40,467 bases of DNA from a virus. Under the pieces are notes generated by a model. That model made no database searches. It saw nothing but the letters and a program-made list of their open reading frames with translations, and was not told where the DNA came from. Where the stretch lies: UHGV virus genome UHGV-0212168; one strand, written 5' to 3'. Positions 1 to 40,467 of this stretch are shown piece by piece. The translations under genes were made by a program, and so were the position numbers. Each line of letters starts with the position of its first letter. Positions within the stretch are counted from its first letter, which is position 1.

Positions 1-36
1 GTGGAAAATAATACCATAAATGAGGGAGGATATAAT

Positions 37-1125
37 ATGCAGACAGCGATTAATACAGATGTTTTTATACGGCAGGTATTAAACACATTGGTAACTCAGA
101 TGGAGATGTGGGACGAGCTCAGACGGCAGAAAGAGGTCGAGGCGGCCCTGTACATGAATTTGATGAACAAGACCATCCTGTCAGAGTCGGAGGAGAGGCA
201 GTTGCCGGCAGAGTATGTGGATGATACCCCTCGGGTGGTGGAGATGTTCCTGCAGTGCCTGAAATTGGAGAAGAGAACAGATGCCACTATCGTGAACTAC
301 CGTGGCGAACTTAAATGTCTTTTCCAATTCCTGCGGAAGAACTACGCGGACGTGACAAGCAATGACATCAGGGCCTATCTGGCCTGGAAGCAGACGGAGC
401 ACCACAACAAGGATAACACCCTTAACAATAAGATTCACGTCTTTCAGTCATTTTACAAATGGCTCATGAATGAGGATTTGCTGGAAGATGGTGGTTGCCT
501 CATGCGGAAACCCAAGAAGAATCCCATGGGTAAAGTCTATAAGATTAAAGAGGAGCAGCGCGTGAAGCGGGTGCTGTCGGACGAGCAGGTGGAAATCATC
601 CGGTGTGGCTGTCGGCATGTCAGGGATAGAGCCATTGTGGAGATATTGGTGGCTACAGGGATGCGTATATCAGAGCTGGTCGGATTAGATGTTGGCGACA
701 TAGACATCAGCCGGAAACGCTGCATTATCTACGGTAAGGGACGCAAGGAACGGCCGGCCTTCTTTACTCCCAGGGCGATTGTACACTTGGAAGCATACCT
801 GGAGTGGCGCCGGGCACTACCAGACACCAGCGCGGCGCTTTTCATAAATTTTAGGAAAACTGGAGGTGTGTATGGCAGGGTGTGCACCTGCACCATACGC
901 AAGATGCTCAAAGAGATAGTGGCCAGTGACCCGCGGCTTGAAGGGTTAAACCTGCACCCGCATAGGTTCCGGGCGTATCTGGCTACATACATGGCCCGGC
1001 ACGGGGCATCACTTAAGGACATAGCGGCGGTCCTGGGACACAGCAATGTCAATACAACCATGGAGTGTTATATCATTGAGGACCCAGAGGAGACACAGGC
1101 TGTACATGGCAAGTGCGCGGGGTAA
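37..1125 (+). CDS. Tyrosine site-specific recombinase (XerC/XerD-like phage integrase family), second recombinase int1
   Basis: The C-terminal catalytic region carries the R..H-x-x-R..Y signature (HPHRFRAYLATYMARHG, LGHSNVNTTMECY). The N-terminus has a SAM-like core-binding domain. A GAGGGAGGA RBS sits 6 nt before the ATG at 37. The frame is open to window position 1, so the true start could lie upstream. Confidence 0.8.
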   Translation: MQTAINTDVFIRQVLNTLVTQMEMWDELRRQKEVEAALYMNLMNKTILSESEERQLPAEYVDDTPRVVEMFLQCLKLEKRTDATIVNYRGELKCLFQFLRKNYADVTSNDIRAYLAWKQTEHHNKDNTLNNKIHVFQSFYKWLMNEDLLEDGGCLMRKPKKNPMGKVYKIKEEQRVKRVLSDEQVEIIRCGCRHVRDRAIVEILVATGMRISELVGLDVGDIDISRKRCIIYGKGRKERPAFFTPRAIVHLEAYLEWRRALPDTSAALFINFRKTGGVYGRVCTCTIRKMLKEIVASDPRLEGLNLHPHRFRAYLATYMARHGASLKDIAAVLGHSNVNTTMECYIIEDPEETQAVHGKCAG

Positions 1126-1138
1126 GGAGGTTTTAAGA

Positions 1139-1591
1139 ATGGCAGATAAGAGCATATTAAAACAATATGCAAGTATGATAAAAGAGGCAGAAGATGAAGA
1201 GCGTAGAATACGGAATTTAGAAGCAGAAATTAGGTCTATGCGGCCGCTTGATAGAGAAGTTACAGATGTTGTGACAAAAGGAAAACGAGGAAAGAAACCA
1301 CTCGGAACCTGTGTGATTCGTGGAGAGAACGACCATTCTGCCATCAATCGGAAACGTGCCAGGCTTAGGGAGAGGAAAGCAAAAAAGGAGCTTCATGTAT
1401 CCAGGATTGAAATGATGGTTGCCGATGCGGAAGAATATATTTACAGCATTGATGATAGCGAATTAAGACGTATTACAGAATTTTACTGTATTGACAGAAA
1501 AAACTGGGATGAAGTAGCCGAAGCAATGGGAGAGGGGTATACTGCTGAGGCTTGTAAACAAAAATTTTCCAGATTTATGCGCGTCAAGTAA
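1139..1591 (+). CDS. Putative late transcriptional regulator with a sigma-70 region-4-like HTH (ArpU/DUF1492-like)
   Basis: The N-terminus is coiled-coil. The C-terminus (ITEFYCIDRKNWDEVAEAMGEGYTAEACKQKFSRFM) resembles a sigma-70 region 4 HTH, as in phage late activators encoded just upstream of the packaging genes. A TAAGGAGG RBS precedes the ATG. Confidence 0.5.
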   Translation: MADKSILKQYASMIKEAEDEERRIRNLEAEIRSMRPLDREVTDVVTKGKRGKKPLGTCVIRGENDHSAINRKRARLRERKAKKELHVSRIEMMVADAEEYIYSIDDSELRRITEFYCIDRKNWDEVAEAMGEGYTAEACKQKFSRFMRVK

Positions 1592-1653
1592 AATTGTCAC
1601 GTTTGTCACGCTGATATGTGATATAATTTAAAATGAGAAAAGTGTAAGCATTT

Positions 1654-1680
1654 AGGCATCCAGCAATGGGTGCCTTTTAT
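1654..1680 (+). terminator. Rho-independent terminator (stem aggcatcc/gggtgcct followed by TTTTAT)
   Basis: A 7-8 bp stem with one G.U wobble, a 6-nt loop and a U-run lie 63 nt after the stop of the 1139..1591 gene. An extended -10 (TGaTATAAT, 1619-1627) sits just upstream. Confidence 0.4.
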
Positions 1681-1799
1681 ATACCCAATTCCCGGCGCCT
1701 GAAACTTAGGGCGTCCGGGGCCTCCTAAAAAGGTTCTGGTAAACATGAAGAGACTTTCCCCCTGTTTGATTTTATGGTAAGATAGAAAGAAAAGTGAGG

Positions 1800-2327
1800 A
1801 TGGTGATAACCATGGAAGAGGGGACGGTATTCACATGTAATAAAAATGAACATAAAAAATTGTATTCAAACGATTCAGAGAATATTTTTTATGAGGGATA
1901 TTGTTTTCTAAAAACGGCAGAAAAAATACGCCATATGCAGTTTGAATACCAAGGGGAGATGGGGAACCTCATAGCACCGTATATAGTAAATCTTTCTTTT
2001 GCGGCCGAATTGTTTTTAAAAAGTCTGTTGGTATCCACAAGGGTACAGTTTAAGCCCACACATGATTTATATAAATTGTATTCGTTGATTAATGATGATG
2101 AGATAAAAGATAACATAAAAAGTGCTTGCTACAGATTAAAAGATATCGACAAGTCCGATATTGAATTTGAGAAGTCATTGAATGATATTCGTGAGGTGTT
2201 TGAATACTGGCGCTATGTGTATGAAAGAATGCATATAGCAACGGCTGTATCATTTATTAAAGATTTTGCATATGCAGTAATGATAGAAGCTGAAAAGCAC
2301 AAGATTGAAAACGAACGGAAGGGATAG
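1800..2327 (+). CDS. HEPN-domain protein (PF05168-like), orphan with no adjacent nucleotidyltransferase
   Basis: LSFAAELFLKSLLVSTRVQFKPTHDLYKLY matches the HEPN helix-2/3 core (..A.E..LKALL....... THDL..L) and contains an R-x6-H motif. The protein is predicted all-alpha. The start codon is ambiguous between GTG 1794, ATG 1800 and ATG 1812. Confidence 0.55.
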   Translation: MVITMEEGTVFTCNKNEHKKLYSNDSENIFYEGYCFLKTAEKIRHMQFEYQGEMGNLIAPYIVNLSFAAELFLKSLLVSTRVQFKPTHDLYKLYSLINDDEIKDNIKSACYRLKDIDKSDIEFEKSLNDIREVFEYWRYVYERMHIATAVSFIKDFAYAVMIEAEKHKIENERKG

Positions 2328-2380
2328 CTCAGGCTGTCTCTTTTTCTATACTTAAAACAGCCAGATAGGAAGGTGAGGTG

Positions 2381-2854
2381 ATGGCAAACAATGAAAACCT
2401 AATACGTTTAAGCCCGAGCGAAGCCCGAGAGAATGGCAGAAAAGGCGGTAAGGCATCCGGTGAGGCCCGGAGGCGAAAGGCCGCCATGAGAGATACAATG
2501 AATCGGCTTTTGACTATGAAAGTTGAGGTTGAAGGCCTGTCTGATATATTACGTGCTGATGGGGGCGAAAGCACCTACGAGGAGATAATTACTATGGCTA
2601 TGATAGAAAAGGCCATGCGCGGGGATGTGAAGGCTTTCATGGCCATCAAGGACGTGTTGGGACAGACTTCCAAATCTGAGACAGACCTGGAGGAACAGAA
2701 GATACGGATGGAGCAGCTAAAGGCTGACACAGAGCGGATGCGCAGGGAGACATCCCCGGATGAAGATGACGGTGTGGAGGTAGTGAACGATGCGCCAAAA
2801 GAAGCAGGTCAGGATATCGGAGATAGTGATACCGAAATACCTACCGATTTTTAA
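2381..2854 (+). CDS. terS: Terminase small subunit
   Basis: The N-terminus (NLIRLSPSEARENGRKGGKASGEARRRKA) is typical of Firmicutes phage TerS. It lies immediately upstream of terL and overlaps it. An AGGAAGG RBS precedes the start. Confidence 0.8.
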   Translation: MANNENLIRLSPSEARENGRKGGKASGEARRRKAAMRDTMNRLLTMKVEVEGLSDILRADGGESTYEEIITMAMIEKAMRGDVKAFMAIKDVLGQTSKSETDLEEQKIRMEQLKADTERMRRETSPDEDDGVEVVNDAPKEAGQDIGDSDTEIPTDF

Positions 2855-4175
2855 CGATACAAGGCATAAGCACATCATACTCACATCCGGGCGCGCCGGC
2901 ACGAAGTCCAGCTATGCAGCTGTCCGGGCTGACTATCAGCTAATCAGTGATAAGAACGGCTCCGTGGTTGTCCTGCGTAAGCATCACAACAAACTGCGTA
3001 AGACGGTGTATAAAGAGATGCTGAGGGGTATCAATCGCCTGGGTGTCAAAAAGAGCGCATTCAAGATTGGGAAGTCCCCTATGGAGATAACCTATAAAAA
3101 GTATGGTACCACGATGTACTTCGCCGGCTCCGATGGCATTGACGATACAAAGGGTATCATAGACGAGGATAAGCCCATCAAGCTGGTCATCTTGGACGAG
3201 TTGACCGAGTTTTTTGATGACGGAGAAGGTGAGGACGAGTTGGCAAACATTGAGGCGACCTTTATCCGCGGGAATCAAGGTGGTTTCCAGATGATATACT
3301 TGTATAACCCTCCGAAGAATCCGAATGCACCCATCAATAAGTGGTGCCGCAAGATGGAGCAGCGTGATGACTGCATTCATATACACACAGATTACAGGGA
3401 TGTACCGCCGGATTGGCTGGGACAGGACCTGATTGATTCCGCTGAGGTCATGCGCCAGGCCGACGAAAAACAGTATCGCTGGGTCTGGCTGGGACAGAGC
3501 ATAGGTGTGGATGAGGTTATCTATTACATGTTCTCCGACCGACATAAGGTCAAACCAGAAAAAGGTCATTACAGGGTTATTGGTATTGGTGGCGACTACG
3601 GGCAGCAGAATGCCACCACCTTCCAGGCATTTGGCCTGGATGAATATGAGCACAGGCTTACAGGTCTGGATGAGTATTTCCATTCCGGCCGGGAATCGGG
3701 AAAACAAAAAAGCCCTTCCGTATACGCAAAGGATTTCATTACGTTCACGGACCAACTGCATGAGACGTATGCCTGCAGTTATTTTTATTTATACCTGGAC
3801 CCATCAGCAACGGGACTGGCCGAGGAAATCAAAAGGGAGGCCCGTGACTGCGATTACACTATATTGACGCGGAAGGCGGAAAACGATGTAAAACCTGGTA
3901 TTTCCCGCGTACAGCTGCTCCTGGCGTTTGACATGCTGACCGTATCGCCACGGCAGCAGAATGCAATTGATGAATTCGGGACCTATGAGTATGACAAGAA
4001 GTCAATCGAACGCGGGAAGGAAGAACCTGTTAAAGTGGACGACCATTGTATGGACGCTATACGTTATCTGGTCATGGGAATGTGGAGTAAATTAAAACCC
4101 TATTTACCAGCAAAAGAGTACGAGGAAACAGTCAGGAACCCATTGGACGAGGAGGATGAGGATGAATATATTTGA
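2790..4175 (+). CDS. terL: Terminase large subunit (PBSX/XtmB-type)
   Basis: A Walker A motif (ILTSGRAGTKS) follows the conserved VRISEIV.P N-terminus. The C-terminal half is nuclease-like. The gene is 461 aa and overlaps terS by 65 nt. Confidence 0.9.
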   Translation: MRQKKQVRISEIVIPKYLPIFNDTRHKHIILTSGRAGTKSSYAAVRADYQLISDKNGSVVVLRKHHNKLRKTVYKEMLRGINRLGVKKSAFKIGKSPMEITYKKYGTTMYFAGSDGIDDTKGIIDEDKPIKLVILDELTEFFDDGEGEDELANIEATFIRGNQGGFQMIYLYNPPKNPNAPINKWCRKMEQRDDCIHIHTDYRDVPPDWLGQDLIDSAEVMRQADEKQYRWVWLGQSIGVDEVIYYMFSDRHKVKPEKGHYRVIGIGGDYGQQNATTFQAFGLDEYEHRLTGLDEYFHSGRESGKQKSPSVYAKDFITFTDQLHETYACSYFYLYLDPSATGLAEEIKREARDCDYTILTRKAENDVKPGISRVQLLLAFDMLTVSPRQQNAIDEFGTYEYDKKSIERGKEEPVKVDDHCMDAIRYLVMGMWSKLKPYLPAKEYEETVRNPLDEEDEDEYI

Positions 4176-5577
4176 GTATTTCAAGAAAAAAGATATTGAT
4201 ACGGTTGACGCCTCATTCTATCGCAAGATTGCGGAATGGGACAGCTGGTACCGGAGTAATGTTAGAAAGTTTCATTTCTACCGCGTATATGGCGGGCAGG
4301 GGACCTGGACGAGGTGCCGGCGGCATAGCCTGGGGATGGCAAAGAAGGTATGTGAGGACATGGCTGACCTGCTGCTGAATGAGCGTGTCAAGATTACCAT
4401 AGGGGATGCTACGACAGAGGATTTTGTGCAGGATGTCCTGAGACAGAATAATTTCATGACCAAGGGGAATGAATACCAGGAACGCAAGGCGGCCAAAGGG
4501 ACGGTTGCGTATGTGCCCTATCTGGCTGATGCGGAGGTGGATGACCAGGGGAACATCCTGAATGGTATAGTGAAAATTAACTATCTGGAGGCACCGAACA
4601 TCTTTCCGCTATCCTGGGAGAATGGGAAAGTGACAGAGTGTGCTTTTGTATTCACAAAGACCTGCCGGAGAAAGAAATACGCACAGATTCAATTCCATCG
4701 TTTGGAAGATGGCTTTTATGTGATTGAAAATACTGTGGTGGAGTGCACGACCGGAGCAGGAAAGGAGCTTACAAAAGATGAATGGTCACAGCTCCCGGTG
4801 TTTTCTGGCCTCGCTGAACGGATAGAGACGGGTTCTGATAAACCACAGTTCGTGGTTGACCGTCTGAACATCGTCAATAATGCAGACGATGATGACAGTA
4901 ACCCTATGGGGGTTGCGTTGTTTGCCAATGCGGTTGACACCCTGCGAAAGATTGACCTGACCTATGATTCCTATGCAAACGAGTTTGACCTGGGACGGAA
5001 ACGTATATTTGTAGCTCCGGAATTATTGGACGATAAGTATGGGAATCCTACGTTTGATACCAGCGATACGGTATTTTACCGGCTGCCGGAGGATTACCTT
5101 AAGGACACCAACGAGGCTATTAAAGAAGTCAACATGGAACTGCGTGTGGATGCCCATAGCAAGGCCATAGACGACGACCTTAATTACCTGTCCGTTAAAT
5201 GCGGTTTCGGTACTCAACGATACCGCTTTGTAAATGGGAATGTGCAGACCGCGACGCAGGTCATATCTGAGAACAGTGACATGTACCGGTCCGTCCAGAA
5301 GCATGAGCTTATACTGGATGAGGTATTAAAAGAGCTTATCCGCATTATTATCCGCCTGGGGATTGCATCAAGGGTGACAGGGCTTAATGAGGATACGGAT
5401 ATCACGATTGACTTTGATGATTCCATCATTGAGGATAAACAGACAGAGCGCAATGAGGACAGGAAAGACGTTTCCATGGGGGCAATGTCCCTTCCAGAAT
5501 ACCGTGCCAAGTGGTACGGAGAGACGGAGGAGAAGGCTGCCGCCAGGATACCGGAGCAGACAGGGGTGATACCATAA
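4162..5577 (+). CDS. Portal protein (SPP1 gp6-like)
   Basis: It is about 470 aa and directly follows terL. The C-terminus is acidic. Its position and size are typical of portal proteins. The start is ATG 4156 or 4162. Confidence 0.85.
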   Translation: MNIFEYFKKKDIDTVDASFYRKIAEWDSWYRSNVRKFHFYRVYGGQGTWTRCRRHSLGMAKKVCEDMADLLLNERVKITIGDATTEDFVQDVLRQNNFMTKGNEYQERKAAKGTVAYVPYLADAEVDDQGNILNGIVKINYLEAPNIFPLSWENGKVTECAFVFTKTCRRKKYAQIQFHRLEDGFYVIENTVVECTTGAGKELTKDEWSQLPVFSGLAERIETGSDKPQFVVDRLNIVNNADDDDSNPMGVALFANAVDTLRKIDLTYDSYANEFDLGRKRIFVAPELLDDKYGNPTFDTSDTVFYRLPEDYLKDTNEAIKEVNMELRVDAHSKAIDDDLNYLSVKCGFGTQRYRFVNGNVQTATQVISENSDMYRSVQKHELILDEVLKELIRIIIRLGIASRVTGLNEDTDITIDFDDSIIEDKQTERNEDRKDVSMGAMSLPEYRAKWYGETEEKAAARIPEQTGVIP

Positions 5578-5578
5578 A

Positions 5579-6760
5579 ATGAACCGGTCTTATGAGAGCC
5601 ACATGACGGTAGGCGTGGAACGGAAGTTCCGTAACCTGGAGAACCGTATCATGGAGGACGTGGTGCGGCGGATTAAGAAAACAGGACAGATAACCTCTTC
5701 CGCGGATTACCAGTTGAACCGGTATTATATCCTTGGAAACAGCACCAAAGACATAGAGGACATTGTTAAGAGCGCTGTGGGTGATGACTACCCAGAGACA
5801 TTTAAACTCTACGACGAAGTGGTTGAGAAGCAATACACCCGGTCAAGAGAGCTTTATGAGCAGGTCAATGAGGAATTTATCCCATATGAACAGAATGAGC
5901 AGCTACAGCAGCTTGTGAATGGCCTCATACAGCAGTCCAATGATGAACTGTATAACATCACCCGGTCCATGGGATTCATGGTGGATATGGGCGGAGGCAG
6001 GAAGGTATTTTCTCCATTATCGGATTACTATAATCAGTATCTGGATAATGCCATTGTGGAAATTACTTCCGGCGCCTTTGATTACAATACGGTTATCCGC
6101 CGCGTGGTAGGCCAGATGACTAACTCAGGACTGCGCACTGTGGATTATGCCAGCGGATATTCCAGCCGGTGTGACGTGGCAGCACGCAGGGCCGTCATGA
6201 CAGGGTTATCACAGCTGACCGGCCATATATCCCAAGCGAATGCGCAGAAGCTTCACACGGAGTATTTTGAGATTGACTGGCACGCTGGTGCAAGGCCGTC
6301 CCATCGGATATGGCAGGGAAAGGTCTGGAGCTATCGGGAATTGGTGACAGTGTGTGGTCTTGGGACTGTAACTGGCCTGCAGGGTGCGAACTGTTACCAT
6401 GAGTATTATCCGTTCATTCCAGGTATATCTGAACGTCAGTTTAGCGATAAGTGGCTTGCAGAACAGAACCGCAAGGAGGATAGACAAAAAGTGTTCAAAG
6501 GGAAAGAATATACTCTTTATGAAGCCACGCAGCGTCAGCGGTATCTGGAAACCAACATGAGGGCACAGCGCCAGAAAGTAAAGCTATTACAGCAGGCCGG
6601 CGCATCTCAGGATGATATCATGCTGGCGCGTTGCAAGTACCAGGCCCAACTGGATGAATACAAGGCGTTTTGTGAACGGATGGGATTACAGGAACAACGG
6701 GAAAGAATCTATTATGATTTGCAAGGAAGGGTTGCGCCAGGAAGGAGGACTGCCGGGTGA
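5579..6760 (+). CDS. Head morphogenesis / minor capsid protein (SPP1 gp7, MuF-like)
   Basis: It is 393 aa and follows the portal gene, the conserved position for gp7/MuF-family proteins. The C-terminus has QxxQ-rich coiled regions. Confidence 0.7.
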   Translation: MNRSYESHMTVGVERKFRNLENRIMEDVVRRIKKTGQITSSADYQLNRYYILGNSTKDIEDIVKSAVGDDYPETFKLYDEVVEKQYTRSRELYEQVNEEFIPYEQNEQLQQLVNGLIQQSNDELYNITRSMGFMVDMGGGRKVFSPLSDYYNQYLDNAIVEITSGAFDYNTVIRRVVGQMTNSGLRTVDYASGYSSRCDVAARRAVMTGLSQLTGHISQANAQKLHTEYFEIDWHAGARPSHRIWQGKVWSYRELVTVCGLGTVTGLQGANCYHEYYPFIPGISERQFSDKWLAEQNRKEDRQKVFKGKEYTLYEATQRQRYLETNMRAQRQKVKLLQQAGASQDDIMLARCKYQAQLDEYKAFCERMGLQEQRERIYYDLQGRVAPGRRTAG

Positions 6761-7041
6761 TTGAAGTAAAGGTAAGGCGAGATGGCCTGTCATTATCAGG
6801 ACATGCCGGATATGGCCGGAGAGGCCAGTCAATCGTGTGTGCCGCCGTATCGGCCATCACGTTGACTATGATTGAGGGCCTGCGGGAGATAGCGGGTATC
6901 CGGCTGACTGAGACCGTGGAAAGCGGCAATGTATCAGTTAAATGGCAAAAGCTGAATGATACAGGCAAGGCATTGATTGATACATGGTTCTTGGGATTGT
7001 GCCATATCAATGCGCAATATAATTGTATACGATTTATATAG
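6757..7041 (+). CDS. Prp-like ribosomal-processing cysteine protease homolog (DUF464)
   Basis: MIEVKVRRDG..LSGHAGYGRRGQSIVCAAVSAITLTMIEGL aligns with bacterial Prp/YsxB (SGHA.fg..G.DIVCAgVSA), including the His and Cys catalytic dyad. The start is GTG, overlapping the upstream stop codon. Confidence 0.7.
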   Translation: MIEVKVRRDGLSLSGHAGYGRRGQSIVCAAVSAITLTMIEGLREIAGIRLTETVESGNVSVKWQKLNDTGKALIDTWFLGLCHINAQYNCIRFI

Positions 7042-7129
7042 CATCTCATAAGGGGTGCTTTTATTATGTCCAACACGTGATGACAAAAAAGCATCGGAAC
7101 AGTTCACGCACTAAAAACGGAGGTTAAAC

Positions 7130-7702
7130 ATGAGAAAGAGATTATTTAATTTACAGCTTTTCGAGGACGGCGGCGGAAGCGGCTCTGAGGGAAACCAGGG
7201 GAATAATGCCGGTGATGAGGGAAACAAGGGAACCTATAGTTTTGAGCAGGCGGAGGAGATAGCCAATGCAAGGGCGCATCGTGCGGAGCAGGCAGCCCTT
7301 AAATCTTATTTCCAGCAGCAGGGTATGACCGAGGATGAGGTCAAGGCGGCCCTTGCTGATTATAAGACAAACAAGGAGAAGCAGAAACCAAATCTGTCCG
7401 CTATTGAGCAGGAAAGGGACAATGCATTAAAGGAACTGGAACAGGTGAAGAATTCCAACCTGCTGCGGGATAAGGGAGTAAAGCCGGATGACCTGGACTA
7501 TGTGCTGTTCAAGGTTGGTAAGCTGGTGGATGATAAAACAGATTTCACAAAGGCGGCTGAGAAATTTCTGAAAGATAACCCACGATTCACAGGTCAGGGC
7601 AGTTACCGCGTAACGACTTCCGCACAGGCGGGTGGAGCGGGGAGCGCCCAGAACACGAACGATTCTATCAACAACGCCATCCGTATGGCAGCAAGAAGAT
7701 AA
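7130..7702 (+). CDS. Scaffolding protein
   Basis: It lies between the head morphogenesis and capsid genes. It is alpha-helical and charged. The N-terminus carries MRKRLFNLQLFEDGGG, a Prp-type cleavage motif. A GGAGG RBS precedes the start. Confidence 0.7.
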   Translation: MRKRLFNLQLFEDGGGSGSEGNQGNNAGDEGNKGTYSFEQAEEIANARAHRAEQAALKSYFQQQGMTEDEVKAALADYKTNKEKQKPNLSAIEQERDNALKELEQVKNSNLLRDKGVKPDDLDYVLFKVGKLVDDKTDFTKAAEKFLKDNPRFTGQGSYRVTTSAQAGGAGSAQNTNDSINNAIRMAARR

Positions 7703-7711
7703 GGAGGAATT

Positions 7712-8701
7712 ATGAGACATAGAAAATTTGATATACAGCTTTTTGAAGGCGACGCGCAGATTATTGACAGGACTGGCGCGGCATCACTCATACCTGAGGA
7801 GAATGCGCGGGAGATTATCCAGGGCGTGGTGACACAGTCCGCAGTCCTGCAGAGAGGAAGGAAACTGCCGAACATGTCCAGCAAGACGTATAAGATGCCG
7901 GTGCTTGACATGCTCCCGATTGCCTACTTTGTCAACGGGGATACCGGGGCGAAAAAGACCACGAAGCAGGCCTGGGATAAGAAGTTTATCACAGCGGAGG
8001 AGATTGCGGTTATTGTACCAATCCCTGAGGCCGTCCTGGATGATTCTGACTATGACATCTGGGGAGAGGTCAAGCCGAGGGTAATTGAGGCCTTCGGCAA
8101 GGTGATTGACGGTGCGGTTCTGTTTGACTTGGATAAGCCATCCACATGGAGGGACGGTGTTGTGACGACTGCCACTAAGGCCGGTTCCGTCGTGACGCTT
8201 GCAACCGGGGATGACCTGTATGATAAAATTATGGCGGAGGAAGGCATTATTGCCAAGATTGAGGAATCCGGGTATTTCGTCAACGGACACATGGCTGATA
8301 TCTCCATGCGCGCTAAACTGAGAGGCCTGAAGGATACGACGGGGAACCCGATATTTAAGAGCGACATGCAGAACGGAACCACTTATTCACTGGATGGCAG
8401 CCCGATGAACTTCCCCAACAACGGCGCCTTTGACAAATCAAAGGCGTTGATGATATCTGGTGATTTCAGCCAGTTGGTATATGCAATCCGTCAGGACATC
8501 ACCTTTAAGCTGTTCACGGAGGGCGTTGTTCAGAATACAGACGGCTCCATTGCGTACAACCTGATGCAGAATGACATGGTGGCGTTAAGGGCAGTCATGA
8601 GACTTGGATGGGAAATCCCTAATCCGATTAACTCCATGAAAACGGATAAGACCAAAAGATGCCCATTTGCTATCTTGAAGGCTGGAACACCAACAGAATA
8701 A
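7712..8701 (+). CDS. Major capsid protein
   Basis: It is 329 aa and directly follows the scaffold gene. The N-terminus has a DIQLFE motif like the scaffold. An AAGGAGG RBS precedes the start. Confidence 0.8.
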   Translation: MRHRKFDIQLFEGDAQIIDRTGAASLIPEENAREIIQGVVTQSAVLQRGRKLPNMSSKTYKMPVLDMLPIAYFVNGDTGAKKTTKQAWDKKFITAEEIAVIVPIPEAVLDDSDYDIWGEVKPRVIEAFGKVIDGAVLFDLDKPSTWRDGVVTTATKAGSVVTLATGDDLYDKIMAEEGIIAKIEESGYFVNGHMADISMRAKLRGLKDTTGNPIFKSDMQNGTTYSLDGSPMNFPNNGAFDKSKALMISGDFSQLVYAIRQDITFKLFTEGVVQNTDGSIAYNLMQNDMVALRAVMRLGWEIPNPINSMKTDKTKRCPFAILKAGTPTE

Positions 8702-8716
8702 GGAGGGTGGTCACGG

Positions 8717-9142
8717 ATGTATGTGGATTACAAATATTATCAGATTGAGCATGGTGGGAAAATGCCGGAAGATGCCTTCCCGGCATCTGAGCGCAGGGCA
8801 GAAGCGTACATCCGATACCTTACCCATCTGAATGGTGACATATTTGCCATACCAAATGACATGGTAAAGGATGCAGTATGCGCAGCAGCAGACGTGTATT
8901 ATATGACAGAACAGGAGCAGGAACAGAGAAAGGCGGAAGGAAAGGCAGGACCAGTCCGGTCTGAAAACAATGACGGCTATTCCGTATCATATGTGGTGGA
9001 GCAAGAGGATGGGCAGACAGCGGAAAATGCTGTCAGGCGGAAAGCTTACGATGCTGTGTATATGTATCTGCTTCCTACTGGCTGGCTTAAGAGGAAAGTG
9101 GGGTGCGGACATGCTCACGAATGCAGACATAACAGTCTATAA
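8717..9142 (+). CDS. Putative head-tail adaptor/connector protein
   Basis: It is the first of four roughly 130-140 aa genes between the capsid and major tail genes. An AAGGAGGG RBS precedes the start. The call rests on position only. Confidence 0.4.
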   Translation: MYVDYKYYQIEHGGKMPEDAFPASERRAEAYIRYLTHLNGDIFAIPNDMVKDAVCAAADVYYMTEQEQEQRKAEGKAGPVRSENNDGYSVSYVVEQEDGQTAENAVRRKAYDAVYMYLLPTGWLKRKVGCGHAHECRHNSL

Positions 9143-9506
9143 TTCTTTCCTTGACCCTGGAAGCCGGATGCGGGTCTGGCACCGTACCATGATAAAGGGG
9201 GTGTGGTTCTATGCGGATAACAAGGTCAGCTTGACAGATGGCGGACTTGTTTCTGCTGATGCCTATAAGGTGAGGATACCGGTTCGTGCTGATTTTGGTG
9301 GCAGTCAATATGTTCCACCGGATGAATATGCAGGGGCCGATGGAACATGGACACTGAAAAACGATGATTACATTGTCAGGGGAATTGGGCCAGATATTGA
9401 AAAGCCGGCAGACCTGCAGAAAGAGAGCCGGACTGCATTTAAGGTTACATCATGGTCAGATAACCGTCAGGGTGGTCTGAAACATTGGCGTGTGGGAGGT
9501 GTGTGA
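9111..9506 (+). CDS. Putative head closure (stopper) protein
   Basis: It is the second connector-position gene and overlaps the upstream gene. The start is ATG 9111, in frame with the reported ORF. Confidence 0.35.
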   Translation: MLTNADITVYNSFLDPGSRMRVWHRTMIKGVWFYADNKVSLTDGGLVSADAYKVRIPVRADFGGSQYVPPDEYAGADGTWTLKNDDYIVRGIGPDIEKPADLQKESRTAFKVTSWSDNRQGGLKHWRVGGV

Positions 9507-9910
9507 TGGCACAGAAACGCGTATTCCAAATCGCGACCCCGCGGGGAAGCGTGTACCAGACAAAGGGGAAAGGCGGAACCGTCACCGCCCGACTGGAGTG
9601 GAATCCTGGTTTTGCAAGGGAAAAGTCAGAGGCTTTTTCCAACGCGCAGGCCTTTGTTGATTCCGAGTGCCTACGGTATATGGACCCGCTTACATCGAGG
9701 CTCACAGGATATATGATAAAGTCCGCAACCCTGGGAACGGTTATCGGGAGTGGAAAGATTGAGTACCTGGCCCCTTATGCAAGGAAACAGTACTATGAAG
9801 GCAAAGGGGATGGTGGGAACCGGGGACGATTGTGGTTTGAGAGGATGAAAACATCCAAGGCAGAAACCATACAGAAGGGAGCAAACAGGATTGCCGCAAA
9901 CAATAAATAA
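9506..9910 (+). CDS. Putative tail completion / minor capsid protein (HK97 gp10-like position)
   Basis: It is the third connector-position gene. The ATG overlaps the upstream stop (TGATG). A GGAGGTG RBS precedes the start. Confidence 0.4.
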   Translation: MAQKRVFQIATPRGSVYQTKGKGGTVTARLEWNPGFAREKSEAFSNAQAFVDSECLRYMDPLTSRLTGYMIKSATLGTVIGSGKIEYLAPYARKQYYEGKGDGGNRGRLWFERMKTSKAETIQKGANRIAANNK

Positions 9911-10316
9911 TGAGTCAGTGATTGCAGCTCTGAGACAATATTTCATGAGCTGCCCATACCTAAGGGATGGAGAGTTTAATATTGATTACCTGCCAGACAG
10001 CCGGTCATACAGCCTCGACCCAATCCCGGCAGAACCTGTTTATAAGGAGTATGTTGATGGAGGAAAGATATACCAGTTCCAATACTCTTTTACCTCCAAG
10101 GAGGCCTATGACGGGGATGCCCGGACCATGATAGACAATTCATTTTTTTATCAGAATCTGGCTGACTGGGTAGAAAGACAGGATGATGAAGGTATCCTGC
10201 CTATGCTGGAGGGACGTCAGGTGATATCAAACACGTTGATGTCGAGCTATTACCTGTTTGGGTCTGATGCAGACCTGGCAAAGTATCAGGTACAGCTCAG
10301 GTTATTGTACGAATAA
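9891..10316 (+). CDS. Putative tail terminator protein
   Basis: It is the fourth connector-position gene, immediately before the major tail protein. The start is TTG with a GAAGGGAG RBS. Confidence 0.35.
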   Translation: MPQTINNESVIAALRQYFMSCPYLRDGEFNIDYLPDSRSYSLDPIPAEPVYKEYVDGGKIYQFQYSFTSKEAYDGDARTMIDNSFFYQNLADWVERQDDEGILPMLEGRQVISNTLMSSYYLFGSDADLAKYQVQLRLLYE

Positions 10317-10328
10317 GGAGATGATTAT

Positions 10329-10862
10329 ATGGCAAATGCAGATAAGCTAAACGATGGTAAGCTGATTAAGCGTTCCAAGCGGGTTTCGTTCCTGAATGTG
10401 GGGACAACCGCAGAACCTAAATTTATAAGAATGCAGGGGTTCTCGTCCATGTCGGAATCCAAGAGCGCAAAAGAGTATTCCAGACAGTATGTGGATGAGG
10501 ACACCGAACGGTCGGACGTGGTGGGCTATGCGACCCAGATAGGGTACAGTTTTGACCGGCACAGCCCATACTCAGTACATGAGAAGCTGGCCGAAATCAC
10601 GGACAACGAGTACACTGGTTCCGATGCGACCGTGGAAATCGTGACGGTGGACCTGTTTACAGATGGGGACGCAAAAGTGGCACGAAAACGTGCTTACAGC
10701 GTTATACCAGATACAACCGGCGACGGAACGGATGCCTTGATTTATTCCGGAAACTTCCGCGCCGCAGGAGAGGCCGTGCTGGGAACAGCGACATCTGCTG
10801 ATAAGTGGCAGACAGTGACATTTACTGAGGGCAGCGCACCAGACCCTGCTCCGGGAACATAA
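10329..10862 (+). CDS. Major tail protein (TP901-1/phi13 family)
   Basis: It is 177 aa with the N-terminus MANADKLNDGKLIKR...VSFLNVGTTAEP, typical of siphovirus major tail proteins. It lies upstream of the chaperone pair and tape measure. Confidence 0.75.
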   Translation: MANADKLNDGKLIKRSKRVSFLNVGTTAEPKFIRMQGFSSMSESKSAKEYSRQYVDEDTERSDVVGYATQIGYSFDRHSPYSVHEKLAEITDNEYTGSDATVEIVTVDLFTDGDAKVARKRAYSVIPDTTGDGTDALIYSGNFRAAGEAVLGTATSADKWQTVTFTEGSAPDPAPGT

Positions 10863-10880
10863 GAATAAAGGAGTGAGCCT

Positions 10881-11291
10881 ATGAGCCAGAAGTGGAGTTA
10901 TAACAACATTGAGTTTGAGGTAGACCTGCAGGACGCTGATTTTGCTGAAAAGTATGAAAAGGCATTTGAACGGATGGGGCAGGATGAAAAGAAGGTGCAG
11001 AAGGCCGGAAACAACAGTGAACTGATACGCGGATACTGCGGCCTCTTTCATAACCTGTTTGATGACATATACGGCGCCGGAACAGCAAAGAGATTATTTG
11101 ATGGAAAGATGAACGCAGGTATGTGTGACCTTGCCTACGCTGCTTTTATGGGAGCCTGTATGCGTTGCAATGAGGAGGCTGTCCAGCAGAGAGGGCAGCT
11201 GATGAGCCGATATGCCCCACGGCAAAACCGCCAGCAGCGACGGAACAACCAACAGAGGAATAAGAACTGGAATGGGGGACAGCGTGCATGA
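10881..11291 (+). CDS. Tail assembly chaperone (gpG-like)
   Basis: It lies between the major tail and tape measure genes. Its 3' end overlaps the next ORF, which is in the -1 frame. Confidence 0.55.
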   Translation: MSQKWSYNNIEFEVDLQDADFAEKYEKAFERMGQDEKKVQKAGNNSELIRGYCGLFHNLFDDIYGAGTAKRLFDGKMNAGMCDLAYAAFMGACMRCNEEAVQQRGQLMSRYAPRQNRQQRRNNQQRNKNWNGGQRA

Positions 11292-11875
11292 GCATGAACT
11301 TGCTTTATGAAGCCTATCCTGAATCGGTCAATCTGTATGGCGTGGAACGTGAAATTGTGACTGATTTCAAGGACTGGCTGCGGTTCATTGATATGATAAG
11401 ATGTGACGGACTCAGCCAGGATGAGAAGATGACTCTCATGATGGAGATGTATCTGGAAAACATACCACACTGGCAATGGGGGGATGCCCATGAGCCACTT
11501 ATGAGTTTTTTTCGTATGGATGAGTGCACGATAGAGACGGGCGGTGAACCAGAGGGCGCAGACGAGGAATTAGAGCCGGTGATACCAAAGCCGCTGTATG
11601 ATTTTGCGTTCGATGCAAAATACATCATATCAGGGTTCCGGCAGGACTATAAGATTGACCTCACGGAAACAGACATGCACTGGTGGAAGTTTCGTATCCT
11701 TTTGGACGGCCTGTCGTCTGGTACAGAGTTTAAGCAGCGGGTAATGTACCGGAACACAAACACAGCTGATATCAAGGATGTGAAGGAACGCCAGCGGATA
11801 CAGCGGATACAGAGGGCCATTGCCATCCCGCAGCCAGCTCCATCTGATTATGAGATAGGGGATATGTTTGGATGA
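11288..11875 (+). CDS. Tail assembly chaperone (Gp15-like / gpT-equivalent)
   Basis: It is in the -1 frame relative to the upstream chaperone and overlaps it through ATGA. It lies upstream of the tape measure. Confidence 0.5.
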   Translation: MSMNLLYEAYPESVNLYGVEREIVTDFKDWLRFIDMIRCDGLSQDEKMTLMMEMYLENIPHWQWGDAHEPLMSFFRMDECTIETGGEPEGADEELEPVIPKPLYDFAFDAKYIISGFRQDYKIDLTETDMHWWKFRILLDGLSSGTEFKQRVMYRNTNTADIKDVKERQRIQRIQRAIAIPQPAPSDYEIGDMFG

Positions 11876-12027
11876 TGAAAAAGATTGAAAAGCCTCCATT
11901 GCTGCGCAAGTGGTACCGATGCCCTCATTGTGGGAAAAATGCGGTGTTATACGACAACACAGCCCATAGCAATAGGGTATATGTGAAATGTAAGGAGTGC
12001 AGAAAGGAATTTGAAATAAGGATTTAG
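11872..12027 (+). CDS. Small zinc-ribbon protein (51 aa, CPHC...CKEC)
   Basis: The translation is MMKKIEKPPLLRKWYRCPHCGKNAVLYDNTAHSNRVYVKCKECRKEFEIRI, with two CxxC pairs. It is below the 60-aa cutoff of the supplied ORF track. Confidence 0.4.
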   Translation: MMKKIEKPPLLRKWYRCPHCGKNAVLYDNTAHSNRVYVKCKECRKEFEIRI

Positions 12028-12069
12028 CATCTGTGAGCCAATGAGCCGTGCTACTGCGAAAGGAGTAGT

Positions 12070-15000
12070 ATGGCTCATTTTGACTTACAATTATTTGAGG
12101 CCGACGGCCATCTGAATTTTGATACAAGGGTTGACGAAAAGGGATTTTCAAGCGGTATCAGCAAACTTGGCGGGATAGCCAAGGGGGGACTGGCGGTCCT
12201 GGGAGCCTCAGTCGCTGGAATCACTGCTGCTTTTGCCGGTATGTCGAAGGCTGCATTAGGTTCTGTAGCCAGCCTGGAACAGAATGTGGGCGGCGTGGAA
12301 ACGCTTTTCAAGGAAAATGCCAAGACAGTCATAGAGAATGCAAACAATGCCTATAAGACTGCGGGGTTGTCAGCCAATGAGTACATGCAAAGTGTCACCA
12401 GTTTTTCCGCATCACTATTACAGAGCGTGGCCGGGGATACGGCAGAAGCGGCAAAGATAGCCGATATGGCAATGGTGGACATGTCTGATAACGCCAATAA
12501 GATGGGTACAGACATGACGTCCATCCAAAATGCATATCAGGGATTCGCAAAGCAGAATTATACGATGCTGGATAATCTGAAACTGGGTTATGGCGGAACA
12601 AAGGAGGAAATGAACCGCCTCCTTGCGGATGCCACCAAAATATCTGGCGTGAAATATGACATCAGCAATCTGAATGACGTATACTCTGCCATCCATGTAA
12701 TCCAGGGTGAGCTTGATATAACCGGCACAACGGCCAAGGAAGCCTCTACTACCATCGAAGGGTCCATGAACGCCGCAAAGGCAGCCTTTGACAACTTTTT
12801 GAATGGTTCTGGAACTGCTAAAGAGCTGGCGGACGCGGTTGCCACAGTCGCCCGAAATGTAGGGAAGAACCTGGGAGAAATTATCCCAAGGCTAGCAGAA
12901 ACAGTGCCGATGGTGGTCGAGGAACTGTGGCAGGAATTTGAAGGCAGTGCAGACCAATTTATTCAAATGGGCGCAGGTCTTGTGACGGATATTGCGACAG
13001 GACTTGTTGAGCAGCTGCCTGCCCTTATTGAACTTGCCGTATCCTTTGTTGATACGTTGATACAGGGCCTAAATGAAAATATGCCCCAATTGTTGGAGGC
13101 GGGAGGTTCCCTGCTTATTGCCATCGTTCAGGGCATCATCATGTTGGTCCCATCCCTGTTGTCGCTTGGATGGTCTATTATTGAGGGCATTGTCCAGGGA
13201 TTGCTGAACAATGCGCCAACGCTGCAGACGCAGGCTGTAAATCTGTTCAATCAGTTTACATCCGTAATCAGCACAAGGCTGCCGCAGTTGTTGCAACAGG
13301 GCGCCAATGCAATTAATCAGTTTACACAGGGGTTATTAAGCAAGGCCCCATCCCTGATAACGAATGCCGGAAATATCATAAGCAAGTTATATAATGTAAT
13401 TCTTGGAATCCTGCCGCAAATCCTGGAGACCGGAATCAAGCTCATTGGACAGCTGGCTCAGGGCATCCTGTCAAATCTCCCAGCCGTTATCGGTGCCGCC
13501 GCCGAGGCACTGATACAGATAATCGCTACAATTGCAAGCCACCTCCCGGAAATCCTGCAGAAGGGAATTGAATTACTGGGCGAACTTGCAGCCGGAATCA
13601 TACAGGCCATCCCGGAGCTGGTCGGAAAACTGCCGCAGGTATTTACCAGTGTCAAAGCAAAGTTTTTAGAATTTGACTGGATACAGATTGGTAAAGACAT
13701 CGTAAGCGGAATTGCAAATGGCCTTAAAAACTCCATTGGGACCATCATTGACGCTGCTAAGAGTGTGGGTGAGGCGGCCTTGGATGGTCTTAAGAGCCTG
13801 TTAGGCATCCATTCTCCGTCGCGTGTGTTTCGGGACGAGGTTGGACGCAATATATCCCTTGGTATCGCTGAGGGAATCCGGTCCAATAAGAAATATGCCA
13901 AGAAGAGCGCGGAGGAAGTTGCACAGGCCACGCTGGAAGCAGCCAAGAAGAAGCTGGAAAACCATAAGGTTTATAACCGACTTACCCTTGCGGATGAGGC
14001 CGGATACTGGGACGAGGTACGCAAACAGACAAAAGAAGGCACACAGGCCAGGATTGACGCCGATAAGGAATACCTGTCTGCCAAGAAAGACCTGAATGAC
14101 AGGATGCTGGAAGCGGAAGAGAACTATACGGACAAGGTTGCGAATGCGTACAAGGACCTGAACGACAGAATTAAGGACCTCAATAACCAGTACAAGGATG
14201 CCGTCAACCAGCGGGCAGACCAGATTAAGTCAGCGTATGGGTTGTTCGATGCATTTGATTCCAGTACGGACCTGACAGCGGATGACCTGCTTAATAACTT
14301 GCAATCACAGGTGGACGGGTTGAAGCAGTGGCGCAAGAATCTGAGGGACCTGGAACGCCGTGGGATTGGCGACGACCTTCTGGAGGAATTGCAGGAGCTT
14401 GGACCAAAAGCAGCAGCTGAAATCCAGCTTATGACGGAAATGAGTGACGACCAGCTGGATGAATATGTGAGCCTGTTCAAAGCTAAAAATCGCATTGCAC
14501 GCCAGGAAGCGGTGGCAGAAATGGAGCCAATGCGTGGGGAGATATCCAAGCAGATTGCACAGATGCAGCGGGAGACATCGGCAGAACTGGCAAAATACCA
14601 GCAGGAATATGTATCTTCCATGACAGAGCTTGGTGTGGCTCTCAACCAGCCATTGGAGACTATGAAGTTGACGGCGGCTCAGAATGCGGTGGCTCTTGTT
14701 TCTGCTATGGCAGGGTCCATCAAGGACGCATCCGGCTCCACCGAGAACCTGGAACAGTTCAAGGCTATTGCCCGGAATGTACTCGGCTCCGTGGATACGC
14801 TTCCGTCCAGTATGTCGGATGTGGGGAAACAGTCCATCATCAGTATGATAGAGGGCATCCGGTCCATGTCCGGCCAGCTGCAGGCAGCGGTACAGGCCGT
14901 GGTTGCCAATGCAATGCAGGCGGCCGCAGGCGCCATGATGGGGAATGGAGGCATCAATGCAGCACTGGCTGGTGTTGGAGCTGTGACTGGTACATCCAGC

Positions 15001-15201
15001 CTCCCCGCGAGCACCTATGGGAATGAAGGATACGGTCCGGGATATGCTGTGGATTACCGCAGGATGGGACAGGAAATGGCAAATGCTATGGACGGTGTAT
15101 CCGTCAATATGGACGGGAAGAATGTGGGAAGCATTGTGTCTGAACCTGTGAATGACAACCTGGGGAACCGTGGAAGGATGGAAGGAAGGGATATGGAATG
15201 A
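12070..15201 (+). CDS. Tail tape measure protein
   Basis: It is 1043 aa with Gly/Ala-rich helical repeats and a coiled-coil central region, following the chaperone pair. The N-terminus MAHFDLQLFEADG carries the Prp-type motif. Confidence 0.9.
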   Translation: MAHFDLQLFEADGHLNFDTRVDEKGFSSGISKLGGIAKGGLAVLGASVAGITAAFAGMSKAALGSVASLEQNVGGVETLFKENAKTVIENANNAYKTAGLSANEYMQSVTSFSASLLQSVAGDTAEAAKIADMAMVDMSDNANKMGTDMTSIQNAYQGFAKQNYTMLDNLKLGYGGTKEEMNRLLADATKISGVKYDISNLNDVYSAIHVIQGELDITGTTAKEASTTIEGSMNAAKAAFDNFLNGSGTAKELADAVATVARNVGKNLGEIIPRLAETVPMVVEELWQEFEGSADQFIQMGAGLVTDIATGLVEQLPALIELAVSFVDTLIQGLNENMPQLLEAGGSLLIAIVQGIIMLVPSLLSLGWSIIEGIVQGLLNNAPTLQTQAVNLFNQFTSVISTRLPQLLQQGANAINQFTQGLLSKAPSLITNAGNIISKLYNVILGILPQILETGIKLIGQLAQGILSNLPAVIGAAAEALIQIIATIASHLPEILQKGIELLGELAAGIIQAIPELVGKLPQVFTSVKAKFLEFDWIQIGKDIVSGIANGLKNSIGTIIDAAKSVGEAALDGLKSLLGIHSPSRVFRDEVGRNISLGIAEGIRSNKKYAKKSAEEVAQATLEAAKKKLENHKVYNRLTLADEAGYWDEVRKQTKEGTQARIDADKEYLSAKKDLNDRMLEAEENYTDKVANAYKDLNDRIKDLNNQYKDAVNQRADQIKSAYGLFDAFDSSTDLTADDLLNNLQSQVDGLKQWRKNLRDLERRGIGDDLLEELQELGPKAAAEIQLMTEMSDDQLDEYVSLFKAKNRIARQEAVAEMEPMRGEISKQIAQMQRETSAELAKYQQEYVSSMTELGVALNQPLETMKLTAAQNAVALVSAMAGSIKDASGSTENLEQFKAIARNVLGSVDTLPSSMSDVGKQSIISMIEGIRSMSGQLQAAVQAVVANAMQAAAGAMMGNGGINAALAGVGAVTGTSSLPASTYGNEGYGPGYAVDYRRMGQEMANAMDGVSVNMDGKNVGSIVSEPVNDNLGNRGRMEGRDME

Positions 15202-15899
15202 AATATTTAGGAATCACCTTTGATGAGGAGAAGCATACCTATGATGATTTTGGCCTTCGGATTAAGTCCATCAATATAGGGTTCCCATCGGTAAAGGAGA
15301 GTAAGATTGACATACCGGGAGCGGATGGCTACCTTGATATGACGGATTACTTCGGCACCCGGTATGAGGACCGCAAGATTACGATTGAATGTGACATAGA
15401 GGACCGGAGCTATTATGACTGGGCTGGACGTATGAGCCAGCTCAGTAACTACCTGCATGGAAAGAAACGGAAGATTGTTCTGGACTGGGACAATGGGTTT
15501 TATTACCTGGGGCGCGGGACCTGTGAATATGAAAAGAAGAACCGGGCATTCAGCCTGGTGACACTGAAATTTGAATGTGACCCATATAAATATGAGCTTA
15601 CGGCCACGGATGAGGACTGGTTGTGGGACCCATTCGATTTTGAGGAAGGAGTAATAAAGGAATATGGGAACCAAAACGTGGACGGGACGCTTGTGCTTAC
15701 TGTTATAGGCTCACCCATGCCGGTGGTGCCAAGAATTACAGTATCATCCGATATGCAGGTGGAATTCGAGGGTGAAAGGTTTGACCTGAAAGCGGGAGAA
15801 AACTATCTGCCGGATATTGAGATAAAGGATGGAGAGCATGTGATGACATTCACGGGACATGGTATCGTGACTGTAAGCTACAGGGGAGGAAGCCTGTAA
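15198..15899 (+). CDS. Distal tail protein (Dit)
   Basis: It is 233 aa immediately after the tape measure. The N-terminus MKYLGITFDE..FGLRI...IPGADG is typical of siphovirus Dit/tail-component proteins. Confidence 0.8.
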   Translation: MKYLGITFDEEKHTYDDFGLRIKSINIGFPSVKESKIDIPGADGYLDMTDYFGTRYEDRKITIECDIEDRSYYDWAGRMSQLSNYLHGKKRKIVLDWDNGFYYLGRGTCEYEKKNRAFSLVTLKFECDPYKYELTATDEDWLWDPFDFEEGVIKEYGNQNVDGTLVLTVIGSPMPVVPRITVSSDMQVEFEGERFDLKAGENYLPDIEIKDGEHVMTFTGHGIVTVSYRGGSL

Positions 15900-17896
15900 T
15901 GTATAAAATCAACAATGTGATTGACGGCAGAACGTACTGCCTGCATGACCAGCGGGACAGGAACCTGCGAGTGATTGAGCCTCGTCTTACCCTTACCCTC
16001 AACAAGACAGGAGCTCTTACATTCCGCATTCCTTCCAGTCATATGTATTCCAACACCTTAAAGAAGATGAAGTCATCCATCCAGGTAATGGAGGATGGGA
16101 TATTGATATATGAGGGACGCGTGCTGTCGGATGAGTCGGATTTTCATAATACAAAAGATGTGGTATGCGAGGGAAGCCTGGCCTATCTCATTGACAGCGC
16201 ACAGCGCCCCTTTTCTTTGAGTGGAAACATCCATGATTTCCTCGCCCAGATGGTAGAAAATCATAATGGGCAGGTGGAGGAGCGGAAACAGTTTGTCCTT
16301 GGCCGGGTGAATGTGGCCGATGAAAACAATGAACTTAAGCGGGAGTCCGCTAAGATTGACAATACCTGGAACACGCTGAAAGCGCAGCTGATAGACGTCC
16401 ATGGTGGATACATATGGGTTGAATACAGGGACGGCAAGAAGTATCTTAATTACACCTACGACTATGGCGGTAAGAATGAACAGCAGATACGTTTTGGCGT
16501 CAATCTCCTGGACCTAACAAAGTATCAGGATGCTACTAATGTGGTAACATGTATGATACCCTACGGAGGGGATGTGGAATACCAAGACGAGCTTGGGGAG
16601 ACGCAGACAGGCACGGTCGATATTACATCGGTTAATGACGGGAAGGATTATATCACAGCGGAGCAGGCCGTGCTGGATGAATACGGGAAGATATGGGGGA
16701 CGTTCCAATGGCCAGACATCACAGACCCCGCAAGGCTCCTGGAAAAGGCCAAAGAATACCTGAAGGAGGTGTCCGGGATACCGGATACGCTTAAGGTATC
16801 AGCCGTAGACCTGAACTATACTGGGGTAGACATCCGGCGCTTCCGGGTCGGATATTACACAACGGCTATCAGCAAGCCTCACGGAGTCAGCAAGGACCTG
16901 TTACTGGCTCAGCTTGACATGTACCTGGATGACCCGGCAAAGGGCAGCATATCCCTTGGGACCACAGTGAGCAGCTTTACAGGCGCCACCGTGAATAAGC
17001 AGGTAAGTATTTCAAAAGCCGTACAGGAGTCCGAGGCAAAAACATATGAAGAACTGGCCCGGAAGATTGCCAATGCAACAAATCTTATCACAGGAGGGCT
17101 GGGAGGTTATGTGGTCCTTGATAGTCAAGACCCGGTTACAGGTAAGAAAATGCATCCCTGGCGTATCCTGGTTATGAATACACCGGATAAAGAGACCGCA
17201 ACAAATATCATCCAGATAAACCAGAATGGCATCGGATTCTCCACCAGTGGCATCAACGGACCTTATCGTAACGCCTGGACCATCGACGGGAACCTGTTGG
17301 CTGATTTCATCACTGCCGGCCAGATGCTGGCGGACCGCATTCGTGGCGGAATCCTGGAGGTAGGCGGGTATGGCCTTGCCAAAGATGGAAAGATTGTGGT
17401 CAAAAACGCCAACGGTAACGAGATTGGAAGCTGGGACAATACAGGACTGCACGTCCTGCTGGGAGTGATTCAAGGCAGCACCATAATTGGTTCTGATATC
17501 ATTAGCGGTACGATTGACATAGGAAACGGGACTTTTTATGTGGATGATGATGGAGCCGTGGCAATCAACTCCGGTCAGATTGCTATTGGGAATACTTTGA
17601 TTACTCCAAGTTATACCTGGATAGGAGATTTTGGGGTGTCTAGTAATGGAACTGGAGCATTTTATAGCAGGGACAATACGATTGAGATTTTTACTCCTGC
17701 ATTCCCATATATGAACGGTCCAGCAATGCAATTAAGTTATAATGGGATGACTACAAGAGTAAGTTATAGTGCTATAACAACAAGAGATATTACATTAAAT
17801 ACGCTGGTAAGTGAGTATGGGGGGCAATGGGGGTCAGTATCTACTAATATAATTGAACTCTGGAATAGAATAGAAAGACTTGAAGCTAAATCATAG
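15899..17896 (+). CDS. Tail-associated lysin / tail endopeptidase-like protein (Tal)
   Basis: It is 665 aa after Dit. The N-terminus is conserved (MYKINNVIDGRTY...LTLTLNKTGALTF). The C-terminus is Gly/Ile-rich and beta-helix-like, and the last roughly 100 codons are AT-rich. Confidence 0.75.
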   Translation: MYKINNVIDGRTYCLHDQRDRNLRVIEPRLTLTLNKTGALTFRIPSSHMYSNTLKKMKSSIQVMEDGILIYEGRVLSDESDFHNTKDVVCEGSLAYLIDSAQRPFSLSGNIHDFLAQMVENHNGQVEERKQFVLGRVNVADENNELKRESAKIDNTWNTLKAQLIDVHGGYIWVEYRDGKKYLNYTYDYGGKNEQQIRFGVNLLDLTKYQDATNVVTCMIPYGGDVEYQDELGETQTGTVDITSVNDGKDYITAEQAVLDEYGKIWGTFQWPDITDPARLLEKAKEYLKEVSGIPDTLKVSAVDLNYTGVDIRRFRVGYYTTAISKPHGVSKDLLLAQLDMYLDDPAKGSISLGTTVSSFTGATVNKQVSISKAVQESEAKTYEELARKIANATNLITGGLGGYVVLDSQDPVTGKKMHPWRILVMNTPDKETATNIIQINQNGIGFSTSGINGPYRNAWTIDGNLLADFITAGQMLADRIRGGILEVGGYGLAKDGKIVVKNANGNEIGSWDNTGLHVLLGVIQGSTIIGSDIISGTIDIGNGTFYVDDDGAVAINSGQIAIGNTLITPSYTWIGDFGVSSNGTGAFYSRDNTIEIFTPAFPYMNGPAMQLSYNGMTTRVSYSAITTRDITLNTLVSEYGGQWGSVSTNIIELWNRIERLEAKS

Positions 17897-17955
17897 AAAG
17901 GGGTGTTGAATTAAAAGTATCTCTAATGTATAATGCAACTATAGGAGGGATTTAT

Positions 17956-18525
17956 ATGAAGAAAATTAGTATTCTTATAGCCACATTATTGTCATTGGTT
18001 TTTACTTTTAATGTGTTCGCGATGGAGATTGAATATAATAATCCAAATGACCCAAATGAGCCAACCTTGATCATTCCAAATCCAACAAATGAAAAAAGAA
18101 ATGCTGATAGAACGCTTGATTATAAGTGGACATGGATAAGTGATGAAATAGTGGCACGTTTTCAGCCTGGGAAAAGAGCCAATGATAGAAGAGCGTATCT
18201 TCAAGAATCGTTTAATTATGGCATGATTGGTGGAGGCCACGGCATAAAGGACGACGGAGGGAAACGCGAGACTTATTCCGGTAAATGGAGTCAGTCAGAA
18301 GATGGAATCTGGTCTTTCCAGTTTGATGATTATACCATTCCGGTGGATATCACCAAGATTGATGGCGTATTATATGCCTTTAATGGGTACGGCGAACTGG
18401 TGGAAGGGTATGATTATTGGAACGGCCATAAGACTGCTGCAGACGGCCTAGTGACTTGTACGGACCCTGAGTTTATTACCTATCTGGAAACGCAGTACAT
18501 TCCAGACTGCACTAGCCATGAATAG
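17956..18525 (+). CDS. Secreted protein with a signal peptide and cell-wall-binding (CW_binding_1-like) repeats
   Basis: A signal peptide (MKKISILIATLLSLVFTFNVFA) precedes a signal peptidase I site. Downstream are repeats (DGIWSFQFDDYT, DGVLYAFNGYGELVEGYDYW) that resemble choline/cell-wall-binding repeats. An AGGAGGGA RBS precedes the start. The region is low-GC. Confidence 0.6.
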   Translation: MKKISILIATLLSLVFTFNVFAMEIEYNNPNDPNEPTLIIPNPTNEKRNADRTLDYKWTWISDEIVARFQPGKRANDRRAYLQESFNYGMIGGGHGIKDDGGKRETYSGKWSQSEDGIWSFQFDDYTIPVDITKIDGVLYAFNGYGELVEGYDYWNGHKTAADGLVTCTDPEFITYLETQYIPDCTSHE

Positions 18526-18597
18526 AATTTGATATGGATTGACGAGAGCGAGGCAATGTCCCCGCTCTTTTTGTATGCCGAAAGGAAGGTGATTGTT

Positions 18598-19194
18598 ATG
18601 GCAGCACAGCCCGTACATATTGACATAAATCAGCAGATACAGGACTGGAAGAATGCCAGATATGGACGGCAGGTCAGGTCTGCTAATGTGGAGGCATTGA
18701 CAGAGCTGCAAAACCAGATGAACGGCGCCGTGGATTATCTGGTTGAGAAAGGTGAAACTGTTGACCAGGCGGCCAAGGATGTCCAGTTGGTCCGGCAGGA
18801 AGCGCAGGGCGCCGTTGACCATGCCAATGAGATTACAGAGGAATATAAGCAGTATGCAGATACGAAGTTGGCGGAAACCACGGAGCAGCGGCAGCTGGCA
18901 GAGACCGCAAAAGAAGAAGCAGACGAATCTGCCCTGCTGTCAGAAAGTTGGGCCCATGGAGGAACCGGAACAAGGCCAGGGGAGGATACAAATAACAGCG
19001 AGTATCACAGCCAGCAATCTAAGACCCAGGCTGACAGGGCAAAGGATGAAGCTGACAGGGCTAGTCAGTATTCGCAGATTACAGCTCCTGACTTTTATCT
19101 GGATATAGAGACCGGAGCTCTTTATCAAAAAGGCGGGGCCGGAGTTGATTTTGTTGTGGCTGACGCGATACTGTACTGGAAAATCGTAGCATAA
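18598..19194 (+). CDS. Putative tail fibre/baseplate-associated protein (coiled-coil)
   Basis: It is located in the tail-tip module. The middle is Q/E/A-rich coiled-coil. An AGGAAGG RBS precedes the start. Confidence 0.4.
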   Translation: MAAQPVHIDINQQIQDWKNARYGRQVRSANVEALTELQNQMNGAVDYLVEKGETVDQAAKDVQLVRQEAQGAVDHANEITEEYKQYADTKLAETTEQRQLAETAKEEADESALLSESWAHGGTGTRPGEDTNNSEYHSQQSKTQADRAKDEADRASQYSQITAPDFYLDIETGALYQKGGAGVDFVVADAILYWKIVA

Positions 19195-19204
19195 GGAGGA
19201 TATT

Positions 19205-19876
19205 ATGGCAGCACCAGAAGGATATACAAAGTTAGGAAATGTTGGCTACGCAGACAAGGGGGTATACAGCGCGGATGCCACGTATAATAAGTACAATACG
19301 GTGTACCATGAGGGTAGTACCTATGTGGCGTTAAAGGATAACCTGCATGGAGTCACGCCGGCAGACGGTGCAAACTGGCGGTATATGGCCAAGGGATTCA
19401 CAGAGGCGTCAGCTGATGCTATTACCGTTATAGACACATCGGGAATCATTGACGGGACGAAGAATAAAAAAACTATCTTGCAGACCTTCCTTGATAAGGT
19501 AGGGGATTTTATTATCAATAAAGCTGTGACTAATGATGCCCTTATGCTGAAACTGGCGGATTATGTAGCAAAGACGGATATTGTGCAGGTGGAGTCCACA
19601 GCTACAAATAAGGTCCCATCCAGCGCGTACCTTAAGCAGGTAAAAGATAGCATAGATAGCAATTTAGCAGCGGCCAATGCAAAGGTGACTTTAAACGGCG
19701 TCAAGAACATTAATGGGTTTACAGCCGTATATTCCGACCGGACCGACCGGGCATTCCAGCTCTACTATGAAAACGGTGAGATTGCGTCAATCGCATTTAA
19801 CAACACCGGTATCTGGTATGATTTTTATGATGGACAAAACTGGAAACAGGTTTGGAAGTTTAATAAGCCATCATAA
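19205..19876 (+). CDS. Putative tail fibre / receptor-binding protein
   Basis: The motif YNKYNTVYHEGSTYVALKDNLHGVTPADGANWRYMAKG is characteristic of phage fibre-tip proteins. It is the last structural gene before the moron and lysis cassette. Confidence 0.45.
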   Translation: MAAPEGYTKLGNVGYADKGVYSADATYNKYNTVYHEGSTYVALKDNLHGVTPADGANWRYMAKGFTEASADAITVIDTSGIIDGTKNKKTILQTFLDKVGDFIINKAVTNDALMLKLADYVAKTDIVQVESTATNKVPSSAYLKQVKDSIDSNLAAANAKVTLNGVKNINGFTAVYSDRTDRAFQLYYENGEIASIAFNNTGIWYDFYDGQNWKQVWKFNKPS

Positions 19877-20204
19877 TAATCATTTAAGCTCCCAAGCGCC
19901 AAAAGCCGATGAGTTATCAGCAGCGATGCGCTGATATAAGGCGTTACTGATAGTAACGTATGTCTGAGAGACAAATTGATTACACACAATGCTTTTAAAA
20001 ACACCAGTCTCATTTACGGGATAATTATATGTGGTTAGATTACCCTGTACAGGATTACAGTAAAATATTATGTTGTGGTTTCTATAATCGTCAGCGTTGT
20101 TTTTACCTGACCATAGACCATCATTTTTTATAAGCAGCTTATCACCTAAATTGCTATTTTCGCTAATAAGGAGCTGTCCTTGAAACAGCAGAAAGAGAGG
20201 ATTT

Positions 20205-20699
20205 ATGAAATTTTTAGAAGCCTTAAATAATATGAAAAAGGGAATTCCAATGAAGCTTCCGTCCTGGGGCGGATTTTGGTGCTGGGACACGAATGAGGAA
20301 ACCATCGTCATGTACACAAAGGATAATCAGCGGCTTGATATACGCGAAACACAAAGGGTGGAATATACACTGAGGAATGTGATGTCGGATGAATGGGAAG
20401 TCGCCAATGGGGAAAATACACCCATCTTGGGCGGAACTGCCGCCTTTGGTTTCGGCGATGCTGTTAAATACATGAAACGCGGATTAAAAGTTAAAAGACA
20501 GGGATGGAACGGGAAAAATCAGCATATCGAACTGGCAGCTGATATCAGCTATAAAAATGCAGATGGCGAGATTGTAAACTGCTTGCATGATGCCATTGGA
20601 AACAAAGCCATTGCGTTTGTTGGCACGAGCGGCGTACAGATGGGATGGCTGGCAAGCCAGGCTGATATGCTGGCTGAGGATTGGGTGTTTGCTGAGTAA
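20205..20699 (+). CDS. Tandem DUF2829-like protein (two Tad2-like domains)
   Basis: Two internal repeats each carry the K.G..v.R..W / ..DW(E/V) pattern (KKGIPMKLPSWGG...SDEWEV and KRGLKVKRQGWNGKNQHIEL...LAEDWVF). An AGAGAGGA RBS precedes the start. A terminator follows. Confidence 0.55.
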   Translation: MKFLEALNNMKKGIPMKLPSWGGFWCWDTNEETIVMYTKDNQRLDIRETQRVEYTLRNVMSDEWEVANGENTPILGGTAAFGFGDAVKYMKRGLKVKRQGWNGKNQHIELAADISYKNADGEIVNCLHDAIGNKAIAFVGTSGVQMGWLASQADMLAEDWVFAE

Positions 20700-20748
20700 T
20701 ATTCTTGCTATTTGTGATAAGAAAAAATGAATCGTAACCTGCAAATTA

Positions 20749-20776
20749 GGTCCCTAAACCAGGGACTTATTTTATT
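20749..20776 (+). terminator. Rho-independent terminator after the DUF2829 gene
   Basis: Stem ggtccct/agggac with loop aaacc is followed by TTATTTTATT. Confidence 0.5.
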
Positions 20777-20818
20777 GCCTGGCGTCCGGCATGTCCGGCC
20801 AGGCGGAAAGGAAAATGT

Positions 20819-21229
20819 ATGAATGAAAAGATTGTATTGAAAAACGGGAAGGAGTACCCGCTGGTCATCGGCGGCACATCCTCCACGCCCAGTACGCTGA
20901 GGCTTATCTTCCAGACGATGGAGCCGCTGGAGGATATCGTGGCCGTGTTTACGGATGCGGCAGCCATAGAGCAGATTAAGACTGTCAATGAGGATGGCAG
21001 CACCCTGGCCGTGTATGATGGCTATACGGTGCTGGATAACCCAAAAAGCATTGATGACGACTATCTCATTACCCCGGAGCAGTACGGGGAGGACGGTGCC
21101 GTCACCGCCGAGGCCGTATATGGTCGTGTGGCGTTCCTGACGCTATCACAGACGGGTGTGGTCGCACAGGTGGAAAAGAATATGGCTGACATTGATTACG
21201 TGGCTATTATGGCCGGTATTGATTTATAG
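20819..21229 (+). CDS. Hypothetical protein (XkdW-equivalent position in a PBSX-like lysis cassette)
   Basis: It is 136 aa and precedes the XkdX-like, XhlA-like and holin genes. A GGAAAGGAAAA RBS precedes the start. Confidence 0.4.
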   Translation: MNEKIVLKNGKEYPLVIGGTSSTPSTLRLIFQTMEPLEDIVAVFTDAAAIEQIKTVNEDGSTLAVYDGYTVLDNPKSIDDDYLITPEQYGEDGAVTAEAVYGRVAFLTLSQTGVVAQVEKNMADIDYVAIMAGIDL

Positions 21230-21243
21230 GAGGAGGTGAGACC

Positions 21244-21378
21244 ATGGATGTGAAAAGATTGGCGCAGAAGTATTACCCAAGATTATGGGACATTGACCGG
21301 CTTAAGGCCCTGGTGGCCGCGGGGAAACTGACCGAAGCAGACTACAAGGAGATTACTGGCAAGGAGTATACAAAATAA
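21244..21378 (+). CDS. XkdX-like small protein (44 aa)
   Basis: MDVKRLAQKYYPRLWDIDRLKALVAAGKLTEADYKEITGKEYTK ends in the XkdX signature (G.iT..eYkeITG..Y). It is below the ORF-track cutoff. A TAGGAGGAGGTGAG RBS precedes the start. Confidence 0.55.
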   Translation: MDVKRLAQKYYPRLWDIDRLKALVAAGKLTEADYKEITGKEYTK

Positions 21379-21400
21379 AGGAAGGTAGGATGCAGATGTG

Positions 21401-21715
21401 ATGGAGACAGAAGTAGCTGTAAAGCTTGAAAATCATGACCAGCAGATAAAATCACTTAAACATCGGATGGAAGAACAGGAGGAGCAGAGCAAGGCAATTA
21501 ATGACCTGGTTCTGTCTGTGCAGAAGCTGGCTATCAACATGGAGCGGATGCTTAATGAGCAGACAAGCCAGAATGAAAGGCTGCAAAAGCTGGAGCAGGA
21601 ACCGGCAAAACAGTGGAGTAATATGAAACGTACCATTTTTAATACTGTAGTAGGCGCCGGAGCCGGGGCATTCGCAACAGGTGTTTTTTTAACAATGGCG
21701 CAGTATATCAAATAG
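21401..21715 (+). CDS. XhlA-like lysis-associated membrane protein
   Basis: An N-terminal coiled-coil is followed by a single C-terminal TM segment (VVGAGAGAFATGVFLTMAQYI). This is the XhlA-family architecture found upstream of holin. Confidence 0.65.
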   Translation: METEVAVKLENHDQQIKSLKHRMEEQEEQSKAINDLVLSVQKLAINMERMLNEQTSQNERLQKLEQEPAKQWSNMKRTIFNTVVGAGAGAFATGVFLTMAQYIK

Positions 21716-21732
21716 GAAAGTGAGGATATGAT

Positions 21733-21969
21733 ATGTTTAAGAATTGTGTATTTAAGGCAGATGTTGACACCGTACAGTGGGCCAAGGCGGCGGCCCGGAG
21801 AGCAATAAAGACTATGGCTCAGACCTTCGTAGCGACAGTGGGAGCAGCAACTGTTATGGGTGACGTTAACTGGACCATGGTGGCATCTGCATCCGTACTG
21901 GCCGGCATCCTGTCTATGGCCACATCCATAGCAGGCCTGCCAGAGCTGGATACCAAGGCCAGGGCCTGA
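21733..21969 (+). CDS. Holin
   Basis: It is a 78-aa protein with two hydrophobic segments and a charged C-terminus, immediately upstream of the endolysin. An AGTGAGGA RBS precedes the start. Confidence 0.6.
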   Translation: MFKNCVFKADVDTVQWAKAAARRAIKTMAQTFVATVGAATVMGDVNWTMVASASVLAGILSMATSIAGLPELDTKARA

Positions 21970-22051
21970 AAGGCGGTGGTCCGCATATTTCCCGGCCGCG
22001 GGGTTAAGCGGGAGTTGCGATATCGCAACTTGTGACGTCACAACTTTTCAT

Positions 22052-22084
22052 GGCCTGGGAGCAGTCCCGGGCCTTATTTTTTTT
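22052..22084 (+). terminator. Rho-independent terminator between the holin and endolysin genes
   Basis: A 9-bp stem (ggcctggga/tcccgggcc, one G.U) with loop gcag is followed by TTATTTTTTTT. The endolysin RBS lies 5 nt downstream. Confidence 0.55.
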
Positions 22085-22101
22085 GATTGGAGGAAAACAC
22101 T

Positions 22102-22875
22102 ATGAATAAATCAGCAACAGGGTTAATTCAGCACTGCAAGGACAAACTGGGCACACCCTACGTTTACGGCGCCAAGGGCGAGGTCCTTACGCAGGCCATC
22201 CTGGACCGCATCGCCCGGGAGAACGCAGGCACATACACATCCACCTACAAAGCCAAGGCGGCCAAGTACATAGGCCAGCGCTGCACGGACTGTTCCGGCC
22301 TCATCAGCTGGTATACGGGCATCCTACGCGGCAGCTATAACTATCATGATACGGCTGTGGAGCGGGTAGGCGTTGACCATCTGGACGAGTCCATGGTCGG
22401 TTGGGCGCTCTGGAAGCCGGGCCACATCGGGGTATACATCGGGGATGGATGGTGCATCGAGGCCAAGGGCATTAACTACGGCACCATCAAGTCCAGAGTG
22501 GCGGCCACTCCCTGGCAGAAGGCCCTTAAGCTCTGCGACATCGACTATACCCCGGTACCAGTGACATACACCCAGGGCTTCCAGCCAGCCGCAGACGGCC
22601 AGCGTTGGCGGTATCAGTTTACAGACGGCAGCTATGCGGCCAATGGCTGGTACTGGCTCCAGGAGATGGAGCGGAAGACGTGGGGCTGGTATCTGTTTGA
22701 CAGCGAGGGATATATGCTGACCGGCTATCAGGTGGACCCCGCCGGCGAGGCCTTCCTGCTCTGCCCGGTTAAGGGCAGCGACGAGGGTAAGTGTATGATT
22801 ACAGATGCCAGGGGAGCGCTCCGGATTGCGGAGGAGTACGACATGATTAACCGGCGGTACGTGTTTACGTGGTAA
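22102..22875 (+). CDS. Endolysin: NlpC/P60-family endopeptidase with C-terminal cell-wall-binding repeats
   Basis: Catalytic Cys (CTDCSGLISW) and His (GHIGVYIGDGW) residues are in P60-family spacing. The C-terminus carries aromatic GW repeats (NGWYWLQEMERKTWGWYLFDSEGYMLTGYQ). A GGAGGAAAA RBS precedes the start. Confidence 0.85.
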   Translation: MNKSATGLIQHCKDKLGTPYVYGAKGEVLTQAILDRIARENAGTYTSTYKAKAAKYIGQRCTDCSGLISWYTGILRGSYNYHDTAVERVGVDHLDESMVGWALWKPGHIGVYIGDGWCIEAKGINYGTIKSRVAATPWQKALKLCDIDYTPVPVTYTQGFQPAADGQRWRYQFTDGSYAANGWYWLQEMERKTWGWYLFDSEGYMLTGYQVDPAGEAFLLCPVKGSDEGKCMITDARGALRIAEEYDMINRRYVFTW

Positions 22876-22881
22876 GACCAT

Positions 22882-22914
22882 AAAAACGGCGGGGATTATT
22901 CCTCGCCGTTAATT
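22882..22914. terminator. Bidirectional terminator between the endolysin and the convergent zinc-finger gene
   Basis: Stem acggcgggg/cctcgccgt is flanked by an A-run on one side and a T-rich run on the other. Confidence 0.5.
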
Positions 22915-23410
22915 ACTCCCATTCTAGTAATGTCCATCCCTTCCATGAATGTGATGGTGCTTTTGGACGTTTGCCCAGTGCTGTGGCTTTGATTTTAACA
23001 AAACCGTCAAATGCTTGGCGGGGTGTGCCATCAAACAAGCCAGGATTACTTTTTATAAAATGCATGAGGTTCTGACATTCATATACTTGTCCGTCGGGAG
23101 CTTGAATGACCCAATGCTTTGCATTTGTATGTGCTTCGCCGGTGTGCTCCGCTTGAAACTGTTCTTTGCATTTCTGCCAGCGCTGGATGGATTCGGCGTA
23201 TATCCCAGTCTTATGCAGCTGCCTACGGTGAGCAGAAGAACAAGCAGGGGAACAGCACACATTATCATTGGTTGGAGGGACCTTGAAAGATTTGCCACAA
23301 ATTGGGCAGCTACGATAATGTTGTTTGTATTCCGCCTCACAGGACTTACAACAAAAGTATTTGTTTCTTTTCGGTTTATTTCTACCACATATGATACAAG
23401 TATCTAACAA
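22913..23410 (-). CDS. Zinc-finger protein with a C-terminal NUMOD4-like motif, TTG start
   Basis: The N-terminus has two CxxC...CxxC clusters. The C-terminus has W.I.APDGQVYECQNL, which is NUMOD4-like. The start is TTG with an AAGGGA RBS. No HNH motif was seen. Confidence 0.4.
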   Translation of the reverse strand: MLDTCIICGRNKPKRNKYFCCKSCEAEYKQHYRSCPICGKSFKVPPTNDNVCCSPACSSAHRRQLHKTGIYAESIQRWQKCKEQFQAEHTGEAHTNAKHWVIQAPDGQVYECQNLMHFIKSNPGLFDGTPRQAFDGFVKIKATALGKRPKAPSHSWKGWTLLEWE

Positions 23411-23423
23411 GACAACACATCCC

Positions 23424-23840
23424 TTAAAGCACCATTTTATGTATCTCTTTACCGTATTTTACATTTTCAAAAAACTTCTGGTCAATGCTTTTCGGACAGT
23501 ACTCATAATCGCTATCCTCAATGCCTAACTTACCCATTTCATCATGAATAAATTTGAAATAATCATCATGCGAAAAGACGCGAGGATCTGAAAAAACATT
23601 GTAGCTATCAGGCAACAGTTTTTCGTAGGCCAAGTCTGAAAACCTATTTAAAAGTTTTTTCATCAGACAGGGATGGATAAGCTCTTCTAACTGCCTGATA
23701 ATTAATTCTTCCGCCCAAGGAGCTGGATTCCGTTTCCCGGCTTCCCAGTCCTCAATAGTCCTGGTAGGTATTTCCAGATAAGCAGATAAATCAGATTGTG
23801 TCATTCGTGCTTTCATGCGGTATTCTTTAATTCTGTTCAT
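23424..23840 (-). CDS. HTH (XRE/MqsA-like) DNA-binding protein with a C-terminal domain of unknown function
   Basis: The N-terminus (RMKARMTQSDLSAYLEIPTRTIEDWEAGKRNPAPWAEELIIRQL) resembles the MqsA-type HTH. An AGGAGG RBS sits 5 nt before the ATG. It is tightly coupled to the upstream gene, 9 nt after its stop codon. Confidence 0.6.
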   Translation of the reverse strand: MNRIKEYRMKARMTQSDLSAYLEIPTRTIEDWEAGKRNPAPWAEELIIRQLEELIHPCLMKKLLNRFSDLAYEKLLPDSYNVFSDPRVFSHDDYFKFIHDEMGKLGIEDSDYEYCPKSIDQKFFENVKYGKEIHKMVL

Positions 23841-23849
23841 CGCGTCCTC

Positions 23850-24161
23850 CTACTTGACATGTTCAATAATATATTTTGCGTCCGTCATTTTACTCAGTTG
23901 GTCAATAAGACTCTCAATACCAGCCGTGTAACTCTGCGCATCCATTTTCCCATTTGACATCATCATTCCGGCCATTTCGTCTGTTTTGAAAACCTTTTGA
24001 GCAAGTATATCTCTTGCGTATGCTACCTGTTTCTCGGTTCCGGTCATTTCTTGTGTAAATTTGAAAGCGATAATCTTATGGAAATCAGTGCGGTCCACCA
24101 TGATATTGTATCCGTGTAATTCGCTTCTCTTTTCTTTTGTGTTCTCTGCTCTTTTCATCAT
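23850..24161 (-). CDS. Hypothetical protein (103 aa), first gene of a two-gene accessory operon
   Basis: It starts with MMKRAENTKEKRSELHG and is predicted helical. It sits directly downstream of a near-consensus promoter with an embedded inverted repeat. Confidence 0.5.
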   Translation of the reverse strand: MMKRAENTKEKRSELHGYNIMVDRTDFHKIIAFKFTQEMTGTEKQVAYARDILAQKVFKTDEMAGMMMSNGKMDAQSYTAGIESLIDQLSKMTDAKYIIEHVK

Positions 24162-24194
24162 TTTTCTGTTCCCCCGTCCTTTATTTTATATATA

Positions 24195-24223
24195 GATTAT
24201 ACCACGCAATGCGTGGAAATGCA
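24195..24223 (-). promoter_or_regulatory. Sigma70-type promoter (TTGCAT-17-TGgTATAAT) with an operator inverted repeat in the spacer
   Basis: On the minus strand the -35 is TTGCAT (24223-24218). The spacer is 17 nt and contains the IR ccacgca-a-tgcgtgg (24201-24215). The extended -10 is TGGTATAAT (24203-24195). Confidence 0.55.
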
Positions 24224-24229
24224 AGAGGA

Positions 24230-24259
24230 ATTGATAATAAATTGAAAAAATGTTATTAT
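24230..24259 (+). promoter_or_regulatory. Divergent sigma70-like promoter (TTGATA-N17/18-TATTAT) for the 24276 gene
   Basis: The hexamers lie upstream of the AGGAGG RBS and the ATG at 24276. Confidence 0.4.
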
Positions 24260-24275
24260 ATTTTTAGTAGGAGGT

Positions 24276-24506
24276 ATGGGTATGTACAAGATAGGAGACA
24301 CCTGTTATTTCTTGGAGAGTAACATCCATGTGCTGGAGGGCACTGTTCGCTCTTGTGCTGGTGGAAAGCGCGTCATACAGTATGGGAGTGGAAAGGGCAT
24401 TAGGTTGCCGGAGGGTCGGCTGTACAGGACAAGAGAAGAAGCGGAAGCCGCTACACCAAGAAAGGCAGCAGTGAGCAGAAGAAAAACACCATATGACTAT
24501 ATGTAA
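24276..24506 (+). CDS. Hypothetical small protein (76 aa)
   Basis: An AGGAGG RBS precedes the start and a strong terminator follows the stop. Confidence 0.45.
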   Translation: MGMYKIGDTCYFLESNIHVLEGTVRSCAGGKRVIQYGSGKGIRLPEGRLYRTREEAEAATPRKAAVSRRKTPYDYM

Positions 24507-24546
24507 AAGGCGGGTACCGGAATGACCGGCCCCGCCTTAATATATT
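24507..24546. terminator. Bidirectional terminator (aaggcggg...cccgcctt)
   Basis: An 8-bp outer stem carries an inner CCGG stem and is flanked by A and T runs. It separates the convergent 24276 and 24762 genes. Confidence 0.5.
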
Positions 24547-24561
24547 GTGCTTTTACTTCGC

Positions 24562-24762
24562 TTATACGGAACGACGTGTCATTATATCTGAAATGTCACA
24601 GTTCAGAATGTCACATAAACAATCCAATGTTTTGGTTGATATGGCCTTGTTATGCTTTAACCGGTATAAAGTGCTGCTGGATATATGATGTTTTGTAACA
24701 AGGCTATATCGGTTTTCTTTGGACTTCTTTAACGTTTCCCAGAAGGGCGAAAAGTCAATCAT
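24562..24762 (-). CDS. Small XRE-family HTH regulator (66 aa)
   Basis: MIDFSPFWETLKKS...ISSSTLYRLKHNKAISTKTLDCLCDILNCDISDI matches the Clostridia short XRE family. A GGGAGGTGAGG RBS precedes the start. The ATG overlaps the stop of the upstream Cys-rich gene (ATGA). Confidence 0.65.
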   Translation of the reverse strand: MIDFSPFWETLKKSKENRYSLVTKHHISSSTLYRLKHNKAISTKTLDCLCDILNCDISDIMTRRSV

Positions 24763-24950
24763 TTGCGCCTCACCTCCCGGTGACATTCTGCCCCACAGTT
24801 TTTTACAATTCCATCAATAAGCGCATCCTCCTTGACATAACAGTATCCCCCACACTCACAAGTACATTTCCATACCCTCCGGCATGTGTGGTTTTTCCAA
24901 CTCCACCTAGTGGTCAGACATCCAAAATGCATTTCTGGTATTACCTTCAT
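24759..24950 (-). CDS. Small cysteine-rich protein (63 aa) co-transcribed with the XRE regulator
   Basis: MKVIPEMHFGCLTTRWSWKNHTCRRVWKCTCECGGYCYVKEDALIDGIVKNCGAECHREVRRK contains nine Cys residues. An AAAGGAG RBS precedes the start. The 128-aa ORF-track version would overlap the divergent XRE gene, so I take the internal start. Confidence 0.45.
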   Translation of the reverse strand: MKVIPEMHFGCLTTRWSWKNHTCRRVWKCTCECGGYCYVKEDALIDGIVKNCGAECHREVRRK

Positions 24951-25052
24951 ATGTATCAGCTCCTTTAAATTTATTATATCATTGTATTTGATTTCCACAA
25001 CTGGTATATGTTTCCAGTGGTATTTCTTATATAAAGTGGTATATTCGTATTT

Positions 25053-25247
25053 ATGAAGATACTGCTTGACGAACTCATGCAAAAGAGAAAATTGACAGAA
25101 CGTCAGGTCAGCATCATGACAGGGTTGTCCCCGTCTACGGTGCATGAAATAAGGAAAGGGGCCATGCCACGGGTGGACACTCTGGAACTGCTGGCAAGAG
25201 GCTTGAAGGTGAAATTATACGACCTTCTTGAGACTGATTGCCTATAA
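25053..25247 (+). CDS. XRE-family HTH regulator (64 aa)
   Basis: LTERQVSIMTGLSPSTVHEIRKGAMPRVDTLELLARGL is a classic HTH_3 motif. It is divergent from the Cys-rich/XRE operon. A 16-bp palindrome follows the stop. Confidence 0.65.
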   Translation: MKILLDELMQKRKLTERQVSIMTGLSPSTVHEIRKGAMPRVDTLELLARGLKVKLYDLLETDCL

Positions 25248-25444
25248 AATTCAATAAGTGCTCGGAATTCCGAGCAAGGCGAAGGAAAAATTAAGTGGCT
25301 GCGTTCTCCAATCAAAGACATAAATATTTATTTTAAAAGGAGGGCACAGCTATGGTGTTTGTTAGAGGTGTAATGGATATGGATGCACGCAAATCTTTAA
25401 TATTTTTATAGGTGAATCTACCTTAATACTAAGGAGAAAATTAT

Positions 25445-25615
25445 ATGGCATATCCAATAGACGAGGACAAGTTTGTCAATATATGTATGAAAGAAATAGG
25501 CGAGCATGATGAAGTTGACGAGAAGGTGGCTCGAGCGGTTGTTACTACTCTTAATTGGGTCCAATACAAATGGGGAGATGTCAATAGAAAAGTAACTGAT
25601 ACCATGAAGCCCTAA
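25445..25615 (+). CDS. Hypothetical small acidic protein (56 aa)
   Basis: The translation is MAYPIDEDKFVNICMKEIGEHDEVDEKVARAVVTTLNWVQYKWGDVNRKVTDTMKP. An AAGGAG RBS precedes the start and a terminator follows. It is below the ORF-track cutoff. Confidence 0.4.
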   Translation: MAYPIDEDKFVNICMKEIGEHDEVDEKVARAVVTTLNWVQYKWGDVNRKVTDTMKP

Positions 25616-25648
25616 AAAAATATCTTTGTAGTGCAGAGCTACCAGCTT

Positions 25649-25684
25649 AACAGGCGGAACCATTTCGGTGCCCGCCTGTTTTGA
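25649..25684 (+). terminator. Rho-independent terminator (aacaggcgg...ccgcctgtt + TTTT)
   Basis: A 9-bp stem is followed by a short T-run after the 25445 gene. Confidence 0.45.
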
Positions 25685-25891
25685 TACTCAAATGATACTA
25701 GAATTTTTAATAGACAAAATAATTAAGACTAAAATCAATAAAAATCATACCTAATCAAGCTCAAAATACGAAAAATAGGTTGAAGAAAATCCTGGGAGCT
25801 TGTCGAACGATTATGGGAAAAAAGCCTGACATACCAATAAATACGGCATAATCAGGCTTTTTATAAGCATGGATGATACTACTTTGATACT
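25682..25891. repeat. Two pairs of TGATACT direct repeats spaced 11 bp, flanking a roughly 170-bp segment downstream of int2 (candidate attP arm-type sites)
   Basis: TGATACT occurs at 25682, 25693, 25874 and 25885. Each pair is one helical turn apart. The pairs bracket the int2 3' terminator and an AT-rich region. Confidence 0.4.
25818..25862. terminator. Bidirectional terminator downstream of int2
   Basis: Stem aaaaagcctga...tcaggcttttt has an A-run on one side and a T-run on the other. Confidence 0.5.
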
Positions 25892-26931
25892 AATTGCTGT
25901 AATTTATCGGCAACCTCATTACGCCGATTGGGATAGAGGTGGCCATAAATATTATTGACCATATCAACAGTATCTCCAATCCGTTCCGCAATTAAGAGTG
26001 GGGAGAAGCCCATATCAATGAGCAATGAAACATGGCTATGGCGCAAATCGTGTATGCGAATGCGCCTTATTCCTGCTGCGCTGCTGTATTTTTTCATGGC
26101 TGTGATTAGTTTGCTCTGAGTGGTCTTGAAAAGCCGTTCCCCTGTTTCTATCCCATAAATACGTCCAGCATAGTCTGACAAGCAATCTACCAGGAACGGC
26201 GGTATGGTAATATCACGCACACTGTTAGCTGTTTTAGGTGTAGTGATTACATCCTGACGGTTAACTCGGTGATATGTTTTGGATATATGGATAATCCCAG
26301 CATTCAGCTCCACGTCCTCAAGATTTAGGGCAAACATTTCGCCACAACGCATACCTGTATAGTATAAGGTCATGAATGCGGCATAGAGATGGGGATTTTT
26401 AATTTGGCCAATAAACAGGTTAAACTCGTCCAGCGTCCAGAAGTCCATTCTGCTGGCCCTGGCCTTTCCTATAGGGCCAGCGATACCGCACGGGTTCCGC
26501 GGGAGTCCGTAGTACCGTACGGCAAAGTTTAATACAGCATTGAGCTGGTTATATATCTGGCGCTGGTAAGTGTCTTTTAAGGTGCTGGATAGTATTTTAG
26601 CCTGCCATTGCCGTATATCAGCGGGGGTAATTTCATTGAGGGGCTTATCTTTAAAGTAGGGGACTATGTGACGCTCACAGGGCCCCTTTTTGTTACGAAT
26701 GGTAGACTGCTTAAGCCTGTGCTTTATGTCCTCTGTATAGAGGTCATAGAGCGCCTGGAAGGTCATATCTGGACTCCCAGCGTGTTTTGACAGAAAGTCC
26801 CTCTCCCAATCCTTGGCATCCCCCTTTTTGGTAAAGCCTCGTTTCAACTTCTGGCGGCGCTGGCCTGTCCAGTCTTTGTAGTAGAATTTGCAGTAATAGG
26901 TTTTTTGTTTTTCATCGTAATATGACGGCAT
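25879..26931 (-). CDS. int: Phage integrase (tyrosine recombinase with N-terminal arm-binding domain)
   Basis: The N-terminus (MPSYYDEKQKTYYCKFYYKDWTGQRRQKLKRGFTKKGDAKDWERDFL) is an AP2-like arm-binding domain. The catalytic region has RIHDLRHSHVSLL..YGHLY. An AGGAGGTGG RBS precedes the start. It heads the lysogeny module. Confidence 0.9.
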   Translation of the reverse strand: MPSYYDEKQKTYYCKFYYKDWTGQRRQKLKRGFTKKGDAKDWERDFLSKHAGSPDMTFQALYDLYTEDIKHRLKQSTIRNKKGPCERHIVPYFKDKPLNEITPADIRQWQAKILSSTLKDTYQRQIYNQLNAVLNFAVRYYGLPRNPCGIAGPIGKARASRMDFWTLDEFNLFIGQIKNPHLYAAFMTLYYTGMRCGEMFALNLEDVELNAGIIHISKTYHRVNRQDVITTPKTANSVRDITIPPFLVDCLSDYAGRIYGIETGERLFKTTQSKLITAMKKYSSAAGIRRIRIHDLRHSHVSLLIDMGFSPLLIAERIGDTVDMVNNIYGHLYPNRRNEVADKLQQLVSK

Positions 26932-27056
26932 TATATCGTTCCACCTCCTGTATTCTGGGTATAAAAACCTACCCCTTGCCAGGACGCTCCAGGAATGATA
27001 TAATTTGGTTGCGAAGCAAAATATATCTTCCGGAGCAGTCCGGTAAGAGAGTTATG

Positions 27057-27767
27057 TCAAAAGTCATTCCTGCGCCAACAGGGGTGGCTTTTTTCATTTA
27101 TATACTCATAAATGTCAAATGCGGCTCCATCTGGGATAGTGTTTAGTGACATCAGATGCAATCCATTACGCTCTTGTTGCTTTTTGGATAAGATGTTTAT
27201 GTCGACTAATTCCGTGCCAGAATAAAATTGTAAGATTTCATATGATAAATTTTCCAATCGGTATCGTACTGCCATTTCAGGAACTATGAAGGTATCACAA
27301 GCCTTCTTGATAAACGAATCTATATCAACGTTCGTGGGCTTCCATCCAACTGCATCACGAAGCATAGGAATAAAAATGCGATACGGCATAAAAAATTCTG
27401 CTGCCCCTTCATTTGCTTGCCATTCTAAAAAGGGGTCCTGATTGGGGGTAGGCCTGTTGTAGCAATTAAAAGTAGTCCGGCCGGTGTGCCTATGTAAGGC
27501 TAAATGCACTGTTTCATGGCCACAATCAAAATTCTGTTCATTCGGAGACCGGGCGCTATTTAAAAGTATGACATCAGGTTCCGGCTTCTCGCCTACGGCA
27601 GCCATACCACGTAATCCACGGGTCTTGAATGGAATGACTGCTGTTTGTATTCCAAAGCTTTCAAATTCCTTCACAAGATTTATTCCATATTGAAAATCTC
27701 TAAATCCCATGAAACGCTTTATACGTATGACATCACGATATAGCTCTAATTTGCAATTCTGGTTCAA
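27057..27767 (-). CDS. immA: ImmA/IrrE-family metallopeptidase (anti-repressor protease)
   Basis: An HEXXH motif (CGHETVHLALH) is present. The gene lies immediately downstream of the CI-like repressor in the same orientation. The start is TTG with an AGAGGTGG RBS. Confidence 0.75.
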   Translation of the reverse strand: MNQNCKLELYRDVIRIKRFMGFRDFQYGINLVKEFESFGIQTAVIPFKTRGLRGMAAVGEKPEPDVILLNSARSPNEQNFDCGHETVHLALHRHTGRTTFNCYNRPTPNQDPFLEWQANEGAAEFFMPYRIFIPMLRDAVGWKPTNVDIDSFIKKACDTFIVPEMAVRYRLENLSYEILQFYSGTELVDINILSKKQQERNGLHLMSLNTIPDGAAFDIYEYINEKSHPCWRRNDF

Positions 27768-28103
27768 CTATTTTCCACCTCTTAGCCTTTTAATAGTATC
27801 TATTGCAAGGCGTATATCATCAGGGTCAATTCCGCTGTCCTGGGCTTCCTTGGCGTAAGATAGGTATATGCCCTTTAGGTCACTATAAGGATTCCTTTTT
27901 TCTTCTGGTTCCTCTTTTCCTGTCATTAAATAGTCTACAGATACTCCAAAGTAGTCTGCTATTTTTTGTAATTTTTCGGCTTTGGGCGAGCTTTTCCCCT
28001 TCTTCCAGTCAGAAAAAGTCGACGATGGTATTCCTGTGGCTTTTGCTACATCTGAAGCTTTTTTTCCTGTTCTGTCAAGTAACTGGACAAAAATCTCGTA
28101 CAT
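27768..28103 (-). CDS. CI-like XRE-family repressor
   Basis: The HTH is GKKASDVAKATGIPSSTFSDWKKGKSSPKAEKLQKIADYFGVSVDYL. It is divergent from the cro-like gene across an operator-rich intergenic region. Confidence 0.8.
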   Translation of the reverse strand: MYEIFVQLLDRTGKKASDVAKATGIPSSTFSDWKKGKSSPKAEKLQKIADYFGVSVDYLMTGKEEPEEKRNPYSDLKGIYLSYAKEAQDSGIDPDDIRLAIDTIKRLRGGK

Positions 28104-28125
28104 TTCTATCCTTTCCGAAAAATAA

Positions 28126-28293
28126 TTAGGAAATCACAAAAACAATGCTTGACAAATTAGGATTTCTCAACTATACTTATGTCATGAATTAGGAAATCCT
28201 AAAAATCAAACCTAATATTTTTCTTATATTATATTCGTCACAAATATATTATATAGGATTTCCTAAATAAAAGCAATAAAAAAATTAGGAAAG
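28126..28293. promoter_or_regulatory. Immunity-region operator array with a rightward promoter (TTGACA-17-TATACT)
   Basis: Five copies of TTAGGA(A/T)(A/T)TCCTAA-type full or half sites lie at 28126, 28157, 28189, 28254 and 28284. A near-consensus promoter (28149-28154 / 28172-28177) points toward cro. Confidence 0.6.
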
Positions 28294-28304
28294 GAGAAAA
28301 AATA

Positions 28305-28493
28305 GTGTACAAAAAATTTGCTGACCTATTGTTAAAAAACAACAAGACAACCTATCGAGTAGCCAAGGACACTGGAATATCGCCAACCCTTTTTTCTGAC
28401 TGGAAGAAGGGGAAAAGCAAACCTAAGGTTGATAAGCTTCAAATCCTTGCAGATTATTTCGGAGTTCCACTTGATTATTTTCTCAAAGAATAA
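28305..28493 (+). CDS. Cro-like XRE-family regulator
   Basis: It is 62 aa. The HTH is NKTTYRVAKDTGISPTLFSDWKKGKSKPKVDKLQILADYFGV. The start is GTG with an AAGGAG RBS. Confidence 0.7.
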   Translation: MYKKFADLLLKNNKTTYRVAKDTGISPTLFSDWKKGKSKPKVDKLQILADYFGVPLDYFLKE

Positions 28494-28596
28494 GAACATA
28501 TGTTCTTATGACTCGTAGTGTAATTGTAACTCTACTACGTACCCCTGTCAATAGGAGGGGGATGAACAAAATATGGAAAGAAGGAGGATAGAATCC

Positions 28597-28797
28597 ATGG
28601 CAAATCCGATGATGTCAGTTGATGATGTTGCCAAAATCCTGGCATATTCCAAAAGTCATGCATACAAGGTCATCGGCCGACTAAATGAAGAACTTGAGGA
28701 AAAAGGATTTTTAACTCGTCCCGGAATGGTACCAAGGAAGTACTTTTTTGAGCGGACAGGGTTAGAAATGCCACAGGAGGGAGGGACAAGCCAATGA
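28597..28797 (+). CDS. Excisionase/AlpA-like HTH DNA-binding protein
   Basis: MSVDDVAKILAYSKSHAYKVIGRLNEEL is an HTH_17/Xis-type motif. A GAAGGAGG RBS precedes the start. Confidence 0.55.
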   Translation: MANPMMSVDDVAKILAYSKSHAYKVIGRLNEELEEKGFLTRPGMVPRKYFFERTGLEMPQEGGTSQ

Positions 28798-29060
28798 CAA
28801 AAGTAACTGAGTTAGCCATCCGCGCCAAAGCAGCGGCACAGTATCCCGGCTGGCGTGTGGATTTTGTAGGACCGGCAACTGCGGTGATGACCAATATCAT
28901 GGGGCACAGGCGTATGGTGACCTTCCGACGGTGCAGGAGGCGCCGGGACGGCCCAATCATGAGGGCAGCTAAGTGGATTGTGCCGGCGGTCATCTGGCTG
29001 TTGGGGATGTGGATGGTATCTATCGTGGTCATGGCGGCGGCCATGGGTGTAAGGATTTGA
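28794..29060 (+). CDS. Hypothetical protein with a C-terminal transmembrane segment
   Basis: The C-terminus is hydrophobic (IVPAVIWLLGMWMVSIVVMAAAMGV). An AGGAGGGAGGG RBS precedes the start. Confidence 0.4.
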   Translation: MTKVTELAIRAKAAAQYPGWRVDFVGPATAVMTNIMGHRRMVTFRRCRRRRDGPIMRAAKWIVPAVIWLLGMWMVSIVVMAAAMGVRI

Positions 29061-29075
29061 AGGGAGATGAAATGA

Positions 29076-29333
29076 TTGAGAAAAAAGATGGTCAAGAAGC
29101 TGACAGCGTTGGATTGCGTAAAGGAATCTGGGTGCCAAGACTTTGAAGCGGCATTCCCAAGAGTCACCGGATATATAAGCGAGTGCGCTAAATATAATCC
29201 GGATGCATTGTACACAGCAACGGAAGTGGCGGAGCTGATGGAATATCTATTTGAGCTCCGAAGGAGAAAAATGGACCCCAGACGGGTGGAGCCGTCCAAA
29301 GTCCAGGTAACTAAAAAATATTTACAACCTTAG
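29076..29333 (+). CDS. Hypothetical protein
   Basis: It has an ORF with an AGGGAG RBS. The start is ambiguous between TTG 29076 and ATG 29088. Confidence 0.35.
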   Translation: MRKKMVKKLTALDCVKESGCQDFEAAFPRVTGYISECAKYNPDALYTATEVAELMEYLFELRRRKMDPRRVEPSKVQVTKKYLQP

Positions 29334-29359
29334 TATAAGAGAGAAAGGAGGAAAAATCA

Positions 29360-29578
29360 ATGCCAGATTTGAAATACAACACCATCCAGACTCTGGCTGT
29401 GCTTCCTGCGGTCGGGAAATGGCACAAGGAGCTGAACCTGATTGAGTGGGGAGACCGGAAAGCCAAGTACGACATCCGGGGATGGAATAAGGACCGGTCA
29501 GAGATGACAAAAGGAATCACACTGTCAAAAGAAGAGATGGAATACCTAAAAGAAAGTATAGGAGGAATTGAGATATGA
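29360..29578 (+). CDS. PC4/YdbC-like ssDNA-binding protein
   Basis: GKWHKELNLIEWGDRKAKYDIRGWNKDRSEMTKGITLSKEEMEYLKESI matches the PC4-like fold pattern (..vdIR.W......m.ptKKGIsL..eq...L). An AAGGAGG RBS precedes the start. Confidence 0.5.
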   Translation: MPDLKYNTIQTLAVLPAVGKWHKELNLIEWGDRKAKYDIRGWNKDRSEMTKGITLSKEEMEYLKESIGGIEI

Positions 29579-29973
29579 CAATCACAGCCGTATTTGAAAG
29601 TTTAGAGGAGATGCAGGAGTTTGCGGGTAAGTTAAACGGAGGTAGCATCCAGGGAGCCGTGCAGGAATTTATAAAGGGGGAAGATATATACAGGACATCC
29701 GAAACCAGACAGAAACCATGCATGCAGGATGAAATATCAGAAGACAGAGAAACGCCTGAGGATGCCGATGAACCCATGGAACCAACGACAGAACAGAAGG
29801 ATGAGGGACCAGGATATACCCTGGTACAGGTCCGGGAGAAGCTGTCAGAGCTGCAGAAGGCAGGGAAGCGTGCAAAGGTACAGGAACTGATAGCCGGGTT
29901 TGGTGTGAAGAAACTGACGGAAGTCCCTGAGGATAGGTATACAGAGCTTATGCAGAAGGCGGGTGAGCTATAA
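29575..29973 (+). CDS. Hypothetical acidic protein
   Basis: It is 132 aa and sits between the PC4-like and nuclease genes. A TAGGAGGA RBS precedes the start. Confidence 0.45.
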   Translation: MTITAVFESLEEMQEFAGKLNGGSIQGAVQEFIKGEDIYRTSETRQKPCMQDEISEDRETPEDADEPMEPTTEQKDEGPGYTLVQVREKLSELQKAGKRAKVQELIAGFGVKKLTEVPEDRYTELMQKAGEL

Positions 29974-31148
29974 TGCCCGACGTACACGCATTGCTGGGGC
30001 CCAGCGGGGCCAAACGGTGGATGAGCTGTCCACCGTCCGCGCGGCTGGAGGAACAGTTTTCTGACAGCGACAGCGAGTACGCTGCAGAAGGAACCCTGGC
30101 CCACAATCTGGCAGAGACTATTCTTCGCTATAACAATAGTGAAATCAGCAAGAAGGCATTTTCTACCCGTTTTAACAAGATCAAGGCTGATCCTATGTAC
30201 AATCAGGAAATGCAGGACTACATAGAAGATTATACCCAGCGGATCTGGGAAATTGCCAACGAAGTAAAATCCTTCTGCCCGGATGCACGGGTCCTGTTTG
30301 AGCAGCGTCTTGATTTTTCAGAATATGTTCCAGAAGGCTTTGGCCGGGGTGATGTTGTGATAGTAGCCGATGATCTTGTCAATGTGATTGACCTGAAATA
30401 TGGCAAGGGTGTGGGGGTATCTGCAAAGGATAACCCGCAGCTCAGGCTATATGGCCTTGGTGCTTACCTGGAACATTCCATGCTGTATGACATCCGCAGG
30501 ATACAGATGACCATTATCCAGCCCCGCCTGGAAAATATCTCCGTGGAGGAGCTGACAGCGGAGGAGCTGTTAGACTGGGCGGAACGAGAGGTACGGCCGA
30601 AGGCGGCGCAGGCTTATGCCGGGGAAGGGGAGTTCAAGGTAGGAGACCACTGCCGGTTCTGCAAGGCCAGAGTCACCTGCAGGGCCCGTGCAGAGTATAA
30701 CCTGGAACTGACGAAGCTGGATTTCGTTGACCCGGCTCTCCTCACTGACGAGGAAATAGGAGAAGTACTCAGGAGGGCTGACGAGCTTGACCACTGGGTG
30801 AAGGACGTCACAGGATTTGCCCTGGCAGAAGCCCTTAAGGGAACGAAATATGAAGGCTGGAAGCTAGTGGAAGGCACCAGCCGCCGGAGATATACCGACC
30901 AGGATGCAATTGCTATGCGTTTGACAACAGAGGGCTGGGAAGAGGACGAAATTTACAAGCCGCAGGAGCTTATAGGCATTACGGAGATGACAAAACTGAT
31001 TGGAAAGAAGAAATTCGAGGAGCTGCTGTCTGGCCTGGTCATTAAGCCGGAAGGGAAACCGACCCTCGCACCGGAATCGGACAAACGACCGGAACTGAAT
31101 AGAGTAGCCGAAGCAAAGCAGGACTTTGATAATAAAATGGACGAATAA
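29973..31148 (+). CDS. PD-(D/E)XK nuclease, Cas4/DUF2800-like, with a C-terminal Cys cluster
   Basis: The motif GRGDVVIVADD...IDLKYGKG is a D..D-x-K nuclease signature. A CxxC...C cluster (GDHCRFCKARVTCRA) suggests an Fe-S site. This domain is typically paired with DUF2815 and PolA in phage replication modules. Confidence 0.7.
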   Translation: MPDVHALLGPSGAKRWMSCPPSARLEEQFSDSDSEYAAEGTLAHNLAETILRYNNSEISKKAFSTRFNKIKADPMYNQEMQDYIEDYTQRIWEIANEVKSFCPDARVLFEQRLDFSEYVPEGFGRGDVVIVADDLVNVIDLKYGKGVGVSAKDNPQLRLYGLGAYLEHSMLYDIRRIQMTIIQPRLENISVEELTAEELLDWAEREVRPKAAQAYAGEGEFKVGDHCRFCKARVTCRARAEYNLELTKLDFVDPALLTDEEIGEVLRRADELDHWVKDVTGFALAEALKGTKYEGWKLVEGTSRRRYTDQDAIAMRLTTEGWEEDEIYKPQELIGITEMTKLIGKKKFEELLSGLVIKPEGKPTLAPESDKRPELNRVAEAKQDFDNKMDE

Positions 31149-31165
31149 AAAGGAGATTGAATATT

Positions 31166-31735
31166 ATGAGTGAAGAAAGAACAGTAACTAAGGTAACCAC
31201 AGGAACCGTGAGATTTTCATATTTACATGTATTTGAACCATGGGCGGCCCAGGAAGGGCAGGAGAAGCGTTACTCCGTCTGCCTGCTGATTCCCAAGTCT
31301 GACAAAAAAACATTAGGCAAGATTAAGGAAGCCATCGAAGCGGCCAAAAAGGAAGGCGCCGCCAACAAGTTCAAAGGAAAAACAGCCGGGCTTAAACTTC
31401 CGCTGCGTGACGGTGACGAGGAACGTGCGGATGATTACCCGGAATACACTGGGATGTATTTCATAAATGCGAACAGCAACCGTAAGCCCATCCTTCTGGA
31501 CCAGGACAACAATGAGATACTTGACCAGACCGAGATGTACAGCGGCTGCTGGGGACAGGCCTCTATCAATTTCTTTCCCTTCAACAGTAATGGTAACAAG
31601 GGTATCGCCGTAGGTTTGAACGCCCTTAAGAAGAAAAGGGACGATGAGCCGCTTGGAGGGACCATCACGGTGGATTCCGCAATCAGTGACTTTGAGGACA
31701 GCGACGACGGATTTGATGATGACCTGTTAGGATGA
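31166..31735 (+). CDS. DUF2815-like ssDNA-binding protein with an acidic C-terminal tail
   Basis: The C-terminus DFEDSDDGFDDDLLG resembles the acidic SSB tail. The gene lies between the DUF2800 nuclease and the polymerase. An AAGGAG RBS precedes the start. Confidence 0.65.
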   Translation: MSEERTVTKVTTGTVRFSYLHVFEPWAAQEGQEKRYSVCLLIPKSDKKTLGKIKEAIEAAKKEGAANKFKGKTAGLKLPLRDGDEERADDYPEYTGMYFINANSNRKPILLDQDNNEILDQTEMYSGCWGQASINFFPFNSNGNKGIAVGLNALKKKRDDEPLGGTITVDSAISDFEDSDDGFDDDLLG

Positions 31736-31741
31736 TGACTT

Positions 31742-33727
31742 ATGACAATGAATGTGGACATAGAAACCTATTCCAGCATTGATATTAGGGAGGCAGGGGT
31801 GTATGCATATGCATCCGCCCCTGACTTCGAGATACTGTTGATAGGATACCGGTATGACGGGCAGGGCGTGAAGGTGATTGACCTGACGGATCCATTGACG
31901 GACCCGGAACGGGATTTCCCAGACTTTTGGGAAGGCCTGTACAGTCCGGATGTAATCAAGACGGCATATAATGCCAACTTTGAAAGGACCTGCCTTGCCT
32001 CCTGGCTGGGCAGGCCGATGCCCCCGGAGCAGTGGCGGTGCACGGCAGTACATGCCGCAACCCTTGGCCTTCCAGGGACACTGGGAGGGGTGGGAGAAGC
32101 CCTGGGGCTTCCGGAGGATAAGCAGAAGGATAAGATAGGTAAAAGCCTGATACAGTACTTCTGTAAGCCCTGTAAGCCGACCAAGACCAATGGAATGCGT
32201 AGCAGAAACCTCCCGGAACACGCCCCAGATAAATGGCAGTTGTTTATTGAGTACAACAGGCAGGATGTAGTCGTCGAGGCAACCATCCGCGAAAAGCTGC
32301 AGATATACCCAGTCGCCAGGCAGGAGCAGGAATTGTGGAACCTGGACCAGCACATCAATGACCATGGTGTACGTCTGGATATGGATCTGGCAGATAAGAT
32401 AATCCAGTATGACGGGATTTACCAGGAGCGACTCAAGCAGGAGGCAAGGAAACTCATGGGACTTAATAATCCGAACAGTTTGCCCCAATTGAAGATGTGG
32501 TTTTTTATGACATACGGGCTTGATGTTCCCAGTATCACCAAGGACAGCATACCAGTGATTGAGGCACAGCTGAAGGAATTGAAAACCACACATGATGTCC
32601 TTCCAGGACTGAGGATGCTGCAAATACGGAAGGAACTGGGAAAGACATCTGTTAAGAAATACCAGGCCATGAGGCATGCAGTCTGCCCGGATGGATACCT
32701 GAGGGGAATCCTGCAGTTCTATGGAGCCAATCGGACCGGGCGTTGGGCCGGGCGCATCGTGCAGGTACACAACTTGCCTCAGAACAAAATACCTGATCTG
32801 GACCTGGCAAGGGACCTTGTGAAGCAGGAGGACTTTGACACCCTGGAACTGCTGTTTGAAGGGATACCGTTTGTGTTCTCACAGCTTATACGAACCGCCT
32901 TTATCCCGTCAGAAGGATACCGGTTCGTGGTCAGCGACTTTTCTGCCATTGAGGCCAGGGTGATTGCATGGCTGGCAGATGAGAAGTGGCGCCTGAATGT
33001 GTTCAGGACCCACGGAAAGATATACGAGGCCTCCGCTGCCCAGATGTTCCATGTGCCGATTGAGAACATCAAGAAGGGAAGCCGGCTGAGGCAGCAGGGA
33101 AAGGTGGCTGAGCTTGCCCTGGGGTATGGCGGGGGCTTTGGTGCCATGAAAGCCATGGATAAGGCGGGCACCATTCCAGATGATGAGATACCCATGATTA
33201 TAGCAAACTGGCGTAAGGCCAGCCCGAACATATGCAAGTTATGGCGGAATGCGGAGGCAGCCGCCCGTGCAGCCATAGAAGAACGGAGGACCATAAAACT
33301 GAAACACGGCCTGAGTTTTTCCTATATTAACAGGATACTATTCATTGGACTGCCATCCGGAAGGAAACTGGCATATTATGACACCCGGATAGAGGATGAC
33401 GAGAAAGGAAAGAGCGTCATAACATACGCAGGTGTGGACCAGGAAACAAAGAAATGGGGACGCCTTAAGACCTGGGGCGGAAAGCTTGTGGAGAATATCG
33501 TACAGGCCACGGCAAGAGACTGCCTGGCAGTGACCATGGAACGTGTTTCTGGTGCAGGATATCAGATTGTTATGCATGTACATGATGAAATTATCGTGGA
33601 TGTGCCGGAAACGGACATAGATGCCCTGGAGAAGATAACAGCCATCATGGCACAGCCAGTACCATGGGCGCAGGAGCTGCCCTTGCGCGGGGATGGTTAT
33701 GAAACCCCATTTTATAAGAAGGATTAA
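31742..33727 (+). CDS. Family A DNA polymerase (PolA-like, with N-terminal 3'-5' exonuclease domain)
   Basis: The Exo I motif is VDIETYS. The polymerase motif B is RQQGKVAELALGYGGG and motif C is VHDEIIVD. The protein is 661 aa. Confidence 0.9.
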   Translation: MTMNVDIETYSSIDIREAGVYAYASAPDFEILLIGYRYDGQGVKVIDLTDPLTDPERDFPDFWEGLYSPDVIKTAYNANFERTCLASWLGRPMPPEQWRCTAVHAATLGLPGTLGGVGEALGLPEDKQKDKIGKSLIQYFCKPCKPTKTNGMRSRNLPEHAPDKWQLFIEYNRQDVVVEATIREKLQIYPVARQEQELWNLDQHINDHGVRLDMDLADKIIQYDGIYQERLKQEARKLMGLNNPNSLPQLKMWFFMTYGLDVPSITKDSIPVIEAQLKELKTTHDVLPGLRMLQIRKELGKTSVKKYQAMRHAVCPDGYLRGILQFYGANRTGRWAGRIVQVHNLPQNKIPDLDLARDLVKQEDFDTLELLFEGIPFVFSQLIRTAFIPSEGYRFVVSDFSAIEARVIAWLADEKWRLNVFRTHGKIYEASAAQMFHVPIENIKKGSRLRQQGKVAELALGYGGGFGAMKAMDKAGTIPDDEIPMIIANWRKASPNICKLWRNAEAAARAAIEERRTIKLKHGLSFSYINRILFIGLPSGRKLAYYDTRIEDDEKGKSVITYAGVDQETKKWGRLKTWGGKLVENIVQATARDCLAVTMERVSGAGYQIVMHVHDEIIVDVPETDIDALEKITAIMAQPVPWAQELPLRGDGYETPFYKKD

Positions 33728-33741
33728 AGGAGGGATACAGG

Positions 33742-36159
33742 ATGCAAGTCTCCAGCATTGCGGATTACAGGATGGCAGTTAAACACGACGGGACAATCAC
33801 CCTGGCAACAGGGCGGAGCCGCATGGAAAAGAACTGGAAGAATAAGAGCTATTCCTGGTCCCAGCTATTGAAACGTCTGGAAACACCCGTCAGGACCCAT
33901 GAGACACTGGCGGAATACATGAAGATGCCAAAGGATGAACAGGACCGTATCAAGGACGTGGGTGGGTTTGTTGGAGGGGCTCTGAAAGGCGGGAGACGTA
34001 AGGCAGATACGGTAGATAGTCGGCAGCTGATTACATTGGATGCAGATTACGCCCCAGCGGGCCTCATGGAGGATATAGCACTTTTAGCTTATTATGCCTA
34101 TGCCATGTACACTACTCATAAGCACAGTCCGGAAAAACCGCGTCTGAGGTTCGTGATTCCAATGGACCGTCCGGTCACAGCGGATGAATACGAGGCCATA
34201 GCCAGGAAACTGGCTGAAGAGATAGGAATTGATTATTTCGATGATACAACATACCAGCCTTCCCGGCTGATGTACTGGCCATCCGCGGCGGCAGATGGGG
34301 AATATTTGTTCCATTATGAGGACCTGCCATGGTTGTCTGCAGATAACATCCTGAGACGTTACCCTGACTGGACGGATACCAGTTACTGGCCAGAGAGCAG
34401 CCGGGCAAAGGAATCCAGGGTTAAACAAGCTAAGAAGCAGGGTGACCCAACGGAAAAGGCGGGACTGATTGGTGCATTCTGCCGAACTTATGACGTGGAG
34501 GATGCCATTGCAGCCTTTCTGCCGGAGGTATACGTCAAATGTGACCTGCCAGAAAGATATACCTATGCTGAGGGCTCCACAGCCTCTGGGCTTGTTATAT
34601 ACAAGGACGGAAGGTTTGCATATAGTAACCATTCAACGGACCCGGCCTGTGGGAAGCTCTGTAATGCGTTTGACCTGGTTCGTATCCATAAGTACGGAAT
34701 ACAGGATGAAGATGCGGCGCCGGGGACTCCTACGACGAAACTGCCATCCTACAAGGCAATGATGGAACTGGTGCAAAGGGATAAGGAGACAACCCTGACA
34801 GTCGCCAGGGAACGTGCGGAGCTGGCCAGGGAGGACTTCGCTGACACATGCGATACGGAAGAGGATGATTCCTGGAAAAGCCGACTGTCAAAGGACAAGA
34901 AGGGACTGGAACCCAGCTTAAACAATCTGCTGCTCATCATGCGGCATGACCAGGGGTTGAAAGGCATTCGTTTCAACCAGATGGCGGATAACCTGGAAAT
35001 CAAGGGTCCCGTTCCATGGAAAAGTCCTTCCCGTTTCTGGCGGGATGCGGATGACGCACAATTGGAGGCATATTTAAGCATGACGTACACGGAATTTCCA
35101 AAAGCAAAGATACTGACAGCAATCACAAAGGCAGCCGATGACCGGAGTTACCACCCTGTAAGAGAGTATCTGGACAGCCTTCCTGAGTGGGATGGCATAC
35201 CGCGTGTGGACACGCTTCTGATTGATTACCTTGGCGCGGATGATACGGAATATGTACGGTCCGTCACCAGAAAGACCCTGTGTGCGGCGGTGCACCGGGT
35301 GAGATATCCCGGGTGTAAATTCGATACGGTGCTGGTACTCTGCGGGCCGCAGGGAATCGGAAAAAGCACACTGATATCCCGTCTGGGAGGACAGTGGTTC
35401 TCTGATTCCCTCAACCTGGCCGATACCAGGGATAAGACAGCAGCAGAAAAGCTGCAGGGATACTGGATTATAGAAATAGGCGAGATGGCCGGGATTGGAA
35501 GCGCAGGCGTGAAAACCTTAAGAGGATTCATAACCACGCAGGACGACCGTTACAGGGCCTCCTATGGGCGGCGTGTGAGTTCCCATCCGCGGCAGTGCAT
35601 TCTGATTGGAACTACCAACTCAGAGGAAGGTTACCTGAATGACGTGGAAGGCGGTAGGAGGTTTTGGCCCGTGAGGGTGCCCTGCATCGGCGCGAAGCGT
35701 GTCTGGGATATGACACAGGAGGAAGTAAGCCAGATATGGGCGGAGGTGCTGTATCATGTGGCGCAGGGTGAGAAGCTGATACTGTCGGGCGGCGCTGCGG
35801 AGGAAGCGGTGAAACAGCAGAAAGAAGCCATGATGACAGATCCGCGTGAGGAGAAGGTGCGGATGTATCTTGATACACTTCTTCCAGAAGACTGGTACAG
35901 CCGGGACCTGGATAAACGCCGGGACTTCCTATATGGGACCGAGTGCCCGGAACCGGAGGCGGTCCTGCGAAGGGACTTTGTCAGCTGTCAGGAGATATGG
36001 TGCGAGTGCTTCGGGAACAGCCTTAAGAACATGGAACCCAAGGATACCTATACAATTAAAAAGATTTTAGCTAAGTTACCAAACTGGGAATCGTCAGGAG
36101 ACAGGATAAATACAGGGGCTGAATACGGGAGACAGAGAGGGTATAAAAGGACAATTTAG
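33742..36159 (+). CDS. Primase-helicase (prim-pol N-terminus, VirE/P4-type with PriCT and P-loop NTPase)
   Basis: The Walker A motif is VLVLCGPQGIGKST. A PriCT-like segment (DGRFAYSNHSTDPACGKLCNAFDLVRIHKY) is present. The protein is 805 aa. An AAAGGAGGG RBS precedes the start. Confidence 0.8.
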   Translation: MQVSSIADYRMAVKHDGTITLATGRSRMEKNWKNKSYSWSQLLKRLETPVRTHETLAEYMKMPKDEQDRIKDVGGFVGGALKGGRRKADTVDSRQLITLDADYAPAGLMEDIALLAYYAYAMYTTHKHSPEKPRLRFVIPMDRPVTADEYEAIARKLAEEIGIDYFDDTTYQPSRLMYWPSAAADGEYLFHYEDLPWLSADNILRRYPDWTDTSYWPESSRAKESRVKQAKKQGDPTEKAGLIGAFCRTYDVEDAIAAFLPEVYVKCDLPERYTYAEGSTASGLVIYKDGRFAYSNHSTDPACGKLCNAFDLVRIHKYGIQDEDAAPGTPTTKLPSYKAMMELVQRDKETTLTVARERAELAREDFADTCDTEEDDSWKSRLSKDKKGLEPSLNNLLLIMRHDQGLKGIRFNQMADNLEIKGPVPWKSPSRFWRDADDAQLEAYLSMTYTEFPKAKILTAITKAADDRSYHPVREYLDSLPEWDGIPRVDTLLIDYLGADDTEYVRSVTRKTLCAAVHRVRYPGCKFDTVLVLCGPQGIGKSTLISRLGGQWFSDSLNLADTRDKTAAEKLQGYWIIEIGEMAGIGSAGVKTLRGFITTQDDRYRASYGRRVSSHPRQCILIGTTNSEEGYLNDVEGGRRFWPVRVPCIGAKRVWDMTQEEVSQIWAEVLYHVAQGEKLILSGGAAEEAVKQQKEAMMTDPREEKVRMYLDTLLPEDWYSRDLDKRRDFLYGTECPEPEAVLRRDFVSCQEIWCECFGNSLKNMEPKDTYTIKKILAKLPNWESSGDRINTGAEYGRQRGYKRTI

Positions 36160-36169
36160 CGTTGAAATC

Positions 36170-36440
36170 CCTTGGACAACCTTGGACAACCCCCCTGGAC
36201 AACCTCAAGAATCGGGACAACCTCGGTGAAGGCAAGGTGGACAACTGGACAACCTTATTTTGAAGTTGTCCCGGAGGTTGTCCAGCTTGAAAGCCTTGTA
36301 AATACAGGAAAAAACAGCAATTTGGGACAACTGGACAACTTTTCTCTATAGAGCTGTTAAATTAAAGAATAAAGAGTAATTACACGCGAAACCGCGTTTA
36401 CACACGTCATACGCGTGCGAGATGTCCAGTTGTCCAGGAA
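36170..36440. repeat. Iteron cluster (GGACAAC x8 direct, x3 inverted) with an adjacent AT-rich stretch: candidate replication origin
   Basis: GGACAAC occurs at 36174, 36184, 36197, 36215, 36239, 36247, 36325 and 36333. GTTGTCC occurs at 36265, 36277 and 36429. An AT-rich tract lies at 36345-36380. The cluster is immediately downstream of the primase-helicase gene. Confidence 0.65.
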
Positions 36441-36454
36441 GGAGCGAGATAGAA

Positions 36455-36769
36455 ATGCTGGAAAAGGACATAGAAGATTGGCTGAATAAACAGATTGAGA
36501 AGATGGGAGGCCTGGCATTCAAGTTTGTGTCTCCCGGAAACCCAGGCGTGCCAGACCGCATTTATATCCTGCCAAATGGAAGGGTGTGGTTCGTGGAACT
36601 GAAGCAGCAGATGGGCCGTGTAGCCAAAATCCAGAAGTGGCAAAGAGAGCGCCTTATCAGCCTGGGGTGCAACTACCGGCTGGTGAAAGGGATGGACGAT
36701 GCGAGAACCTATGTAGGAGAAATGAAGAATGCAGTACATACCGCACGAATACCAGAAATATGCAACTGA
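36455..36769 (+). CDS. VRR-NUC domain nuclease
   Basis: GVPDRIYILPNGRVWFVELKQ is a PD-(D/E)XK signature of the VRR-NUC family. A GGAAGGAG RBS precedes the start. Confidence 0.75.
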   Translation: MLEKDIEDWLNKQIEKMGGLAFKFVSPGNPGVPDRIYILPNGRVWFVELKQQMGRVAKIQKWQRERLISLGCNYRLVKGMDDARTYVGEMKNAVHTARIPEICN

Positions 36770-38099
36770 AAAAATCATAGAGCTGCCGGCATGTGCACTC
36801 TTTATGGAGATGGGACTTGGTAAGACAGTGAGCACTCTGACGGCTATTAACGAACTGATATATGACCGGTTTGAGGTACAGAAAGTTTTGGTGATAGCAC
36901 CTTACAGGGTGGCGGATGACACATGGACCACGGAGGCCGATAAGTGGGACCACCTGAAGCACCTAAGGGTGTCAAAGGTCCTTGGAACATCCGGTGAAAG
37001 AATAGCAGCACTGGAAGCAGATGCGGACATTTATGTCATAAACCGTGAAAATGTAACTTGGTTAGTGAACCTTACGGGGAAAGAATGGCCGTTCGAGATG
37101 ATTGTGGTGGATGAGCTGTCATCGTTTAAGTCCAACAGTGCGAAGCGGTTCAAGAGCCTGCGTATAGTACGTCCCCTGGCAAGACGGTTTGTGGGGCTGA
37201 CAGGGACACCGGCGCCCAACGGCCTGCTGGACCTGTGGCCCCAGGTGTACCTGATTGACCGGGGGGAGCGGCTGGGAAAGACATACACCGGATATAAAGA
37301 CCGGTATTTTCTTCCGGACAGGAGGAACGGGTTCGTGGTATATTCCTGGACACCAAAGGAAGGTGCTAAGGAGGCCATAGAGCAGAAACTGTCTGACATC
37401 TGCATATCCATGAAGGCTGATGATTATTTAAACTTGCCGGCACAGATTGTCAATGACGTATACGTCAGCATGGACAGGCATGAGATGCGGAAGTACAGGG
37501 AGCTGGAAAAAGAGAAGCTTCTGGAGCTTGATGGTAAGGAAATCACAGCCCTGTCCGCGGCGGCTGTATGGGGGAAACTTCTGCAGCTGGCCAATGGGGC
37601 AGCCTATGACGGTGAAGGGAATGTCATCCCCCTTCATGACAGAAAACTGGATGCACTTGCGGAAATCTTGGAAGCATCCGGAGGCCATCCGGTCCTGGTG
37701 TTCTACAACTTCCGCCATGATTATGACCGGTTGATGGGAAGGTTCAAGGGCTACAATCCCAGGACCCTTAAATCACAACAGGATATCCGCGACTGGAACG
37801 AAGGAAGGATTTCGCTGCTTCTGGCCCAGCCGGCCAGCATGGGGCATGGGCTGAACATACAGGCAGGTGGGCATATCATCGTATGGTTTGGACTGAACCC
37901 CAGCCTGGAGCTGTACCTGCAGGCCAATGCCAGGCTGCATCGTCAGGGGCAGACGGAAGCTGTCATCATACACCGCTTGATAACGAAGGGCACGGTGGAC
38001 GAGGATGTGGTAAAGAAGTTGTGGGTAAAGGACGAGACACAGGATGGCCTTATGGAGTCCCTTAAGGCGAGGATAAGGAGAATAAAGGATGGTAATTAG
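36729..38099 (+). CDS. SNF2-family helicase
   Basis: Motif I is MEMGLGKT and motif II is VVDELSSFK. A C-terminal helicase domain is present (QQDIRDWNEGRISLLLAQPASMGHGLN). The start overlaps the VRR-NUC 3' end. Confidence 0.85.
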   Translation: MQYIPHEYQKYATEKIIELPACALFMEMGLGKTVSTLTAINELIYDRFEVQKVLVIAPYRVADDTWTTEADKWDHLKHLRVSKVLGTSGERIAALEADADIYVINRENVTWLVNLTGKEWPFEMIVVDELSSFKSNSAKRFKSLRIVRPLARRFVGLTGTPAPNGLLDLWPQVYLIDRGERLGKTYTGYKDRYFLPDRRNGFVVYSWTPKEGAKEAIEQKLSDICISMKADDYLNLPAQIVNDVYVSMDRHEMRKYRELEKEKLLELDGKEITALSAAAVWGKLLQLANGAAYDGEGNVIPLHDRKLDALAEILEASGGHPVLVFYNFRHDYDRLMGRFKGYNPRTLKSQQDIRDWNEGRISLLLAQPASMGHGLNIQAGGHIIVWFGLNPSLELYLQANARLHRQGQTEAVIIHRLITKGTVDEDVVKKLWVKDETQDGLMESLKARIRRIKDGN

Positions 38100-38526
38100 A
38101 TTCAACATCCCAAACGGGAGGATGGAGATAAACTTAGAGACTTTCTTCCAGGAGGCCAGAAGGCCACAGATACGTAAAATGCTTAAGTGGGTAAGAGCTT
38201 CCTGGCCGAATGAGGAGAACGCCAGAGAAATCAGGGAATGGCTTACGGACAGACGGCAGGATGAGACGGACCGGGCTAAAGCCTTTGCGAAGAAGTATGT
38301 GGACTGCCGTACGGAGCTGGCAGAACTGCAGGAGATGTATGAGCGGATGCAGAGCCCCTGTTATGCCGTGTACACCAGGGACAAGGAAAAGCTGACCAAT
38401 GCAAAGAAGGATGTAAGCCGCTGCAAGGCAAAGACCGTTCGGTATAAAAGAGAGATGGACGATCACCGGAAGCTGGCCGAACGGTATGAAGGCATACTGA
38501 AGGATGAGGATAAGTTGTTATCATAA
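38089..38526 (+). CDS. Hypothetical protein
   Basis: It is 145 aa and charged-helical. An AAGGAGAATAAAGG RBS precedes the start. It overlaps the SNF2 gene end. Confidence 0.45.
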   Translation: MVIRFNIPNGRMEINLETFFQEARRPQIRKMLKWVRASWPNEENAREIREWLTDRRQDETDRAKAFAKKYVDCRTELAELQEMYERMQSPCYAVYTRDKEKLTNAKKDVSRCKAKTVRYKREMDDHRKLAERYEGILKDEDKLLS

Positions 38527-38546
38527 ATCGTTATTTGGAGGTATAT

Positions 38547-38699
38547 ATGGAGCTTTTGAAAGACCAAAAGATTATGAAAGCGATTATTACGCTTGTTCAG
38601 CATGAAATCACTCCAGAAATGTATGCAAAGCTTTGGAATGCTGAAAAAGAAAAAAGTCAGATAGAGGAATTTTATGAACCAATACACACACAGAATTAG
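38547..38699 (+). CDS. Hypothetical small protein (50 aa) in an AT-rich patch
   Basis: A GGAGG RBS sits 6 nt before the ATG. The translation is MELLKDQKIMKAIITLVQHEITPEMYAKLWNAEKEKSQIEEFYEPIHTQN. It is below the ORF-track cutoff. Confidence 0.3.
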   Translation: MELLKDQKIMKAIITLVQHEITPEMYAKLWNAEKEKSQIEEFYEPIHTQN

Positions 38700-38724
38700 C
38701 ATTTGATAGAGAAGGAGGTACAAG

Positions 38725-39189
38725 ATGGCATATGCTGAAAAAACTACGGTATCCGTGGCACGGACGAAGGCAAATATAGAAGAGCTTGTTCAAACACACG
38801 GAGCAGAACAGTTTGTGAGCGGATACAAAGCTAATATGGCGGTTATCGGATTTACAATGTCCGGGCGGCAGATTCGATTTCTGCTTCCTCTCCCAGACAA
38901 GTCAGCGAAAGAATTTTGGTATACTCCGGGCCGAGGGCAACGCCGGGCGGATGATGCGGCGCATACTGCATGGGAGCAAGCCTGCCGAAGCCGTTGGAGG
39001 GCACTGTATTTAATTGTCAAGGCTAAGCTGGAGGCGGTGGAGGCTGGTATCAGCACGGTGGAGCGGGAGTTTTTGTACGATATTGTATTGCCAGATGGAC
39101 GGACGGCTGGAGAATGGATTGCACCGCAGATTGAGATGTCATACCAGACGGGGCAGATGCCAGCAATGCTGCCGATGTTGGAAAATTAG
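38725..39189 (+). CDS. Hypothetical protein
   Basis: It is 154 aa. A GAAGGAGG RBS precedes the start. Confidence 0.5.
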   Translation: MAYAEKTTVSVARTKANIEELVQTHGAEQFVSGYKANMAVIGFTMSGRQIRFLLPLPDKSAKEFWYTPGRGQRRADDAAHTAWEQACRSRWRALYLIVKAKLEAVEAGISTVEREFLYDIVLPDGRTAGEWIAPQIEMSYQTGQMPAMLPMLEN

Positions 39190-39204
39190 GATTGAGGTGA
39201 CGAA

Positions 39205-39417
39205 ATGAGAAAATTAAGACTGATTAAAGTGGTCGTGCCGGAGATTGTTGCATATTCCATCCAGGGTTCAAAACCCATGAAACCGGAATATGAGTGTTCC
39301 TGCGGAATGGGCGTGGCAGAGGAATATAAATGTTGCCCATACTGCGGAGCGGAGCTGGCGTGGGAGCGGGTCAGGAGGCCATCGAAGGAATTTAGAAAAC
39401 TGTTAGACAAGCTTTAA
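39205..39417 (+). CDS. Small zinc-ribbon protein
   Basis: CSCG...CCPYCG pairs are present in a 70-aa protein. A GAGGTGA RBS precedes the start. Confidence 0.45.
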   Translation: MRKLRLIKVVVPEIVAYSIQGSKPMKPEYECSCGMGVAEEYKCCPYCGAELAWERVRRPSKEFRKLLDKL

Positions 39418-39615
39418 AATTTAAGGGAACAAAAAAAGAGCCTTACGGCTCTGCCCGACGTTTTCACTAGCGGGTGTGGAATTTCAACCACACAAGGGTC
39501 TACTGGCGGCTTTGCGTTCCCTGTTATTTGATTCAATTATAACAGCTTTAAAGCAACTATTCAATAGCAATACTGACATTATTAGCATTTAAAGGTGAAG
39601 CCGGAAAGGATAAAG

Positions 39616-39834
39616 ATGAAAGATAGGAAACGCCCTCTGATTTTTAAAGTTAAATGGAAAGATTTTTATATTTTATGGGTTTGGAAGATTGCTTTAATAT
39701 GGATAACTAAAGCTGAACACACAAATCCGAAAAAACATATCGAGATATGGAATGGAGAATTTGCAAGAGCGTTGGTATTTGGAAGCTATGGAATCGGTGT
39801 AGGCCATGCATTTAAGTTTGATTCACAAAACTGA
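39616..39834 (+). CDS. Hypothetical Trp-rich small protein in an AT-rich segment
   Basis: An AAAGGA RBS precedes the start. The composition is unusual (W/K/I-rich). The call is uncertain. Confidence 0.3.
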   Translation: MKDRKRPLIFKVKWKDFYILWVWKIALIWITKAEHTNPKKHIEIWNGEFARALVFGSYGIGVGHAFKFDSQN

Positions 39835-39860
39835 AATTTGTGCTACGAAGGGAGGTACCC

Positions 39861-40061
39861 GTGAGAAAGAAAGGCAGTAAGCAGTCCAAGGTCAGCCGCA
39901 TCGACCGCAGCAAGGCCCTGGCCGCCCAGGCCGACGAGGCCATCAAGGAGCGCATCCGGACGGCGCCGGCCTACATATACACCAGCCTGTGCCCGGTTCC
40001 GGAGCTGCGGGAGCCACCGAAGGGAGTGATTGTACGTGGCATCAAGACCTGTGTACTATGA
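39861..40061 (+). CDS. Hypothetical basic protein with near-saturated GC3 codons
   Basis: The start is GTG with an AGGGAGG RBS. Positions 39880-40030 are about 65% GC against about 48% in the surrounding sequence. Almost every codon ends in G or C. Confidence 0.3.
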   Translation: MRKKGSKQSKVSRIDRSKALAAQADEAIKERIRTAPAYIYTSLCPVPELREPPKGVIVRGIKTCVL

Positions 40062-40110
40062 CTTGTATGATTGTGGCCAATACGACGGCCGGTACAGAGC
40101 AGCGGAGCTG

Positions 40111-40314
40111 ATGGTAATGCTGGGCATCCGGCACCGGCAGCAGATAGAGCATTACAGTGATGTGGGTATCCTGTACCAAAAGCGATATACCTTTGTGAGG
40201 GTGGAGGATGGGAAGGAGTCAGAACTGGCCGATGAGTGGAACCGGGTGACGCAAGTATTGAAGGGATGCGGGCACGATTTGGGCAGGATACCGATTGTGG
40301 TAAAACGAGTATAG
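40111..40314 (+). CDS. Hypothetical protein with a possible HTH (AELMVMLGIRHRQQIEHYSDVGIL)
   Basis: An alternative TTG at 40030 would extend the N-terminus and overlap the upstream ORF in another frame. It is the last gene before the window end. Confidence 0.35.
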   Translation: MVMLGIRHRQQIEHYSDVGILYQKRYTFVRVEDGKESELADEWNRVTQVLKGCGHDLGRIPIVVKRV

Positions 40315-40467
40315 ATAAAACAAGCCGGGGGATTACCCCGGCAAATAAAAACGAAAGAAAAGAACATATGTGCGTGAAAGAAAATAAGCGGTGGACACCC
40401 GCCAAGATGCTACCACCGCTCTGATATTGCTTGAGTATATTATAGCTTACTCAAGCATGGTGAACAA

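Follow-up and report, generated by a model that had tools for sequence, protein, structure and literature searches.

A fusion of two Tad2 subtypes as a candidate anti-defence sponge encoded next to a tail-fibre inversion segment in a phage genome

We analysed the 164-aa product of an open reading frame (ORF 20205..20699, + strand; ATG start, TAA stop at 20697-20699) in a 40,467-nt stretch of DNA from a gut-Clostridia phage, UHGV virus genome UHGV-0212168, the whole of which is referred to here as the window. The protein can be placed in the Tad2-like family with confidence and is a fusion of two distinct Tad2 subtypes: the C-terminal half (C half) is a textbook Tad2, while the N-terminal half (N half) is a shortened and divergent 'WGGYW' subtype. 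We consider it reasonably probable that the protein is a Tad2-family sponge built from two Tad2-fold domains, which would be oligomeric, expressed late and able to sequester a Thoeris-type signal. The features of the gene and its flanks are as follows.

20166..20204, + strand: leader of the Tad2-like gene (sequence, with promoter and hairpin scan)
20205..20699, + strand: ORF of the two-domain Tad2-like protein, 164 aa (profile, structure and sequence matches)
20205..20405, + strand: N-type mini-Tad2 domain, aa 1-67, with the 'PSWGGFW' loop, T55, N58 and W64 (phrog_1048; AlphaFold2/Foldseek)
20406..20444, + strand: linker, aa 68-80, ANGENTPILGGTA (conserved in orthologue alignments)
20445..20696, + strand: canonical Tad2 domain, aa 81-164 (PF11195, 2.2e-18; SPO1 Tad2 8sme, 8e-10; Foldseek)
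20505..20513, + strand: codons of W101-N102-G103, the beta1-beta2 pocket loop (alignment to SPO1 W25/N26 and HgmTad2 W21/N22/G23)
20646..20666, + strand: codons of W148-L-A-S151-Q-A-D154 (equivalent to SPO1 W73...S76...D79 and to HgmTad2 W87, L88, S90 and D93)
20747..20777, + strand: terminator-like hairpin with a 9-bp stem and T-run, 48 nt past the stop codon (scan)

The preliminary description of this DNA had read a K.G..vkR.gWnG core and a DW(E/V) ending in each half, and both motifs were found in the sequence. The N half carries K11-K-G13-I-P-M-K17-L-P-S-W21-G-G (KKGIPMKLPSWGG near its start) and the C-terminal S-D-E-W64-E-V, and the C half carries K91-R-G93-L-K-V-K-R98-Q-G-W101-N-G (KRGLKVKRQGWNG) and the C-terminal A-E-D-W160-V-F. 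In the linker between them (aa 68-80), N71, L75, G76 and G77 are mostly conserved. The RBS and terminator that had been ascribed to the gene were likewise located: within the leader lie a hairpin (20173-20189) and, ahead of the ATG, the purine-rich RBS GAGAGGA (20195-20201), and the terminator-like hairpin with its T-run follows downstream at 20747-20777.

The proposed relationship of both halves to DUF2829/Tad2 was examined with profiles and models. Against PF11195 (Tad2-like, formerly DUF2829; curated cut-off, 25 bits), the whole protein matched at 6.9e-20 and 71.8 bits in two stretches, the best of which covered residues 83-161, and the C half alone matched at 2.2e-18 and 67 bits. The N half of this protein alone gave no Pfam match; 15 of 20 orthologous N halves matched PF11195, the best at 2.6e-8, and the profile searches thus did not leave the two halves without DUF2829 similarity. 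The family phrog_1048 (function unassigned) spanned the protein from end to end (7.4e-49), the N domain corresponding to its positions 31-96, and no NCBIfam model matched the protein. The nearest solved structures by sequence were SPO1 Tad2, SptTad2, HgmTad2/AcrIIA7, pdAcrIIA7 and Myroides Tad2 (8sme, 8wjd, 8kbi, 9kzr and 9eib), with SPO1 Tad2 (8sme) matching at 8e-10 over aa 81-161. When the AlphaFold2 model of the full chain (pLDDT 89.9, pTM 0.71) was searched with Foldseek, all 24 PDB matches at E<=0.001 were Tad2 or AcrIIA7. The N half modelled alone (pLDDT 94.3, pTM 0.82) had SPO1 and Myroides Tad2 as its six best PDB matches (probability 1.00, TM 0.62-0.68), with an rmsd of about 3 Å to the five SPO1 chains and 4.7 Å to the Myroides chain; the seventh match already had E=1.8, leaving Tad2 alone among the confident matches. 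A BFVD search returned no two-domain match over the whole chain (TMq <=0.43). On these models, both halves are assigned the Tad2 fold, in which a helix at the N terminus and an antiparallel sheet are followed by a short C-terminal helix and a strand with DW at its end, and the relationship was upheld for each by PF11195 (the C half and the 15 orthologous N halves) together with the predicted-fold matches.

A tandem duplication, as which the protein had also been described, did not survive comparison of the halves with each other and with other proteins. Half against half, BLASTP gave E=6e-4 over 21 aa, with about 8/21 identities in the single alignable stretch, and hhalign of profiles from 20 orthologues gave a probability of 94.8% and E=5e-8 over the first 23 columns. 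HMMs from either half found the other type at 1e-5 to 1e-7, and the C-half HMM matched stand-alone N-type proteins at approximately 1e-6, showing a resemblance between the halves that is weak but above chance. The N half, however, shares 53% identity with gp006 of Clostridium phage CP51 (68 aa) and is similar to Ruminococcus phage RG-TP1 gp24 (75 aa), both of which are complete stand-alone N-type genes in complete genomes. For the C half, identity is 59% to a BFVD phage Tad2-like protein of 84 aa and 67-83% to single-domain genes of Lachnospiraceae genomes. Since each half is far closer to stand-alone proteins than to the other half, we interpret the protein as a fusion of two distinct Tad2 subtypes, and a recent internal duplication was ruled out.

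The two subtypes also occur side by side as separate genes. In the Bacillus cereus-group siphoviruses SpaA1, BceA1, phi4J1, Waukesha92 and BMBtp3, adjacent DUF2829 genes form pairs with a 1-base overlap, in which the first member, P60 (80 aa), has an N-type-like loop, SIWGGYW, and P61 (87 aa), the second, carries GWNGKN and belongs to the canonical Tad2 type. SpaA1 and BceA1 are Bacillus/Staphylococcus phages carrying the overlapping P60 and P61, and Yirmiya et al. include P61 in their table of Tad2 homologues. The occurrence of the same subtype order, 'WGGYW'-type followed by canonical 'GWNGKN', both in fused form and as overlapping genes points to two subtypes that would work together. Fusion in some genomes and splitting in others is a classical signature of proteins acting together. 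The pairs differ from the fusion in that they are two separate polypeptides, that P60 retains a longer middle region, and that they are located at the end of the genome together with small genes, whereas the fusion lies in the late operon. Other arrays were a canonical-canonical tandem (P0185) and a three-domain protein (P0135).

Next, we compared the two domains with the ligand pockets of solved Tad2 proteins. The gcADPR pocket of SPO1 Tad2 consists of W25, N26, W73, S76, T78 and D79, as defined by crystal structure and mutagenesis (10.1101/2023.05.01.538930), and that of HgmTad2 consists of W21/N22/G23, W87, L88, S90, T92 and D93, the role of W21/N22 and S90/T92/D93 being established by structures and mutagenesis (10.1101/2023.11.15.567273). 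The counterparts in the C domain by alignment are W101, N102, G103, W148, L149, S151, A153 and D154. When this protein was aligned with 58 homologues (47-81% identical) taken from species-representative genomes, W101 and G103 were each present in 59/59 sequences and N102, W148, S151 and D154 each in 58/59. Three SPO1 contacts are changed in the C domain: T78 is replaced by A153, D67 by G143, and H71 has no counterpart. In the N domain, K17 and W21 were invariant (59/59), and G23 (57), W25 (57), N58 (55) and W64 (58 of 59) were near-invariant, a pattern that argues for selection on the N-type domain; T49 was also near-invariant (55-58/59), and R47 was found in 46/59. According to a hand alignment, the register of which was anchored on the common N-terminal motif and the C-terminal DW, the N domain retains W21, T55 (for S76) and N58 (for D79), has G22 at the position of SPO1 N26 and no tryptophan matching W73, and is without the entire insertion between strands 2 and 3. 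Conservation of the ligand residues in each half, a point raised in the preliminary description, therefore holds for the C half (W101, N102, W148, S151 and D154), but not for the N half, which has no N26 or W73 equivalents.

The insertion of the C domain (aa 105-140) could not be aligned with that of HgmTad2 and SptTad2, the flanks alone matching, and the HgmTad2 insertion residues R31, P32, S47, F70 and N85 had no matches in the C domain. A cyclic-dinucleotide pocket of the HgmTad2 type was ruled out because the insertion does not align, and the comparison thus yielded no evidence for cGG/cGAMP binding.

Because the residues that contact ligand in solved Tad2 structures are retained in the C half, activity as a signal sponge is the best reading of this gene, and its initial description as an anti-defence candidate was retained. 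The function is most likely the sequestering of a TIR/Thoeris signal. In the proposed mechanism, the C domain would be a canonical Tad2 with an intact predicted pocket for ADP-ribose-derived signals made by TIR proteins (3'cADPR/gcADPR-type). The protein would oligomerise, most simply as two chains forming a Tad2-like pseudo-tetramer of four domains, and this oligomer would bind and sequester the Thoeris-type signal, such that the host effector would stay inactive. The N-type domains would then serve either as partner protomers completing the assembly or as a second, different pocket. Several of the Tad2 proteins matched by sequence (8sme, 8kbi, 8wjd and 9eib) have solved structures and bind gcADPR or His-ADPR. 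The ligands of Tad2 relatives vary, however, including gcADPR, His-ADPR, N7-cADPR, cyclic dinucleotides and cUMP/cCMP, and one relative binds tracrRNA, which counts against naming a specific ligand.

Canonical Tad2 pockets draw the W/N/W/D residues from two protomers. Since the N-type domain is without N26 and W73 equivalents, gcADPR might not be bound by a pocket that combines C and N domains. A further reading, which we put forward tentatively and regard as rather doubtful, is that the N-type domain and the canonical Tad2 form an obligate hetero-assembly, with an asymmetric or additional pocket for a signal that homotetrameric Tad2 cannot capture. Clostridia phages would encode this assembly in fused form, and Bacillus phages by overlapping gene pairs. 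If true, hetero-oligomeric sponges would form a class of their own that is new, and gut Firmicutes might use a signalling molecule that has so far escaped recognition.

The genomic position of the gene, between the tail-fibre and lysis genes, was as first described. The following genes lie upstream.

15198-15899: Dit
15899-17896: Tal
18529-19194: fibre-like gene
19205-19876: fibre-like gene

Downstream of the Tad2-like gene are a 136-aa protein (phrog_12931), XkdX, an XhlA-like protein, an r1t-type holin and an NlpC/P60 endolysin. Among 58 species-level loci of homologues, two slots recurred. In the head-module slot, the upstream gene was a minor head protein (17 loci) or portal (4) and the downstream gene a scaffold (13) or capsid (4) protein, and in the lysis-cassette slot (approximately 20 loci), a holin was located upstream and an amidase, lysozyme, CHAP or NlpC/P60 endolysin downstream. 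Both recurrent slots are late-operon accessory-gene slots. As an RBS is present and a scan of the conserved 59-nt leader found no sigma-70-like promoter, read-through from the late operon is the simplest reading, and the gene is probably transcribed together with that operon. Anti-defence genes are often early, and placement in a late operon without an evident promoter is atypical for them. Late timing would coincide with the production of capsid proteins, which fits the triggering of staphylococcal Thoeris by phage capsid proteins (PMC12578639).

With respect to abundance, a word-indexed search returned 6,846 homologues, the best 120 of which were nearly all 164 aa, with a few up to 181 aa, and an exhaustive search gave 2,326 clusters when grouped at 50% identity. 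The N-type domain was encoded in at least 583 IMG/VR stretches, and 78 of the best 80 were N-C fusions, although these 80 loci are those nearest to the query by the N-type profile and the ratio may not apply family-wide. The architecture had been called unusual, a view that cannot be maintained given the match to phrog_1048, the thousands of homologues and the 78 fusions among the best 80 IMG/VR loci; it is common in sequence databases and undescribed in the literature found. A literature search gave no mention of tandem DUF2829 and no binding, oligomer or phenotype data for this protein or any N-C fusion, and the N-type motifs did not appear in the accessible portions of the supplementary tables of two large Tad2 surveys.

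The gene also appears to behave as a mobile accessory gene. The identical 164-aa protein was recorded in 866 assembly-collection blocks and on at least four unrelated phage backbones, including a window-like siphovirus, a second siphovirus, a phage with a Peptidase_S74 fibre and phages with a P22-type portal. Common to these backbones was the region 20146-20714 of the window alone (approximately 570 bp, 99.5% identity), suggesting a recently exchanged unit of this length. The terminator-like hairpin at 20747-20777 is outside this shared block, and in one locus (L008), the same 37-nt hairpin piece sits past two additional cargo genes. Full-length homologues were present in 58 species-representative Clostridia genomes, the carriers including Blautia, Dorea, Mediterraneibacter, Anaerobutyricum, Anaerostipes, Faecalimonas, Ruminococcus bromii, Oscillospiraceae and Anaerovoracaceae. 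When 50,697 phage records were searched with the region by megablast, no match was returned.

Other explanations were weighed against sequestration of a Thoeris-type signal. The protein may be a sponge of dual or altered specificity, in which the N-type domain forms its own pocket or an N/C hybrid pocket for a different signal (a cyclic mono-, di- or oligonucleotide, or another signal), and two systems are neutralised at once; this is possible, but unlikely. Single Tad2 proteins do have two pockets (gcADPR and cGG in HgmTad2; His-ADPR and cUMP in MoTad2), the residue set of the N-type domain is well conserved (K17/W21 in 59/59; G23, W25, T49, N58 and W64 in 55-58/59; R47 in 46/59), and the stand-alone N-type genes of CP51 and RG-TP1 imply that this domain is likely functional alone. 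However, no N-type protein has a known ligand, the N-type domain is without the insertion that forms the dinucleotide pocket of HgmTad2, and the C-domain insertion is unaligned with those of HgmTad2 and SptTad2, leaving R31/P32 unmatched. The loss of N26 and W73 equivalents and of the whole insertion region would also be consistent with a degenerate pseudo-protomer that binds nothing and acts as a structural partner only, setting stoichiometry or stability, and the conserved linker suggests the fixed geometry that such a partner would have. Against this role, which we judge distinctly improbable, residues of the surface type are strongly conserved (W21, 59/59; W25, 57/59; N58, 55/59; R47, 46/59), and complete phage genomes do contain N-type genes that truly stand alone.

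Sequence matches to the AcrIIA7 entries 8kbi and 9kzr, together with the tracrRNA binding by head-less AcrIIA7 described in a 2026 paper, raise the question of an RNA binder, in which tracrRNA or another RNA would be captured in the groove of the tetramer and the activity would be anti-CRISPR, not anti-Thoeris. These matches are limited to family-wide motifs, however. Basic residues of the family motifs (K91/R92, R98 and K104) are present; of the five proposed RNA-contact residues of the pdAcrIIA7 groove (K58, K66, K71, K93 and R101), K93 and R101 fall in the unaligned insertion by a hand offset estimate, the other three being placed by hand alone. In addition, another group saw no Acr activity for HgmTad2 (10.1101/2023.11.15.567273), and the N-terminal head abolished the activity of pdAcrIIA7, while a whole additional N-terminal domain is present here; we regard an RNA-binding function as highly improbable. 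The sole hint of a late structural, assembly or lysis accessory protein unrelated to immunity is that every context examined was late (head module or lysis cassette in the 58 species-level loci). Such a role carries hardly any probability: the gene is found in different slots (head module, lysis cassette or fibre end) and is passed from backbone to backbone as a unit of 570 bp, its conserved ligand pocket is that of a known family of sponges, and homologues are missing from most related phages, with no near DNA match in the 50,697 phage records.

Among known systems, the closest likeness of the C domain is to SPO1 Tad2 (gp34.65; 8SME/8SMF/8SMG), the founding anti-Thoeris sponge, which aligns end to end with aa 81-161 and has the same fold and pocket residues (W25/N26/W73/S76/D79). 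The beta2-beta3 insertion is similar in length but different in sequence, and the SPO1 protein, which has one domain of 89 aa, assembles into a homotetramer, whereas a second, divergent Tad2-fold domain is predicted to be fused in front here. In HgmTad2 (AcrIIA7; 8KBI-8KBM) and SptTad2 (8WJD), the GWNGK loop and the C-terminal motif GWLASQxDMLAxDW are nearly identical to those of the C domain, but the cyclic-dinucleotide insertion (R31, P32, S47, F70 and N85) is unaligned. The protein pdAcrIIA7 (9KZR, 158 aa), which is tetrameric, resembles the present protein in having a Tad2-like core and an additional N-terminal domain; in contrast, that domain is a 48-aa 'head' with what its authors consider an unprecedented fold, not the Tad2 fold, and it masks RNA binding there. 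Full-length two-domain proteins with 67% identity, annotated as hypothetical, are encoded by the Ruminococcus gnavus phage phiRg507T2_3 (gp19) and the Dorea phage DO134P1 (00011). These homologues occupy holin-endolysin or head-module slots, and neither adjoins a fibre inversion segment.

Work on Tad2 sponges has so far dealt with single-domain homotetramers. The hetero-tandem is very abundant in human-gut Lachnospiraceae and Oscillospiraceae prophages. A large share of gut phages may therefore carry counter-defence against TIR signalling, and an assembly of two subtypes, fused or split, could alter stoichiometry or ligand range. Automated annotation detects only one of the two domains. The hetero-tandem form, uncharacterised yet widespread, is a good candidate for assays, although it would be no surprise to specialists.

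Finally, we analysed the region directly upstream of the Tad2-like gene, which is a programmed tail-fibre inversion segment of the Mu G-segment/shufflon kind. In this arrangement, a recently exchanged 570-bp accessory gene directly adjoins a host-range switching device. The segment has the following parts.

19668-19876, + strand: active module, C-terminal tip of the fibre gene (between the inverted repeats)
20145 down to 19880, - strand: silent module, alternative fibre tip (in frame across the repeat)
20146..20165, no strand assigned: right inverted repeat, IR-R, and left edge of the block shared at 99.5% (repeat pair and cross-backbone comparison)

The inverted repeats at 19648-19667 and 20146-20165 have the common core AGCAATTTAG, and the two coding modules between them are convergent. 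The silent module reads ...SNL|GDKLLIKNDGLW...AFGAWELK* across the repeat. The active module of the window was detected in the silent, inverted position in another locus (L004), and its silent module was detected in the active position in two IMG/VR loci (L013 and L021), where the fibre constant region is fused to the module with an exact match over a 28-nt junction probe. At least 10 different tips were found at the fibre junction. The exact inverted-state junction of this phage had no match in IMG/VR; a broader junction search gave matches. Tail-fibre inversion is already known, including in gut prophages (PMC9881135; PMC6109161). A second tyrosine recombinase, which is Xer-like (37..1125) and separate from the prophage integrase (25879..26931), is a candidate for the invertase.

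A regulatory region private to the Tad2-like gene was considered for the 328-bp gap upstream of it. Instead, the gap consists of the silent fibre module, IR-R and the leader, and with no sigma-70-like promoter in the 59-nt leader, a private promoter region was ruled out; the minus-strand ORF 19880..20317 covers the same elements and was likewise ruled out as a gene. IR-R and the leader were absent from 145/145 loci of more distant homologues of the two-domain protein, which are located in head or lysis slots. On this basis, we ruled out that the inversion segment and the Tad2-like gene are functionally linked, and their adjacency is a lineage-specific accident of a hot spot. The slot after the repeat holds variable cargo in other phages: two further genes in L008, for which a PHROG scan was uninformative, a different small gene in L019, and, in L007, an additional DUF4406 gene between copies of a duplicated 59-nt block (20142-20200). 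The PHROG scan of the L007 cargo gave a nucleoside 2-deoxyribosyltransferase-like match as the sole result.

Upstream of the Tad2-like gene, the C-terminal part of the tail fibre is encoded by an invertible segment, in which two convergent tips lie between inverted repeats.

19648–20165, tail-fibre C-terminal inversion segment
19648–19667, left inverted repeat (IR-L), 20 nt
19668–19876, + strand, active fibre tip
19880–20145, − strand, silent fibre tip
20146–20165, right inverted repeat (IR-R), 20 nt

The core of the 20-nt inverted repeat is AGCAATTTAG, and both alternative fibre tips read in frame through the repeat. Among the comparison loci from other phages, the silent position in L004 is occupied by the active tip of the window, and the active position in two IMG/VR loci, L013 and L021, is occupied by its silent tip. 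At least 10 different tips were seen at the fibre junction. Fibre inversion is an already known kind of system, represented by the Mu G segment, the shufflons and gut prophage inversions. A candidate for the invertase of the fibre segment is a gene adjoining the terminase region, which is distinct from the prophage integrase at 25879–26931 (− strand).

37–1125, + strand, Xer-like protein (PF00589 at 4e-31), a second tyrosine recombinase

The slot directly behind IR-R is a hot spot for accessory genes, and its cargo in two of the comparison loci is as follows.

L007, 5552–6000, DUF4406 gene, nucleoside 2-deoxyribosyltransferase-like
L008, 6595–7893, two additional genes (218 and 185 aa) ahead of the terminator piece (hairpin and T-run)

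In L007, the inserted DUF4406 gene is flanked by two copies of the 59-nt leader, the block that precedes the Tad2-like ORF in the window; no family was assigned to the two L008 proteins. In a further locus, L019, the slot holds a different ORF of 51 aa.

The N-C fusion, in which the shortened N-type domain is followed by a canonical Tad2 domain in one chain, has a split counterpart in an overlapping gene pair, in which the N-type loop, ‘WGGYW’, is found in P60 and the canonical Tad2 is encoded by P61.

L104, 1277–1782, overlapping DUF2829 genes P60 and P61 of Staphylococcus/Bacillus phage SpaA1

An overlapping DUF2829 pair was also found in BceA1, phi4J1, Waukesha92 and BMBtp3. Four apparent N-only database entries (P0337, P0168, P0347 and P0366) are N-C genes with a frameshift or stop right behind the linker, and these broken forms may be pseudogenes or assembly errors.

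Three other genes of the window were noted.

17926–18525, + strand, 199-aa protein, its gene an insertion that separates Tal from the fibre-like genes
1794–2327, + strand, HEPN-domain protein (PF05168 at 4.8e-5)
22913–23410, − strand, 165-aa CxxC-rich protein, directly after the endolysin gene on the opposite strand

The 199-aa protein, which had no match in Pfam, PHROG or NCBIfam, is possibly an accessory protein that is secreted or located at the surface; it has a hydrophobic signal-like segment at the N terminus, KKISILIATLLSLVFTFNVFA, and a C-terminal region rich in Trp, Tyr and Gly. The HEPN-domain gene is situated directly upstream of the terminase genes and is preceded by a regulator-like gene (1046–1591, phrog_36). 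The CxxC pairs of the 165-aa protein, for which no family match was obtained, are probably zinc ribbons, and its gene is followed by that of an HTH protein (23424–23840).
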